Shown: positions 1 to 64,000, counted from the first letter of the stretch. The stretch: 64,000 bases of DNA from Nanobdellota archaeon (GCA_038046385.1 JBBSWH010000011.1:71815-135814); one strand, 5' to 3'. Numbers and translations are program-made. The notes: generated from the sequence alone by a model not told the origin.

Positions 1-2
1 AA

Positions 3-806
3 TATTCATTTATCATCTTTGTAGGGGTTATAGGGTTGGCATATGTATACGAAATTTTTGTCACAAACCCTGATTACAGCCTCATACTGCTTCATTCTGT
101 TAAGCCTATCTTGACAAAAGAAAGCGCCCTCATTGCAGTGGGAATAATCGGAGCGACAGTCATGCCGCACGCTTTGTTCGTGCATTCATGGCTTGTAAAG
201 AACAAGATGAAAAACCCGGCTTTCAAGAACAAGAAAAAAACCCTCAAGTATCATGTTTGGGACAATGTTCTGTCATTAATCATAGCCGGATTTATCAATG
301 CTGCAATAATAATAATGGCAGCAGCGGCATTCCACTCTTCAGGAATAGCTGTTACAACGCTTAATCAGGCATACACAACACTAATCCCGCTGTTTGGAAA
401 ATTCGCTGCATTGGCATTTGCGCTCGCGCTTTTGTCTGCAGGAATCTCTTCTTCAGTTACGGGCACCCTTGCAGGCCAGTCTGTCATGGACGGATTGACT
501 GGATTTAAAATTCCATTATGGGTCAGGAGAGTTATAACAAGAGTTATTAACGTGATTCCGGTTACAATAGCTATCCTCATGGGGATTGAGCCGCTAAAAA
601 TATTAATTCTTAGCCAGGTCGCATTAAGCCTGCTCATACCTCTTCCTTTGATACCTCTTATAATGTACACAGCCGATAAGAAGATTATGAAAGAGCTTGT
701 TAACAGAAAAATAACCACAATATTTGCAGTGATATTTGCTTTTGTTATACTCTGCTTTAATGTATACCTTCTTTATCAGGTGATATTCGGCGGGGCAGGA
801 TTTTAA
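3..806 (+). CDS. mntH: NRAMP-family divalent metal (Mn2+) transporter, 5'-truncated by the window edge
   Basis: GATVMPHALFVHS motif, SSSVTGTLAGQ and SQVALS NRAMP signatures, many TM helices; frame is open to the window start. Confidence 0.92.
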   Translation, partial: YSFIIFVGVIGLAYVYEIFVTNPDYSLILLHSVKPILTKESALIAVGIIGATVMPHALFVHSWLVKNKMKNPAFKNKKKTLKYHVWDNVLSLIIAGFINAAIIIMAAAAFHSSGIAVTTLNQAYTTLIPLFGKFAALAFALALLSAGISSSVTGTLAGQSVMDGLTGFKIPLWVRRVITRVINVIPVTIAILMGIEPLKILILSQVALSLLIPLPLIPLIMYTADKKIMKELVNRKITTIFAVIFAFVILCFNVYLLYQVIFGGAGF

Positions 807-808
807 AT

Positions 809-1474
809 TTACCTGCTTTTTGCAACTCCTATTTTCGGGCAATATTGCTTTATTGCGCATTTTGAACAGATTGGTGAATTTGTAAAGCAGACATTCTGCC
901 CGTGAAGAACAAACAAGTCATTTAAGTCTCCCCAGTATTTTTTTGGGATTGTTTTCATCAAATCATCCATTGACTGCTCTGCGTTCTTTGTTTTAATCCA
1001 TCCCAATCTGTTGCTTATGACATGGACGTGCACGTCAACTGGGATATAATCAGTTTTTTTATGCCCGTAAACCATTGTTATGGCGGCTGTTTTCTTTCCA
1101 ACACCTTTTAGCGTCATCAGTTCTTCAAATGTATCCGGCACTTTTCCGTTGTGTTTTTCAAGAATGTCCCTGCAGATCCCTTTGATTGTCTTTGATTTTG
1201 TTATGTAATAATTGCACGACCTGATTATTTTTTGAAATTTGTTCATCGGCATTTTTAGAATTTTTTTAGGAGTGTCCGCAGCTTCAAATAATTTTAAAGA
1301 AACCGGTCCTGTTGTCCTGTCCTGCGTCCTTAAGCTTAAAATGCATGAGATTAAAACCTTGAATGGGTCTTTTTGTATTTCCCCTATTTTTGAAACAACC
1401 GGATTCTCAAAATTCTTGACTTCTTTTTTCAGAAGCGATATGATTTTGGAAATGTTTTTTAGATGGTGTTTCAT
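809..1474 (-). CDS. nth: Endonuclease III (HhH-GPD glycosylase with 4Fe-4S cluster)
   Basis: LKGVGKKTA HhH, IPVDVHV catalytic Asp, C-x6-C-x2-C-x5-C cluster motif. Confidence 0.95.
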   Translation of the reverse strand: MKHHLKNISKIISLLKKEVKNFENPVVSKIGEIQKDPFKVLISCILSLRTQDRTTGPVSLKLFEAADTPKKILKMPMNKFQKIIRSCNYYITKSKTIKGICRDILEKHNGKVPDTFEELMTLKGVGKKTAAITMVYGHKKTDYIPVDVHVHVISNRLGWIKTKNAEQSMDDLMKTIPKKYWGDLNDLFVLHGQNVCFTNSPICSKCAIKQYCPKIGVAKSR

Positions 1475-2157
1475 TTCAAAATCCTCCCGTTCTTTCTGCT
1501 CCAGAGCAATAAATCCAGCTCGTCCATGTCAATCCCGATTTTCTTCGAGAAATCCTTATATTTTTGTTCAATTTCTAAATAGTTTTTAGAGGTTAATTTT
1601 ATGTTTTCATTCAAAACACCAAATTCACGCATAGAATTCATAATATGTTTATCTAAGATGGCATATCCTCTAAATCCTATATTTCTTAAGAAATGCGATG
1701 CTTCCTTCATCCCAAGGCCTTTTACATTAATAACAAAAAAGTTGCGCAGATCATTCTTGCTGTCTTTTAAGGAATCTATTTTTTTCCTCAATTCAAAGTT
1801 AATGAACTTTTTTAGATGTTCTCTAGTATAAACAATGTATTTTGGCCTTATTCTATTAAACCTATTCCCATCTAACTTCCGTGTCATATCGTATGTGCTT
1901 CCCTTCATCAGTACATTTCGCACTTTATCCACAGATTTTAACCCTTCTTCTGCGCTGTTGTTTGCTGTGAATATGCAAAATGCAAGTTCCTCGAAAATCC
2001 TTTCATTATCATTTTTGTCAGAAGGAAGAAGCTTCAGATTATTGTCAATGTAGTGCCACGAATAAGGCTCATTGAAGAATTTTTCAAACTGAGAAAGTCT
2101 TTCCCTTATCTCATTTTTTTTGCTATTATATTCTACCTTTAGTTGTGCTGTCCCCAT
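1471..2157 (-). CDS. ogg: 8-oxoguanine DNA glycosylase/AP lyase (Ogg2 type)
   Basis: FEELAFCIFTAN, VKGLGMKEASHFLRNIG, AILDKHI, ELDLLLW and a C-terminal ILK typical of Ogg2. Confidence 0.92.
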   Translation of the reverse strand: MGTAQLKVEYNSKKNEIRERLSQFEKFFNEPYSWHYIDNNLKLLPSDKNDNERIFEELAFCIFTANNSAEEGLKSVDKVRNVLMKGSTYDMTRKLDGNRFNRIRPKYIVYTREHLKKFINFELRKKIDSLKDSKNDLRNFFVINVKGLGMKEASHFLRNIGFRGYAILDKHIMNSMREFGVLNENIKLTSKNYLEIEQKYKDFSKKIGIDMDELDLLLWSRKNGRILK

Positions 2158-2341
2158 AACCTTGGTATTACTTAATGTTTTTTAAAGCTTGCCTTGGGTT
2201 TTAGAGGATGTATCTTGGCAAGCTTTAAACAACACTCGGAGATTATGCAGTTGATTTGATTTTTTTATCACCTCTTAATAAATTCTGGTGATTCCTATAT
2301 AAATATTTAATTGAAGAAATTATTCCTAAAAGAATAAATAT

Positions 2342-2842
2342 CTATTTCTTTTTCTTTCCTTTGCTCTTTTTTTCTTTTGTCCTTGAATGTGCAATCCAAA
2401 AATATACTGCGATGAGGCCGGAGTAATTAAGCAGCATGAACCACCAAGTCCCCCAGCTTATTCCGTCAAATCTATAATTTGCCAAAGGCCATAAGAAAGG
2501 CGTGGGAAAAAACTTAGTTGAATGTGTCGGAATGTCAATCAGTATGTGTATCGGCCATCCAAGCATTGGCCAGAACCATTTTTTTGTTATTAAAAATACA
2601 ATTAAGAAAACAACGGCAAAAACAATCAGGCTGTGCGTCATATTGTATGCAGAAAAAATCCAGCTTGGCAGCGATTCAAGCGCCGGTTTTCCCCTGTGAA
2701 GCGTTCCTGTTGCGATGCCAATCACAAAAAGAATGCCAAAAGACAGCAAATCCGGCAAAACCCCGAAAAATGCCCCAAGCCATGCGTATTTCTTTTTATT
2801 GAATACTGCATAAGCCCATAATCCGTGCGCTAAAGTGTCCAT
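2342..2842 (-). CDS. YdjM-like membrane-bound metal-dependent hydrolase
   Basis: MDTLAHG, LPDL, THS, HILIDIPTH, PFLWP motifs with TM segments. Confidence 0.75.
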   Translation of the reverse strand: MDTLAHGLWAYAVFNKKKYAWLGAFFGVLPDLLSFGILFVIGIATGTLHRGKPALESLPSWIFSAYNMTHSLIVFAVVFLIVFLITKKWFWPMLGWPIHILIDIPTHSTKFFPTPFLWPLANYRFDGISWGTWWFMLLNYSGLIAVYFWIAHSRTKEKKSKGKKKK

Positions 2843-2843
2843 T

Positions 2844-2948
2844 TTATTGTAAATTTAGTGTATTTAAATCTCACACTTCAGTGAGAAATTTACAATCTAG
2901 CAGACTCACTTATTAATTAATCGGTAGTGCGGTGAGTCTGCGTTATTT
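2844..2948 (-). repeat. Dispersed double-hairpin element, family B, copy 1
   Basis: On the minus strand AATAAC-GCAGACTCAC..GTGAGTCTGC then ATTGTAAATT..AATTTACAATAA; same stems at 6413-6527 and 11020-11172. Confidence 0.85.
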
Positions 2949-3503
2949 TTTTAATGTTGATTTTGATATTAAATCAAGAAGTAATGGGAACTTTGTAAAT
3001 CCTGCTTCTTTGTTTAGGTGGCCCCCTTGAGGTATTATTCTTAATTCTGCTCCAACATATTTCGCAAGCTCTTTGCTTACATCGACTGTGATGTACTCAT
3101 CATTGTCAGAAGCAATAACAAAGAATTTTTTGCAGCCATTCTTTATTTTTTTCCAGTCGAATTTTTTGTCTGTAAAAGTTTCCAGTATTTTGTCATAAGG
3201 GCTTCCAAGCTGCTTGTGGAACCCTGCAACAAGAAATACGGAATTTACTTTTTTATCGGACTGTTCAAGATAATTAAGAATAAATGCGGCCCCGAGGCTG
3301 TGTCCAATCAAAACAGTTTCTTCATTAATTTTGTCTTCATGTTTTTTGATTATTCTTAGCCAGCTTTCAAGTGTCTGGTTTAGGGGAGTAGGAAACTTAG
3401 GGACAATAGTGTCATATCCCTTTGTTTCCATCTTTTTCTTAAGCCATGGAAACCAGTTTCCATCAGGACTGCTGTAGACTCCGTGTATTATTATGAAATT
3501 CAT
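2943..3503 (-). CDS. RBBP9/YdeN-family alpha/beta serine hydrolase
   Basis: IIHG, NWFPWL, GHSLG nucleophile elbow, SDND, GGHLN. Confidence 0.92.
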   Translation of the reverse strand: MNFIIIHGVYSSPDGNWFPWLKKKMETKGYDTIVPKFPTPLNQTLESWLRIIKKHEDKINEETVLIGHSLGAAFILNYLEQSDKKVNSVFLVAGFHKQLGSPYDKILETFTDKKFDWKKIKNGCKKFFVIASDNDEYITVDVSKELAKYVGAELRIIPQGGHLNKEAGFTKFPLLLDLISKSTLKK

Positions 3504-4015
3504 TTTATTTTTGCGTATAAGTAAGCATCAATATATTTGCCGTCTTTGCTGCAATGTTTTCTCAACAGCCCTTCTTTTTTGTATCCGTTTTTTACCAGCA
3601 CCCTGGAAGATTTTTTGTTGAATGAAAACACAGTTGCATAAATTCTGATTAATTTTAAATTATTTAAGCCATAATCTGTCACAAGATTTACCGCTTTTGT
3701 TATTATCCCTTTATTCCAATATTTTTTCCCCAGCCAGTATCCCATTTCTGCTTTATGGCATTCAATATGGTTGAATCCTATTCCCCCAACTACTTTTCCA
3801 TTTATGTCGATTGCGAAATTAATCTCTTTTTTATTTTTTAATTTTGCTAATTTTAAATTATAATTTATCCACCATTTAGCGTCTTTTTTGGTAAATGGAT
3901 GTGGAATCCTGCACGTATGCCTGTAAATATCAAAATCATTGACATTTTCTTTTAAAGATTCTTCATCGCCTTTTTTATAAAGCCTGATTACAAACCCTTT
4001 TCCTTTCAGTTTCAT
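3500..4015 (-). CDS. RimJ/RimL-type GNAT N-acetyltransferase
   Basis: AEMGYWLGKKYWNKG and NKKSSRVLVKNGYKKEG motifs. Confidence 0.9.
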   Translation of the reverse strand: MKLKGKGFVIRLYKKGDEESLKENVNDFDIYRHTCRIPHPFTKKDAKWWINYNLKLAKLKNKKEINFAIDINGKVVGGIGFNHIECHKAEMGYWLGKKYWNKGIITKAVNLVTDYGLNNLKLIRIYATVFSFNKKSSRVLVKNGYKKEGLLRKHCSKDGKYIDAYLYAKIK

Positions 4016-5784
4016 TTTCTTCTGATAAAATTGCTTAATGTAATCTGCTCATCTTTGTTTGCGCTTAAGTAAATGACCTGGCCTTCCTTGCTGCCCGACC
4101 TGTAAATAGAGATGCCTTTGCATCCAAGCTCATGCGCCATCATGAATATTTTTTCAATATCTTCAACTTTGGCATCTTTTGGCAGCGTAACTGTTTTTGA
4201 AATTCCATTGTCTACATACGTTTGGAATGCAGCCTGCATTTTTACGTGCCATTCAGCTTCAATGTCGCTTCCAATAACAAAAATGTTTCTTATTTCTTCC
4301 GGAATCTCCTTTATATTTTTTATAGACCCTTCCCTGTTTATTTTTTCAATTATTTCTTCTGTATAAATGCCGGAATCAGCAAGCTTTTCCTTCAGCTGCC
4401 TGTTGAAATAAATCAGGGTCTTTCCTTCTGCCGTGCTCCTGTTATAGCTTAATGCAAACAGCGGCTCGATTCCGCTTGACACATCTGCAATAATGCTTAT
4501 AGTGCCGGTTGGCGCGATTGTTGTTCTTGTTGCATTCCTTAATACAGCGTGATTTCCCTTAAAATGCCTGCTTTTTTTATTGTAAACGCTTTGATTCCAT
4601 GCAGGAAAAGCGCCCCTTTGCCCAGCAATAGCTACAGAAGAATTATCTGCTTCATTTGAAATGAATTTCATAACCTTTTCAGCAGTTTTTAATGCTTCAT
4701 CTGAATCATAAGCGATGTTCATCTTGATAAGCATGTCTGCAAACCCCATCACTCCGAGGCCAATTTTTCTGTTTTGCTCTACGAATTTTCTGTTTGCCTC
4801 AAGAGGATAATTGCACATGTCAATAACATTATCAAGGAAATGCACAGCAGAACGGACAACTCCCTTTAGCCTTTCAAAGTCTACAGTCCCATCTTTGACA
4901 AAGTTGCTTAAATTAATGCTTCCCAGGTTGCAGGATTCATAAGGCAATAATGGCTGTTCTCCGCATGAGTCTGTTGATTCAATTGTTCCAAGTGCTGGCG
5001 TTGGATTGCTTTTGTTGATTGTATCAATAAAAATAACTCCGGGGTCTCCGTTAAGCCATGCATGTTCGCATAATATCCTGAAAATCCTGCTAGCGCTTTC
5101 TTTTTTTACAAACTTTTTGGTTCTGTAATTTATTAGATTGTAATCTTTGTCTTTGGCGACTGCATTAAGGAATTTGTCAGTGACTGCCAATGAAATGTTG
5201 AAATTTGTAAGTGTGTTCTCGCGGCTTTTTATTGTTATGAATTCCTCAACATCAGGATGATCCACATTCAGGATGCCCATGTTTGCTCCCCTTAAAGTGC
5301 CTCCCAATTTAATCTGGCCGGTTGCTGCGTCAAATACTTTCATGAATGATACTGGACCGGATGTGAATCCTGCGCTTTCAATTATGTCGCCTTTTGGCCT
5401 TAAGTTAGAGAAGTTAAATCCGGTTCCTGCGCCTGTTTTGTGGATTAAAGCAGAATCATGCAGCGTCATGAATATAGAGCTTATGTCATCTTCTATCGGA
5501 AGCACAAAGCACCCGGCCAGCTGCTGCAGTTTTCTGCCTGCATTTATCAGGGTCGGGGAATTAGGAAGAAAATCAAGCGAAGCCATGAGGTTGTAGAACT
5601 CTTCTTCAGCCCTCTTTATGTTTTTTTTCTGGGATTTGTATTTTGCATCAGCCGATGCTACGTTTTTTGCAACCCTCCTGAACAGTTTTTCAGGCGTTTC
5701 AATTATCCTTCCCTTATCATCGCGCTTCAGGTATCTCTGCTCAAGAATCATCAATGCATTCTTCGATAAATGTGAGTGCTTCAT
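4012..5784 (-). CDS. nrdJ: Divergent class II (adenosylcobalamin-dependent) ribonucleotide reductase paralog; no ATP cone, no C-terminal Cys pair
   Basis: [60 protein letters not shown]; substitutions TDSCGE and KLGGTLRG; ends [11 protein letters not shown]. Confidence 0.88.
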
Positions 5785-5785
5785 T

Positions 5786-6172
5786 TTATTTTACAAATTC
5801 TACCCCTTCTTTAGTTTTAAATTTTGAATCTCCGGTTAGAAAATGCATTTCCCTCTCCAAAGAAAATGCATATCCGACACAATCAATGTAGCTTAGCTTT
5901 TCTTTTTTATTTGCGAGTTTTATTTCCATGCCTATTTTTATTGCAGTATGAGTTAAATCCACACAAAAACCCAGCCAATAGTCAAAATAACGGTTTGCCT
6001 TTTCTTTTCCATAAACCCTGAGAAGGTGGTAGTACAATTCCATCAAATTAAATTCAGAAGTTACCAATGCAGAATTTTCATATTTTTTGTAATTTTCATT
6101 GCCGCCAATTATCTCTATCAAGGCGTATGTATCACAAAAAAAGATTTCAGTGCTCATCATATCCCTTATCAA
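5786..6172 (-). CDS. vapC: PIN-domain (VapC) toxin; true start may be 6157-6160
   Basis: CDTYALIE, NLME, LSYIDC, LTGD acidic PIN tetrad; overlaps the upstream antitoxin. Confidence 0.88.
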   Translation of the reverse strand: MIRDMMSTEIFFCDTYALIEIIGGNENYKKYENSALVTSEFNLMELYYHLLRVYGKEKANRYFDYWLGFCVDLTHTAIKIGMEIKLANKKEKLSYIDCVGYAFSLEREMHFLTGDSKFKTKEGVEFVK

Positions 6173-6371
6173 TGTCTTCCATCGCCTTTTGGGTAGACAT
6201 TTTAAGCTTCAATGTTCCAAAGATGCTGTCAAAACTTTTTTTTGAGTCTTTAAAAACCAAAACCTTTATTTTTTCATTTGGTTTTATTTTTTCATCCTTA
6301 ATTATATCTGCCGGTATGGTTATACCTAATGAATTTCCCCATCTTTTTGGTATTGCTTCAAATTGCTCCAT
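6147..6371 (-). CDS. vapB: AbrB/MazE-type antitoxin
   Basis: KRWGNSLGITIPADII swapped-hairpin motif; GGTGA RBS before the ATG at 6371. Confidence 0.88.
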   Translation of the reverse strand: MEQFEAIPKRWGNSLGITIPADIIKDEKIKPNEKIKVLVFKDSKKSFDSIFGTLKLKMSTQKAMEDIDKGYDEH

Positions 6372-6412
6372 TTTAATCACCACTTTTATGTATAATTTAA
6401 TTATATATAAAC

Positions 6413-6527
6413 TTATTGTAAATTCGTGGGTTTAATGCCTATACTTCAGCACGAATTTACAATCCCGCAGACTCGCCTATTAATTACGATGCGCAATAAT
6501 GCGCCGAGTGGCGAGTCTGCGTTATTT
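6413..6527 (-). repeat. Dispersed double-hairpin element, family B, copy 2
   Basis: Same stems as copy 1 with a compensatory change (CTCGC/GCGAG vs CTCAC/GTGAG). Confidence 0.85.
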
Positions 6528-6571
6528 ATTTTTGCAATAAATTTATATAATTTAGAATAAGAGACAATATT

Positions 6572-6850
6572 ATGGAGCATCTATCCATTAAAGACATTCA
6601 TGACAGGCTGGAGCAGCTTAATGAATGGGAACTTACAGGAGATGAGCTTGTAAAGGAATTTTCGTTTGACAGCTTCAAGGAAGCAATGAATTTTGCGCAT
6701 CAGGTCGGAGAAGAAGCTGAAAGGCAGAAGCATTATCCTGTAATCATCATAAGGGGAACCCTTGTTACAATAACATTGTCAACTCCCGCAGCAAACGGAG
6801 TCACGCACGATGATTTTAAGCTCGCAAGGGCAATAGAGCAGATGGTTTAA
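6572..6850 (+). CDS. phhB: Pterin-4-alpha-carbinolamine dehydratase-like protein
   Basis: W..L.KEF.F..F..AM.F, HYP, GVT..DF.LA..I pattern; catalytic His set is incomplete. Confidence 0.8.
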   Translation: MEHLSIKDIHDRLEQLNEWELTGDELVKEFSFDSFKEAMNFAHQVGEEAERQKHYPVIIIRGTLVTITLSTPAANGVTHDDFKLARAIEQMV

Positions 6851-6914
6851 TTATTTTCAAGTTCCTTATTTCATTGAAGCAGATTAAGGGCGAGTTTGTG
6901 AACTTGTAGTCAAA

Positions 6915-7115
6915 TTATTTTCTTTTTTTGTATTTTTTTCTATAATATTCTGTTTTTAGTATGTGTAAATACTCCATAATCCATCTTACTGGCCAATATT
7001 CTTTATGACCTGGTTTTGGCCAATTACCCATTCCATCAAAAGCAGGATGAGAATCTAAATAATTTTCAATTTTGTCCGTTTTCTTTTTCAGTTCTTTAAT
7101 GGATAGTTTACTCAT
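6915..7115 (-). CDS. Small hypothetical protein
   Basis: 66-aa ORF, co-oriented and closely packed with its neighbours. Confidence 0.5.
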   Translation of the reverse strand: MSKLSIKELKKKTDKIENYLDSHPAFDGMGNWPKPGHKEYWPVRWIMEYLHILKTEYYRKKYKKRK

Positions 7116-7126
7116 AGAACAAAAAA

Positions 7127-7432
7127 TTAATTTAATGCGTCTTCAATTTCTTTTTGCCTAGTAGGGAACTTTTCGATTAAAAAACGAACTAATTCTTCTG
7201 GATATCCCACCAAACGTTTAAATTCAATAGTATTTATTTTTAATTCCCTAGTGCAAGCGGCTCGTATAGTACTCTCCTTCCTACCATTTTCTTGAGCAAT
7301 TTTGTATAACGCTACATCGAAAGAATTATTATCCTTAATCATTAGTTTTGATACACCTATAACATGCTTAAATTGTTCATTTGGATTATTTCTCTCTTCA
7401 ATTTTTTTGAGCAATTTATCCCAATCTTTCAT
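7127..7432 (-). CDS. Hypothetical protein (possibly DNA-binding)
   Basis: 101-aa ORF directly after btuR, very AT-rich codons. Confidence 0.55.
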   Translation of the reverse strand: MKDWDKLLKKIEERNNPNEQFKHVIGVSKLMIKDNNSFDVALYKIAQENGRKESTIRAACTRELKINTIEFKRLVGYPEELVRFLIEKFPTRQKEIEDALN

Positions 7433-7441
7433 AGTCTTAAT

Positions 7442-8050
7442 CTAGTATTCAATTCCTTTTCTCGCGATAATCCCCTTCTGCCAGGGGTGCTTTACGCTTT
7501 GGACAACATTGACATAATCTGCCAATTCTATTATCTCCTGCGGAGCGTCTCTTCCTGTAAGCACAAGTTCAACTTTGCCGTGGTTTTTCAGAATATCAAG
7601 AACCTCATTTATCGGAATAAGGTTTTTTTCCAGAACGCAGTTTATCTCATCCATTATGACCATGTCATATTCTCCGCTTTTAATTGTTTTTTTCACATGC
7701 TCCCAGCCCTGCATCGCTGCATCTTTTTCCTTTATGTCCGGCTGAAATGTAAAAGTTCCTGTTTTGTCGGAGAATTCCTTAAAGTGTTTTTGCTTGTCTT
7801 TCAAGGCATCAACGCCAAACTGCTCTATTTCAAATCCCAATTTCTTTGCGCTGTAAATTTCTCCGGTAAATCCGCTCTTAAGAAATTGTATCATGCAAAC
7901 CTGAAGATTATTTCCAACAGCCCTTAATGCCAGTCCCAATGAAGAAGTTGTCTTTCCCTTTCCGTCTCCTGTTATGACATGAACAAGGCCAAGGTGATCC
8001 TTGCTGTTGTCCCCCTTTACTTTGATTGGATTCTTTATTTTCGTGAGCAT
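7442..8050 (-). CDS. btuR: Cob(I)alamin adenosyltransferase (CobA/CobO/BtuR)
   Basis: TGDGKGKTT P-loop, QFLK, DEIN, LTGR, KHP, ARKGIEY C-terminus. Confidence 0.95.
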   Translation of the reverse strand: MLTKIKNPIKVKGDNSKDHLGLVHVITGDGKGKTTSSLGLALRAVGNNLQVCMIQFLKSGFTGEIYSAKKLGFEIEQFGVDALKDKQKHFKEFSDKTGTFTFQPDIKEKDAAMQGWEHVKKTIKSGEYDMVIMDEINCVLEKNLIPINEVLDILKNHGKVELVLTGRDAPQEIIELADYVNVVQSVKHPWQKGIIARKGIEY

Positions 8051-8177
8051 TTTAGTATAGGTAACATTTTTGGCTTTAAATATTTATCATTAGTGGATTA
8101 CTTATCAGTATTGATTAAAATTATATGTAAATTTTTTAATGTTATTAGTTAATGAGTTTTATTATTGAAATTTAATC

Positions 8178-8248
8178 CCGTTCGGCTTCGCCTCACAAAA
8201 TATAGTGCTCGGGTTTCGCTCGGTTGCCAGTCGCTCAACCCTCGCCAA
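8178..8248. repeat. GC-rich REP-like hairpin cluster downstream of nrdJ
   Basis: GGC-TTC-GCC (GGCGAAGCC on the minus strand) and GGTTG..CAACC stems in an AT-rich spacer. Confidence 0.5.
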
Positions 8249-8293
8249 TCTATTGTTATAAAATAAAAATTAATTAAAAAGAAAAAAACAAAA

Positions 8294-10834
8294 CTACATG
8301 CAAAGGCCCCATCCGCATCCGGGACAGTGCAGGCATCCTTCTTTTATCTCAACTTTTGCGCCGCATTCAGGGCAGTTTTTGATTGTAGTCTTTGTCATTG
8401 GAGCAGATACTTTGTCTGCAAACACAAGGTTTCCGGATTCCTTAACAGCAGCCTGCTGTACTGGAATTGCTTGTGGAGCTGGCTTTGCTTCTTTCTCCTC
8501 CCTTGCTTTTGGCGCAACCAATACCTGATCCTTGATGCTGGAATCCCTGAACACTGTGACATCTTTGCATCCAATCTTGTAAGCCAGTATGAAACTTTGC
8601 CTCATATCTTCAAGAGTTGCATCTGCAGGGAAATTATTTGTCTTTGAGATGCTTGAGTCTACCCATCTTTGGAAAGATGCCAATGCCATTATATGCTCTT
8701 CAGGAGTTATGTCCATTGCAGTCACAAGCGCTTTTTTTATGTGCTCTGGCACATAATCGAGGCTTTGTATGCTTCCCTTGTTTTGGTTAATATCTTCCAT
8801 TACTTTATCGTTCAGCAAGCCTTCTTCTCTTAAGACCTTTTCTCCTGCAGGGTCAATGTAGAAGAATTTTCCAACAGCAACGTTTTTTTCATAAACAAGG
8901 CTGTAGACCGGTTCCATTCCAGATGAACAGCCAGCTATCATTGAGATGCTTCCGGTTGGCGCAATTATTGTAGTGTATCCATTTCTTATGCCATACTTCT
9001 TCATGTCGTTGCTTATCTTTTCCCAGTTTAATTTTGCATTCCCTCTGTATGGGCCGCTTATTGGATGCCTGCCCTGCTTGTAGAAGCTCTTGTCATAGTA
9101 AGGCAAGTTCCCTCTTGCTTTCGCAAGCTCTATGCTTTCAACCTTGCTCCAGTAAGCAACAAACTCCATAAGCTGTTCCATAAAATTCCTTCCTTCCTCT
9201 GAATTGAACGGAAGCTTTAGTTCATAAAGCAGATTTGCAACTCCCATAACTCCAAGGCCAACTTTCCTTGTCGAAAGGCTCATCTCTTCTATAGCTTTCA
9301 ATGGGAAATTGTTAACATCAATCACATTATCAAGGAACCTTGTTGAGCTCATTACAACTTCTTTCAATGCATCCCAGTCAACTGTCGTTTGGCCATGCTC
9401 ATCCATTCTTGCAAATGCCCATACATTGATTGATCCAAGGTTGCATGGCTCATTCGGATACAAAAGAACTTCTCCGCAAGGGTTTGTTGTTACGATTGGC
9501 CCAAGATGCTCAAAGAACGGGTTGTATTCGTTTACTTTATCGTAGAAAATAACTCCCGGTTCAGCAGATTCCCATGCCTGATAAACAATTTTGTCAAACA
9601 ATACTCTTGGGTTAACTGTCTTTACAATCTTGCCGTCTTTCGGATTAACCAATGGGTACGGCTCGTTCTTTTCATAGTGTTCCCAGAAATCTGGCATTAT
9701 CAAGACGCTTATGTTAAAGTTCCTCAATGCTTTGTTTCCGTCTTTTGCTGTTATGAACTTCTCAATGTCAGGATGATTTGAGTTAAGGATGCCCATATTG
9801 GCGCCTCTTCTTATACCCCCTTGTTTGATGACTTCTGTCATTGTATCAAACAGCCTCATGAAGCTTAATGGGCCTGATGCTGTTCCGCCTGTTGAAGAAA
9901 CAAAATCTCCCTCTGGCCTTAATTTTGAAAAATTGTAGCCCATTCCTCCGCCAGCTTTGAATACTATTGCTGTATTCTTTAGAGTCTCCATTATGCCATC
10001 TATACTATCTGGCACATCAAGAACAAAGCATGCGCTTCCCATTCCCAATGGATTTCCAAAATTTGCAATTGCAGGAGTATTCGGCATGAATAGCTTCTGT
10101 GTCATAAGATTGTACAGTTCATCCAGATTTTTTTCATAATTGTCAAAGTCGCCTTTCTTAATCATGTCAAAAAATTTGCTCCACGTTACTTTCATCTGCT
10201 TGTTTCTGTTAAAGCGGTCATACATCCTCTTCACAGCTTCAAGATGGTATCTGTTCAGCTTGTACTTTCCAACACCATACTGGTTTTCATGCACAGCTGG
10301 CCTAAACTCTTCAACAATGTTGGTCTGCTGCTGGCCGCTTATGTCAAAAACTTTTGAATCATAGAATAAATCAGGAAGTGCAGCATGCACAGCTACCCTT
10401 GTGAAAAGCTGTTTTGGAGTTTCAATCAGCTTGCCTGTTGCATCCCTTCTCAAGTATCTTGCTTTTAGGACTCTTAGAGCATTAACATCAAACTTCTTGT
10501 CAACTTCATCCACTTCTTCCTTTTCAAGCACAATCTGCTTTTCTTTCCTAACAGCAGCTCTCTGTTCCCTATAAAGTATGAATGCTTTTGCTGTTGTTGC
10601 ATGCCCTTCTTCCATAAGCACTTTTTCAACAGTGTCCTGGATTTCTTCAACAGAAGGGGTTGTTTTTAATGCTTCCAGCCTTTGCATGACTATATTACTA
10701 AGCTGCTGCGCTAATTTTCGGTCTTTTCCGCCAACTGACTGGGCCGCTTTCCATATTACATTTGTAATTTTTGACTGATTGAATGAAACTACGCTACCGT
10801 CCCTTTTCTTTATCCTAGAAATTTTTGATTCCAT
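8294..10834 (-). CDS. nrdJ: Class II ribonucleotide reductase with N-terminal ATP cone and C-terminal Zn-ribbon/Cys tail (ORF track start 10882)
   Basis: IKKRDG ATP cone, SACFV, KQGGIRRGANM, TNPCGE, CNLGS, IAPTGSIS, CPECG..CPGCGWGLC; GGAGGG RBS before the ATG at 10834. Confidence 0.96.
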   Translation of the reverse strand: MESKISRIKKRDGSVVSFNQSKITNVIWKAAQSVGGKDRKLAQQLSNIVMQRLEALKTTPSVEEIQDTVEKVLMEEGHATTAKAFILYREQRAAVRKEKQIVLEKEEVDEVDKKFDVNALRVLKARYLRRDATGKLIETPKQLFTRVAVHAALPDLFYDSKVFDISGQQQTNIVEEFRPAVHENQYGVGKYKLNRYHLEAVKRMYDRFNRNKQMKVTWSKFFDMIKKGDFDNYEKNLDELYNLMTQKLFMPNTPAIANFGNPLGMGSACFVLDVPDSIDGIMETLKNTAIVFKAGGGMGYNFSKLRPEGDFVSSTGGTASGPLSFMRLFDTMTEVIKQGGIRRGANMGILNSNHPDIEKFITAKDGNKALRNFNISVLIMPDFWEHYEKNEPYPLVNPKDGKIVKTVNPRVLFDKIVYQAWESAEPGVIFYDKVNEYNPFFEHLGPIVTTNPCGEVLLYPNEPCNLGSINVWAFARMDEHGQTTVDWDALKEVVMSSTRFLDNVIDVNNFPLKAIEEMSLSTRKVGLGVMGVANLLYELKLPFNSEEGRNFMEQLMEFVAYWSKVESIELAKARGNLPYYDKSFYKQGRHPISGPYRGNAKLNWEKISNDMKKYGIRNGYTTIIAPTGSISMIAGCSSGMEPVYSLVYEKNVAVGKFFYIDPAGEKVLREEGLLNDKVMEDINQNKGSIQSLDYVPEHIKKALVTAMDITPEEHIMALASFQRWVDSSISKTNNFPADATLEDMRQSFILAYKIGCKDVTVFRDSSIKDQVLVAPKAREEKEAKPAPQAIPVQQAAVKESGNLVFADKVSAPMTKTTIKNCPECGAKVEIKEGCLHCPGCGWGLCM

Positions 10835-10895
10835 ATTTATCTGACCCTCCTTCGGCAAAATCTTATTTTCGCTTATTTTCACTACTTTATCGAAA

Positions 10896-10943
10896 CCACA
10901 ATAGGTAGTATGTATGATGACGTCTGCATACTACAGGTAGTGG
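10896..10943. promoter_or_regulatory. Tandem NrdR-box-like operators
   Basis: ccACAATAggTAGTat (10896) and atACTAcAggTAGTGg (10928), starts 32 bp apart, between the TATA (10961-10970, minus) and nrdJ. Confidence 0.7.
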
Positions 10944-11019
10944 TTTTTTAACGCTGACCTAATATTTAAAGATTGTGTTTTTATTGTAACAATTGACTTA
11001 AAAATTTTATATAAATTAT

Positions 11020-11172
11020 AAATAACGCAGACTTGTTACTCTATATACATTTACAACAAGTCTGCGGGATTGTAAATTTATCGTGGAACAAAGTTCCGCG
11101 GATATCCGCTGAGCTTTGCTCAGCGAATACATGCAAAATCATTGGGTTTTTATACCCATGAATTTACAATAA
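11020..11172 (+). repeat. Dispersed double-hairpin element, family B, copy 3 (inverted, with extra nested hairpins)
   Basis: AAATAACGCAGACTTGTT..AACAAGTCTGCGGG-ATTGTAAATT..AATTTACAATAA. Confidence 0.85.
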
Positions 11173-11262
11173 ACTTCATAATACTTTTAAATCAAGAATT
11201 TGTAGTTGCTTTCCCTTTAAAAATCTTAGGCAAGCATGTCCAGTGGTTTTTATATGTAGCCT

Positions 11263-11384
11263 CAAAGTTAGCATCAATATGCGAAGGCATTTTATTTATC
11301 CAGCTAATATGGCAGGGGGAAGCCCCTTACGGGGATGCCATATAATCTAAACCCTGTAGACAGCCTGAGCCGATGCTAACTTTG
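11263..11384 (+). ncRNA. Candidate structured ncRNA/DNA element, family A, divergent copy
   Basis: 13-bp terminal IR CAAAGTTAGCATC/GATGCTAACTTTG, GC-GA-AGGC/GCCT-GA-GC, inner ATGGCA/TGCCAT stem with a purine bulge and a CCCC/GGGG hairpin. Confidence 0.6.
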
Positions 11385-11460
11385 GCAAATCCATGCCAAA
11401 CGTTTATAAACCGATAAAAATACCAAAATACGTTACAAAATTCTTATTTTGTGCTTGACA

Positions 11461-12000
11461 ATGAGAACAATAAACGCAAAAGGACATGAATTTATATCGC
11501 ATCCGGTTAGGGACTCCTATGACAGAAGAGCGCAGCAGTTCAAAAACAAGATAATTTTGGCATTGGGAAAAATTGGATTGACAGAAGATGATGTTGAAAT
11601 AGATCTTGAGCCTTCGGCTGTTAAATCAGCGCCTGCATCTGCAGCGTGGTACATGGAAGGGCATTATATGCATTACAGCCACAATTCACCAAGAAAATAC
11701 GTTGAAAACCTTTCTGTTGTGCTAAAAGTGATTGAGCTTGAAGTTGATGCACTTATTCATGGGCGCAAGACAATACGGGATTTCATCACAGAATTCTCTG
11801 AAGACAAAGAAGTCGAAAAGCTAAGGAAAGAAGCGCGCGAGGTGCTTGGGATTGGCGAAGATGTGCATGACCTTAACTTAATTGATGCAAACTACAAAGC
11901 GCTTGCCAAGAAACACCATCCTGACATGCCTGATGGAGATATTGTAAAGTTCAAAGAAATCAACCACGCGCATAAGATACTAAAGAGAGAGTTGCAGTAA
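11461..12000 (+). CDS. Protein with C-terminal DnaJ (J) domain
   Basis: AREVLGI..YKALAKKHHPD..FKEINHAH; ATG at 11461. Confidence 0.85.
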   Translation: MRTINAKGHEFISHPVRDSYDRRAQQFKNKIILALGKIGLTEDDVEIDLEPSAVKSAPASAAWYMEGHYMHYSHNSPRKYVENLSVVLKVIELEVDALIHGRKTIRDFITEFSEDKEVEKLRKEAREVLGIGEDVHDLNLIDANYKALAKKHHPDMPDGDIVKFKEINHAHKILKRELQ

Positions 12001-12145
12001 CTGTATTTTTCTGGATTGAGTTTAACATAGTGGGTGATTGTTCGTTTTTGTAAAGGCTGGCTTTTGTATTGTAGTATCTTTAGAGTAGTAAACAACCAAA
12101 ACGTTTAAATACTTGCCATTTACTCTATATTTTAGGTGAATTGAT

Positions 12146-12502
12146 ATGGACGAAAATTTATCTGTTGAACAAAGGATAGCAAGATTCTTAGAAGCAAACG
12201 ATATTACTATTATTCCCGTAAATGGGGGCGATGGAATAGAAATATTAGAGTTTGTACAACATATGACTGGCGGGACGACAAGAGAATTAGGTGGAATATT
12301 CTATAATCGTGACGTAGGAATGACACAAGCAGCCGATGTTCCTCGTCTAGGGCAGTGCCTTCAACTCCCAGAATTTGTTGCTGAAGTTAGAAGGCCAATG
12401 TCACAACTTTTAGCACAAGTCAAGGGTGACTTTTATGCTGATCAATTAGGACCAATACATGATGCTTGTGACAAAGTAGAAGCAAAGTATGCAGGAAGAT
12501 AA
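12146..12502 (+). CDS. Orphan hypothetical protein
   Basis: 118-aa ORF with TTTAAATA box and AGGTGA RBS upstream. Confidence 0.7.
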   Translation: MDENLSVEQRIARFLEANDITIIPVNGGDGIEILEFVQHMTGGTTRELGGIFYNRDVGMTQAADVPRLGQCLQLPEFVAEVRRPMSQLLAQVKGDFYADQLGPIHDACDKVEAKYAGR

Positions 12503-12619
12503 GGCACCTGTTTTTTCTTATTATTTTCAAATTTATATGAAATTCTGCTTTATTTTAATTCAGCTGCCAATTACAATTAACATTTTTTTGATGCAGTTAA
12601 ATCAGCCTAACTATTAGAA

Positions 12620-14155
12620 TCACTCAACAATCTTCCCTAACTTGCTTAACTCCTCCCCCTCAAACATCCTTATAATCACGTCTTTCAGTTCAGTAATCTT
12701 AACGCGAGCTTGTTCTGTTGTATCTCTAGACCTTATCGTAACAGTCTCATCTTCCAAACCTTCAAAATCTATCGTAATACAGGCATAAGCTCCAATCTCA
12801 TCCATTCTTGCGTACCTTCTTCCGATTGAGCCGGAAACGTCAAAAGAGCAAGTCCATTCTTTCTTGAGCATGTTATAGACTTCTCTTGCCTTGTCAACAA
12901 CTTCTTTCTTGTTAGACACAAGTGGAAACACTCCTAATTTGACAGGCGCTAATTTAGGATGAAGTTTTAAAACAACATTCTCCCTTGACTTGTCAAAATG
13001 ATAAGCGTCAAACAAGAACACAAGGAAAGCCCTTTCAACACCCATCGAAGGCTCGCAGATTACATGCGGAATTATCTTTTTCTTTGTTTCCTCATCAAAT
13101 ATTGAAAGATCAGTTTTTGAATGCTCAATATGCTGCTTCAAATCAAAATCCGTTCTATTACTTAACCCTTGTAATTCTTTCCACCCAAAAGGAAATTCGT
13201 ATTCCAAATCCCAAGTATCAAGAGCATAATGCGATAATTCATCATGAACATGCTGCCTTATCCTGAAATGATCCGGTTTGACTCCAAGATTTACAAACCA
13301 CTGGTGCATTGATGCCAGCCAGTAAGCGTGCCACTTTGTTTTTATTATCTTCTTAGACAAGCATTCTTTGATTGACATTTTTTCATGTTTCTTGCCATGA
13401 CCCTGCATCTCTGCAGAATAAACATTCATTTCATGGTCAATTACATCATCAATGAAAGCGCATTCGTTTTGCTTTTCCGGATGAACAAAATATTCTATCT
13501 CCATCTGCTCAAATTCTCTCATTCTAAAGAGAAAATCTCTAGGAGAAATTTCATTTCTGAAGGATTTTCCGATTTGCGCAATTCCAAACGGAAGCTTCAT
13601 CCGTGCATTTTCCTGCACCAGTTTGAAATTTGCAAAAATAACCTGTGCAGTTTCAGGACGAAGATAAGCAACAGAACCGGAAACAGGACCGACATTCGTG
13701 GAGAACATCAAATTGAACATCTTTGGCTCTCCAAGTTCTGCATTGCCGCACTTTGTACACCTTAATTTGTGCTCTTTTATTTTTGAATCCATATCTGAAA
13801 TAGACATTCCTGCTGTCTCTATCTTCAGCTTGTCCTCTATCAAAGTGTCTGCCCTAAAACGTGCATTGCACTTCTTGCAGTCAACCAGCACATCTGTGAA
13901 TCCATCAACGTGACCGGAAGCTTTCCACACAGTCGGATGGTTTACAATACTTCCGTCAATTCCGGCAATATCTTCCCTTTCCTGAACAAAAATCTTCCAC
14001 CACTGCTGCTTGATGTTGTTTTTTAATTCAACGCCCAGATGACCAAAATCATAGAATCCCGATATGCCGCCGTAAATCTCAGAGTTTGGATACACAAATC
14101 CCTTTCTCTTGCAAAAAACAGCCATATCATCAATTGTAAGCTTTTGCTTTTCCAT
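12620..14155 (-). CDS. glyS: Glycine--tRNA ligase (alpha2, archaeal/eukaryotic type)
   Basis: LRPETAQ, FRNEISPR, FEQMEIEYF, IEPSxG-like motif, SIGRRYARMDEIG. Confidence 0.97.
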   Translation of the reverse strand: MEKQKLTIDDMAVFCKRKGFVYPNSEIYGGISGFYDFGHLGVELKNNIKQQWWKIFVQEREDIAGIDGSIVNHPTVWKASGHVDGFTDVLVDCKKCNARFRADTLIEDKLKIETAGMSISDMDSKIKEHKLRCTKCGNAELGEPKMFNLMFSTNVGPVSGSVAYLRPETAQVIFANFKLVQENARMKLPFGIAQIGKSFRNEISPRDFLFRMREFEQMEIEYFVHPEKQNECAFIDDVIDHEMNVYSAEMQGHGKKHEKMSIKECLSKKIIKTKWHAYWLASMHQWFVNLGVKPDHFRIRQHVHDELSHYALDTWDLEYEFPFGWKELQGLSNRTDFDLKQHIEHSKTDLSIFDEETKKKIIPHVICEPSMGVERAFLVFLFDAYHFDKSRENVVLKLHPKLAPVKLGVFPLVSNKKEVVDKAREVYNMLKKEWTCSFDVSGSIGRRYARMDEIGAYACITIDFEGLEDETVTIRSRDTTEQARVKITELKDVIIRMFEGEELSKLGKIVE

Positions 14156-14194
14156 AATATAGAAAAATAATTAATTGGCTTATAAAATTTTGCT

Positions 14195-15124
14195 TTAAAC
14201 AGCGCTTTTCTCATGATTCAATTCTCTGTAAGACATCCAGAAGAAATAACCCACTATTGTAAAAGTAACGACTGGCGAAAACCATGAAGGAATGTGCTTC
14301 CCGAAGCTGTCAAGAAGCATTATCATTCCCAAGGCGAATATCGAGTACATCGCCCCGTTCTTCAGGTATTTGTATTTTTTGACATTTTCTATGTTGCTTA
14401 CTGTTAATTGTCTTACAACCAAAGCGCCTATCCCATTTCCTATTAATATCAGCGGTATTGACAAAGTAAATGCAAAAGCGCCAAGTATCCCGTCTATTGA
14501 AAATGTTGCGTCTATAACTTCAAGATAAAGTATCTTGCTTAAATCACTCATCTTGTTGCCTTCAATCATCCTTTTCTCAGCCTGCTCTGCATTCTCCTTG
14601 AAGCCGTGCGTTATGAAAAAAGCAGTCGAGCCGACAACAGCGCCAAATGCCATGAAAGGATTTTTTTCCATTGAAAACCACACAATTGCTGTCAAGATTA
14701 CAGAAACAACTGCAAAAAACCACACTCCCTGTTTGTGAATAAATCTTTCTCCCTGCAGCCCATAATGCTTTTCCTCAAGGAAAATCCAGTGGAAAAACAA
14801 GAATACCAGGAATGTGCCTCCTCCTGTCAGTAATATGGGAGACGACGCTTCTATGACCTCGGCTATATGAGGATCTCCGGAAAATGAGGCTGTAAACGCT
14901 TCTATCGGGCCTATCCCTGGCGTGCTTAGCCATACAATAAGCCAAGGCAACACCCCTCTGACAAGAAAAACTGCAATCAGTATTCCCCAGAGAAGAAACC
15001 ATTTTCTTCCTTTTTTGGACATTGTGCCGAGAACTTCAGCGTTTATTATTGCGTTGTCCACGCTGATTATTACTTCAAAGAGGATTAATCCTCCAACTAT
15101 AAATAATGCCGAAAAAAGGTCCAT
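14195..15124 (-). CDS. TerC-family (DUF475-like) membrane protein
   Basis: EVIISVDNAIINA, YLEVIDATFSIDG, YLKNGAMYSI. Confidence 0.85.
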   Translation of the reverse strand: MDLFSALFIVGGLILFEVIISVDNAIINAEVLGTMSKKGRKWFLLWGILIAVFLVRGVLPWLIVWLSTPGIGPIEAFTASFSGDPHIAEVIEASSPILLTGGGTFLVFLFFHWIFLEEKHYGLQGERFIHKQGVWFFAVVSVILTAIVWFSMEKNPFMAFGAVVGSTAFFITHGFKENAEQAEKRMIEGNKMSDLSKILYLEVIDATFSIDGILGAFAFTLSIPLILIGNGIGALVVRQLTVSNIENVKKYKYLKNGAMYSIFALGMIMLLDSFGKHIPSWFSPVVTFTIVGYFFWMSYRELNHEKSAV

Positions 15125-15202
15125 TTTTACATAATAATTATTTTAATTTAAAAGTGTTTTGTTTTCAATAACTTAATAAAACCGTAAATCTTCCTTTCTA
15201 AT

Positions 15203-16417
15203 ATGCATCCTTTTACTCATAAATACAGGCCAAAGAATACAAAAGATATAATTGGCCAGGAAGAGAATTTAACCCAGTTAAGGGATTTTATTTTAAATTT
15301 CACAAAACACAAAAAGAATTCTGCATTTGTTTACGGTCCAAGCGGAACAGGAAAAACCTCATCGGTTTATGCGATTGCATCTGACCTGGGCCTGGAAATA
15401 ATTGAAGTCAACGCATCTGATTTCAGAAATGCAGATCAGGTAAACCAGAAAGTTGGCAACGCAATAAAGCAGCAAAGCCTTTTTGCAAAAAGCAAATTAA
15501 TTCTTGTTGACGAAGTTGACGGGCTATCAGGCCATCAGGACAGGGGAGGAATTCAGGCAATCATAAAACTGATAGAAGAATCAAAATATCCTATAATTCT
15601 CACTGCAACAAACCCTTTTGACAACAAATTTTCATCATTAAGATCAAAATCCCTGATGGTTGAATTCAAAGGCCATGATTACATGTCAATCTTTGCAATT
15701 CTAAAAAACATTTGCGAAAAGGAAAAAATAAAGCATGATGATGAAACTTTAAAATCACTTTCAAGAAGATCAGGCGGAGACGCACGCGCTGCAATCAACG
15801 ATTTGCAGAACATTGCAAATGAAAAAAAAGAGCTGGTTAAGGAAAGCATTTTGGAATTAGAGGACAGGCAGAAGACCGAAAACATAATGACTGCACTGAA
15901 TAAAATTTTTAAGACAACAGATCTGAAAATTGCAATTTCTGCGTTTGACAATGTTGACGAAGATTTAGACGAGCAATTATTGTGGATAGACGAGAATCTG
16001 CCGAAAGAATACACAAAAGCAAAAGACCTTGCAGAAGCATACGATAAATTAAGCAAAGCCGATGTCTTCAGCAGAAGGATCAGGAGATGGCAGCACTGGA
16101 GATTTCTTGTTTACATCAATGCTTTGATAACCGCTGGAATCGCTTCTTCAAAAGATGAGCGCTACAAGGAGCTTGTTTCATATAAACCAACAGGAAGAAT
16201 CTTGAAATTGTGGTGGGCAAAGCAGAAGGCCGCAAAGAAAAAAAGCATTGCAGAGAAGATTGGGACAAAGACGCACGCGTCAACAAAAGACACTTTGAAA
16301 AGCACAATGCCTTACCTTCCAGTAATGTTCAGAAACAAGGAAATGAAATCTCAGCTGATACATGAGCTTGAGCTTGACGACGAAGAAGTTGAATGGCTTG
16401 AGAAGCAGATAAAATGA
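15203..16417 (+). CDS. rfcL: Replication factor C large subunit
   Basis: KYRPK, GPSGTGKT, EVNASD, DEVDG, GDARAAINDLQ, WIDEN. Confidence 0.95.
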   Translation: MHPFTHKYRPKNTKDIIGQEENLTQLRDFILNFTKHKKNSAFVYGPSGTGKTSSVYAIASDLGLEIIEVNASDFRNADQVNQKVGNAIKQQSLFAKSKLILVDEVDGLSGHQDRGGIQAIIKLIEESKYPIILTATNPFDNKFSSLRSKSLMVEFKGHDYMSIFAILKNICEKEKIKHDDETLKSLSRRSGGDARAAINDLQNIANEKKELVKESILELEDRQKTENIMTALNKIFKTTDLKIAISAFDNVDEDLDEQLLWIDENLPKEYTKAKDLAEAYDKLSKADVFSRRIRRWQHWRFLVYINALITAGIASSKDERYKELVSYKPTGRILKLWWAKQKAAKKKSIAEKIGTKTHASTKDTLKSTMPYLPVMFRNKEMKSQLIHELELDDEEVEWLEKQIK

Positions 16418-16749
16418 AATTCATAACATCGGAAGAGCTTGCAAATTCAAAAGATAAAAATTTATTTCTTTTGGACATAAGGGACGATGACACATATTCT
16501 GATGGCCACATTGAAAACTCTTTGCAGATTGACGTCTACATTGAGTTAAAGTTAGGAAACATAAAAAAAGTAAAAGAAAAGTTTTCACACCTTCCAAAAA
16601 ACAAGACAATAATCACAATTTGCAACGCAGGAATCACAGCGCAAAAAGCTTCTGCAGTTCTTGAAGAAATGGGATACAAAACAAAAGTCCTTGAAGGCGG
16701 GATGATGGCATGGGGCGGGAATAATCCTGTAAAGACCGGGTTTAAGTGA
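16414..16749 (+). CDS. Rhodanese-like domain protein
   Basis: LLDIR, GHIENS, ICNAG active-site Cys, LEGGMMAW. Confidence 0.9.
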   Translation: MKFITSEELANSKDKNLFLLDIRDDDTYSDGHIENSLQIDVYIELKLGNIKKVKEKFSHLPKNKTIITICNAGITAQKASAVLEEMGYKTKVLEGGMMAWGGNNPVKTGFK

Positions 16750-16800
16750 AGTTTTGGATAAGCTAATTAAAGAAATAATCAAATCTGGATTGTTGATACA

Positions 16801-17115
16801 TCAAGCAATAATGCTTTTAGATAATGCCCAATTTATAGTTTTTAAAAGTGATAATCTCTGTGCTTCAGCGGCGCTAAGGGCTGTTGGATTAGACTCGCTC
16901 TCATTAACAGCGCGCTCAAGTTCTCCAAAATCAACTTCAGTGCCGGGCTTTATATCAAAAACAAACATTAAGGTTCTTTGTTCAGGAGTATACTTTCTCA
17001 ATAAATGCCCAAATTTTATAACATAATCCATATCCTGGGACCTCCCGTATGGTGATGGTGCATCTGATGTTGTTACATTTGGCGTTGTCATACCTTCAGG
17101 GTAATCATATTTCAT
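16801..17115 (-). CDS. Orphan hypothetical protein
   Basis: 104-aa ORF filling the gap between the rhodanese gene and valS. Confidence 0.6.
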   Translation of the reverse strand: MKYDYPEGMTTPNVTTSDAPSPYGRSQDMDYVIKFGHLLRKYTPEQRTLMFVFDIKPGTEVDFGELERAVNESESNPTALSAAEAQRLSLLKTINWALSKSIIA

Positions 17116-17174
17116 TTATAAATCTAACTTTTAGAAACAATAAAATTAAAAACCGCCAATGTAAACTTCTGTTT

Positions 17175-19595
17175 ATGGAACTTTCAAAAAACTATAATCC
17201 GAAGGAATCAGAATTAAAATGGCTGGAGTTCTGGGAAAGGGAGAAAATATATTCTTTTAACCCGGACAGTGATGCAGAAATATTCTCAATAGACACTCCG
17301 CCGCCAACAGTTTCCGGCAAGATGCACATAGGACATTCGTTCTCATACTCTCAGCAGGATTTCATCGCAAGATTCCACAGAATGCGCGGAAAGAACATTT
17401 TCTATCCCTTTGGAACAGATGACAACGGATTGGCTACAGAAAGAATGATAGAGAAAATGAAAAATGTAAAAGGCCAGTTCATGAAAAGAAAGGAATTTGT
17501 TGACTTATGCCTTAAAACACTCGAAGAGATAAGGCCAGATTTTGTTATTGACTGGAAAAGAATCGGAATAAGCGCAGACTTCAACATCTTTTATACAACA
17601 ATCAATGAGCATTCCCAAAAAACATCCCAGAATTCTTTTATTGACCTGTACAAAAAAAATAGAATTTACAGAAAAAAAGCCCCTATAATGTTTTGCCCAA
17701 ACTGCATGACTGCAATCGCCCAGGTCGAGATGAAAGATTCAGAAAGAGAATCAAATCTTGTTTACATAAAAGCAGATGTTGAAGGCACAAATGAGCATTT
17801 GGTTTTTGCAACAACAAGGCCGGAATTGATTTACGGCTGCGTCGGTGTTTCAGTTCATCCGGAAGACAAAAGATATTCTCATCTTATCGGAAAAAAAGTA
17901 AAAATTCCTTTAATCAGCAGAAGCGTTGAGTTGATTCCGGATGAAATGACAGATATGGAATACGGAAGCGGTGTTGTTTATTACTGCACTTATGGAGGTG
18001 TTGACTGCATAGACTGGATGATGCGCCATCCGAAAATAAGCCCTATTGATATAATGGGAACAGACGGAAGGTACAACGAGCATTCTGGAACAATAAAGGG
18101 GATGAAGAGCGGAGAAGCAAGAAAAAAAATAATTGAAGAGCTGGAAAAAGATGGCTCATTGGTCAAGCTGGAAAAAATAAAGCACACTGTTAATGTTCAC
18201 GAAAGATGCGATACAGACATAGAGTATGTATCGACGTGGCAATGGTACATAAGATACCTCGATCTTAAAGGGGATTTTATAAAAAAAGGCCGCGAGATAA
18301 AATGGTATCCCGACCATATGCGTTCAAGATATGAGAACTGGATTAGCGGCTTAAAGTGGGACTGGAACATCTCAAGGCAGAGGCATTTTGGAGTACCGAT
18401 ACCGGTGTGGTTCTGTTCAAAGTGCAGCGAGATAAATGTTGCTGACGAAAAACAATTGCCAGTTGATCCGCTAGTTGACAAACCGATTCATAAGTGCAAG
18501 TGCGGCTCAGATGAATTTATTCCTGAAAAGGATGTTCTCGACACATGGGCAACTTCATCTTTGACTCCGGACATTGCGATAGGCCTGTTTGACAAGAAAA
18601 CACATTCAAAACTGTCTCCAATGAGCTTAAGGCCGCAGGCGCATGATATAATAACATTCTGGCTGTTCAATACTGTTGTTAAGAGTTATTTCCACCATAA
18701 TGATGTTCCATGGAAAAACATAATGATCTCAGGCTGGGCTCTTGATCCGCACGGAAAGAAAATGAGCAAGAGCAAGGGAAATACTGTCGATCCAAGAGAT
18801 GTTATTGGCAAGTATTCGGCAGATGCATTAAGGTTCTGGGCAGCTGGCTCAAGATTAGGCGACGATATGCCGTTCCAGGAAAAAGACCTTGTGACAGGCT
18901 CAAAGTTTACAACAAAAATATGGAATGCTTCAAAGTTTGCATTCATGCACCTTGTAGACTATAATCTTGAGAAGCCTGCAAAGCTTGAAGTAATGGACAG
19001 ATGGATATTATCAAAATTAAGCAAGATTGTAAAAGATGTTACAGAAAATTTTGAAAACTATGAATATTCGCATACAAAACTGGCGACAGAAACATTCTTC
19101 TGGCATACCTTCTGCGACAACTATCTTGAACTTGTAAAAGACCGTTTTTATAACACCGAAACAAGGAGCAAAGACGAGAAAATATCTGCCCAGTACGGAT
19201 TATATAATTCTCTTCTTACAGTAATAAAAATTATGGCGCCAATAATGCCGTTCATAACAGAAGAGCTTTATCAGACTTACTTCAGAAAGCACGATGGATC
19301 AAAAAGCGTTCATATCTCAAAATGGCCTGTGCTTGACATGGTTGACGAGCACGCAGAGCACATTGGTGATTTTGTGGTTGAAGTTGTAGAGTTCGCAAGA
19401 AAGAAAAAAACAGAAAAGCAGGTTTCATTAAAAACACCGATAAAGAAACTGACAATCAAAGCAAGCATAGAGGAAACAGATTTTGAAACGGTTGAAGCAG
19501 ACATAAAAGCTGCAACATCCTCTGAAAACATCGTGTTTGAGCCGATGCGCGGCCACAATCCTGAGCACAAGACCGAGATAGAAATTGAGTTTTGA
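17175..19595 (+). CDS. valS: Valine--tRNA ligase
   Basis: IDTPPPTVSG, HIGH, TTRPE, DWNISRQR, KMSKS; ATG at 17175. Confidence 0.97.
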   Translation: MELSKNYNPKESELKWLEFWEREKIYSFNPDSDAEIFSIDTPPPTVSGKMHIGHSFSYSQQDFIARFHRMRGKNIFYPFGTDDNGLATERMIEKMKNVKGQFMKRKEFVDLCLKTLEEIRPDFVIDWKRIGISADFNIFYTTINEHSQKTSQNSFIDLYKKNRIYRKKAPIMFCPNCMTAIAQVEMKDSERESNLVYIKADVEGTNEHLVFATTRPELIYGCVGVSVHPEDKRYSHLIGKKVKIPLISRSVELIPDEMTDMEYGSGVVYYCTYGGVDCIDWMMRHPKISPIDIMGTDGRYNEHSGTIKGMKSGEARKKIIEELEKDGSLVKLEKIKHTVNVHERCDTDIEYVSTWQWYIRYLDLKGDFIKKGREIKWYPDHMRSRYENWISGLKWDWNISRQRHFGVPIPVWFCSKCSEINVADEKQLPVDPLVDKPIHKCKCGSDEFIPEKDVLDTWATSSLTPDIAIGLFDKKTHSKLSPMSLRPQAHDIITFWLFNTVVKSYFHHNDVPWKNIMISGWALDPHGKKMSKSKGNTVDPRDVIGKYSADALRFWAAGSRLGDDMPFQEKDLVTGSKFTTKIWNASKFAFMHLVDYNLEKPAKLEVMDRWILSKLSKIVKDVTENFENYEYSHTKLATETFFWHTFCDNYLELVKDRFYNTETRSKDEKISAQYGLYNSLLTVIKIMAPIMPFITEELYQTYFRKHDGSKSVHISKWPVLDMVDEHAEHIGDFVVEVVEFARKKKTEKQVSLKTPIKKLTIKASIEETDFETVEADIKAATSSENIVFEPMRGHNPEHKTEIEIEF

Positions 19596-19644
19596 AATAT
19601 TTCGACAGGTTTAAAAATAAGATTCTATTCCTACTATTGGGTGG

Positions 19645-20163
19645 TTGATAATGAGTTTAGACAGTTTAACAGGAAGAGAATTTGAAAAACAGGAAAGAAG
19701 AAGGACAAAACGTGCAAGTGATAAAGCTACACGTCCTAGCCAAATACTTTTTGGCGACCAAACTACAGAAGTTATATACGGTAAAAGATTCTCGAGTGCT
19801 AACGGCACATTTAATCCAAATAAACGTCAAATTCATAAGGTGGACGGGTTAGTTGAAGCTGTAAAAAGCCCAAACCCGAAATGGATATACGCAGCGGAAA
19901 TCTTACAGGATTTAGGTAAGTACAAAACATCAACATTTCCAAGCACTTCTTTTTATGAAGGGTTTTTGGTGCAAATGGGTGCTATTGTTTCTCAAAGGTT
20001 GCCGGTTGTCGTTTACATAGAAAGGAATGAAAGCAAATTACCAATTGGATATTCAATAAGACCATACCAACCGCATCAAAAAGCTGTAGCTCCAGTTATT
20101 GTTGAGGCTAGTGAAGGTGAACATCAGAAACCACCTTATGTACGCGAATCACGTCGTCGTTAA
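19645..20163 (+). CDS. Orphan hypothetical protein
   Basis: 172-aa ORF with its own TATA-like box and GGTGG RBS. Confidence 0.65.
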   Translation: MIMSLDSLTGREFEKQERRRTKRASDKATRPSQILFGDQTTEVIYGKRFSSANGTFNPNKRQIHKVDGLVEAVKSPNPKWIYAAEILQDLGKYKTSTFPSTSFYEGFLVQMGAIVSQRLPVVVYIERNESKLPIGYSIRPYQPHQKAVAPVIVEASEGEHQKPPYVRESRRR

Positions 20164-20295
20164 ACAACATCATTGAGGACTTCAGTTGGAGTATGGTTAA
20201 GACAAAATTAGATTGTATGATTCAGACTTTAAAAAAGTTTAAATATACTTAACCTAAATTATATTTTTTATATAACTTTTAGTGGAGGGTTTAAA

Positions 20296-20820
20296 ATGAG
20301 TTTAAAATTAATTTTGACAAGAAATGAGAATATGAAGCCAAAGCCTGCAAGAACAAATTCCGGAATTCATGGGAATACTGTGTTGCAGTTAGAAGAAATA
20401 GGCGGTGTGGCTTCTTCTGGAGTTCCAACTAGTTTTAATGAAGATAGAATATTAGCAGAACACAGGGAATTAAACAGGATGGCTCCTAGTTTGTTTAAGA
20501 GACATCAATTGTCAGATGTTGTTTACCTATTGGATGAGTACGGAATTGATGCAGTTATAGAAGGCTACCATGCATCACAAATAACTGGCTTTCCATTGGA
20601 ATATGAAGTAATGATGTGCTCAACCCAGCCAGCAGACGATGGAAAAGATTTAATGGACCCGGACATTTTAGAAATAATGGTTCAAGACCAAAGCAGAGGA
20701 CCACTAAGCCCAACACCATGGGAGATATTTAGTCAAGGTGCTCATCGAATAGTCAAAAGAAAATCTTTGGTAGGACTCGGATTCGAGTATGGCTCAAAGC
20801 ATCCTTTGGATTTGACATAA
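20296..20820 (+). CDS. Orphan hypothetical protein
   Basis: 174-aa ORF, TTTAAATA box and GGAGGG RBS. Confidence 0.7.
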   Translation: MSLKLILTRNENMKPKPARTNSGIHGNTVLQLEEIGGVASSGVPTSFNEDRILAEHRELNRMAPSLFKRHQLSDVVYLLDEYGIDAVIEGYHASQITGFPLEYEVMMCSTQPADDGKDLMDPDILEIMVQDQSRGPLSPTPWEIFSQGAHRIVKRKSLVGLGFEYGSKHPLDLT

Positions 20821-20856
20821 TTTTTTAATTTAAAAAAATCCAAATCAAACACTTCT

Positions 20857-21183
20857 CTAAGCAGCAATATCTTCAAGGCCAAGAGTGTATTTTACTATTA
20901 CTCGTTCTGCTATGTATTCTCCATTCCAGCGGAAAAAATCCGTATCACTTCTTAATCTAAGCTCACCTACTCTTGCAAATTCCTTGTTCAAATAATAATC
21001 AAAAGCCCTCATTTCAGTTTCAGATCTCTCTGGCCCGTCATTTCTTGCAATATTATTTGACCAAGTTCTGAAAGAGGCAAGGTACTTAGGAATATAATGC
21101 CTCAATCCGTTTTCATCAAGACTCTGTGGTCTTGTAAAATCCCCAAAAAGAGTACTGGGACTTGTTAATACTGGTTCTGCCAT
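20857..21183 (-). CDS. Orphan hypothetical protein immediately downstream of cysS
   Basis: 108-aa ORF starting 1 nt after the cysS stop; ends GLEDIAA. Confidence 0.65.
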   Translation of the reverse strand: MAEPVLTSPSTLFGDFTRPQSLDENGLRHYIPKYLASFRTWSNNIARNDGPERSETEMRAFDYYLNKEFARVGELRLRSDTDFFRWNGEYIAERVIVKYTLGLEDIAA

Positions 21184-21184
21184 T

Positions 21185-22579
21185 CTAACCCACCTTCCAT
21201 CTTACACCCTCTTTTGTATCCTCAAGGATAACCCCTTTGCTTTTTAAAGTTTCCCTTATCTCATCCGCCTTTTTGAAGTTTTTCTCTTTTCGCGCTTTCT
21301 CTCTTTCATCAATCATCTTTTGGACTTCAGAGTCGACTTCTTTTTGCTCTTCAAGAATCCCAAGGACTTTGTCAAAATCCTGCATTAATCCCATAATCTT
21401 ATCAGCATCGTTCTTGCCAATCTTTCCTTCCATCATCAGCGTATTTATTTCTTTTACAAAATCAAAAACATGCGACAATGCTCCGCTTATGTTGATGTCA
21501 TCATCCATTTCTTTCTCAAACAGCTTCTTTGTTTTGTCAATTAATTTTACAATATCTTTATTTTCATCATTATTTTTTATCTCATTCAATTTCAGCATAA
21601 AATCATTTAATCTTTGCACAGCGCTTTCAGACGCTTTTACAGCATCTTCTGTAAAATTCAATTGCATCCTGTAGTTTGCAGACAAAAGAAGGTACCTTAT
21701 CGAGCTTGCCTTGTACCCTTTTGCTAGCAAATCCCTTAAAGTGTAAAAATTGCCAAGAGACTTTGACATTTTCTTCCCTTCAACAAGAAGGTGCTCGTTA
21801 TGTACCCAGTAGTTTGCAAAATGCTCGTGAGTATAAGCCTCGCTTTGCGCAATCTCATTCTCGTGATGCGGAAACACAAGATCTATTCCTCCGGCGTGTA
21901 TGTCAAAATGGTTTCCAAGATGTTTTATTGACATTGCACTGCATTCTATATGCCATCCCGGCCTTCCTTTGCCTATTTCAGTGTCCCAGAAAACATTTCC
22001 ATCATCTTTATCGTACGATTTCCATAATGCAAAATCTTTTGCCTCTTCTTTTTCGTAAGAATCATGTTTTACCCTTGCGCCTTCCATCAAATCTGCAACT
22101 TTTGTTTTGGACAATTTTCCATAACCCTTGAATTTAGAAATATTGTAATAAACGCTTCCGTCATCGCTTTTGTAAGCAATTCCGTCTTCAAGCATTTTTT
22201 TTATCATGGAAACAATTTCTTCGATATAATCAGTTGCTCTCGGAAAAACATCTGCTTTTGCTATGTTCAGCGCTTCCAAATCCTCGAAGAATGCCTTTTC
22301 ATACCTTGAAGTATACTCTTTCAATGAAATTTTTTCTTTGTTCGCGCCCTTTATTGTCTTGTCATCAACATCGGTTATGTTCATCACATGCTTGATATGG
22401 TATCCGGAGTACTTCAAATATCGCTTAAGAATATCACTGCATATGTAAGCCCTAAAGTTGCCGATGTGGGCATAATCATAAACAGTCGGGCCACAAGTAT
22501 ACATACCAACCATCTTGTCCTTTATCGGCTTGAAGGTTTCTTTCTTCCTTGTGAGGGTATTGTAAATTTTCAATGCCAT
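21185..22579 (-). CDS. cysS: Cysteine--tRNA ligase
   Basis: CGPTVYD, HIGN, GRPGWHIECS, FPHHENE, KMSKS. Confidence 0.97.
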   Translation of the reverse strand: MALKIYNTLTRKKETFKPIKDKMVGMYTCGPTVYDYAHIGNFRAYICSDILKRYLKYSGYHIKHVMNITDVDDKTIKGANKEKISLKEYTSRYEKAFFEDLEALNIAKADVFPRATDYIEEIVSMIKKMLEDGIAYKSDDGSVYYNISKFKGYGKLSKTKVADLMEGARVKHDSYEKEEAKDFALWKSYDKDDGNVFWDTEIGKGRPGWHIECSAMSIKHLGNHFDIHAGGIDLVFPHHENEIAQSEAYTHEHFANYWVHNEHLLVEGKKMSKSLGNFYTLRDLLAKGYKASSIRYLLLSANYRMQLNFTEDAVKASESAVQRLNDFMLKLNEIKNNDENKDIVKLIDKTKKLFEKEMDDDINISGALSHVFDFVKEINTLMMEGKIGKNDADKIMGLMQDFDKVLGILEEQKEVDSEVQKMIDEREKARKEKNFKKADEIRETLKSKGVILEDTKEGVRWKVG

Positions 22580-22611
22580 TTTGGATTCATTGTCAAAATT
22601 CTTTAATAAGT

Positions 22612-22905
22612 TTATGATACTTGGTGCACTTCTGCAAGATAATGCGGCTTTGAACCCCTAAATAGCTGCTCAGCCAATACAACTACATTATAATCCCTGC
22701 CGCCAGAAACTACTCTGTGTATTCCTGGCATTGGATTGGCAGATTCTATTGCTCCTAAAATATCTGACAAAGAAATGCCGGTATTTCTTGACATCTCATT
22801 ATTTGAGTTGAATGCAATTCCAGATGAATGAAAAACATTCCCTCCTGCATCCATGTAGCCTAATATTTGGTCATGGCATCCTATCATCATGTAACTTTCG
22901 CACAT
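22612..22905 (-). CDS. Orphan hypothetical protein
   Basis: 97-aa ORF with GGAGA RBS, between tRNA-Cys and cysS. Confidence 0.55.
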   Translation of the reverse strand: MCESYMMIGCHDQILGYMDAGGNVFHSSGIAFNSNNEMSRNTGISLSDILGAIESANPMPGIHRVVSGGRDYNVVVLAEQLFRGSKPHYLAEVHQVS

Positions 22906-22957
22906 AGTATATCATCTCCGTTGATTTTTAGTTTTATCAAGTCAAAAATAAAAAAAG

Positions 22958-23073
22958 AGCGAGGGATGGGACTCGAACCCATGATAAAGCGGGAATTGCG
23001 CACGTCATCGCCGATTTCTCGGCTCATATGGCTGCTTTGCAGCCGCTCCCCTTAGCCGCTTGGGCACCCTCGC
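22958..23073 (-). tRNA. tRNA-Cys(GCA) with 43-nt intron at 37/38 (22994-23036)
   Basis: Acceptor GCGAGGG/CCCTCGC, discriminator U, anticodon stem AGCGG/CCGCT with CT-GCA-A, T arm ATGGG-TTCGAGT-CCCAT. Confidence 0.92.
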
Positions 23074-23179
23074 AAATGTGAGAACTATCTAAAAGCAACA
23101 ACAACCAAGGTAATAATTTATGTTCATAAATCTACTGTGATTGTGCAGGATATTTAAAACTTTAGTTTCATTCATAATT

Positions 23180-23290
23180 TTACTTGAATTTTGATTCTTC
23201 TGTTCTGTTATTAAAATCCACGGACATAAGGCTGCTTAAAAAATCACGTTCGCGTTCCGCAGCCTTGTCTAGGTTTATTTTTTGTTCCAA
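23180..23290 (-). CDS. Possible 36-aa small protein (MEQKINLDKAAERERDFLSSLMSVDFNNRTEESKFK)
   Basis: TTG start preceded by GAGGTG RBS; below the ORF-track cutoff. Confidence 0.45.
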   Translation of the reverse strand: MEQKINLDKAAERERDFLSSLMSVDFNNRTEESKFK

Positions 23291-23516
23291 TTTTAACACC
23301 TCTGGTTTTTTAGAAAAAAATTAAAATTGGCAATCAGCACATATACCAATTGTGTTTAGGACTAATAATAAGAATTCTCATCCCAAACTTTGTGCATTTT
23401 GCCATTTCGATTATAATCATTTTTTCGTTCTTTTATTTAAATCTTTTGTTTCTGCTATAACTATTCTTGTATATTCTTATATAAATACTCTATTGTTAAT
23501 TTTATTCCTATAAGAA

Positions 23517-24689
23517 TTAACGTTGTTTGTTTATCTCACTCAGCTGCTTAAGCAGGTTGCACGAGTCTTTCTGCTGCTGCTGCACTATATTTTCGCATAC
23601 AGAATAATCTTTCAAGTCAATTGCAAAATACATATAGCAGGAATCTTTTTTGGCGTCTGCTCCAATCAGGCTGCAGATTTCTTTGTCTTTGCCTGCTTTG
23701 GCGACGTTGTAATAGCAAAGGTCTTTTATCTTCGGATTCAATATCTGGGTGCAGTAGCTTTTGTCTGACTGTGATTCTGCAACATTGCCTATGCATGTGT
23801 CTTTATTATCCGGAACTTGCATTTTACTGCACTCCTGCATTGCCTTGTTAGGGTCAGTTTTTGCAACTGATGATGTATCTTCAGGAACTTCTTCTGTAAC
23901 CGAAGGCTTGCTTGGAACATCTGCTTCTTTCTTGCAGTCAGCAGCGCAGTTTTCATTTTCCTCGCATATGCTGTTGCCGCAGCACGGCACAATTTTTTTG
24001 TAGGAGCACTTTCCATTATCTTTAATGTCTTCCGTGCATGCATTATTATCGTTGCAGTCTATTTTTTTAACTTCTTCCTGCGGAGGCTGTTCTGAAGGCG
24101 TTTCTTTTGCATCTGCATTTTCAGTAACTTTAATCGGAAGCGTTGCAATTGCCTTTTTGCCGTCGTAAGTTGCTGTCGCCCTTAAAATATAGTTTCCCGG
24201 GCCTGCGTCATCAGGAATCCTGATTGTTGTTTCTTTCTCTGCTGATGTTTCTATTGCAATTGTCTCTTCTGTTTCTGTCAAAACCTTGAATGTTTTTGAA
24301 TCCAAAATTTCGTTTTTCACAAAAACATCAAATCTTCCTGCAGATCCCATATTGGAGAATTTTTTGATGAAAACAATGTCATTTCCTGCAGCTGCTGTTG
24401 TAGTAACTGGCTTTAGGGTTAAATCTAGCAGCCTTGCCGGGCCTTTTCCATTCAGATAAAGAAACGCCACCGTTCCGATAAAAGAAGCAACTATTATTAT
24501 AATAAGGATAACTGCAGTTTTTGAGAAATGGATTTCATGCCTTATAGTCGGATGGTAAACTTCATTTAATGCTTCATTAATGTCATTGCTGCTGTAGCCG
24601 TACTTAAGCATTATATCTTTTATTGCAGAAGCAGAATATCCTTTTTGAATCTGGACTCTAACGTAATCCACCACACTCTTTTTTACCAT
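23517..24689 (-). CDS. Membrane-anchored Cys-rich surface protein
   Basis: N-terminal small helical domain (YV..Q..KGY....I...GY...I.EAL), one TM, Ig-like region, CCGNxxC and repeated C..I......D.C units. Confidence 0.8.
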   Translation of the reverse strand: MVKKSVVDYVRVQIQKGYSASAIKDIMLKYGYSSNDINEALNEVYHPTIRHEIHFSKTAVILIIIIVASFIGTVAFLYLNGKGPARLLDLTLKPVTTTAAAGNDIVFIKKFSNMGSAGRFDVFVKNEILDSKTFKVLTETEETIAIETSAEKETTIRIPDDAGPGNYILRATATYDGKKAIATLPIKVTENADAKETPSEQPPQEEVKKIDCNDNNACTEDIKDNGKCSYKKIVPCCGNSICEENENCAADCKKEADVPSKPSVTEEVPEDTSSVAKTDPNKAMQECSKMQVPDNKDTCIGNVAESQSDKSYCTQILNPKIKDLCYYNVAKAGKDKEICSLIGADAKKDSCYMYFAIDLKDYSVCENIVQQQQKDSCNLLKQLSEINKQR

Positions 24690-24751
24690 TATCCATTGCC
24701 TAATATATAGTATATTTAAAATTGTTGAATTTGAGCGTTTGTTAACTGCAT

Positions 24752-24866
24752 CAATTTTGCCATCAAAATGTGAGCATCATCCATTTAATAAGTTAACAAA
24801 AAGGAGGTTCCATGAGGAATTTTTGTTATTTGATTAGAACATTTAATGCGAACGATGGCAAAATTG
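24752..24866 (+). ncRNA. Candidate structured ncRNA/DNA element, family A, copy 1
   Basis: 13-bp IR CAATTTTGCCATC/GATGGCAAAATTG; GT-GA-GCAT/ATGC-GA-AC; ACAAAAA-GGAGG-TTCC-ATGA-GGAA-TTTTTGT. Confidence 0.7.
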
Positions 24867-25034
24867 CCGTATTTTGGTTTGTTTTTATTTTTCTTTATGC
24901 TTTATCTATCCTTAATAAATACTAAAAATATACCTTATTTATACTTAATTCAGTATAGTATAAATAAAATTTGATAGTAATCTTTAAATACTAATACTCA
25001 AAGTATGCTAAATAATGTACATTTTAAGCTTAAA

Positions 25035-25211
25035 ATGAGTATTCAAATAAGAATAACGGTATCGAAAGAGATCAACGAACTTCTAGAAAAAGTATCAAAA
25101 AAATTAGGCAAGAAAAAATCAATGCTTGCCCGTGAGTTAATGGAGCAGAAGCTTTACGATCTTCAGTTAATACAAAAAGAGCTCAACAGCATGGATAAAA
25201 ATGACAAGTAA
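25035..25211 (+). CDS. Ribbon-helix-helix (CopG-like) DNA-binding protein
   Basis: IRITVSKEINELLEKVSKKLGKKKSMLARE pattern; overlaps the start of the next gene. Confidence 0.75.
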   Translation: MSIQIRITVSKEINELLEKVSKKLGKKKSMLARELMEQKLYDLQLIQKELNSMDKNDK

Positions 25212-27369
25212 AAATTTCAGAATTTTTTCAAAAAAAGCGCAGCTTGCAATATTTATGATAATTGCCGTTGTATTGATAATTGGCGGAGTTGTGTTTTTCA
25301 CGCTGACAAGCGAAGAGGAAAAAACAGCTGAAGCAGAAATCATGATAACTGAAAGTGTTCCAATTGAATTTGAACCTGTGAAGAAGTTTGTTGAGGACTG
25401 TTTGTACGCAACAAGCGTGGAAGGGCTTGAGCTTATCGGGGAACATGGAGGATATGCGAGCCTTGATGAAAACAATCTGAACGCAGAAACTTTTGCAGTA
25501 AATATCAATAATCCAACAGAAAGCGACGCTGTTCTGTTTGCAAGCGACTCTAATTTAAAAATTCCTTACTGGAATTATTTGAAATCGGCAAACAGCTGCA
25601 AAGGAAATTGCGTGTTTGCAAGCAAAAGGCCGAAATTGTCAGGATCTGGAAATTCAATACAAGAAAATTTGCAAAGATATGTCGATGCAAAACTAAGTTC
25701 ATGCACTGATAATTTTAAAACATTCAAAGAGCAGGGATATGCAATAACTGAGAAATCAAAGCCAAAATCAAGTGTTGTGATAACACAAGACGATGTTGTT
25801 ATAGGGCTGGATTATGAATTAAGCATAGAAAGGCAGGATTCTTCATCGTCTCCAAAGAAGTTTGCAACAAGAGTCCCTATCAATCTGCAAAGAGTATACG
25901 AGCTTGCGACGAATATAACTAACTTAGAAATACGGCACAATTACATAGAAAAACATGTGCTTAATCTCATTGCAGCATTTTCTGGTGTTGATAACAATAA
26001 ACTGCCGCCAATGTCTGAGATGCAGTTTAAGTTCGGGAGTAATGTAGGGTGGCAAAAAACGCAAGTTAAGAATAATGTTGAAAATGTTCTTCTGTCATAT
26101 ATTCCTTTATTCCAATTAGACAGTACGGCAAACTATGAAAGAAATGTATTTGACACAGAATTGGCGCAAAGATTATACGATTCAACAATAATCCCGATTG
26201 CAGATGAAAAATTCAAAGATCTTGAAACCCATTTTTCATATCTTGACTTCTGGCCAATGTATTTTAATTTAAACTGCAATGGAGAAAATTGCAAGCCAAA
26301 TTCCGCAAATTCATTGATTTCGTTTTTGGGGGTGCAGGACTACAAATTCTTTTACGATTTATCTTTCCCTGTTCTTGTGCAGGTTCAGGATCCCCTTGCA
26401 CTGAACGGAAAGGGATACACTTTCAATCTTTTCCTTGAAGGGAATATAAGGAACAATGAGCCGCTGAAAGCGGCTTATGATCCGCTTGAAATAAGCTATG
26501 AGTCTGAAAAATCGTTGCTTTGTGACTCGAGGAATAGTGGAGAGGTTAAGGTTAATGTTCTTGATTCTTCGCAGAAGCCAATACAAGACGCTCAAGTGGT
26601 ATACACTGTAGGTGATGAGACTTGTTTCATTGGCACAACAGATGAAACTGGAACTGTCAAAGAAAAATTCCCGATTGCGGCAGGCGGAGCAGTAAGCGTT
26701 TCAAAAGAAAACTTCATTGGCAAGTATGTTGATTTTGATGCTCAGCTGGATGCTGATTCATCATTAAGTGTTAAACTAAAGCCGATAACAACAAAAAACA
26801 TTATTGTTAGGAAAAAAAGCATTGTCAAGACGCAGGATGGCTGGGAATTTGTAAACACTCCAGCTGACTTGACAGCGAAAGAATCTGCAACTATCTCACT
26901 TACGAGGGTGAATGACAACGGAGAGCTGGATTTCTCATCAGCCGCGCAATATACCGGACAGCAGACAGAAAAAAGCACAATTGAAATTGCCCCTGGCAAT
27001 TATGAAGCAGACATAACTCTTTTGCTGAATGAAAAAATTGTGATTCCGGCGCAGAGAAAATGCCCTTGCGTGCTGTGGACCGGGATTTGCGCGAAAAGAG
27101 AGTGTTATGACCTTCCTGAAATAGATTTCAGCAAAGGCGCTGCAGCAGGAAGCGAAAAATTCCCTTCAGGCGGCTTGAAGGCAAAAATTTCAATAAGCCC
27201 GGAGAATCTGAAAGATTCTAACACAATTATCCTTTATGCTGTCAGTGTGGACCTTTTGAATGTTCCACTGGATAAAAGGGATGTTGAAGACGCAAATGAA
27301 ATAGGAAAAGTCGAGGAATACTCAACAACATATCAAACGGCATTAACTCCGGAGTTCAAAAATGGATAA
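25201..27369 (+). CDS. Large prepilin-like secreted protein (class III signal peptide), module 1
   Basis: SKKAQ-LAIFMIIAVVLII N-terminus, PVKKFVEDCL..GL..IG..GGY; paralog of 34737-36644. Confidence 0.8.
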   Translation: MTSKNFRIFSKKAQLAIFMIIAVVLIIGGVVFFTLTSEEEKTAEAEIMITESVPIEFEPVKKFVEDCLYATSVEGLELIGEHGGYASLDENNLNAETFAVNINNPTESDAVLFASDSNLKIPYWNYLKSANSCKGNCVFASKRPKLSGSGNSIQENLQRYVDAKLSSCTDNFKTFKEQGYAITEKSKPKSSVVITQDDVVIGLDYELSIERQDSSSSPKKFATRVPINLQRVYELATNITNLEIRHNYIEKHVLNLIAAFSGVDNNKLPPMSEMQFKFGSNVGWQKTQVKNNVENVLLSYIPLFQLDSTANYERNVFDTELAQRLYDSTIIPIADEKFKDLETHFSYLDFWPMYFNLNCNGENCKPNSANSLISFLGVQDYKFFYDLSFPVLVQVQDPLALNGKGYTFNLFLEGNIRNNEPLKAAYDPLEISYESEKSLLCDSRNSGEVKVNVLDSSQKPIQDAQVVYTVGDETCFIGTTDETGTVKEKFPIAAGGAVSVSKENFIGKYVDFDAQLDADSSLSVKLKPITTKNIIVRKKSIVKTQDGWEFVNTPADLTAKESATISLTRVNDNGELDFSSAAQYTGQQTEKSTIEIAPGNYEADITLLLNEKIVIPAQRKCPCVLWTGICAKRECYDLPEIDFSKGAAAGSEKFPSGGLKAKISISPENLKDSNTIILYAVSVDLLNVPLDKRDVEDANEIGKVEEYSTTYQTALTPEFKNG

Positions 27370-30300
27370 GGAAAATTATTTGCGGTTTATTGCATCATTC
27401 ATGATGGGGTTGATACTTACACTTCCGTTCTACACAACAAGCGTTTACGCTTCGATTAACGGAGTTACCGTAAAAGGAAGCGACGGCATAGAAGGGTTTT
27501 TGCGTTCAACAGATTCTGTTGAATTCAAAGTCGATGCTTCGATATCCGGAGACACAATAGGGCCGGAGCAAGTTTACATAGGATTAAAAGACACAGTGAC
27601 AAAGTTTACCAGCTGTGTTGCAGGAACAAACAGCAATTTTATCTGCACTCTTAAATCTCCTGCTTCAGGCAAGGAAGATATTGGCAGCGGCCAATTAAAC
27701 TATGATATCAATCTTTACAAAGATGATGAAACAATAGATGATTCTATGTCTGGAACAGTTCTTGTTGACAACAAAAAACCAATAGTAAAATTAACGTCAT
27801 CACAACCCAAGTTTTCTTCTGCAACTGATGTAAAAATTGACTATGACGTAACTGATTACTCATGCAATGATCCTGACTGTGCAGATTTATGTGTTGGATT
27901 AAAAAGCATACAGCTGTACACGCTTGACAATTCATTCAGCCAGACTGTTGAAGTGGATTCTGAAACCTGCAACACAAAAGATACAGTAACAATTCCGTCT
28001 TCAAAATTCAAGAACGGAAACAATGCAGTCTTTGCAAAAGCAACAGACAACTTTAATCAGGTTTCAAGTGTTTCTTCTGTTTCATTTGCAGTCGATACAA
28101 AAGCTCCGGAAGTGAAGTCAAGCTCTTTTGGGATAGAAAGAAAGGGAGTGCCTCTTTCAACATATTCTCCAAATAGCATCGCAGCTGATGTTTTTGTCAA
28201 CATATCCTCTGATGATCTTGTTTTGAATTCTGTGTTTGCAGATTTGTCTCAGTTATCATCTGCAAATTCAAACAACGCACCGGGTGTTTGCGCTGTTATA
28301 AAACCGGAAGTGGTTGCATGCAAATGGGCAGCGCAGTTAGAATCCGGAGCAGCATCAAGAACAATAACTGTCAAGGCATCAGAAACTTCTGGAAACACGA
28401 TGGAAAAGCCGTTAGTGAAATCTTTTTCATTGGATGATAAAGGGCCTGTTGTAGCATCTTTAGCCACTTCTAATGTTAAAAACAGCAAGTCTTATGCAAA
28501 AGAATCTGGAAATACTGTATTTGCGTCTTTTGACGAGACAACTGGAATGTTTGCTGATGAAGTGCTCTTGCATGTTGGAACTTCCACAATACCGGCGAAG
28601 AACTGCACAAAACAATCCAGTTGGGTTTGCGCTTGGGAAAATGTTGGATTTGATGATGCTACGTCAATGTCAATAGACACTGATACAAAAGATATTCTTG
28701 GAAACTCTGTTGCTGCTGCAAAAGTAACAGATGTTGTTGTTGATACTACAAGCCCGGTGATTGTCGGCATAAGTGTTGTTGCTTTGAGCGGGCTTACAGA
28801 AGCAATTGAAGGAATGTTCAAGGTCGGAGATAAATTTTTTGTTGAAGCCAATTTAACAGATGATAATGACATATCTGCTTCAGGTGATTTTTCAAAGTTC
28901 ATAACTTCTGCTTCGGCAGTTTCAGGAAGCTGCAAAAAAATACCAGGAGATATGCAGCAGTGCACATGGACAACTGAGAGAATTAATCTTGCTGCAAACA
29001 ACGATATTGTCCTTGTTTTTACAGACGAATCAGGCAACCAGGTTTCTTCCAAAAAAACATTTACAATAGTTGGTCTTGACAGCACTGAAGTGCCTGATTT
29101 GTGGAAATCGACCATTGCTTGCTCTCCTGCGACGATTGACAGGCAAACCGGTTCGTTAGTTAACAATAATGTTTACTGTTCTGTCAAATTAACTTTAAAT
29201 TCATCAAAAAAAGCATCAACTATCTCAATAAGCCCTGCAGTATGCGATGATATTCTTGTTGACGGAAAAAACACAGTCGATGTGTCAGATTATGTTGAAA
29301 AGATTGAGACATTTAATGCGCAGAACGGAAGCACTTCCCCTTTCATCAAGCTGGTTTTGAAGAAAAAGGATTTTAATATTGATAATCTTTCAGTAAGCTG
29401 CTCCATAAATATAATTTCTAAATTGCATGCAGCCAATACAATAACTCAGAATCCTGAAATCGAGAATGAAAAGATATTCTTGCAGTTTTACAATCTTCCC
29501 TTAGGAGAGCTTGGAGATTCTGTAAAGCAGAAGATACATGACGCGAAGAAGGAAGCAAGAGACACGCTGAAGTTTGTAGATGGGGCGGCTAAATTTATGG
29601 CAACAGCCAAGAAAATTTGCCAGATGATAGAGACAATGTACAAAATTGCCGCGGTTTTATATATGATAAGTACCGCGCTTCACGTAACAGAGACGGTATG
29701 CGAAGATACTGTTGTTGGAAATCTTTTTGGTGTTTGTGCAGCGGTAACTGGCATTAAAACAGGTGTTTGTCAAGGCCAAACGAAAACAAGCGATATGGCA
29801 GATGGTATGCAAAAAACTGCAAGAAAATTCTGCGATTTTGTCACGTGCAAACAAACAATTTTGTGGGGGGCGGATATGAACACCTGGATAAACGAAAAAG
29901 CCCCTATCTGGCTTGCCCCTGGAAGGAATTATGGAAGCGACAATCCGCAGATAGATACGCTTAGGGGAGTACAAACTGGAAATTATTTGGATCCTCAAAA
30001 CAATTTATTGGTCGCAACTGCCTTTGCATGCGTTCCTGGAATAATAACTGGCTTGGATAAATACAGGCAGATAAAATGCCTCTATGCAGACTGCCTTGAG
30101 AATGCAGTTGGAAAAGATGGATTGCCTTTGACAGCATGCGAGAACCAGAAAAATTATGCAACCTGTAAATATGTTACTGGAGAGATCTTTGCAATAGTCC
30201 CATGGACTGCATTCTTTGATCATTGGACAGGACTCCTCAAACAGGCATTTTCAAATCCATTTACAATAATTGGAGTAGCTGCGTCTATTTTCTGCCCATG

Positions 30301-30508
30301 TACGACTAAAGGAGATGCAGGAGCAAGGTATGTGCTCTGCAGAGGGGTAAGGACATTCAATCTGCTTGCAGATGCAACTGAAAATGTAAACAGTTTCAAG
30401 GAGAATGTTAAGCCAGTACAAAATTACTGCGACAGATTAGATTTTAGTGATTTGGATGCAGAAGAAGCAGCACTGGCAGCAGAAGATAGTGAAGAAGCTA
30501 CAATTTAA
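27362..30508 (+). CDS. Large secreted Ig-like-repeat protein with Cys-rich hydrophobic helical C-terminal region, module 1
   Basis: Signal peptide with ILTLPFY, repeated VDxxxP Ig boundaries, many Cys, hydrophobic helices near the C-terminus. Confidence 0.8.
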   Translation: MDKENYLRFIASFMMGLILTLPFYTTSVYASINGVTVKGSDGIEGFLRSTDSVEFKVDASISGDTIGPEQVYIGLKDTVTKFTSCVAGTNSNFICTLKSPASGKEDIGSGQLNYDINLYKDDETIDDSMSGTVLVDNKKPIVKLTSSQPKFSSATDVKIDYDVTDYSCNDPDCADLCVGLKSIQLYTLDNSFSQTVEVDSETCNTKDTVTIPSSKFKNGNNAVFAKATDNFNQVSSVSSVSFAVDTKAPEVKSSSFGIERKGVPLSTYSPNSIAADVFVNISSDDLVLNSVFADLSQLSSANSNNAPGVCAVIKPEVVACKWAAQLESGAASRTITVKASETSGNTMEKPLVKSFSLDDKGPVVASLATSNVKNSKSYAKESGNTVFASFDETTGMFADEVLLHVGTSTIPAKNCTKQSSWVCAWENVGFDDATSMSIDTDTKDILGNSVAAAKVTDVVVDTTSPVIVGISVVALSGLTEAIEGMFKVGDKFFVEANLTDDNDISASGDFSKFITSASAVSGSCKKIPGDMQQCTWTTERINLAANNDIVLVFTDESGNQVSSKKTFTIVGLDSTEVPDLWKSTIACSPATIDRQTGSLVNNNVYCSVKLTLNSSKKASTISISPAVCDDILVDGKNTVDVSDYVEKIETFNAQNGSTSPFIKLVLKKKDFNIDNLSVSCSINIISKLHAANTITQNPEIENEKIFLQFYNLPLGELGDSVKQKIHDAKKEARDTLKFVDGAAKFMATAKKICQMIETMYKIAAVLYMISTALHVTETVCEDTVVGNLFGVCAAVTGIKTGVCQGQTKTSDMADGMQKTARKFCDFVTCKQTILWGADMNTWINEKAPIWLAPGRNYGSDNPQIDTLRGVQTGNYLDPQNNLLVATAFACVPGIITGLDKYRQIKCLYADCLENAVGKDGLPLTACENQKNYATCKYVTGEIFAIVPWTAFFDHWTGLLKQAFSNPFTIIGVAASIFCPCTTKGDAGARYVLCRGVRTFNLLADATENVNSFKENVKPVQNYCDRLDFSDLDAEEAALAAEDSEEATI

Positions 30509-30509
30509 C

Positions 30510-33413
30510 ATGAAAAAAATACTCGATAACAAGACTGCAAAAGGAATAACCGGATTTGTAATGATAATGCTGATGATGATTTCAGTATTTATGTTTGCAT
30601 TAAGCAACAACACGTCAATAACTGCAAATGTTGTGAAATTTGAAGATACTGATACGGCAAAAAATAATGCAGTTATTCAAACTAAAGAAATAAATTCACT
30701 TTCACAGTTAAACGAAGGATGGTACGAGATAAGAAACGGATTTGTGTTTTATCTTGAGGATTTCAATACTCCGGTTCCGCTTTATATTAGATTAAAAAAT
30801 TCTAATCAAAACGGAATGGCTGTTGTAGATTCCGATGGAACAGTTTCATTTGAAGAGAGTTCTGATAAATTAGTAGAGAAGATAATCACTGACAAGGACA
30901 TTAGGAAATCAAGTTCTTCAAATCAGATAACTGGGAATGCTGTTGGAATGAGTGCAGTGACTGGGATGCAGACGGCAACGCCCCCAACATTTACAGGCAC
31001 TGCGAGTTCTATAGGCAGAGGCTGGATCAGTCTTGTTCAATCTTCAACCACCGATGAGCAAGGAAATTACCGCGCTTTCCTTAATGATGGGACTGCTGTA
31101 TTTATTCCAAAAGATGGAAGCTCATTTTATTTTGGGAATAGAAAAAGTGATGGAACATACAATTGGCAGCAGAACACAGGAAATGGCCCACTACAGACAA
31201 TTGCGCAGCCGCCAGGATATTCACCCGTCCCTGCAGCAGAACAAAGAAGTGGAGCGCAAGGTGGAGGAACTGCAGCACAAGGAGCCGAAGGAACGCAAAA
31301 AACACAAAACGGATTGCCAATCCCTCCCGAAGCAAGCAGATCAACAGGAAATCTTCCAACACCAACTGAAACACACACTTCTCAAGAGATAATCTCTGGG
31401 GCATTCAAACTCACTCCTAAAACTCCATTTAAGGCAAGCGACAATGCTGTTTACTATCAAGAATGCTCAACATGTCCAATACAAGTAACCAAAAATAATG
31501 GTGGAAATTGGAAAAATGTAGAGCGCACTTTTTATTTCGATGCTGTTGATGTTAATAAAAGATCAGGGCACATATCCCAACCTGCGTTTACTCAGGATGA
31601 AGCAAAGAAATTATTGGAAGTCCAAGGATTCACAAATGTACACACTGGTAATCCATCAACTCCAACTCAACTTCCACCTTCTTCAAGGCCGACAGGAACA
31701 TACGTATTAAGTCCAGATAAAAAATATATCACTAATCCAAGTTTAGAACCAGTATTCGTTACGCCTGGAATGGATCCACAGCAGTACCTTGATGACTATA
31801 ACAACAAAGCAAAAGTTTTAGACGCTTATCATAGCTGGCTTGCCAAGAGTGGCGTAAAGGATAGCCCAGCTAATCAGGCACTATTTAGTAAATATCCCTC
31901 CGAGGGAATAACAACTCCAGATGCCGATAAGGCATTTAATTTAGTTACTCCACCCAAGACTGGAACTCAAAACAGTGAGCCAAAAGAGACTAAACTTCCA
32001 AACGGAAATCCTGGATGGATTCTCCCTAACGGAGATGTAACTGATGATAAATTCTTAGGAGAACACCCTAATGCAAAGAAAGAGCCGAAAATAACAACAG
32101 GAAATGATCAGCCAGTTTATTCTCTCAAAGGGCAGTACTATGGCAGCGATGGAAAACCAGTTGCAAGCATAAACCAAAAGATAACCATTACAGGAAACGA
32201 ATACGATGCAGTTTACACGTTAACTGATGGAAAAAATCCAGCCATAAGTTCTGTAAACGGATATTCAATGACCCCTTCTACTTTAAAATATATAAATGAT
32301 AACGCAAAAGGCAAAGGAGATTCCTTTACAATAAGTTCAGAAGGGTTTACAATAACCAAAGCAACCACAACTGTACATGGACAGGAAATTTCAACAGTTA
32401 TAACTGGCAGTCAAAGTAGAATCTATGATTTAACTACCTTTACAAAAAAAAATAAAGATGGAGCTATAACTGGTCTTGTTATAACGGAGCAAGGACATGA
32501 TAAGGATGGAAAGGGGATAACCTACAATCAAAGAACAGAATATAGCAGGGGCAGTGATGGAACAATCAATAAGGACAGCTCGGATTATATAACAATATTA
32601 ACTGATGCAACAGGAAAACCTACGCGTGTGGATGCCAAGGTGAATGGAGTTTCTAGTTCAGCCGCTACAGGTACTGGTGGGCAGAATGGAGGTGGAGGTA
32701 GAGCCCTAGAAATACTCAACAAAGAAATCAGCCAATACACTTGGAGACAGAGATTTGCAACAGCCGAGAGATGGCTGACAGAATTCAGAGGTCTTGGTTA
32801 TTATGCGACTTTGTTCATGAGCGATGATTCATTATTGCACTGGAGAGAAGAAACCGACAAGGTATTTTCAAACCTTTATCTTGGAACAGAATACTGGAGC
32901 AGCGGAATATGCGGCAAGTACATCAACACAGGCTCTTCCGAAGGCATTGCATTCGCAGACACCCCTCAGGGCGTTGCGCAGGTTGCAACCCACATTGAAG
33001 CGACAAGAACTCAGCCAATACAGTCAGATACAGGAACAGAATATGTTTACAAAATAACATTCAGCGTGAGAAACGGCGATTATGAAGAAGACTTAAGAGC
33101 GCCTGAAAAGATGAACATAAAAGTCATAATAAAAGGCCAGACAGAGTCAAAGCTTTTCAAGAATGATGTTGAAGTCAAGAGAGGAACAACATTCGGAAGA
33201 GCAGGAACAAAAGCGATTGTAAAGCAGAGCAAAAAGCTTTATGACAAAGTCTGCATTGAATTTGACCAGATTCCTGAAAAGTGGCACATAGAAAACAAAC
33301 AGCTGTGCAACAAAGTAATTGAAGAAAATGGAGAACCACTCTCTTTAGAAAGGCTAAGGCAGCAAGAAGAGCAGCAGGCAAGCGGAGAGCCTGTATTGAG
33401 TGATGACTGGTAA
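30510..33413 (+). CDS. Large membrane-anchored/secreted protein with low-complexity T/G/P-rich central region, module 1
   Basis: N-terminal TM plus ITANVV/ITGNAV motifs; ATG at 30510; C-terminal Cys-containing domain. Confidence 0.8.
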   Translation: MKKILDNKTAKGITGFVMIMLMMISVFMFALSNNTSITANVVKFEDTDTAKNNAVIQTKEINSLSQLNEGWYEIRNGFVFYLEDFNTPVPLYIRLKNSNQNGMAVVDSDGTVSFEESSDKLVEKIITDKDIRKSSSSNQITGNAVGMSAVTGMQTATPPTFTGTASSIGRGWISLVQSSTTDEQGNYRAFLNDGTAVFIPKDGSSFYFGNRKSDGTYNWQQNTGNGPLQTIAQPPGYSPVPAAEQRSGAQGGGTAAQGAEGTQKTQNGLPIPPEASRSTGNLPTPTETHTSQEIISGAFKLTPKTPFKASDNAVYYQECSTCPIQVTKNNGGNWKNVERTFYFDAVDVNKRSGHISQPAFTQDEAKKLLEVQGFTNVHTGNPSTPTQLPPSSRPTGTYVLSPDKKYITNPSLEPVFVTPGMDPQQYLDDYNNKAKVLDAYHSWLAKSGVKDSPANQALFSKYPSEGITTPDADKAFNLVTPPKTGTQNSEPKETKLPNGNPGWILPNGDVTDDKFLGEHPNAKKEPKITTGNDQPVYSLKGQYYGSDGKPVASINQKITITGNEYDAVYTLTDGKNPAISSVNGYSMTPSTLKYINDNAKGKGDSFTISSEGFTITKATTTVHGQEISTVITGSQSRIYDLTTFTKKNKDGAITGLVITEQGHDKDGKGITYNQRTEYSRGSDGTINKDSSDYITILTDATGKPTRVDAKVNGVSSSAATGTGGQNGGGGRALEILNKEISQYTWRQRFATAERWLTEFRGLGYYATLFMSDDSLLHWREETDKVFSNLYLGTEYWSSGICGKYINTGSSEGIAFADTPQGVAQVATHIEATRTQPIQSDTGTEYVYKITFSVRNGDYEEDLRAPEKMNIKVIIKGQTESKLFKNDVEVKRGTTFGRAGTKAIVKQSKKLYDKVCIEFDQIPEKWHIENKQLCNKVIEENGEPLSLERLRQQEEQQASGEPVLSDDW

Positions 33414-34200
33414 AATGCCAAAAAAACAAAGCTATTGGGAAAAGAATATTGAACTGTTAAAATCCACAATAAAAAAGATAGACAAATGGATTTTGATTTC
33501 AATAGCCTTGGACATTGCTTTCTATATAATTGTCATTTATTCATTTATGTTCTGGAACAGCTCAGTCCAGGCAAAGCAATTTTCAATAATGTCAAAATAC
33601 CCGCCTGACCCGATGATGATGTCTGCATCTCAATTGCAAAGCATAAATACAGAAGCAAAATCTTTCCTTATATTGCTTTATTCATCAATCGTACTGCTTG
33701 CATTATTCATTATTTTCATTGCAAGCATTGTAAAGGGAATCATCTGGGCAAAAACAACATCCACAAAGATAAACCTCCACTTAATCTCAAGGTTTTTAGG
33801 ATTAAACTTGATTTGGATGGGATTGTGGGCTGCAATAATCATTTTAATCGTATTTGGGATAGATAACTCTTCTTTAGTTGCATTTGCATCATTATCAATT
33901 GTTATAGCGCTTTATTTTACCAATATAGTCTACTCACTGTTCATGAAAAGCAATAAACTATCTTCAATAGCTGAAGGATTAAAATTAGGTGTTTCAAAGA
34001 TAAGTTACTTTGCAATTCCAAACGCAGCATTATTCTTGGTTGTTTACCTGCTAATAAACTCAGGAAGCCTTTTTAATGCAATACAGAAAAATGCCGGCTA
34101 CATAAACCTTGCAATACTGGTGCTGCTTATAGCATTCATGGCCTTTGCAAGATACTACACTTCGACATTAGTTTATCAGGTTCAGAAAATAAAATCATAA
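33400..34200 (+). CDS. Multi-pass membrane protein, module 1
   Basis: About 6 hydrophobic helices; same layout as 42927-43739. Confidence 0.8.
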   Translation: MMTGKMPKKQSYWEKNIELLKSTIKKIDKWILISIALDIAFYIIVIYSFMFWNSSVQAKQFSIMSKYPPDPMMMSASQLQSINTEAKSFLILLYSSIVLLALFIIFIASIVKGIIWAKTTSTKINLHLISRFLGLNLIWMGLWAAIIILIVFGIDNSSLVAFASLSIVIALYFTNIVYSLFMKSNKLSSIAEGLKLGVSKISYFAIPNAALFLVVYLLINSGSLFNAIQKNAGYINLAILVLLIAFMAFARYYTSTLVYQVQKIKS

Positions 34201-34213
34201 ACTTTGTATTTAA

Positions 34214-34345
34214 GTGCCATCGAAGATGGTACATTTTTTGTTCAAACTTTTTCGCAAAAAGTTTGTCGGTGCAAATTGGACAAAGTCCAATTGCACACTT
34301 GAGCTCTGCTCAAGTTGTGTCAACGGACGAAACCGTTGAAACCGA
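34214..34345. repeat. Array of five short-loop hairpins between the two modules
   Basis: GCCATC-GAA-GATGGT, CAAACTTTTT-CGC-AAAAAGTTTG, TTGGAC-AAA-GTCCAA, ACTTGAGC-TCT-GCTCAAGT, TCAACGG..CCGTTGA. Confidence 0.75.
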
Positions 34346-34442
34346 AAACTTTATAAATTCTATATATAATTTATATATGAATATACACTTTTCCACTATG
34401 AAAGGCATATAAAATAGATATATAACATATATATTTCATATG

Positions 34443-34473
34443 TAAAAAATATGTAAAGTTTACATATTTTTTA
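34443..34473. promoter_or_regulatory. Perfect palindrome with 15-bp arms, candidate operator
   Basis: TAAAAAATATGTAAA-G-TTTACATATTTTTTA upstream of the AbrB-like gene. Confidence 0.45.
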
Positions 34474-34565
34474 TCATGATCAAAAATCATGAATAACATT
34501 TGCGATAAGCAACAAATCATCCCCATATGAAGGATGATTTTTGACATATAAAAAACCTTCAAAAA

Positions 34566-34724
34566 ATGAAGTACACCAAGAAGCTGATAAAGACAGGCGG
34601 AGGGATTGTTGTAAGAATCCCCTCTGATATCGTCAAAGTTCTAAACCTTACAGAAAAAGATTATGTTGAAATTGATATCACAAAGATAGATTTGAAGGTG
34701 CTGAATAAAAAATCAGCAAAGTAG
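34566..34724 (+). CDS. AbrB/MazE/SpoVT-type small DNA-binding protein (52 aa, not in the ORF track)
   Basis: MKYTKKLIKTGGGIVVRIPSDIVKVLNLTEKDYVEIDI swapped-hairpin signature. Confidence 0.8.
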   Translation: MKYTKKLIKTGGGIVVRIPSDIVKVLNLTEKDYVEIDITKIDLKVLNKKSAK

Positions 34725-34736
34725 CGTAGCATTAAA

Positions 34737-36644
34737 ATGAAAAAAAGAGGAGTAGGCTTTGGAAGAAGAGCGCAAGCTGCGATATTTATCATAATGTCAT
34801 TAGTGATAATCATATCGGGGCTCGTGTATTTTATTTATCAGGATAAAATTTCAGGAAAAGAAATAGAAGTTGTTCAGCCTGAAGCGCAGCCGGTGAAATC
34901 ATTTGTGGAGAATTGCATGCAGAAAACAGCAGAAGAAGGATTAAGCACGATAGGATTAACAGGCGGCTATGCATATATTCCTGAAAACATAGCCAATGAT
35001 CCGCGAGCTTATCTTGCAGCAGGCAATTTTTTCAAAACTCCGTATTGGTGGCACGACGGAATAAATGCAATGCCATCGGAAAGCTTCATCAATAATCAAT
35101 TAAAGGCATACATTAAAACAGAGCTTAACAGCTGCATAGAAAATTTTACTGCATTCGGAAGCCAGTTTGAAATAACTCCATTAAAAGACCCTGTAGTGGA
35201 TATTTCATTCAACGAAAATGATGTCTCTGTAAGCTTAAAATATCCTGTTGAAGTTGTAAGCAAAGGCGGAAATTTCAAAGCACTATTGGAAAAATTTTCC
35301 TACACGGCTCCGATAAGATTCAAAAAAATATACGAGCTTGCAAGAACAATAATGGAACGTGAAAACGCAGATAGTTTTTTTGAGCAAAGGGCAATAGACC
35401 TTTATTCGATGGACTCTGAGATACCGACAACAGACATGCAGGCTTCTTGCGGCGGAAAAACGTGGAAGATTAGCGACGTAAAATCAAAGATGTCGGCTCT
35501 TTTAACTGCCAATATGCCTTATGTAAGGGTAGAGGGAACAGATTACAATCCGAATATGTATGTTCCAACACCAAGCGGAAATGGAAAATATTCAGATACT
35601 TACTTTCAGAAGCATTATGTGTGGAACATTGATAATGATGCAAATAAAAAATACAGCAACATGAAAGTCTCTTTTGCATACGACGGATGGCAGATGCAGA
35701 TTTATGCAAGGCCATCTGAAAATGGGATTTTAAAATCAAATTCAGAAAAGGGAAGCAGGATGCTGTCGTTCTTCTGCCTTAACGTGTGGCATTTTACTTA
35801 TGATATGTCTTATCCGATGCTTGCAACAATAATAGACAAGGAAACATCAACTAACAAGCAATACCAATTTAATTTTGGGTTTAAGGTTGCGATTGACCAT
35901 AATCAGCCAAACAGATTGAACAAAGGAACTACTTTGTTTGACAGCATAGAAACAGTGTCAAATGAGGATTATTGCAATGATGTGCAGAACGAAATTACAA
36001 TATTCACAATAAACAATGGAACAAGCGAGGACATAAAGGATGTTGACATGAAATTTGTGTGCGGAAGGTACTCATGCGACATGGGAAAGAGCGACTGGCT
36101 AAGCTTGGGAGCAGCGGCAGGAATAACAAAAAAATTCCCATACTGCGTAAATGGAGTAATCAAGGGAACAGCATCTGGATTTATTGATGCGCAATCATTC
36201 ATGCAGACAGACATTGATGGAAGATCTTATGTATTGCCAATGAACCCTTTAAAAGAAGTGGATTACAGCATAGTAAAACACCCTTATGCCAATCCTGAAT
36301 CAGAAGAAGCTCTTGGAGCAGATGAAAAAATTTCAATAATATTAACGGCAAAGGATACGGGCTATGAAACATTTGCAATCTATCCAAAAGAAGCAGACTC
36401 CCCTTTAAAGCTGCCGTCAAGCAAGGATATGTCATATGATGTTTCAATTTATGTTGCAGACGGCGAGAACATCAAAGGAGGATACATCGGGCAGTGGGAC
36501 GTGAACAGAGATGAATTAGAAAATGCAAATGAAGCGGTATTCCACATAATAGATTACGATACATCTTCAGAAGATGAAATGTTCCTTTTCGTGTCAGGCC
36601 TCGAATCTTATTCAAAAAATATACCTGCACCGGAATTAAGATGA
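34737..36644 (+). CDS. Large prepilin-like secreted protein (class III signal peptide), module 2
   Basis: KKRG..RRAQ-AAIFIIMSLVIII, PVKSFVENCM..GL..IG..GGY, PYW, IYELA, F.YD.S.P shared with 25201-27369. Confidence 0.8.
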   Translation: MKKRGVGFGRRAQAAIFIIMSLVIIISGLVYFIYQDKISGKEIEVVQPEAQPVKSFVENCMQKTAEEGLSTIGLTGGYAYIPENIANDPRAYLAAGNFFKTPYWWHDGINAMPSESFINNQLKAYIKTELNSCIENFTAFGSQFEITPLKDPVVDISFNENDVSVSLKYPVEVVSKGGNFKALLEKFSYTAPIRFKKIYELARTIMERENADSFFEQRAIDLYSMDSEIPTTDMQASCGGKTWKISDVKSKMSALLTANMPYVRVEGTDYNPNMYVPTPSGNGKYSDTYFQKHYVWNIDNDANKKYSNMKVSFAYDGWQMQIYARPSENGILKSNSEKGSRMLSFFCLNVWHFTYDMSYPMLATIIDKETSTNKQYQFNFGFKVAIDHNQPNRLNKGTTLFDSIETVSNEDYCNDVQNEITIFTINNGTSEDIKDVDMKFVCGRYSCDMGKSDWLSLGAAAGITKKFPYCVNGVIKGTASGFIDAQSFMQTDIDGRSYVLPMNPLKEVDYSIVKHPYANPESEEALGADEKISIILTAKDTGYETFAIYPKEADSPLKLPSSKDMSYDVSIYVADGENIKGGYIGQWDVNRDELENANEAVFHIIDYDTSSEDEMFLFVSGLESYSKNIPAPELR

Positions 36645-39600
36645 AAAAACAGATTAAATCAAGATTGATGGACTTTTCATTAGTTTTAATGCTGCAAATC
36701 ATACTGACTCTCCCATTTTACAGTGCAACTGCTTATGGATTATCAATAACCGACATCAAAATAACGCAGGTTACTGCAAGCTCTGCAACAATAAAATGGA
36801 ATACTGATGCTGCTTCAAGCGGCAAGGTGAAATATGGCAGCACATCTGCACTGGGATACACGCAAAGGCACGACAACTTTCTGCAGACACATACCCTTAC
36901 TCTGACAAACGGATTAAACAGCGAGACAAAATATTATTTTATAGTTGAAGCAACTGATGCAAACAGCGTTACAATTGTAAGCAACAACTCAGACAATTTT
37001 TACACTTTTATTACGTTAGATATAACTCCGCCGCAGCAGGTTTCTCCGTTGACACTCATTTCAGCAGGAACAGATTATATTGCAGTTTCATGGTCTCCGG
37101 TTTCTGCTCCTGACTTCAACCATTATGCCGTTTATGTCAATAGAAAATGGGTTGCAAACACAACCTCGACAAAATTTAATGCAACCGGCCTTGCATCGGC
37201 AACATCATTTAACCTAAAAGTTGCCGCTGTTGACAACAGCAACAACGAAGGAGCGCAGTCCGATTCATTGATAGCATCTACAATTGTGCAGGATTCAGAA
37301 GTTCCAATTATAACTAATGCCAACACAATACCTATAACAGACACTTCATCAAAAGTAGTGTGGGAAACAAGCGAAGACTCATCTTCAACAGTATTCTATG
37401 GAATAAACAAAACCAATCTTGTAAAAACAGCAACCGGCTTGTCAAAAAACCATTCTGTAACGCTTGATGCTCTTGTTAAAAATACAAAATACTCTTTTGC
37501 TGCAAATTCATGCGACTCGGCAAACAACTGTATAAACTCTTCAGGAGAATTCATTGCAGGCAAGGATGACACTCCTCCTTTTATCAATCTAACAATTCCA
37601 AGATATTACAACAGGGAAGTAATTGACCTTGCAGGTTCAACAGAGCCGTATTCAACTTTGAAAGTGTTTGTCAACAACATGAATGCCCCTTTCAAGTCAT
37701 TCACCAGCGACGAGCTTGCTTCCGGAAGATTTTCAATAACCCAAATAAGATTAGAGAAAGACAACCAGATAAAAATAGAAGTTATTGATAAAGCAAACAA
37801 TCCAAACGAAAAGACATTCGAGATTACTGTAGATACAATCAAGCCAATAATAACCTTAAACAAGCTTCCGAACATAACGACAAACTCCACAATAAAAATA
37901 AGCGGCACAGTAAACGAGCCGGTTATAGTGAAGGTTTTCCTTGACGCGAATGTCAATTATTCAAAAGTTCCTGCAAAAATAACGGGATTGAACACAACTT
38001 ACATAGGCAAAAATTCTGTTGAGATGGAATGGAAAGAATCTACTGACAAAGATTTCAGCCATTATGCTGTTTACCGCGATAATGTCCCGATAGCAATAAT
38101 AAAACCAGCTAACTTTAATTTGTTTGTTGATGCTCTTGCCGATACAGGAAAAAAATACACTTACAGGGTTTCTGCTGTCAACACATTCGGAAAAGAAGGC
38201 GCAAAATCGGATGCGTTAACTGTAACGGCTTTAACTGGAGGAAGTGTTCTTGGATTAAACTATCCTGCAATAGATCCTCTTGAAGATTTCAGAAAGCCGT
38301 CCATGGAAGTGAATGCTACAAATTCATTTAGTTTCCAGTTAAAACTGACTAAAGGAGATGGAGATTACAAAATAAAGCTTATTTTTGAGGATATTGCAGG
38401 AAATGATGTTGTTTTTGAAAGAACAGCAGAGCTGGATACTAAAAACCCGACAGTGAAGATAGTTTCTCCGCAAAACGGCGCTTTTGTCTATGAGAATGTT
38501 GCCGGCGGAATTGATATTGTTGGAAAAACCGAGCCAAATACAAAAGTTTACGTGTACATCAACAGGGCTCCTTTAAGCGCCTATGACTTTTCTACCCAGG
38601 TAAGCGGAATGCCAAATGAGGCAATTTCTTCTTCAGAAACCCTGCTTGACGCAGACATAAAATTGGTTACAAACAACCTGCAAAATTTATCAGAAGCATC
38701 TCTCGATTCAAAATGCAAGACAGGAAGCTGCACAGGGGCAGATTATGCTGTTAATTCTGATTCTGCAGGAAACTTCAAAATAGAAAATGTTGATCTTGCT
38801 TCATTGTTTAGCATTGGCGGAAGAATAAGCCAAGTTTCTCCGTCGCAGATAAGAGATGTACAATTAAACCAAGAAGCTAAAGATTCAAGGACGACCAGCA
38901 TAATTGCAATTGCAACAGACAAAGCGGGAAAAAGGGGAATTGATGTCAGCAAGGTAAAGATAGGAAACTGCTGGTCAGGAAATCAAAGTTGGGATGTGAT
39001 TCCTTTGACGCAATACCAAAGCCCAACATTCCTAAGCACAGAAAGGATGAGAGAAGGAACAGAAACGCTATACTTTTTGTTTAATTATTCTTATATCGGA
39101 AGAGGAGAAAATGCTCACATCAAAACAGTTTCAATGTCAAAAGCGTGCGGAACAGCAGATATAATCGATCCAAGGTTTAATTTAAGCTGCAAGGTAATGC
39201 CATCCGGAAATGTTCCTTTTCTCCTTAACAAACCAGAAAATGATGTTTCATATTCTGCAATGCTCTTAAGCAGGTTCAGCCAGACTGATAAATTTGTAGA
39301 TAACGACTGGAAAAGTTTCTTGGGATTAAACGGGGAAATGACTTTCCCGTTCAAATTAAGAATAACTTATGAGCACGAGATACTAAAAGATGACGGAACA
39401 ACTCAAAAAGTAACAGAAACGCAGACAACATGCGAACAAGTAGGATACATCTTGGACAAAAACCTAATAGACCCAAGAAAAGTTCTTCCGGATTTCCTGC
39501 TTAATGATTTTGCAGACTTTTTGCAGGACTCGACAAAAACACTTACAGACGTCCAAAACCAGATTGACAAAGTTGTTGATTACGTTGCAATAGGGTGTAT

Positions 39601-42600
39601 CTCCTCATTTTTTGGGAACTTTGTTGCAAAGGCTTACAGAATGTGGGCAGAATTTAAAGATGAAAAGATGCCAACTGTTTCTGATGGATGTCCTGAGGCT
39701 ATTGCCAGCGCAATAAAAACTAAAGGATTTAAAATAAACTCTCTAAGAGACGCTGATTTGAAAACGTGCCTTCCAGGCACAGCAAGCGCGTGGGCAACAG
39801 AATCAAAAATGTACCAGCTTCAGAGATGGAGCTGCGACAGAATCTTCGGGCATTCAGCTCCTTCGAAATGGACAGTAGACAAGAGTGATGTGGAACTAAC
39901 TTCTAAAATAGATACTAAACAAACATGTTCTTCTGACGGAGATACAAAGGGAAGGCAGATTTATGCAGAGGATTGCAGGAAACTCATTCAAACAGTTTTC
40001 AAAGGGTTAAATAACAACATAGGCGCTTACCAGCCTGGAGACAAATGCTTTGATATTCACGAAGGCAACTCAAAGTCAATGTACAAGCTTGGAAATCAAA
40101 TTGAAAACAATGTTTATGAGCTCCAATATGTCCCGGGTTCAGGCTCTCAAATAGAGCTCAGTTATGCAATCAAGCAAAGCAACAGCAACTTTATGACAGC
40201 ACAGTCAGGAACATGCGATGATGTTTGTGGCATAAATAAAGAAGATAAACAGGCTGGCAAGATGACTTTTGGAGATAATACATTTACGTTGCACAAAGGG
40301 GCTTTTAATTCAAAAGATTCGGAAGAAATAGGCAGGAGTGGAAGCGGTTGCGTTACAGTAAATGAATGCAGACAACTAATAGCGACAGCGGCAAAAGATA
40401 AGTCATTGACAATTCCAGGTGTAGGTTTAATAGAAAATCCAAATGTGTATCGGGGAGGATATTCAAAAAATTGCTTCTATAATGATAAAGATTCTTCAAC
40501 AGTTAATCCAACGAATGCAAACACAAGACAGGAATGCTGCTGCGTAAAAGGAAAAGGCTCTGATTCAAAACCTAATCCATATTATGGGCCATCCGATGTC
40601 GAATCCAAATCAAGCCCGGGAAGCCAAGCAACAGCTATTGATGACATGAAATGGAGCTACAGGTATTCAAGAATAAACTATAATGATAAAAAGTATAATC
40701 CTAACAGGTATATTGAAGGGCGTGATTTGCCTGCGTGCTTCGGGCAAGATAGTTTCTTGCATACTGCATTGAATAGAAAAGAAGAAGTTCTTGTCCTAGA
40801 TCCATTTAAGCAGCACACAGCAGCAATGCAGTGCTTGTTTTTAACCGGAATAAATCAAAGGCTGCAGATGTTTAAGAACGTGATGACTTCAATGTCAAAC
40901 TGCCTTGTTGAAGTCAGGGAAAGCGGAAGAGCCGATACTGGAGTGTGCAAAGAGCTTTTCACGCAGCATGTCTGCGACGTAGTATGGCAAGGAGTTAATT
41001 TCTTTGTCAATCCTGGCTGCGGCACAGAAGAAACCGGAAATGGAATGAGTATAAGAGAAGATGAAGTTACTGATAATTTAAGATTAGGATTCAAGAGTAT
41101 TGCAAGCGGAATATCAAAAACTCAGCAGGAAATAATGCAAGAGTATCCTACTACTCAGATTGGAACACTGCTCGGCACAGGCGGAGAAAGTGTCTCAAGA
41201 AAAATATGCCTTGGCGCATTTGGCTATGACTGGGCATTGAACACAAGAAATCTGATTGATATAGCATATTCTGCGCCGTTTGCAACATTAGTACAGCCAG
41301 TTACAAAATCAAGAGAGTTCTTAACAGTTGATCCCTTGACATTAAAGCCAAAATACGAATACAGCGCATCATGGTTCATTAACCCAGGATGCGATTTAGA
41401 AAACTACAATGTGCAATTGGCATGCATTTCAAGAAAGGAACTGGACGAATATCCAAACTCGATAAAATGTTCTTCTGTTGGTGCTGGTTCAATTTTGGAT
41501 GTTGTGCCTGCAGGAACAAGCGAAGGTTACAGCAGCTGCGACTGTTTGGAATTGCCGCAGGAAGTTACGCAACAATTTATTTCAGAGCCAAAGCTCAAGC
41601 AGAATGCACCGATTGACAGAAGCTACCGCAAAGTTGTTGACTCAAACTACAGATACGATCATTTGAAGTTCACATTAAAAACAGACAGGAAAATACCAGC
41701 AAACATCCAGTCAAGCTGCTTCCCAACAGGATATGAAAAAGGAGTTTTCTATTCGCCTATACTTGACAAGACAGCAAGGGATATTACAGATTGCACAATA
41801 CAGCCAACAAGCGGCGTAATGTCATGCGGCGGCGGAAATGCATTCTTCAGCAGGAAAGGAACTGTGCAACTAATAGGAGTAACTTTAAATGATGTTGATG
41901 CTGAAAAAGCCCCTGGAAGAACTGTTGAAGCAAGAGTTGGAGAAACATTGACCGTTTCTGCAAAAGTAACAAAAACAGGATTGGGTAAATGCATGAAAGT
42001 TTCATTATCCCCTGACCCAATAGAGCCGCAGTATGTTCCAATAGATGTAGACGGAACATCTGATGTGTCTGTTCACTTTGATGGATTGTCAATATATGGC
42101 ACAGCAGGAAACACTGTTGCAAGGTTCATAAAAATAGGCTCATTGATACAAAGCAATGACCACATAGTATCAATTAAGATTAACATAACAGATAATAATG
42201 AAACAATCAACGGAAGGCCAAATCCGGGAATTGGAACATACACTTCTGATGATTATGTTACAATTGACGATGCAAAAGTCAGCCTGATAGACGGAAGCGT
42301 CCAGAACAATAACAACGAGAATCTGAAAATAACAGTAAATGGAAATTCAATAAATGTAGAAAAAGACGGCGCTTCTTTTGCAATAACAGGAGTCAATTGG
42401 CAAAGAAATGTGGACAAAAGATTTGAAGCAGTTGAGACAATAATAATAAACCCGCAGCAGCAGGGAAGCACAACATCGCAGAAAAAAACAGTGAAGATTG
42501 AGATTTTCAACATGAAAGAAGGAGTTGAATCTTACAACGATGTTACTGACTGCAGTATAAATGATGTAGCTCTTCCTGCAAAGAGTTATTATGTGATGGT

Positions 42601-42925
42601 GGGCCAGAAAGGAGCGACTGCAGATCAAATAACGCCAGTGCCTGCAAATCCTGTATGGAGTCCAACAAGCCCAACTGTTTGGCAAGACATGGTAATCAAA
42701 ATACAGATAAGAAACTCGCAGAATGTTGAAAGAGTAGAAATAGAATTAGTCGGTGCAGACCAAGTTCCTTACAAAGAGGTTATGCAGCCGCTGGATAATG
42801 GTTGGTATGAATACAGATTTGCTCCAACTGTTGCAGGAATATACAATAATAACATTAATGCCATAGACAAAGACGGAAAATCCCATAATAAGCAGTTCAC
42901 TTTCACAGCAAGAGAGCAGAAATAA
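36641..42925 (+). CDS. Giant (2094 aa) secreted protein: FN3/Ig domains plus Cys-rich helical core, module 2
   Basis: ILTLPFY signal, FN3 motifs (ATIKWNTD, YxVY, Y.YRVSAVN), DxxxP Ig boundaries, Cys pattern shared with 27362-30508. Confidence 0.85.
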   Translation: MKKQIKSRLMDFSLVLMLQIILTLPFYSATAYGLSITDIKITQVTASSATIKWNTDAASSGKVKYGSTSALGYTQRHDNFLQTHTLTLTNGLNSETKYYFIVEATDANSVTIVSNNSDNFYTFITLDITPPQQVSPLTLISAGTDYIAVSWSPVSAPDFNHYAVYVNRKWVANTTSTKFNATGLASATSFNLKVAAVDNSNNEGAQSDSLIASTIVQDSEVPIITNANTIPITDTSSKVVWETSEDSSSTVFYGINKTNLVKTATGLSKNHSVTLDALVKNTKYSFAANSCDSANNCINSSGEFIAGKDDTPPFINLTIPRYYNREVIDLAGSTEPYSTLKVFVNNMNAPFKSFTSDELASGRFSITQIRLEKDNQIKIEVIDKANNPNEKTFEITVDTIKPIITLNKLPNITTNSTIKISGTVNEPVIVKVFLDANVNYSKVPAKITGLNTTYIGKNSVEMEWKESTDKDFSHYAVYRDNVPIAIIKPANFNLFVDALADTGKKYTYRVSAVNTFGKEGAKSDALTVTALTGGSVLGLNYPAIDPLEDFRKPSMEVNATNSFSFQLKLTKGDGDYKIKLIFEDIAGNDVVFERTAELDTKNPTVKIVSPQNGAFVYENVAGGIDIVGKTEPNTKVYVYINRAPLSAYDFSTQVSGMPNEAISSSETLLDADIKLVTNNLQNLSEASLDSKCKTGSCTGADYAVNSDSAGNFKIENVDLASLFSIGGRISQVSPSQIRDVQLNQEAKDSRTTSIIAIATDKAGKRGIDVSKVKIGNCWSGNQSWDVIPLTQYQSPTFLSTERMREGTETLYFLFNYSYIGRGENAHIKTVSMSKACGTADIIDPRFNLSCKVMPSGNVPFLLNKPENDVSYSAMLLSRFSQTDKFVDNDWKSFLGLNGEMTFPFKLRITYEHEILKDDGTTQKVTETQTTCEQVGYILDKNLIDPRKVLPDFLLNDFADFLQDSTKTLTDVQNQIDKVVDYVAIGCISSFFGNFVAKAYRMWAEFKDEKMPTVSDGCPEAIASAIKTKGFKINSLRDADLKTCLPGTASAWATESKMYQLQRWSCDRIFGHSAPSKWTVDKSDVELTSKIDTKQTCSSDGDTKGRQIYAEDCRKLIQTVFKGLNNNIGAYQPGDKCFDIHEGNSKSMYKLGNQIENNVYELQYVPGSGSQIELSYAIKQSNSNFMTAQSGTCDDVCGINKEDKQAGKMTFGDNTFTLHKGAFNSKDSEEIGRSGSGCVTVNECRQLIATAAKDKSLTIPGVGLIENPNVYRGGYSKNCFYNDKDSSTVNPTNANTRQECCCVKGKGSDSKPNPYYGPSDVESKSSPGSQATAIDDMKWSYRYSRINYNDKKYNPNRYIEGRDLPACFGQDSFLHTALNRKEEVLVLDPFKQHTAAMQCLFLTGINQRLQMFKNVMTSMSNCLVEVRESGRADTGVCKELFTQHVCDVVWQGVNFFVNPGCGTEETGNGMSIREDEVTDNLRLGFKSIASGISKTQQEIMQEYPTTQIGTLLGTGGESVSRKICLGAFGYDWALNTRNLIDIAYSAPFATLVQPVTKSREFLTVDPLTLKPKYEYSASWFINPGCDLENYNVQLACISRKELDEYPNSIKCSSVGAGSILDVVPAGTSEGYSSCDCLELPQEVTQQFISEPKLKQNAPIDRSYRKVVDSNYRYDHLKFTLKTDRKIPANIQSSCFPTGYEKGVFYSPILDKTARDITDCTIQPTSGVMSCGGGNAFFSRKGTVQLIGVTLNDVDAEKAPGRTVEARVGETLTVSAKVTKTGLGKCMKVSLSPDPIEPQYVPIDVDGTSDVSVHFDGLSIYGTAGNTVARFIKIGSLIQSNDHIVSIKINITDNNETINGRPNPGIGTYTSDDYVTIDDAKVSLIDGSVQNNNNENLKITVNGNSINVEKDGASFAITGVNWQRNVDKRFEAVETIIINPQQQGSTTSQKKTVKIEIFNMKEGVESYNDVTDCSINDVALPAKSYYVMVGQKGATADQITPVPANPVWSPTSPTVWQDMVIKIQIRNSQNVERVEIELVGADQVPYKEVMQPLDNGWYEYRFAPTVAGIYNNNINAIDKDGKSHNKQFTFTAREQK

Positions 42926-42926
42926 A

Positions 42927-43739
42927 ATGCCAAGCATTATTTTTTCTTCACTGAAAGAATCATTCTCTGCTTTTTTTAAATATAAAAAAATAGTTTTAAT
43001 TTTGTTTGTCCTGCAGATAATTTTGCTCGTTTCCCTTTCTTATGTGAACATGGCTTATGGAACAAAAATAATTGAAAATCAACAAGAAATATTTGACTAC
43101 CTGAGCAAACTGGAACTTGACGAGTCAAAGATTGCAGACAACATACTGCAGCAAAAAAATCTTCTTGGAGATGATCCTTTATCAATTTCGAGGAATTTCA
43201 ACGATATGAAATATAATCTTAGAATTTACATGGCCTGGTTTTTCTTTTTGCTTCTAATTTTTATGTCTTATTGCTGGACTCTGTCGCATAAGACAGCAAA
43301 TCCAAAGCAAAAATCATTTTCAAAAATATTTTTTATAACATTTTCATATCTGGCGATAATGCTCCTGCTGTTTTTGTGGATATTCAGCATTTCGCTTTCC
43401 GAAATAACGTCTGAAAGCACACAATTCTTTTCAAAGTATATCTTGTTGTTTGCATTCATTCTCGTGCTTGCATATTTTATGTTTATTTCACTGGCTTTGG
43501 CAGGCAAGACAGAATTAAAACATATTTTGGAGAAAACTCTTGTTGTCGGAATCAGAAAAGCGCATTACATCATTGCAGCTTATTCCATTAATATTCTATT
43601 TTTTGTTTTATTCGGATTTTTATTGCTGTATTCGATTGAGAAAAGTTTTATTGTGGTGTTTTTTTCAATATTTTTAATAATAATAAATTTTATTTTCTCA
43701 AGAATTTTTATAATAAATATGATTAGAAGACTGGATTAA
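42927..43739 (+). CDS. Multi-pass membrane protein, module 2
   Basis: About 6 TM helices, DP-containing loop after TM1 as in 33400-34200. Confidence 0.8.
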   Translation: MPSIIFSSLKESFSAFFKYKKIVLILFVLQIILLVSLSYVNMAYGTKIIENQQEIFDYLSKLELDESKIADNILQQKNLLGDDPLSISRNFNDMKYNLRIYMAWFFFLLLIFMSYCWTLSHKTANPKQKSFSKIFFITFSYLAIMLLLFLWIFSISLSEITSESTQFFSKYILLFAFILVLAYFMFISLALAGKTELKHILEKTLVVGIRKAHYIIAAYSINILFFVLFGFLLLYSIEKSFIVVFFSIFLIIINFIFSRIFIINMIRRLD

Positions 43740-45046
43740 GCTGCTTTTGCTTCACTTGATTCAGAAGATTCGCCTTTGGATTCTTTTGCATCGGATTTTG
43801 ATTCCCTTGCATCCCCTTTTGCATCAGGTTTTTCATATTTTCCGCTTGGTTTTTCGTATTTTCCTTTTGAAGTTGCACTTTTTCTTGATATTGGAATTGC
43901 GCCGCCTTCTCTCTCGGCAATGGCTTCCAGCCCTTCTGATGTGGAGTAATGCGAACCACTTACAAGAGGCCCCATTGTTTCATTAACCCTGTCGTTTACA
44001 TATTTATGCGCATCCTCAGGATCAATTCCCATAGCCTCTGCTTCTGCTGTGAATTTCCTGACCATTGCATCAAGCCTGCCGTCATGCTCAGTATGCAGAA
44101 GCCCTGAAAGTCTGTGTGATAATGAATGCGCATTTGCATAATCAGCACCTTCCTTTGCGAGTGCCTGGTAAATTCTGCTTTTTTTTGAGCCCTTATGCCT
44201 TTGAGCCATCATTGAATAGAATTCTGCCTGCAACAAGCCCTGAAGCCTTTCTGATTTGACTCCGGCTACGTGAGCAAGCTCGTGAAATGTGATTGTGTTT
44301 TCAACTGCTTCAATCGCTTCGTCCCCTCTTAACCCATAGCGTGATGCAAGAACCCTTGCCTTGTCCCTAAAATCAACTTCAGTGACCAAATATCCAAGAT
44401 CAGGATAATACGCTGCAGTAAACTTTGCCTTTTCAACTCCGAAACCAAGGATTCCGGCTTTTCCAGAGTTGTCAGCATTGAACCCTTTTTTGTTAAGGAA
44501 CCCTATCCATTCAGAAGCTTCACTCCGGTACCTGCTCGCTTCACCAAAAAGAATTTTTCTGTACCTTGCTTCGTTGTTAGCGTCTTTTGAAACATAAAAC
44601 CCGACTCTGTTTGGATCAACAGCTTCCACGATTCTTGGTGTTGTTTTTAAATCTATTTTTGTATCGTTCGGATGCGGAAGCCAAATTCCGAGCTCTGTTG
44701 CTCCTCTTATGTATGAAGTGTCCGGCATCTTCATAATGTAATTATTTCTTGAAGGGGGATTTATTGTGCTGTTTGCAATCCACCTGTCCATTCCTCTGTC
44801 GTCAATCTGCGTTATCGGGCCGTGATACATCAAGCTGTTAAGCGACGTCTTGTACTGATTTCCTGAAGAAGTGATTGTAACAGCATCTCCGCCTTTATCT
44901 GCATAGGACCACTGTCCATGCCCATAAGAAGAAACAGTCGGAGGCATTGGGATGCCTGAGATTATCTTGTCAGGCTTTATCTTAGGGCTGTGTTTAGTAG
45001 AATCTCCTCTAAATACATGACTGCTTAATATCGGATAACTTGTCAT
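43736..45046 (-). CDS. Hypothetical protein with HExxH zincin-like motif and low-complexity tail
   Basis: TFHELAHVAG; tail repeats GKYEKP x2, SDAK/ESK; ends EAKAA. Confidence 0.7.
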   Translation of the reverse strand: MTSYPILSSHVFRGDSTKHSPKIKPDKIISGIPMPPTVSSYGHGQWSYADKGGDAVTITSSGNQYKTSLNSLMYHGPITQIDDRGMDRWIANSTINPPSRNNYIMKMPDTSYIRGATELGIWLPHPNDTKIDLKTTPRIVEAVDPNRVGFYVSKDANNEARYRKILFGEASRYRSEASEWIGFLNKKGFNADNSGKAGILGFGVEKAKFTAAYYPDLGYLVTEVDFRDKARVLASRYGLRGDEAIEAVENTITFHELAHVAGVKSERLQGLLQAEFYSMMAQRHKGSKKSRIYQALAKEGADYANAHSLSHRLSGLLHTEHDGRLDAMVRKFTAEAEAMGIDPEDAHKYVNDRVNETMGPLVSGSHYSTSEGLEAIAEREGGAIPISRKSATSKGKYEKPSGKYEKPDAKGDARESKSDAKESKGESSESSEAKAA

Positions 45047-45151
45047 TTTCTTAATAGCTCTAAAATATTGATTTCAAACACTCTGAAATTTTTTCAATAG
45101 TGTACCTAGTGGTATTAAAATAAAATTAAAAAGAAAAGAAAGAAAATAAGC

Positions 45152-45964
45152 TTAAGCAGCTTTATCCATTTTATAATGCTGGCCTGCGTGGTTCGAAGGA
45201 CCTATATGTCCTGCTACCTTACCCTCATGTGGGTGCTTCAGGTATGTTTTTCCTGTCTGAGCCGCATATGCCCTGCTTGCAATCTGAGCCATTTCGTTTA
45301 TCTCTCTTAGAGCTTCTCCTGCTGTTGCAGTTCCTGCTAGAGGTATTCCGAAAGTTCTGCTTATGCCTTCTTGTAGTGCTATTCCTACTTCAGGCTGAGC
45401 CCATTTTTCCTGTATTAGGGCTTGTAAGTAGTTTATCCTCTTCGATTCAGTATCTCTTTGCGTTGCAGCATACTGCACCAACTGAGCCAATGGAGAATTT
45501 GCATCATAAAGCGGATCTCCCGGCCTTGCAGCAGCAAGGTTCATGATTGCTTTGGTTAATTCTGTCACGTTTCCAATAGTAGGATTTCCAAGTGCGTTTG
45601 CCGCAGTAGTCAAATAATTTCTAGCCTGTTCACTCGTAAAATCTTCAAGCTTTCCCTTGTAACCATCAGATTGTGCGACCTCAAAAGCAAGAGTTTTTAT
45701 CATTTTGTCAGCATGCTCTTTTGATGCCTTTACATCAGTTCCTAAAATTGCTTTTACTTTATCCTCTAATTTGCTGGTATTTGCACTAATCCTTCTCTGT
45801 CTCACAATCAAAGGATGCTCTGCAGCATGTCCATCATGTTCGCCATGCGGCACCTGATAAGCATGTGCCATTTCATTTATAGCAGCATCTAAAGAAACTC
45901 CATTAAGCATTAATCCGTTATCATGTCCACCATGTCCGTGTGCGTCTGTCATTTTGTTTTCCAC
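45152..45964 (-). CDS. His-rich helical hypothetical protein
   Basis: HGHGGHD, HGEHDGH; GAAGGGGTGG RBS; ends MDKAA. Confidence 0.75.
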   Translation of the reverse strand: MENKMTDAHGHGGHDNGLMLNGVSLDAAINEMAHAYQVPHGEHDGHAAEHPLIVRQRRISANTSKLEDKVKAILGTDVKASKEHADKMIKTLAFEVAQSDGYKGKLEDFTSEQARNYLTTAANALGNPTIGNVTELTKAIMNLAAARPGDPLYDANSPLAQLVQYAATQRDTESKRINYLQALIQEKWAQPEVGIALQEGISRTFGIPLAGTATAGEALREINEMAQIASRAYAAQTGKTYLKHPHEGKVAGHIGPSNHAGQHYKMDKAA

Positions 45965-46243
45965 CCCTTCTTTTTTGTTATTCTTTTTAGTTTAAATTTT
46001 TTATGAATGTTTGTTTTCTTTTGTTACTACCTATTAATAACAACACTTATATTTAAACCTTTCGGTTCTGAAACCCATAAGTTTCAGTTTCAAAACTATA
46101 CTATTTGTTATTACCATTAAGTAACAAACTTATATATAAATCTTATGGTATTGTATACTAATCCTATTTATTTTCAATATAGAAATAAATATCCAAGCAA
46201 AAGATTTATATGCTATCTATATATACTCAATATTGAGTTTCTA

Positions 46244-48151
46244 ATGGCAAAAAAAGAAAAAAAAGGATATTCACCGCCAGTTTCAAACAATTCTAAAGAG
46301 CAGCCAAAGGAAAACGAAGCATTGGCAAAAATGCCCGCTGATATCCAGGAAAAGCTTAATGCAATAAAGTCAAAGCTCGAAAAATTCCAGAAAAGAATTA
46401 TAGAGAAGTTTGACAAATATATAATAGGCGTAGCATTAATGCCTCCGCCAAAGCCGGAAGAACTGCAGCAATTGCAGGCAATGCACAATCCGCAAGCTCC
46501 GTCACAACCCGCTCCTGAACCAAAGCCGGAAGATAAAGACAAAATCCATGTTCTTGTGCTTGTTGACGATTCTGACAGCAAGACAATGCCAAAGTTAGAA
46601 CTAAAAGACAAGCTTACTGCAATAATAAACACAATCGGCAAGGAGATAGATCCGAATTTTGTGCCTCAGGTTCTTATTTTATCAGAATTATGGCAGAATT
46701 GCTTTGATGCCAAATATGAGCTTCTCCAGTTAATCGCATTATCAGCTCCAATCTATGACACTGGAATGCTGCAGGCGATTAAAATTTCAGAAGTCCACAA
46801 GACAATGGTTCTAAAGAAATTTGAAAAATATATTGTATCATACGTTCTTGCAGGCTCTTTAGTTCAGGGAAAAGCAACGAGTTCAAGCGATATTGATGTC
46901 TGGATTGTAATAGATGACACAGACGTCAAGAAGATGACAAGGGCAGAATTAAAAGACAAATTGAGGGCAATAATAATCGGAATGGGCATTGAAGCCGGAG
47001 AATTGACCGGAATAAAAAACAAAATCAACATTCAGGTTTACATTTTGACAGATTTTTGGGATTCATTAAGAGAAGCAAATCCGGTAATATTCACATTATT
47101 AAGAGACGGCGTTCCGTTCTTCGACAGGGGAATATTCATGCCGTGGAAACAGCTCTTAAAAATGGGCAAGATAAAGCCATCTGCAGAAGCAATTGACATG
47201 TTCATGGGCTCCGGAGAACAAGTAATCAGAAGAGTTCAATTGAAATTAAACGAAATTGGAATGGAAGATATTTATTATGCTTTGCTGACTCCAAGCCAGG
47301 CCGCTTTGATGCTGTATGGCGTTGCTCCCCCATCTCCAAAAGAAACAGGCGCCCTGATGAGGGAATTGTTTGTCAACAAGGAAAAACTACTGGAAGACAA
47401 ATTTGTAAAAATTCTTGAGAAAAGCGTCGAGATAAGAAAGTCAATAGAGCACGGAGACAAGAAAGAGCTTTCAGGAAAAGAAATTGACGAGCTTATGTCA
47501 GACGGAGACAAGTACCTCAAGAGAATAAAAAGGCTTTTCACGCAGATTGAAAAAATAAAGGAACAGCACGAGATGGTAAACCTTTATGATACTATCACAA
47601 CAGTCGCAAGAGATGTCTTAAAATTAGAAGGCGTTGAAAAAGTAAAAGACAGCGAGCTTCTTGAAGTTGTTGAGGACAAACTTGTTACAGAAGGAAAAAT
47701 GCCGTCCAAGTTTTTAAGAACAATAGAAGAAGTGATTGATGCAAAAAAGGCTTATGATGCCAATAAAATTTCAAAAGTAGAGATAGAAAAGCTGCACAGG
47801 GAAGCAGGCCCATTGGTAAAGTTCCTTGTCGAGCACATGCAGAGAAAAAGAACAAGGGAATTAGACAGGGTAAAAATACGCGTTAAGTATGGGGGCAAAT
47901 TCGGAGAGGTTCTTCTGCTTGTAAATGAGGCATTTGTCACAATCGATATAGATGCAGAGCAGAAAGAAATAAACAAAGCAGTTCTTGGAGAGAACGGAAG
48001 CATCGGCACTCTTGAAAAAAGCTCATTTGAAGACATGGAAAAATCGCTTTCAACTGCAAAAATCCCGCAGAAAGCATCAATCAAGGAAAGAACTTTTGAG
48101 GATCTGAAAAGAATTTTCGGGAAAGATGTAGAAATTCTGATGAACTGGTAA
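46244..48151 (+). CDS. Tandem Pol-beta-like nucleotidyltransferase domain protein with HEPN-like helical region
   Basis: GSLVQG..SDIDV.IVIDDTD intact motif, preceded by a degenerate copy (IEKFDKYI..VLVLVDDSD..ELKDKL); ATG at 46244. Confidence 0.8.
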   Translation: MAKKEKKGYSPPVSNNSKEQPKENEALAKMPADIQEKLNAIKSKLEKFQKRIIEKFDKYIIGVALMPPPKPEELQQLQAMHNPQAPSQPAPEPKPEDKDKIHVLVLVDDSDSKTMPKLELKDKLTAIINTIGKEIDPNFVPQVLILSELWQNCFDAKYELLQLIALSAPIYDTGMLQAIKISEVHKTMVLKKFEKYIVSYVLAGSLVQGKATSSSDIDVWIVIDDTDVKKMTRAELKDKLRAIIIGMGIEAGELTGIKNKINIQVYILTDFWDSLREANPVIFTLLRDGVPFFDRGIFMPWKQLLKMGKIKPSAEAIDMFMGSGEQVIRRVQLKLNEIGMEDIYYALLTPSQAALMLYGVAPPSPKETGALMRELFVNKEKLLEDKFVKILEKSVEIRKSIEHGDKKELSGKEIDELMSDGDKYLKRIKRLFTQIEKIKEQHEMVNLYDTITTVARDVLKLEGVEKVKDSELLEVVEDKLVTEGKMPSKFLRTIEEVIDAKKAYDANKISKVEIEKLHREAGPLVKFLVEHMQRKRTRELDRVKIRVKYGGKFGEVLLLVNEAFVTIDIDAEQKEINKAVLGENGSIGTLEKSSFEDMEKSLSTAKIPQKASIKERTFEDLKRIFGKDVEILMNW

Positions 48152-48214
48152 TTTATTACTTAATACTAGTAACAAATAGAAAGATTTTTAAATTAACCTT
48201 GTTATTTCTGTTGT

Positions 48215-48871
48215 ATGATAATCATTCATGAAAATCTGCAAAGAGAAGCACAGGCAGCCTCTCAAGCGCTTCAAAGTGCATACGGATTGGAAAACCAATT
48301 AGTTGATGTATCTTTAGAAGGAGAATTTCCTCCGCTGCCGGAATTTGAAGGTTATTGGGTTTCACAATTAACTAACCTAAGGGGATTGTTTGGAGACAAA
48401 CCATTATTAGTAATAACTCCCCGTGATTTATACCAATTAGACGCCAGCAAAGATGATGATTGGATCTTAGGATACAATGCTGGCAACACCAGTGTTGTTT
48501 CGACAGCAAGAATAAAAAGAAAAGACAATCAACCCGGAGCGAAAATAGAAGTTCCTGACGAAGTTTATCTCAAAAGATTGAGTATACTGGCAGTTCATGA
48601 AATAGGGCACGATGTTGTTAAAGCTCCGTATTTCCAGCCTGCAGTTTGGGTTAATTCCCAAACAGGGCACCAACTTCCATTAGGCCCGCATTGTGATGAT
48701 AATTCATGTTCTATGTATGAAATTGTTGATATTAAAACCCCGCCAGCCAGTGAAGGCCACATGTTGCTGGGAACAGAAAAAAAATTTGATGCTGGTCTTG
48801 ACGATTTATTGGCAAGGTTAAATCCTAGATGGTTTTGTGACAGATGCGTTTCATCAATAAAAATTTCTTAG
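48215..48871 (+). CDS. Archaemetzincin-like (M54) zinc protease
   Basis: VVSTARI, AVHEIGH, HC..SCSM, FCDRC. Confidence 0.75.
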   Translation: MIIIHENLQREAQAASQALQSAYGLENQLVDVSLEGEFPPLPEFEGYWVSQLTNLRGLFGDKPLLVITPRDLYQLDASKDDDWILGYNAGNTSVVSTARIKRKDNQPGAKIEVPDEVYLKRLSILAVHEIGHDVVKAPYFQPAVWVNSQTGHQLPLGPHCDDNSCSMYEIVDIKTPPASEGHMLLGTEKKFDAGLDDLLARLNPRWFCDRCVSSIKIS

Positions 48872-48974
48872 GATTATCAATAATCAAATAAAAATTTCTA
48901 AACTATATTTTTAAAAATATACTCAAAACAAAAACTTAATATACTCTTAAAATAATATTTTTTTGGGTGATACA

Positions 48975-49526
48975 ATGAAAACCGGATACAAAGTCTATGA
49001 TTGCATGACGACAAAACCGATTTCTGTCACGTCTGATTCTACAATTGAGGAATGCGCTAAGGTCATGGCAAAAAATCATGTAGGTGCTCTTGTCATAAAA
49101 GACAATCATGCTTCAAAAGGACTTATTACGGAGCAGGACATTGTAAGGAAGGCAATTGCAAAAGGAATCAACCCATTGGCAAAAAAGGTAAGTGATTTTA
49201 TGGAAACTGATTTATTGACAATTTTGCCTACAGATGATATTCATGATGCATTGATAAAAATGCGAGACTCAAACGTAAGGCACCTTCCTGTTGTCGAAGA
49301 TGGCAAGATGGTCGGGCTTTTGACAATAAAAGATATTCTTAAGGTAGAGCCGCAGCTTTTCGAGCTTCTCGTTGAGAAATTTGAAGTAAGGGAAGAGTCA
49401 AGAAAGCCAATAAACAGAATAATACCTGACGAAGGAATCTGCGAGGGCTGCGGAGCTTATTCAGAAGAAATTACAAAAGTAAAGGGTTCAAGGCTCTGCG
49501 AAAGATGCGCTTCAGAGCAGGCCTAA
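48975..49526 (+). CDS. CBS-pair protein with C-terminal Zn ribbon
   Basis: Two CBS repeats (GLITEQDI, RHLPVV..GLLTIKDI), CEGCG..CERC. Confidence 0.9.
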   Translation: MKTGYKVYDCMTTKPISVTSDSTIEECAKVMAKNHVGALVIKDNHASKGLITEQDIVRKAIAKGINPLAKKVSDFMETDLLTILPTDDIHDALIKMRDSNVRHLPVVEDGKMVGLLTIKDILKVEPQLFELLVEKFEVREESRKPINRIIPDEGICEGCGAYSEEITKVKGSRLCERCASEQA

Positions 49527-50077
49527 TTTTTCTTTATATTTCTGTTGACAAAAGTTATTATCGATTTCACAACCTCTTCAGGAGTTATTTCTGTAGTGTC
49601 AATCAGAAGATTATACAGTTTTTTATCAAGATAATTGACTTTGTAGTATTTCTGGTACCTTTTTCTTTCGCTGTCTTCCCTTTTTTTAATGCTGGTAAGC
49701 ATGGATTTCCAGTCTTTTCCCTGTTCTCCATGCCTTTTGTCAAGCACTATTCTTTTTGCCCTAACTTCATCATCTGTATCAAGGAAAACCCTCACATCGG
49801 CAGTTGGTATAAAGAAAGCTGTTAATCTTCCATCCACTATGAAATCTTTTTTTGTTTTTCCGAGATTTTTTAATTTGTTGTCAAGCTCAAAATCTATCTT
49901 TTTGTCTTTTTCTGCAAGCTTGTTCAGTTCGATAAGCGAGATGTTCTTTTCCTGTGCCATCTCCCTCATTAAATCTCCGATAGAATAGTGTTTAAGCTTA
50001 AGCTTTTTAGAAAGCGTTTTTGCAACAGTGCTCTTTCCAGAGCCTGCCTTGCCGGATATGGTTATCATCATATCCAT
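49523..50077 (-). CDS. cmk: Cytidylate kinase (archaeal type)
   Basis: ITISGKAGSGKST, DGRL, RYQKYY, IDTT. Confidence 0.92.
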   Translation of the reverse strand: MDMMITISGKAGSGKSTVAKTLSKKLKLKHYSIGDLMREMAQEKNISLIELNKLAEKDKKIDFELDNKLKNLGKTKKDFIVDGRLTAFFIPTADVRVFLDTDDEVRAKRIVLDKRHGEQGKDWKSMLTSIKKREDSERKRYQKYYKVNYLDKKLYNLLIDTTEITPEEVVKSIITFVNRNIKKN

Positions 50078-50123
50078 ACGATAGTTTTGAAGCGAGTATT
50101 TAATATTTTGTTTTTTTAATTCA

Positions 50124-50238
50124 CAGTTTTGCCATCAAAAGGGGAGCATCTTGCATTTAATACATCTAACAAAAAGGAAATTGCAATGGGAATTTTTGTT
50201 TTAACATAAAACAGATAATACGAACGATGGCAAAACTG
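50124..50238 (+). ncRNA. Candidate structured ncRNA/DNA element, family A, copy 2
   Basis: 13-bp IR CAGTTTTGCCATC/GATGGCAAAACTG (compensatory change vs copy 1), same inner stems. Confidence 0.7.
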
Positions 50239-50302
50239 GTTTAAGTTATATTTCAGTACCCCCCATCACAAATCTTTTAAATGAATTGTACATACTCAAA
50301 CC

Positions 50303-51166
50303 ATGAAGCAGGGAGTATTGGACAGGATAAATGTTTTTCTTCTAAAGAAAGGATTCACCATAAAAAATTTCACAAGATCGTGTTTTGATGTGCTTGCGAG
50401 AAAAGAGGAGCAGATACTTCTGATAAAGGTGCTTGAGGATGCAAATTCAATCACAAGAGAATATGCTGAAGAGATGAATTCGGTTGCATCATACTGCGGC
50501 GCATCTCCATTGGTAATTGCTGAAAAAGCCGGGCAGAAGCTTGAAGATAATATAGTTTATTCAAGATTTGACATACACACCCTTAACATAAACACAGTGT
50601 TCAGCTGCATAAACAACAAGCTCCCTTTCATAAGAAGAAGCCACGCAGGATTGACTGCGTCCGTGGTTGGAAGCAAGCTAAAGGAAAAAAGAGAAGAGCT
50701 CGGATACTCTCTAAACGCATTATCGAAGAAAATAGGCGTGACGAGCAGAATGATAATGAAATATGAAAATGAAAACTCTGAAGTCACAATCAACAAGGCG
50801 CTTAAGATTTATGATATCTTTGGATATCAGGTTTTTAACAAAATAGACATATTTTCTTCCCCCTCAATCCAGAAGACAAAACTGGAGACAGAAGTCAGCA
50901 AAAAGTATGTGGAGCTTGGCTTTGATGCTTCTGAAACTAAAAAAACGCCTTTTGACATAATAGCGAAGAAAGGCAAGGAAATAATACTGACGGAAATGGG
51001 AGAAAATGCAAACCCGCAGATGCAGTCATTGTCAAAATTATTGGATGCGGACAATCTGGTTATATTCAAAAAGAAAAAGCCAAAAAACATCCCTTCAATG
51101 ACTCAAAAGGAGTTTATGGATTTTCAAAAATCTAATGAGCTGGTAAAGTTCCTGAAGGATTTTTAA
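50303..51166 (+). CDS. Archaeal HTH (Xre) transcriptional regulator with flanking nuclease-like folds
   Basis: CFDVLARK..LLIKVL, LKEKREELGYSL..LSKKIGVT..MI.KYE, PFDIIAK. Confidence 0.85.
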   Translation: MKQGVLDRINVFLLKKGFTIKNFTRSCFDVLARKEEQILLIKVLEDANSITREYAEEMNSVASYCGASPLVIAEKAGQKLEDNIVYSRFDIHTLNINTVFSCINNKLPFIRRSHAGLTASVVGSKLKEKREELGYSLNALSKKIGVTSRMIMKYENENSEVTINKALKIYDIFGYQVFNKIDIFSSPSIQKTKLETEVSKKYVELGFDASETKKTPFDIIAKKGKEIILTEMGENANPQMQSLSKLLDADNLVIFKKKKPKNIPSMTQKEFMDFQKSNELVKFLKDF

Positions 51167-51707
51167 GTTGCCTTACATATTCATTTCTTAGCATTTCTAT
51201 CCTGTTTAGACTGCTGGATGTTACATGATTTAATAATAACGGCGATCTTGCAGCCACATCATCCTCAAATAGTACATTTCCAAAATCAAGTAATCTTGGG
51301 CGTAATTCCGGCGTTACCATAAAGTTATATCTGTTAAGCCCGAGCCTGTAAACACCTATTGATTCACAAGACTCAATTATGCAACGGATCTCATCAAAAT
51401 AATCATCTGATAATCCGGGCCCATGTGTTTTAAGGGTGGTTCCAGGAATATAAACTGATTTAAATGATATTGGAGAAACCCTTCCGACAAATTCTTGAAT
51501 TCCGGCTATGCCTGAAAGCATCATAAGGGCCCGTGTTTCTCTATCTACAAGTATTTCGGGAGAAATATTGGGCATAAGGCCGCTGCTATTGTATTTCAAA
51601 ACAACTTTCAATACTAATCCATCTAATCCAATGGTCACTAGAGAACCATCATCGCTGTTTAACACCCTTAACATATCTGATTGTCCGGTGTTGGCTTTAG
51701 TTGGCAT
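51132..51707 (-). CDS. Degenerate protein-kinase-like (RIO/Bud32-like) orphan
   Basis: VLK, E helix, GVYRLGLNRYNFMV, LLDFG; catalytic Asp position is Gly. Confidence 0.55.
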   Translation of the reverse strand: MPTKANTGQSDMLRVLNSDDGSLVTIGLDGLVLKVVLKYNSSGLMPNISPEILVDRETRALMMLSGIAGIQEFVGRVSPISFKSVYIPGTTLKTHGPGLSDDYFDEIRCIIESCESIGVYRLGLNRYNFMVTPELRPRLLDFGNVLFEDDVAARSPLLLNHVTSSSLNRIEMLRNEYVRQLKNPSGTLPAH

Positions 51708-51852
51708 ATTTATTAATAACTAAGGCGCGTTTTTAAATTTTTTTCTTTATTTACCTTAGTAAAGTAGCAACGTCATTCTAAATCTTATAATCGAAATCTT
51801 TATATACACTCTTTTATCTTTTCATCATAAGGGTTTATTTTTAAAAAAGAGG

Positions 51853-52521
51853 TTGATATTGATGGCCAAAGAAGAAGATTTTACTTCATACAAGGATATT
51901 TCTGAACTAAAGAAAGAGCTGGAAGGCAAACTGGCGTTTAAGGAACATTCAAAGAAAGAGCTCGAAGACCCGTTTGAAAAGCTTATAGGCAAAATAGACA
52001 CAATGATGGATGTGTTTGCAGCAGCTTCCGAGCAGATGAAAAATGAGAGCGCCGGAAACGAGGGCAAGAAGCACGATTTAATCATCTCGAAGCTTGATAA
52101 GATAATAGACCAGAACAAGACAATAGCAGAGGCAATGGTTGCCATTGTTGAAATGGTCAAGGGAGATGTTGCAGATAAGATGGAATATCATGAACCAAGA
52201 GAATCACCAAGAATTTTCAAGCCTGTAAGGCAGGAATGGCCAAAAGAGCCTATGATGCCGCTTCCTCCTCCTGAGCCTATTATGCCAAGGCCGCAGCCAA
52301 TGCAAATGCAGCAGATGAATCCAATGCCAGCAGGAATGCCGGACATTGACTCTGGAATGCACGATATGGACTCAGAAATGCCGCATCAGGAGCAGGGAAT
52401 GCACGATTTCGGCGATATGCCTCCTATGGAATCTTCCCCACCCGACTTTAACTTTCCTGAAGATAATTTTCCGTTAGACGAGCCGAAGAAAAAAGGCCTG
52501 TTCGGGATGTTCAAAAAATAA
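51853..52521 (+). CDS. Hypothetical protein: coiled-coil N-terminus, Pro/Met-rich linker, amphipathic C-tail
   Basis: IISKLDKIIDQNKTIA, MPxP repeats, KKKGLFGMFKK. Confidence 0.75.
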   Translation: MILMAKEEDFTSYKDISELKKELEGKLAFKEHSKKELEDPFEKLIGKIDTMMDVFAAASEQMKNESAGNEGKKHDLIISKLDKIIDQNKTIAEAMVAIVEMVKGDVADKMEYHEPRESPRIFKPVRQEWPKEPMMPLPPPEPIMPRPQPMQMQQMNPMPAGMPDIDSGMHDMDSEMPHQEQGMHDFGDMPPMESSPPDFNFPEDNFPLDEPKKKGLFGMFKK

Positions 52522-52530
52522 TCCATCAAA

Positions 52531-53007
52531 ATGGAATCAAAAACAATTCTTTTTGCAAAGCACCTTTCCGGAGCAGCAAAAATATGCCTCGACAGGAATA
52601 AGGCAAAAGAAGATCTGCAGAAGCATCTTTCAAGAATGCGGAAATCCGTAATCAATTTAAGCCTGAGCTACAGCGACATTGACAAGCTTAAGCATAAAAT
52701 AGATGATGTAATCGGGCTGGAAAGGGAATACGCTAAATTCTTCAAAATACCAGACGATGAAACTGCTGAGCTAAGGGATTATATAGACGATTTAAAGGAT
52801 GAATTAAGAAGTGAAAGAATTGAAAAGCAGAGAATAACAGAAGAAAATAACGAAAAAATAAAAAATCTTTCAGAATCGCTTGAAAATTTAAAGCATCAGA
52901 TGAGAACGCTTCTTATGGAGAAATCAAAGAAAAGCCAGAGAATGCTCGCCCTTGAGAAAAAGATAAGGGAAAAAGTCGATGTTCACAGCTATTACAGAAA
53001 AAATTAA
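52531..53007 (+). CDS. Coiled-coil hypothetical protein
   Basis: Heptad-rich 158-aa ORF co-transcribed with the previous gene. Confidence 0.7.
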   Translation: MESKTILFAKHLSGAAKICLDRNKAKEDLQKHLSRMRKSVINLSLSYSDIDKLKHKIDDVIGLEREYAKFFKIPDDETAELRDYIDDLKDELRSERIEKQRITEENNEKIKNLSESLENLKHQMRTLLMEKSKKSQRMLALEKKIREKVDVHSYYRKN

Positions 53008-53186
53008 AGATCTCTTGCCATAACCGTGTTTCTTGAATTTAATTTTGCCCTTTTGCACGCCTTCTCAACAAGCTCTTTTACTTTTGCGTCAAGCGCATCG
53101 TAGAAATCTTCTGAAACCATCAACTGCTTATCGTCAATTTTTGCATTTTGCTTGACTTCTGATTTTACTATCATTATTTTATCCAT
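53004..53186 (-). CDS. Small histone-fold protein (DUF1931/bacterial-histone-like)
   Basis: IVKSEVK..VSEDFYDALD.KV..LV.KA..RA..N.R.TVMARDL; coupled to the gltX stop. Confidence 0.8.
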   Translation of the reverse strand: MDKIMIVKSEVKQNAKIDDKQLMVSEDFYDALDAKVKELVEKACKRAKLNSRNTVMARDL

Positions 53187-54864
53187 GGGTGTACCAAAAA
53201 TGCAGCTTGCTTTTGTCTTTTTTATCCAGCCTGCAGAATCCAAATCTTGAGAACTGAACTATCTCATTTTCTTTCAGTTTTTCGACAGCGGGCTCTGCAA
53301 TCCCCTTTATTGTCTTGCCGTCAGGCATAAGCACTTCAATGTCCACATTGCTTTTGTCAGCAGGCAGCCAATGCACTATTTTGTCTCCGTGCTCTTTGTA
53401 TTTTTCATGCTCCAAAGAATCGAATACAAAATCGTGCTTTTTCTTTTTGAAATTGACACAGTCCATCAGCCTGTAAAGCTTGCCGTCCTTGAATTCTTTA
53501 TAGTCTTTTTCGGTAACATAAAACTTTTCATGTGTCTTGAATTTTCTAACTCCCCTATCGGCATGGTCGGGATGCAGTTTTATCTCAACATCCTGCTCAG
53601 GGGCGTTTTCAATCGTTATTTCTTTTGGGTGCTCTATGAAAAAATACCTGTTGCAGCCAGAATCAAGCAGCCTTCTGTTGTGCATGATTAAATCGTCCCA
53701 CGTCAAAGTTGCTTCATTTTTTGTTATTCCTGTTGAAATCACGAAGCTCTTTATTGCTTCTGGCATAAATCCCCTTCTTCTTAATGCAACTAAAGTTGTT
53801 AACGAAGGGTCATCCCATCCAAGAAGCTCTTTTTCCTGCACTTTTTCCCTTATTATCCTGCCTGAGCTTTCAACGCCTTCAAGATTGAATCTTGCAAACT
53901 CGTAAATCTGCGTTTCCTTGAATCCGCATATTGTCTGCAAAAGCCTTTGCAGTTCATTTCTTAATTCAAATTCTTTTGTCCTTAACCTATGAGTTACTCC
54001 TTCGATGCCGTCCATTACTGCATTTTCAAAATCATATGTTGGCCAAACCCTGTATTTTTTTTTTGTCTTTGGATGCGGTTCGTCAATCACCCTGAACATG
54101 ACAGGGTCACGCATTGTGCTGTTTGTGCTCTGCATGTGCCCTTTGAGCCTCATCACATATTTTCCTTCTTTTGATTCTGACATATCTTTCCACAGCTCAA
54201 GATTTTTTTCTGGCTGGATCATTCTACATTCGCATTCATTTCCTTCCTGCCTGTTCTTCTTGATTGTTTCCTGCGGGCAGGAGCACATGTAAGCATGATT
54301 ATCTTTGATTATTTTTTCAGCATATCCATACATTTCCTGCATGTAATCTGATGCATGATCTATTTTATCCGGCTTTATTCCAAGCCATTCATAATTGTCA
54401 ATGTGTATCTTGTAGAACTCTTCCTGCGCCAGCTCTGGATTAGTGTCTTCAAATCTTAGAATAAATTTTCCATTATGCCTTTTTGCAAGCTCATAATTCA
54501 GTATGATCGCTTTTGCATGGCCTATATGGGGGTATTTAGACGGTTCCGGCGGAAAAGCTGTTATAACTTCTTCCCCTTCTCTTATTCCGACAAATGCGAA
54601 GATGTCTTTTTCCTCGTGCTCTTTCTTTTCCAGTAATTCAGGAGCAATATCCTTTAATTTTTCTTCTTGCTTTTCCAATGGAATCTTTGCAATTTCCCCT
54701 ATGATTTTCATTACTTCCTTGCTTAGTTCTTTTGCATTTTCCTTAAGCTGAGGATGCTCTGCAAACAGCTTTCCGATTACAGCGCCGGGGTTTGCTTTTC
54801 CTTTGTACTTTATTGCGTTCTGCAATACGTATTTTGTTATGTCATGCTTTAATTGTGAGTCCAT
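53179..54864 (-). CDS. gltX: Glutamate--tRNA ligase (archaeal type)
   Basis: FPPEPSKYPHIGH, RFEDTNP, WPTYDF, GWDDP.L.TL, QF.RFGFCRLD. Confidence 0.96.
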   Translation of the reverse strand: MDSQLKHDITKYVLQNAIKYKGKANPGAVIGKLFAEHPQLKENAKELSKEVMKIIGEIAKIPLEKQEEKLKDIAPELLEKKEHEEKDIFAFVGIREGEEVITAFPPEPSKYPHIGHAKAIILNYELAKRHNGKFILRFEDTNPELAQEEFYKIHIDNYEWLGIKPDKIDHASDYMQEMYGYAEKIIKDNHAYMCSCPQETIKKNRQEGNECECRMIQPEKNLELWKDMSESKEGKYVMRLKGHMQSTNSTMRDPVMFRVIDEPHPKTKKKYRVWPTYDFENAVMDGIEGVTHRLRTKEFELRNELQRLLQTICGFKETQIYEFARFNLEGVESSGRIIREKVQEKELLGWDDPSLTTLVALRRRGFMPEAIKSFVISTGITKNEATLTWDDLIMHNRRLLDSGCNRYFFIEHPKEITIENAPEQDVEIKLHPDHADRGVRKFKTHEKFYVTEKDYKEFKDGKLYRLMDCVNFKKKKHDFVFDSLEHEKYKEHGDKIVHWLPADKSNVDIEVLMPDGKTIKGIAEPAVEKLKENEIVQFSRFGFCRLDKKDKSKLHFWYTHG

Positions 54865-54866
54865 GA

Positions 54867-55058
54867 TTAGCCGCCTTTATCCAGTATTCTTTGTTTTTCT
54901 TCTTTATCCTTTTTCTTTGCTTCTATCTCTTTTTTGTAATATCCCGCCAGCTCAATATTATCTTTTTCCTCTGCTTCATTTAGCTTTTCTTCATGCAGCT
55001 TAATCTGCTTTTCTAAAGATTCAATTCCTTTTTGAAGCCTCTTTTTCCTGTTAACCAT
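54867..55058 (-). CDS. Small helical-hairpin hypothetical protein
   Basis: 63 aa, overlaps the MNT gene stop; charged coiled-coil. Confidence 0.65.
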   Translation of the reverse strand: MVNRKKRLQKGIESLEKQIKLHEEKLNEAEEKDNIELAGYYKKEIEAKKKDKEEKQRILDKGG

Positions 55059-55872
55059 TCACCTTTGCCTCAACTGAGCTTAGCTCTTTTTCCGCTATAT
55101 TTAATAGTTTCTCTGCAGATGATATTTTTATGCTTACATTCTTTATTTTCTTATTATCCCTTACTCCCCTGTAAATATCGTAGAATTGGCTGAATTCAGC
55201 ATTGCCAACTCCCTTGCCCATAATCCACTTCCTGAAAGATTTATTTGAGAATTTTGATCTGGAGATTATGCATTTCATAATAAAAATTCCTCTTAATCTT
55301 AATATTATTGAATAAACTGCAGAATAAGATTTTACTAAGCTTCCGTCTAATCTGTCCAATTCCAATAATTCTTTACTGCTTTTTATATGCTCTTGTGTCT
55401 CATTGATGTAGCCGATAAAATTTTTATTTTTTATTTTTATGCCTTTTAATTCATCTAAAACATGCCCGTTTATCAGAGGCTCCGCTTCCTGCACAATTTG
55501 ATGATACATAACGGGATATTTTTCAATTGCTTTCTTAAGCTTGTCAAGCTCAAAAACAGTTATTTCCAGTTTTGGATCTTTTATGTTTAATTTTAGCGGC
55601 TTTTCTGATATAATCATTAAATCAACATCAGACTCTTTTGTTTGCTCTTTTCTGGCATAAGACCCATAGATAAATACAGAGGTTATATCTTTAAGATAAG
55701 GCTCAAGCAGATTAATTATTTTTTCTTTTGTTTCCAATTCTGGCTTTTGCGGAAGTATGACCACAACTTCCTGCCCCAGCCAGTTCTTTGGAACCCATAC
55801 TGCTCCTCCGTTGCCTGACCTGACTACAGTTTTTACTATCTGCTCCCTTACATTTAAGCTGCTGAATGCCAT
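55051..55872 (-). CDS. DUF2080/AbrB-like N-terminal domain fused to a minimal nucleotidyltransferase and helical domain
   Basis: GNGGAVWVPKNWLGQEV, YGSYAR.E..ESDVDL. Confidence 0.82.
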   Translation of the reverse strand: MAFSSLNVREQIVKTVVRSGNGGAVWVPKNWLGQEVVVILPQKPELETKEKIINLLEPYLKDITSVFIYGSYARKEQTKESDVDLMIISEKPLKLNIKDPKLEITVFELDKLKKAIEKYPVMYHQIVQEAEPLINGHVLDELKGIKIKNKNFIGYINETQEHIKSSKELLELDRLDGSLVKSYSAVYSIILRLRGIFIMKCIISRSKFSNKSFRKWIMGKGVGNAEFSQFYDIYRGVRDNKKIKNVSIKISSAEKLLNIAEKELSSVEAKVNG

Positions 55873-55920
55873 GTTTTAAAAATTCTAAATTTTTAAAGCC
55901 ACGAAAAACTAAGTTTTTCG

Positions 55921-55942
55921 ATGTATAGACAATGTATAGACA
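55921..55942. promoter_or_regulatory. Tandem 11-bp direct repeat, candidate autoregulatory operator
   Basis: ATGTATAGACA x2 between the TATA box (about 55946-55955, minus) and the DUF2080-MNT gene. Confidence 0.5.
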
Positions 55943-56002
55943 GAAGTATTTAAACTTATCTGTGTTTAAAGGATGCGGAAAAATAGGTTTGGGCATAGAT
56001 GT

Positions 56003-56524
56003 CTAATAGCGGCTAAACATTCTCGCTTCTTCTTGATGTTTAATTAAAAAATTTTCAATAGGGCTGAACACAGTATTTAGAACCTCGTCTGATAATATAA
56101 TCCCTCCTTGAATGACCACTGACCTTAAAGCCTCTTTATAGCCAGTTTGGGGTTTTCCGGAATTAATGAGATACTTTCTCCCTAAATTCCATCCAAAGCT
56201 GTCACGCCCATAGATGTCCTCCGTCGCAAACTCCCAAATTTTAACATCTTTATCACTTGTAGTTGGCTCTCTTTCAATTTTAAAAGGAAAAATTGAAATT
56301 GATTTTATTGGACCTCGATCTATTACTTGTTCTCTCGCATATCTTCCTATCCGAGCATGCCCTTTTATATTCATACTACTGTCAAACTCTAAACCATACA
56401 TTTGGCCCAAATAAACAAATGTTTGATCACCAACCTGCACAACATGCCTGTTCTTTAGATTGTTAACTACATTTATCCTTGATTCTAAACCCTCTAAACT
56501 TTCTAGTTTTTTTGGTTCATTCAT
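56003..56524 (-). CDS. Orphan hypothetical protein
   Basis: 173-aa ORF with GGTGA RBS. Confidence 0.7.
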   Translation of the reverse strand: MNEPKKLESLEGLESRINVVNNLKNRHVVQVGDQTFVYLGQMYGLEFDSSMNIKGHARIGRYAREQVIDRGPIKSISIFPFKIEREPTTSDKDVKIWEFATEDIYGRDSFGWNLGRKYLINSGKPQTGYKEALRSVVIQGGIILSDEVLNTVFSPIENFLIKHQEEARMFSRY

Positions 56525-56630
56525 TTTTTATCACCAACTAGTGATATTATCCCATTTTAATAAAACTATTTTCTAATTTTTCAGTCAAATTAGTAAAATA
56601 TATAAAGAAAAAGGCAAAATAACCTAAAAT

Positions 56631-57599
56631 ATGAAGAAATTGGACTTAGTTGACAAGAAGATTATCCTAGAGCTGGATACAAACGCACGTGCAACTTTCT
56701 CTGAAATCGGAAAACGGCTTGGCATTGGAAAAAACAATGTGCAGTACAGGGTCAAGAGATTGACAGAAGAAGGCATAATCAAAAAATTTGTAACGCAGTT
56801 TTCATTGGGCACTCTAGGGTTATTTTTGGGAAAGTTCTATTTGCAGTTATCCGGCTTTGGAAAAGAAAAAGAGGAAGAGATATACAATCACCTATCAAAA
56901 GACAAAAGAATAAGCTGGATTGCAAAATGCGAAGGGCGTTGGGACTTGATGATCGGCTGCTATGTCCAAAACATGCAGCAATTAAACAATATAAAACAGG
57001 ATTTCTTCAAAAAATATGAAAAATTCATAACTTCTTATGATGTTGTTTTCCTTGTCGAGGGTCACACTTCGCAAAGGACTTATTTGTTGAACAAAAAATC
57101 AATCCCCAAAAAAATAGAAAAGTTCATCGGAAAAGAAAAAATTGAATTAGACGCCAAAAACAAACAAATTGTTCGCTTGATAGCTAACGATGCACGATTC
57201 AACTATCTCGACATTGCGCAAAAAACCGGTCTTAACATAAAAACAATTCAAAAAAGAATAAAAGATTTGGAGAAAAAAGGTGTTATCCGGGGTTATGTGA
57301 CATTTCTCGACGCGGGGAAAATCGGATACAATTTTTTCAAGCTATGTATTTATTTGCAGAATTATGAAACCAAGCTAAACTCTTTTTTAAGATACTGCAT
57401 GGAGCTCCCAAACGTCGTGCACATCATAGAATCTTTAGGCCCGTGGGAAATAGAATTAGAGATAGAAACAGAAAGCTTGCAGGATTTCTACAATTTAGTG
57501 CATCAGATAAGGAACGAGCATTCTGACATCATAAAAAAAACAGAATCAGTCATAATCTCAAAAGAGATAAAGCTTGATTTCTTTCCTGAATGGTATTGA
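56631..57599 (+). CDS. Tandem-duplicated Lrp/AsnC family regulator
   Basis: Two HTH+RAM units (LD..DKKI..EL..NAR..EIGK; LD..NKQI..L...DAR..IAQK), G.WD/G.WE. Confidence 0.9.
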   Translation: MKKLDLVDKKIILELDTNARATFSEIGKRLGIGKNNVQYRVKRLTEEGIIKKFVTQFSLGTLGLFLGKFYLQLSGFGKEKEEEIYNHLSKDKRISWIAKCEGRWDLMIGCYVQNMQQLNNIKQDFFKKYEKFITSYDVVFLVEGHTSQRTYLLNKKSIPKKIEKFIGKEKIELDAKNKQIVRLIANDARFNYLDIAQKTGLNIKTIQKRIKDLEKKGVIRGYVTFLDAGKIGYNFFKLCIYLQNYETKLNSFLRYCMELPNVVHIIESLGPWEIELEIETESLQDFYNLVHQIRNEHSDIIKKTESVIISKEIKLDFFPEWY

Positions 57600-57639
57600 A
57601 ACAGAAAATTATATAAACCGCTTGCCCAATGAAAACTGT

Positions 57640-57852
57640 ATGGGGAGAAAAACAACATTGATTCCAAAGGCTTCTGTCGCAAGGATTCTGATGAAAGCAG
57701 GCGCAAAGAGGGTTTCACAGGACGCAGTTGACGCATTCACAGAGATTTTGATTGAAAAAGCGCTGAAGATTTCTTCAAAAGCAGCTGAAATATCAAAGCA
57801 TGCAGGCCGCAAGACAATTCACGAAGGCGACATTAAATTGGCTTCAAAGTAA
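57640..57852 (+). CDS. Archaeal histone
   Basis: IPKASVARIL..AGAKRVS.DA..A..HAGRKTI...DI.LA. Confidence 0.95.
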   Translation: MGRKTTLIPKASVARILMKAGAKRVSQDAVDAFTEILIEKALKISSKAAEISKHAGRKTIHEGDIKLASK

Positions 57853-57897
57853 GAAAGTATTTTAAACAGATATTTTTTCTTTAGTTTTAGGTTGGAC

Positions 57898-58021
57898 GGG
57901 CTGGTAGTTAAATCCGGTAATGGCTGCGTTTGCATCCTTTGGAGAACATAACGCACCCATGGCATGGGTGACATGATAAAACATGCCCATAAGGCTCCGG
58001 GTTCAAATCCCGGCCAGTCCA
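57898..58021 (+). tRNA. tRNA-Ala(GGC) with two non-canonical introns (D-loop about 57919-57945; 43/44 at 57971-57991)
   Basis: Acceptor GGGCTGG/CCAGTCC with G3.U70 and A73; anticodon arm CACCC-ATGGCAT-GGGTG; T arm CCGGG-TTCAAAT-CCCGG; BHB TGGG-TGA..CCCA-TAA. Confidence 0.88.
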
Positions 58022-58053
58022 TTTTTAATAACAATGGAGATTACCAAAATAAC

Positions 58054-58533
58054 ATGATAGGAATAATCTCAGACACGCACGAAAACGAGCAGGCAATGAA
58101 GAAAGCCGTTGAAGCATTCAAAGAAAGAAATGTCGAATTTGTTGTCCACTGCGGCGACATAATAAGCCCTCCGATGCTGGAATACTTTAAAGAGCTGAAG
58201 ATGAAATTTGTTCTTGGCAACAATGACGGTGAAGTTGCAGGATTAAACATAAAAGCGAAAGAATTCGGCTTTGAGCCTGTGACAGAAGAAAAAGAGTTTG
58301 AATACAAAGGCAAGCTTTTCTATGTTTATCACGGCACAATAAGGGGAAAATTGGAAACAGCCATAAAAAGCAATAAATACGATTACGTATTAACGGGTCA
58401 CACTCATCTGAAAAGAGACGAAAAAGCAGGAAAAACAAGAATTATAAACCCGGGCGCATTGTTCAGGATAACGCCGTATACAATAGCATTGCTTGATATT
58501 GAAAATGATAAGCTTGAGTATGTGATAATCTAA
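58054..58533 (+). CDS. YfcE/MJ0936-like metallophosphoesterase
   Basis: SDTH, HCGD, GNND, YHG, GHTH, NPG; ATG at 58054. Confidence 0.92.
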   Translation: MIGIISDTHENEQAMKKAVEAFKERNVEFVVHCGDIISPPMLEYFKELKMKFVLGNNDGEVAGLNIKAKEFGFEPVTEEKEFEYKGKLFYVYHGTIRGKLETAIKSNKYDYVLTGHTHLKRDEKAGKTRIINPGALFRITPYTIALLDIENDKLEYVII

Positions 58534-58943
58534 TGGAAGACTGCATTTTCTGCAAGATAGTGGAAGGAAAGATTCCTGCTTCAAAAGTCTATGAAGATGA
58601 GTTTGCAATAGGATTTTTGGATATAATGCCTGCGAATAAAGGCCATTGCCTTGTTATCCCTAAGAAGCATTCTGTTAGCTTTATGGAAATGGACGACAAA
58701 AGCCTTGAAACTATGATGAAAGCGGCTAAAAAGGTTGCAAAAGCAATTTCATTGGGGTTTGGCAACTCAAGCTGCAATCTTGTGATGAACAACGGCAAGG
58801 AAGCCGGGCAGGTTGTCAATCATGCGCATATTCACGTTATTCCCAGGTTCCAGAAAGACAGGCTTCGCATTAAATGGAGCCATATAAATTATGAAGAAAA
58901 CGAAATGAAGGAATACGCCGACAAGATAAAAAAGTTTATTTGA
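58533..58943 (+). CDS. hit: HIT family hydrolase
   Basis: DCIFCKI, GH.LVIPK.H, GQVVNHAHIHVIPR. Confidence 0.95.
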   Translation: MEDCIFCKIVEGKIPASKVYEDEFAIGFLDIMPANKGHCLVIPKKHSVSFMEMDDKSLETMMKAAKKVAKAISLGFGNSSCNLVMNNGKEAGQVVNHAHIHVIPRFQKDRLRIKWSHINYEENEMKEYADKIKKFI

Positions 58944-58964
58944 TTCAGGTTCTGTAGAAAATGT

Positions 58965-59078
58965 CAGTTTTGCCATCACTATGTGAGCATTTTCTATTTG
59001 ATTAGCTAACAAAAAGGAGGTTCCATGAGGAATTTTTGTATTATTGCAAAACATTTAATGCGAACGATGGCAAAACCG
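58965..59078 (+). ncRNA. Candidate structured ncRNA/DNA element, family A, copy 3
   Basis: CAGTTTTGCCATC/GATGGCAAAACCG, inner hairpin identical to copy 1. Confidence 0.7.
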
Positions 59079-59153
59079 AGCTGTAAGCGAGATTTTCAAC
59101 AAGCCTTCTGATTCAGTAACGTTTATAAAACGACATTTATTCTATATGTTTAC

Positions 59154-59285
59154 GCCGATGTAACTTAGCCTGGCAGAGTGACACTCTCATAAGACTTCGA
59201 AAGGCAGCGCAAATTGCGATTTGCTGGTCTTTCCTCGTTTCACTCGGAAAGGTGTCCGTCGGGAGTTCAAATCTCCTCATCGGCA
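59154..59285 (+). tRNA. tRNA-Met(CAT), probably elongator, with ~58-nt intron at 37/38 (59192-59249)
   Basis: Acceptor GCCGATG/CATCGGC-A, anticodon stem ACACT/GGTGT with CT-CAT-A, T arm GGGAG-TTCAAAT-CTCCT. Confidence 0.88.
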
Positions 59286-59295
59286 TTTTTTAATC

Positions 59296-59697
59296 ATGCA
59301 ATTCAACAATCTAATCCCGGAACTGAAAGTTTCTAACTTAAGCAAAAGCTTGAATTTTTACGTAAAAATTGGTTTTAAAGCAGAATATAAGCGACCAGAA
59401 TCAAAATTCGTTTTTCTTTCTTTCCAGGGAAGCCAGATTATGCTTGAGGAAGTTAATGATGACTGGAAAACAGGCAAATTAAGCTATCCATTTGGCAGAG
59501 GAATCAGTTTTCAAATGAAAGTCAAAAGCATTATTCCTATTATTAATTTATTAAAAAAATCAAAATATGGGCTGTTTATCGGGCCACATGAGAAATGGTA
59601 CAGGAAAAACGATAAAATGCTTGGTAACAGGCAATTTTTAGTCCAAGACCCGGATGGATACTTATTGAGATTTTTTGAGGATATAACTCATAAATAA
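59296..59697 (+). CDS. VOC/glyoxalase/bleomycin-resistance family protein
   Basis: LIPEL.V..L.KSL.FY, PFGRGI.FQ, RQFLVQDPDGYLLRF. Confidence 0.9.
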   Translation: MQFNNLIPELKVSNLSKSLNFYVKIGFKAEYKRPESKFVFLSFQGSQIMLEEVNDDWKTGKLSYPFGRGISFQMKVKSIIPIINLLKKSKYGLFIGPHEKWYRKNDKMLGNRQFLVQDPDGYLLRFFEDITHK

Positions 59698-59725
59698 ATA
59701 TAAAAATCTGCAAAAATTCTGCTTT

Positions 59726-62700
59726 TTATGGTGAAGCTACAGCAGTAATATTCCATGTGGCATTATACAATTGCGTGCTTAATCCATTGCTTGGAACGTT
59801 TACCCACAGGAATGCGCTTATGTTTCCTTTGTCTGCATTTGGAGCAAATGCGCCTGTGTGACCATGCCTAAAGGTTATATTCTTTCCAGTTTCAGTATCT
59901 CTTAAGTTGATTATTCCATTTGCAGGGAATGAAAGCCTCAAGCTGGAACTGCTGTTCGTCAGGTTGACTCCGAAGTTTGTTACAGCGATTGATTCTGAAG
60001 TTATGGTTGTTCCAGTCAATGCTGCTGCGCTCATGTTAACCTGTCCGAAATCGTCATTTCCTGTGTTGTTCATCAGCAAGTGCGGAGATGCCAATACGTT
60101 CTGCTGGCCTAAGTATATACTGCTGAAGTTAAGGGCAGCATTCTGTAAATTAATAGATGATAAAACATTATAAGTGAATGTTATTGTGTCATTTATTCCG
60201 ACATTTCCTGCTATGTCTTTGACGCTTACATTAACAATCCAGTTAGAGCTTGCATTGTCGTAATACTTCATTATAGCAGTGCAGTTGATTATCATTACAT
60301 TTCCTTGTGTATGATTGTTGCACGTTCCGAACTCGTTTCCTTGGTCGGAAATGTTGAATCTGAACTGGCCGTCTCTTCCGCCTAATGTTAAATTAACAAT
60401 TGTCTTGCTTGCGTTGATTGTGTTTACACCATCAGCATCTGTTACGTTGAATGAAATCAAAATTTTGGAATCTCCTCCACTAACCGGATCAACAGAGAAT
60501 GTTGCGTTGTTCAGCTTGATGACAGGTGCGGTGTTGGCTGCCGATGCTATTTCCATGCTCATATTCACAAACATGCTTCTGTTAACTTCTATACTTCTAC
60601 TTGCATTGTTGTATCCGGTTATGTTAACGCTTATGTTGTAAGGCGAGAAGCACGTTATATTATCTGTCTGAACAACATCTCCGTCTATCAATGTGCAAGA
60701 ATCATTCATTCCCCAGTTGATGGTTCCGTTTTGTGTGTATTCAACAACAGCCAGTGTTCCAATTCCACCGGTTGCATCAGTTATTCCCTCAAATATATTT
60801 GTTGCATTGGAATTATTAATGGAAATCTGAGCATTTTGAACTGCAGCATTGTTCGTTGCATTCGTCACATTAATTGTCAAGTACCACTGAACCGTTATGT
60901 TGTTCTTCTCTGCTGTACCATCTGTCTCTATTGGAACAAATGCAATCCTTGATTTATTCATGCTTACATTCAGGAAGAAGATGTCAGTTGCGTTAGACAA
61001 TATTATGTCTTTGTAGTTTGCAGCGCATCCAACAGAGCAAGGAACGATTGTGTCGTTGGTGAAAGTGTTGCCGTATAATCTTGAAATTCCATTGCCATCT
61101 GTGTCTGTGCCGTTAAGCAGTATCCCGGTGGCTAATGATGATATTCTATTCCTATAGAATGTGTTGTTAACTGAATTATCCTTTAAATAAACTCCGTAAG
61201 AACTAGAAGCATTGTTTGTTGTTATATTGTTATCGTAGATTGTGTTGTTGAAAACATTGTTAAGCAAATAAATTCCAGAACTGCTGACATTATTTGTTGT
61301 GATGTTATTGCTGTAAACACTGTTGTTAGAGCTAAAAAATAAATCCACACCAACCCCACCGCTTCCGCTTGTTGTTATCGTATTGCTGTAAACATTATTG
61401 TTGTTTGAGTTTTGGCTCAAATACACGCCCATCCCAAAGCTTCCGCTTGTCGTTATCGTATTGCCGTAAACTATGTTGTTGTTAGTGTTTGCACTCAAAC
61501 GCACACCATACCCACTGCTTCCACTCGTCGTTATCGTATTGCTGTAAACATTGTGGTAGTAAGAGCTTGATAACAAACTCACACCAAACCCACTGCTTCC
61601 GTTTGTCGTTATCGTGTTATTGTAAACACTGTTGTTAGAGCTTCCACTCAAATCCACACCGTACCCTGTGCTTCCGCTTGTTGTGATGTTGTTGCTGTAA
61701 ACCCTGTTGTTCGAGCCCGAGGACAAAATAGTACCAGCCCCGTTGCCTCCGCTTGTTGTTATCGTATTGCTGTAAACATTATTCTTGTCAGACAATGTAG
61801 TCAAATACACACCATACCCGCCGCTTCCGCTTGTAGTTATCGTGTTGCTGTAAACACTGTTATTGTTTGAGTCTGAGGACAAACGCACACCAACCCCATT
61901 GCTTCCGTTTGTCGTTATCGTGTTATTGTAAACTCTGTTGTCAGAGCTTCCACTCAAATACACACTCAACCCACCGCTTCCGCTCGTCGTTATCGTGTTG
62001 CTGTAAACACTGTTGTTCGAGTTTATCCATAAAAGTATACCATATCCGCTGCTTCCGCTTGTTGTTATCGTGTTATTGTAAACACTGTTATTAACGCTTG
62101 AATACAAATACGCACCAACCCCGCTGCCTCCGCTTGTCGTTATTATATTATTCCTTATGCTGTTGTTGTTTGCATTGGTGGGCAGGTAAACTCCATAACC
62201 CCTACTGCTGTTTGTAGTTATGCTATTGTTGTAAACTGTGTTGAAGTTAGCATTGTTAAATATGTAAATTCCGTAGGAATCATTCGCTCCTCCGCTTGTT
62301 GTTACGTTCTGCACAATATTGCAGCTTCTTATTATAGAATTATTGAAACCCGAATTATTTATTCCGTACCCTTCTGATACTTGCGAATAATTAATCGTGA
62401 ATCCATGGCAGTCAATTGTAACGTTGTTCGCCCTGACTCCAAAGCACGTGGCAGAAGAGTTTACGTTGCTTGTTAAAGTATAAACAGTATTCGCGCTTGT
62501 CAGGCTTGAGCACATTGTTATATTGCTTGACTGCATGTAACTCACATTAAAGAACAGCATATCTATGTTGTAAGTGTCTGAATTTGCACCTCCTGAATCA
62601 TCAGAAGCCTGGGCGACTGCCTGCGCCCTTGAACCAGATGAGCCAAAGAAATTATTGCACTGCCAGTCTTCGCTGGATGTGACATCAATACAGGTTGTTC

Positions 62701-64000
62701 CTGTCGGGTCTGATGTCGAACAGGCAGCGCTGCTCGCTGTTGCAAATGAGCTGTCGCCGTCATTGTCTACAGAATACCTGCAGGTATATCCTGCATCTCC
62801 TGAATCAATCCAAGTTTTATGACAGAGTTCAACTTTTTTTATTAAAACGCAATCTGTTATAGAAGAGTTGTAAACTGTTATGTTCATTCCTCCATATGTT
62901 GCCCTTCCTGCACCTTTTGTTTCATAATTGGTGTCGTCGCAGCTTACCCTGTCTAATCCTGCTCCGCCGCATGCTCTCGGATAAGTGCCGTTGCATGCAG
63001 TATTGAATGCAAACTGCGTTCCTGAATCAATTTGTGCCTTGCATTCCTGCGCCCTTAGCTGCACATTTCCTCCGAGTTCTGAAGGCTTTGCCTGTAATTC
63101 ATCATTCGCAATCTGCCACTGCCTTGCTTCTGCAAATGTCCCAATATCCAATGGGCCAAGCACATAGAATTCTGGCGAAATGTCAGGAGCATCATACTGA
63201 TAAGACAATTTAATTTTATCATTCTTCTTCAGCTTGACATTCCACGATAAAATTGATGTGTCATTGATTGTTGCAATTGTCATTCCGTTTTGCGGAACAA
63301 CTGCAAATGAACTTGGAACATATTCATTAACAACTCCGTTATAGTTCTTGTTTGCTATTACAGAAATATCCATCGTGTACAGTGCTTTTGGATAAACTCT
63401 CGTTGCAGAATCTCTAGCAACATCAAAGTCAACAGAGTTTGTGACATTGAAGCTGTCGGCAACGGTTCTTGCGCCGTTAGATGTTATCGCGGTCAAATTA
63501 ATTGAATAAACTCCAATACCCTTAACAGAATAATCAGTGTAATAATCCGGCAATGAAGTAACTCCAAGGAATTCGCATTCCGGGCTTACCTTTATACTGC
63601 CGTCAGATGTTGTCAAAGTCGTTGTATAATTCAATGGATCAACTATCTTCAATGTAACCTCTGCATCACATATTATCTTTCCGGCATCGTCAAGAACGCC
63701 GATACTTACAAATGCATCATCATTCGAAAGATAGATTGACTTGTTTAAATTCAATGCAAGAACGCCCCATGTGAAGTCCTGCTGCTGCGTATAAGTTACG
63801 CCGTCTTTTATCAAATTTAATTTTAAAGTGTACTTTCCAGCCTTGAAAGATCTTGATGGCGTAAGCTTGATGCTGAACTTTCCTTCTCTCAATTCTTCTA
63901 TCTCGACGCCAATATCCTTCAAATCACCGGAAGAATCAGTCACGCTTGCTTCAATAGTTTCAGAAGCAGCATTCCATTTTTTCTTCTGCTTTTCTTTTTT
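59726..64000 (-). CDS. Very large surface glycoprotein with parallel beta-helix (NosD/PbH1-like) repeats, 5' end outside the window
   Basis: Frame is open to the window end; many NxT/S sequons; repeated NNSVYSNTITTSGSxGxGVxL. Confidence 0.88.
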   Translation of the reverse strand, partial: KKEKQKKKWNAASETIEASVTDSSGDLKDIGVEIEELREGKFSIKLTPSRSFKAGKYTLKLNLIKDGVTYTQQQDFTWGVLALNLNKSIYLSNDDAFVSIGVLDDAGKIICDAEVTLKIVDPLNYTTTLTTSDGSIKVSPECEFLGVTSLPDYYTDYSVKGIGVYSINLTAITSNGARTVADSFNVTNSVDFDVARDSATRVYPKALYTMDISVIANKNYNGVVNEYVPSSFAVVPQNGMTIATINDTSILSWNVKLKKNDKIKLSYQYDAPDISPEFYVLGPLDIGTFAEARQWQIANDELQAKPSELGGNVQLRAQECKAQIDSGTQFAFNTACNGTYPRACGGAGLDRVSCDDTNYETKGAGRATYGGMNITVYNSSITDCVLIKKVELCHKTWIDSGDAGYTCRYSVDNDGDSSFATASSAACSTSDPTGTTCIDVTSSEDWQCNNFFGSSGSRAQAVAQASDDSGGANSDTYNIDMLFFNVSYMQSSNITMCSSLTSANTVYTLTSNVNSSATCFGVRANNVTIDCHGFTINYSQVSEGYGINNSGFNNSIIRSCNIVQNVTTSGGANDSYGIYIFNNANFNTVYNNSITTNSSRGYGVYLPTNANNNSIRNNIITTSGGSGVGAYLYSSVNNSVYNNTITTSGSSGYGILLWINSNNSVYSNTITTSGSGGLSVYLSGSSDNRVYNNTITTNGSNGVGVRLSSDSNNNSVYSNTITTSGSGGYGVYLTTLSDKNNVYSNTITTSGGNGAGTILSSGSNNRVYSNNITTSGSTGYGVDLSGSSNNSVYNNTITTNGSSGFGVSLLSSSYYHNVYSNTITTSGSSGYGVRLSANTNNNIVYGNTITTSGSFGMGVYLSQNSNNNNVYSNTITTSGSGGVGVDLFFSSNNSVYSNNITTNNVSSSGIYLLNNVFNNTIYDNNITTNNASSSYGVYLKDNSVNNTFYRNRISSLATGILLNGTDTDGNGISRLYGNTFTNDTIVPCSVGCAANYKDIILSNATDIFFLNVSMNKSRIAFVPIETDGTAEKNNITVQWYLTINVTNATNNAAVQNAQISINNSNATNIFEGITDATGGIGTLAVVEYTQNGTINWGMNDSCTLIDGDVVQTDNITCFSPYNISVNITGYNNASRSIEVNRSMFVNMSMEIASAANTAPVIKLNNATFSVDPVSGGDSKILISFNVTDADGVNTINASKTIVNLTLGGRDGQFRFNISDQGNEFGTCNNHTQGNVMIINCTAIMKYYDNASSNWIVNVSVKDIAGNVGINDTITFTYNVLSSINLQNAALNFSSIYLGQQNVLASPHLLMNNTGNDDFGQVNMSAAALTGTTITSESIAVTNFGVNLTNSSSSLRLSFPANGIINLRDTETGKNITFRHGHTGAFAPNADKGNISAFLWVNVPSNGLSTQLYNATWNITAVASP
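61160..62245 (-). repeat. Intragenic tandem repeat, about 14 units of 75-78 bp encoding beta-helix coils
   Basis: Recurrent GCTTCCGCTTGT(T/C)GTTATCGT(G/A)TTGCTGTAAACAC on the plus strand. Confidence 0.9.

Follow-up and report, generated by a model that had tools for sequence, protein, structure and literature searches.

Ribonucleotide reductase (RNR) is, to our knowledge, the sole de novo route to DNA precursors, and the NxCxE motif of its finger loop is taken to hold throughout classes I and II. What, then, is the function of a homologue that breaks this motif and that an archaeal family keeps under strong selection? The question is raised by a stretch of 64,000 nucleotides (the window) from a Nanobdellota archaeon (GCA_038046385.1, JBBSWH010000011.1:71815-135814), which encodes two class II (adenosylcobalamin-dependent, AdoCbl) RNR homologues on its minus strand: a canonical NrdJ (P0002, 8294..10882, 862 aa) and a variant (P0001, 4012..5784, 590 aa). 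The variant is without the electron-shuttle domain and can lose its reducing cysteines, yet both the radical cysteine and the B12 supply are kept, which makes it a natural experiment on the separable parts of the RNR mechanism. The clade could reveal a new route for the reductant or a new reaction. Moreover, if its tail binds the sliding clamp PCNA, deoxynucleotide chemistry would be linked to the clamp directly and physically, on the catalytic protein itself, which is relevant to a long-standing question, namely whether the replisome and the synthesis of precursors are coupled. The initial annotation had read the gene as a neofunctionalised enzyme, a reading that is partly supported. We lean towards a more specific proposal: a family-restricted, conserved offshoot of the dimeric class II RNRs that works beside canonical NrdJ, with a rewired reductive half and a tail that docks it on the clamp.

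The open reading frame given in the initial annotation is present at 4012-5784 on the minus strand (stop codon at 4012-4014), and its translation holds every string quoted there: LAGCFV (Cys92), KLGGTLRG (residues 159-166), TDSCGE (271-276), CNLGS (Cys285), ISKTVT and the C-terminal end. The claimed lack of an ATP cone and of a C-terminal cysteine pair is confirmed from the same frame. This spans 592 aa, with just two extra open codons 5' of the start, so that a hidden ATP cone is impossible; at the other end, no cysteine occurs beyond residue 555, and the protein stops 25-30 residues past the barrel. A split gene, with the missing C-terminal domain encoded in the overlapping ORF (3500..4015, minus), is ruled out, since that ORF, whose ATG overlaps the variant's stop (ATGA, 4012-4015), encodes a GNAT acetyltransferase (Acetyltransf_3) and not NrdJb.

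Within the variant, PF00317 is followed by PF02867 (E 1.2e-127), and the TIGR02504 (NrdJ_Z) score of 694.5 bits exceeds the cut-off of 399.95. The closest equivalog, NF006417, scores 874.8, under its cut-off of 961; model positions 9-582 of 759 are covered and 583-759 are unmatched. The sequence matches T. maritima NrdJ (E 4.8e-123), and T. maritima NrdJ chains are the best PDB fold matches (TM 0.85-0.87, E 9e-51; 39% identity at TM 0.86) to the AF2 model (pLDDT 81.4, pTM 0.86), in which the ten-stranded RNR barrel with its finger loop is predicted. Like T. maritima NrdJ (PDB 1XJE, 3O0O) and NF006417/PRK08665-type NrdJ, the variant has the fold, domain order, radical cysteine, glutamate and cysteine pair, together with the NDP-phosphate serine, the APTG loop, the specificity-site Asp/Lys/Arg and an adenosyltransferase gene nearby. 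Unlike them, it carries Asp for Asn320, Ser for Pro321, Leu for Gln203 (and, in its own subclade, Leu for Arg207) and SKTVT for SKT[VI]N, is devoid of the ATP cone and of the whole TSCPD/zinc-finger Cys-rich domain, and has gained a new PIP-like C-terminus.

It is virtually certain that these features mark a real, selected clade. Among the 120 best homologues listed (59-100% identity), 119 have DSCGE and 119 a Q-x-x-L-x-x-[FW]-h tail, a recurrence far beyond chance, and the clade is monophyletic (SH-aLRT 97; stem 0.26, short tips). Omega comes to 0.06-0.10 in the clade and 0.045-0.08 in canonical NrdJ, a rough upper-level figure only because dS is saturated (at least 1.9, or without a computable value in 4 of 8 pairs). 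Thus the substitutions and the tail co-occur under purifying selection, as the initial annotation would have it, and the opposite case that it had named, changes unique to one genome with relaxed selection, is not what was found. A decaying paralogue is rejected on the clade-wide conservation and the resemblance of omega to that of canonical NrdJ.

In a scan of 401 genomes of the order, the variant was found in one family only, of tiny groundwater archaea (7 genomes, one of them unpublished). All 21 genus genomes with a complete or partial variant gene gave a canonical-type RNR match, as did 5 of 5 further genomes; in related genomes, canonical NrdJ of the P0002 type and the variant are in synteny, and one genome (G004, 92% complete) has canonical NrdJ alone. 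The variant probably acts beside canonical NrdJ, not instead of it. Frameshifts in canonical NrdJ (G024) and in the variant (G016) are single draft-MAG cases, which we take as uninformative.

The neighbouring P0002 carries an ATP cone (PF03477, residues 23-109), KQGGIRRG, TNPCGE, ISKTNN and a Cys-rich C-terminus. A recent duplication of this gene is not supported: the variant belongs to another NrdJ lineage, with 51-58% identity to its nearest canonical relatives and 36% to P0002. The tree leaves the parent canonical lineage undecided (a polytomy below SH-aLRT 80-84). Sixty clade members and 25 canonical sequences differ at about ten positions, including Q160L, N272D and P273S. Other contrasts drawn in the initial annotation hold in part. 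The 'shortened' loop is shorter, yet by one residue alone; ISKTVT does differ from the ISKTNN of P0002, but the closest canonical relatives have VSKT[VI]N; and the GCFV context is present in this gene, although the majority of the clade has ACFV.

One change lies in the finger loop (T271-D272-S273-C274-G275-E276, 4957..4974, minus). Aligned to 1XJE, C274 is the thiyl-radical cysteine, while D272 and S273 stand at T. maritima Asn320 and Pro321 (canonical TNPCGE). Asn320 is the ligand of the ribose 3'-OH (PMC4728125 Table 4), and its replacement by Asp turns NxCxE into DSCGE, with Cys and Glu retained. TDSCGE occurs in 119 of the 120 listed homologues, and all six residues are invariant in a 60-sequence alignment. 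None of the 150 best 50%-identity cluster representatives has it (one, P0167, has TDSCGD), and wherever a non-clade locus has a readable ORF (56 loci), the loop is TNPCGE. As described in PMC9669993, 3,175 of 3,347 class II sequences have NPCxE, NxCxE is common to classes O (null), I and II, and the finger loop has a close link to the biochemical mechanism.

Loop 2 (K159-L-G-G-T-L-R-G166, 5287..5310, minus) has changed as well. By alignment to 1XJE, L160 stands at T. maritima Gln203 (E. coli Gln294) and L164 at Arg207 (E. coli Arg298), both residues having become Leu; the AF2 pLDDT of residues 158-166 is below 50, as expected of a flexible loop. At the Gln position, every clade member read has Leu, Ile or Met, and the Arg is retained solely in a distant KLGGLRRG subclade. 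The E. coli Arg298Ala enzyme is given as essentially inactive (PMC4728125), and because the equivalent residue is Leu here, the variant may, by analogy, not turn over NDPs at all, unless the adjacent Arg165 substitutes.

Both reducing cysteines are in place in the variant itself, Cys92 on beta-A (T. maritima Cys134; 5509..5511, minus) and Cys285 on beta-F (T. maritima Cys333; 4930..4932, minus), again by alignment to 1XJE. Across the 120 listed members, the beta-A cysteine is present in 117, with Ser in 2 and one residue unread; at beta-F, 108 have Cys, 11 have Ala and one has Val. One reducing cysteine is therefore missing in 14 members and both are retained in 106. The 106 fit ordinary disulfide chemistry, and the losses appear to point to a rewired reductive half-reaction. 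A sister sequence, P0167, goes further: both reducing cysteines are gone, TDSCGD is retained and the protein ends QRLLFDFY. In a homologue search with P0167 no close relative turned up, the next best sequence being 49% identical, so this branch is a single MAG protein.

The sites for nucleotides are kept. Ser76 aligns with T. maritima Ser91 (NDP phosphate), and Asp99, Lys116 and Arg129 with Asp141, Lys158 and Arg171 (dNTP specificity effector), roles assigned in PMC4728125 Table 4; judged on this alignment, conservation of the four residues and the APTG loop across the clade is complete or no lower than 90%. The variant keeps the RNR fold, the thiyl-radical Cys274, Glu276, the NDP-phosphate contacts and the dNTP specificity site, and it sits behind cobA.

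How would such an enzyme be re-reduced? The C-terminal shuttle, a Cys-rich zinc-finger domain (CRD) or a cysteine pair, is absent from the variant. It is also missing in about 30% of non-monomeric NrdJ according to PMC5704485, where the domain is described as required for turnover with TCEP, the truncated enzyme as active with DTT only, and reduction across subunits by the CRD as demonstrated. Similarly, among class II C-termini that lack a zinc finger, 26% have no cysteine at all (PMC9669993). The genome of the variant encodes thioredoxins.

Two known systems resemble the variant in this respect. The second NrdJd of Frankia and some Alphaproteobacteria, as described by Loderer et al. 2017 (PMC5704485), likewise has no CRD and is confined to genomes that also encode a CRD-bearing NrdJ; unlike the variant, these copies come with no report of active-site changes or of a clamp tail in that description. 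They also differ in having bacterial hosts. Bacteria do not have PCNA. The other is the formate-dependent class III NrdD, in which, according to PMC9669993, the beta-A cysteine alone is highly conserved and the beta-F cysteine is dispensable, and residue -2 of the radical cysteine (Met in MGCR) serves reductant chemistry; it is mainly the beta-F cysteine that the variant clade loses, and the changed Asn lies at the same -2 position. NrdD differs in its radical source (glycyl rather than AdoCbl), its finger-loop sequence and its lineage, and none was found in the variant's genome (85% complete). Formate as the reductant of the variant would be pure conjecture.

Past the barrel, residues 564-590 (4015..4095, minus) are predicted to be disordered (AF2 pLDDT <50) and end in a PIP-box-like motif, Q580-I-T-L-S-N-F-I587 (4024-4047, minus), followed by RRK. 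The motif is found in 119 of the 120 listed homologues, the sole miss being a truncated 523-aa entry. Across the 116 tails scored, Q and the L at +3 are invariant, +6 is F (77) or W (39), +7 is aliphatic (87) or Phe (29), and +8 is K/R in 102, with +4 and +5 variable. That is, an exposed and disordered terminus is conserved at the exact PIP consensus positions and variable between them. Set against the textbook QxxhxxAA (h = L/I/M; a = aromatic), Q, h and the first aromatic are present in 116 of 116, and the second 'aromatic' is aliphatic in the 87; the genome's own NreA likewise ends F-L. A genome-wide scan for the C-terminal motif matched 7 of 1519 ORFs, about 2.9 being expected from motif density alone. 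Four of the seven have a Pfam family (FEN1, PolD-DP2, NreA and the variant) and three do not.

PolD, Fen1 and NreA are among the PIP-motif partners of PCNA named by MacNeill 2016 (PMC4929162), and the archaeal C-terminal partners given there (Fen1, PolD DP2, NreA, NucS, RFC, RNase H2) share with the variant QxxLxx[FW]h at the extreme C-terminus. In the variant, the motif lies behind a disordered linker with basic residues next to it, and the genome's own FEN1, PolD-DP2 and NreA end alike. Unlike the variant, a nucleotide-metabolism enzyme, all partners on that list act on DNA, and the word 'reductase' is absent from the review (PMC4929162).

The co-fold of the tail with the genome's own PCNA that the initial annotation had suggested placed it at the canonical PIP site, with an ipSAE of 0.74 (runs 0.71, 0.74 and 0.76) against 0.00 for the best of three controls. 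Of the solved pairs, 116 of 157 attain this mark, as do 2 of 215 mismatched ones, counts that hold only approximately because the alignments were self-supplied; at least 80% of contacts recur between runs, and the pLDDT of the partner does not fall below 44. Predicted contacts join tail residues 576-584 and 586-588 to PCNA residues 39, 42-46, 122-126, 223-224 and 240-247, in the inter-domain-connector/hydrophobic pocket and the C-terminal strand. Since the PDB contains PCNA-PIP peptide complexes, the score may reflect a remembered motif rather than the variant-PCNA pair. On this prediction, the tail probably binds PCNA. In S. pombe, Spd1 likewise ties dNTP supply to the sliding clamp via a disordered PCNA-binding motif, but one carried by a small RNR inhibitor, with no homology to the variant, rather than by an RNR catalytic-subunit homologue (as described in PMC10939359). 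In the literature searched, which covered few subscription journals and is not proof of absence, we found no description of an archaeal RNR with a PIP box or of the variant clade.

Upstream of the variant lies a cobA/cobO-type ATP:corrinoid adenosyltransferase gene for AdoCbl synthesis (7442..8050, minus; PF02572, E 6.7e-56). Of 16 clade loci, 14 have cobA upstream of the variant, and in L015-L018 the cobA ORF adjoins the open frame of the variant or runs into it. The GNAT gene is a variable neighbour, directly behind the variant in L006, L009, L012 and L025, further downstream in L013 and not found in L015-L018. Downstream, ogg (1471-2157, PF22175) and nth (809-1474, PF00730 and PF00633) are on the minus strand too, so the initial annotation was right to place the variant on their strand and upstream of them. 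As a clue to function, the arrangement carries less weight, because 2 of 64 non-clade loci (L036, L070) have the order nrdJ-cobA-ogg with a canonical NrdJ. Within the clade, ogg is downstream of the variant in 8 of 16 loci, most others ending short of that point. A special functional link to ogg/nth is not supported. An Rfam scan of positions 1-14000 gave nothing above the gathering score and one weak C/D-box-like match (E 0.096).

Taken as a working model, the variant would still bind nucleoside diphosphates under dNTP control and begin radical chemistry at C3'. A bias to purines would follow from the Leu at the loop-2 position where a Gln reads pyrimidines; this idea draws on a single E. coli mutant (Gln294Ala) and may not transfer. 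The reductive half-cycle would be rewired, the ligand of the ribose 3'-OH having changed from Asn to Asp, the Cys-rich recycling domain having been lost and one reducing cysteine being dispensable in part of the clade. Given the lost domain and the dispensable cysteine, electrons would reach the enzyme by a route other than the usual one from thioredoxin to C-terminal cysteines. The disordered peptide DEQITLxx[FW]h[KR] would be a PIP box that docks the variant on PCNA, so that loaded clamps at sites of replication and repair localise its activity or turn it on, as a substitute for the lost ATP-cone control. That the outcome is net ribonucleotide reduction, with another reductant or with the tail of canonical NrdJ in trans, has in our judgement a little less than an even chance; that the variant performs some other radical chemistry is not especially likely.

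The most radical form of such chemistry would be non-reductive. Here, as in RNR, the 3'-H is abstracted and the 2'-OH eliminated, but the H is returned without two-electron reduction, yielding a 3'-keto-2'-deoxynucleotide or free base and pyrophosphate, on PCNA or gated by it. Such chemistry would resemble that of a diol dehydratase, with a nucleotide as substrate. We rate this as unlikely, and attach the same small chance to its fuller version, in which a new RNR-derived AdoCbl radical enzyme has given up ribonucleotide reduction and carries out this dehydratase-like first half alone, on purine nucleoside diphosphates, on the clamp or under its gating, with no external reductant. The shuttle domain is lost clade-wide, some members lack a reducing cysteine and P0167 lacks both while the radical cysteine stays invariant, and the changed residue is the very ligand of the 3'-OH. 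The E. coli N437D enzyme is reportedly dead for reduction and still forms a substrate-derived radical. Against this, both reducing cysteines are kept in most members, the variant included; the product would be unstable and potentially toxic, and the conserved neighbours include no evident downstream enzyme. The argument is one of analogy, and we know of no enzyme that performs this chemistry.

Could the variant instead be an ordinary second NrdJ? It would then be a streamlined copy without CRD or ATP cone that makes dNDPs, is re-reduced by a small thiol, a redoxin or the neighbour's CRD in trans, and owes its Asp, Ser and Leu to tolerated fine-tuning and its tail to nothing connected with the clamp. 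The complete set of radical, glutamate, reducing, phosphate and effector residues suits such an enzyme, as do the TIGR02504 score, the thioredoxins of the genome, the CRD-less copies recorded beside CRD-bearing ones with reduction across subunits (PMC5704485), and the cysteine-free C-termini elsewhere in class II (PMC9669993). We nevertheless find it doubtful. DSCGE breaks a motif common to classes O (null), I and II and is absent from the 150 best cluster representatives and the 56 readable non-clade loci; both loop-2 residues mutated in E. coli (Gln294, Arg298) are Leu; reducing cysteines are missing in the 14 members and P0167; and the tail follows the PIP consensus position by position, in a motif shared in this genome with FEN1, PolD and NreA.

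A pseudoenzyme is improbable. As a nucleotide-sensing adaptor without turnover, the variant would bind dNTPs, NDPs and PCNA, and report pool status at the fork or recruit canonical NrdJ. The retained effector and substrate sites beside altered catalytic helper residues, the canonical RNR that is always alongside and the PIP tail all agree with this role. However, T271 to E276 are invariant in 60 of 60 aligned sequences, linkage to cobA is tight and selection equals that on the canonical enzyme; a protein that only binds would not need a radical cysteine or an AdoCbl supply.

Finally, the suggestion of the initial annotation that the substrate might be a nucleic-acid end or a damaged nucleotide in DNA, met while riding on PCNA, fits the PIP-like tail and the ogg and nth genes on the same strand, but is unsupported and highly implausible: a nucleic-acid substrate is unlikely because the NDP-phosphate contacts, which are buried, and the allosteric dNTP residues (Ser76, the APTG loop, Asp99, Lys116, Arg129) are retained, the model has the closed RNR barrel found in T. 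maritima NrdJ, and the ogg linkage is shared with canonical enzymes.

Were the non-reductive reading true, the variant would be the first case of a bona fide PIP box on a nucleotide-metabolising enzyme, and also the first in which the chemistry of a class I/II RNR scaffold has changed naturally. The public annotation of the clade as a ribonucleoside-diphosphate reductase may be functionally wrong; its records bear the name 'adenosylcobalamin-dependent ribonucleoside-diphosphate reductase'. Among the sequencing runs matching the locus, no RNA runs are listed, and its DNA recurs in groundwater metagenome runs of several studies.

The variant class II ribonucleotide reductase (RNR) homologue is most likely an accessory, AdoCbl-dependent, nucleotide-directed radical enzyme with predicted PCNA docking and a rewired electron or proton supply. 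Its gene (positions 4012-5784, minus strand) is a single ORF of 590 aa whose frame stays open for just two more codons upstream of the ATG, and all motifs quoted for it in the initial annotation were found in the translation. A Pfam search of this protein returned both RNR large-subunit domains and no ATP cone. The canonical NrdJ of the window (8294-10882, minus strand; 862 aa) carries the ATP cone, KQGGIRRG, TNPCGE and a Cys-rich C-terminus, and is only 36% identical to the variant. The variant passes the NrdJ equivalog TIGR02504 (694.5 bits vs a cut-off of 399.95) and stays below the cut-off of its nearest equivalog, NF006417 (874.8 vs 961), the final ~175 model positions of which have no counterpart in it.

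Alignment to Thermotoga maritima (Tm) NrdJ (E 4.8e-123) places Cys92, Cys274 and Cys285 of the variant at Tm Cys134, Cys322 and Cys333, and Glu276 at Tm Glu324. The substituted positions are Asp272 at Tm Asn320, Ser273 at Tm Pro321, Leu160 at Tm Gln203 and Leu164 at Tm Arg207. According to Zimanyi et al. (2016, PMC4728125), the ribose 3'-OH is bound by Asn437/Glu441 (Tm Asn320/Glu324), while Arg298 (Tm Arg207) touches both base and beta-phosphate, its Ala mutant being essentially inactive; Gln294Ala loses pyrimidine reduction and keeps purine reduction. Table 4 of the same paper assigns Tm Ser91 to the phosphates and Tm Asp141, Arg171 and Lys158 to the effector, and the matching residues of the variant (Ser76, Asp99, Arg129 and Lys116) are invariant or nearly so in its clade. 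An AF2 model of the variant (pLDDT 81.4, pTM 0.86) has a TM of 0.86 to T. maritima NrdJ, with loop 2 and residues 564-590 disordered.

These substitutions are shared by close homologues. Among the best 120 (query included; 59-100% identity), in which the named members are labelled Woesearchaeota or Nanoarchaeota, TDSCGE occurs in 119 and SKTVT in 110, and loop 2 begins K-[LIM] in every member read. TDSCGE is absent from the 150 best 50%-identity cluster representatives, and each of the 56 non-clade genome loci whose ORF is readable combines TNPCGE with a Cys-rich or Cys-bearing C-terminus. Only about ten differences, including Q160L, N272D and P273S, are fixed between 60 clade members and 25 canonical sequences; because this canonical set had been pre-filtered on NPCGE, it is the 150 cluster representatives and the 56 non-clade loci that support positions 272 and 273. 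A quick-search maximum-likelihood tree of 70 rows, with the motif columns kept, recovers the clade as monophyletic (SH-aLRT 97) on a stem of 0.26 within the NF006417-type NrdJ radiation, where no single canonical lineage emerges as its source. Pairwise dN of the variant is 0.16-0.34 with dS saturated, so that omega is rough: 0.06-0.10 vs 0.045-0.08 for canonical NrdJ in the same genome pairs, in keeping with purifying selection. In the literature covered, most subscription journals lying outside it, we found no paper that describes the clade or an RNR with a PIP box.

The reductive half of the reaction is probably altered as well. Loderer et al. (2017, PMC5704485) report a Cys-rich recycling domain (CRD) in about 70% of non-monomeric NrdJ, find that TCEP-driven turnover needs it while the truncated enzyme is still active with DTT, and describe CRD-less NrdJd copies that always have a CRD-bearing one beside them. 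Burnim et al. (2022, PMC9669993) find the NxCxE motif shared by classes O (null), I and II and argue that the reduction mechanism is reflected in the finger loop; in class III, they note, the beta-A Cys alone is highly conserved. A C-terminal Cys is missing from the entire clade, and position -2 relative to the radical Cys is altered. Of 120 members, 12 have Ala or Val in place of the beta-F Cys and 2 have Ser in place of the beta-A Cys. The single divergent sister of the clade, P0167 (a 615-aa public protein, a singleton from one MAG), has a TDSCGD finger loop and KKGGIRRG in loop 2, has lost both reducing cysteines (Ser and Ala instead) and ends in QRLLFDFY, a textbook PIP ending; no close relative of it exists among 5.8 billion clustered proteins, the next best being 49% identical. 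We read this as a clade in which the disulfide route is less needed and the radical cysteine still is.

Tethering to the sliding clamp, as first proposed, also gains support. The 116 tails that were scored follow D-E-Q-I-T-L-x-x-[F77/W39]-[L/F/V/I/M]-[R/K], with Q and L invariant and both x positions freely variable. This matches the PIP definition given by MacNeill (2016, PMC4929162), QXXhXXaa, but the last position is often aliphatic. When every ORF of the genome reaching 100 aa (1519 in all) was scanned for the motif inside the final 16 residues, seven had it vs ~2.9 expected by motif density. Four of these have a Pfam family: FEN1, PolD DP2, NreA and the variant; Fen1, PolD and NreA are among the PIP-motif PCNA partners listed by MacNeill (2016, PMC4929162). 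Co-folding the genome's single PCNA (G000 contig 6, 58328-59071; 23-sequence alignment) with variant residues 546-590 (60-sequence alignment) scored 0.74, vs 0.00 for the best of three controls; of 157 solved pairs, 116 attain the mark applied, and of 215 mismatched pairs, 2 do. Three runs agreed on at least 80% of contacts, with a partner pLDDT of at least 44, and placed tail residues 576-588 against PCNA residues 39, 42-46, 122-126, 223-224 and 240-247. The modelled complex shows that the tail resembles a PIP box; since solved PIP-PCNA complexes exist, it is to be taken as such a likeness and not as proof of binding by this copy. The evidence supports a conserved, selected, PIP-like and clamp-directed protein; it does not support the nucleic-acid substrate suggested in the initial annotation.

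The variant is narrowly distributed and accompanies canonical RNR. Of 401 genomes spread over the order, 7 matched a pattern for [10 protein letters not shown] (6 of 400 without the unpublished G345); all 7 belong to the window's own family (its own genome, G000, and 6 of 7 other members; five genera), and none of 393 genomes of 135 other families matched. In a 41-genome sample that includes G000, the variant or a fragment is present in 21 of 25 genomes of the genus, all 21 with a canonical-type RNR match; G004 (92% complete) and G013 have canonical NrdJ only. Both genes occur in 5 of 5 further clade-bearing genomes, and a search of G000 (85% complete) revealed no class III RNR. In many relatives the adjoining canonical NrdJ is 1012-1831 aa long, its alignment interrupted at conserved motifs (loci L006, L009, L011, L012 and L018; genomes G013, G015, G016, G018, G020 and G021); these genes presumably hold inteins, up to several each. 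Frameshifts, with no N in the stretch, split one canonical NrdJ near residue 600 (a single one; L120, G024:C18) and one variant near residue 325 (L121, G016:C51), and could be assembly errors or real pseudogenes.

The conserved gene order runs from canonical nrdJ and cobA through an opposite-strand pterin dehydratase gene to the variant, variable genes, ogg and nth. Of 16 clade loci, 14 have cobA upstream of the variant; the cobA ORF adjoins or overlaps the open frame of the variant in L015-L018. In other archaea cobA accompanies canonical NrdJ, in two loci with ogg too, so repair-gene adjacency is not specific to the variant and the proximity of ogg/nth carries less weight as a clue to function. 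A PIN-domain gene (PF01850; 5786-6172, minus strand) ends 2 nt before the variant ATG; none of the 16 related clade loci has a counterpart, and the gene is therefore probably a recent insertion between cobA and the variant. Downstream, the ATG of a RimJ/RimL-like GNAT gene (Acetyltransf_3; 3500-4015, minus strand) overlaps the variant TGA (ATGA), an arrangement that may reflect translational coupling and is equally tight in L006, L012 and L025. The idea that this overlapping ORF is the missing C-terminal domain, split off, was rejected, as it encodes the acetyltransferase. The pterin-4a-carbinolamine dehydratase gene (PF01329; 6572-6850, plus strand), between cobA and the variant, occurs at that site in 9 of 16 clade loci (L004, L006-L010, L012, L013 and L025), was not found in L014-L018, and has no obvious RNR or B12 connection. 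Finally, an intergenic repeat of ~65 nt, without an Rfam match, lies behind a serine-hydrolase gene (2887-2952) and between the PIN and pterin dehydratase genes (6454-6531), with a weaker copy at 9619-9651; the two main copies share 88% and 77% identity over two adjacent blocks, and in the first a T run comes after a 10-bp stem.
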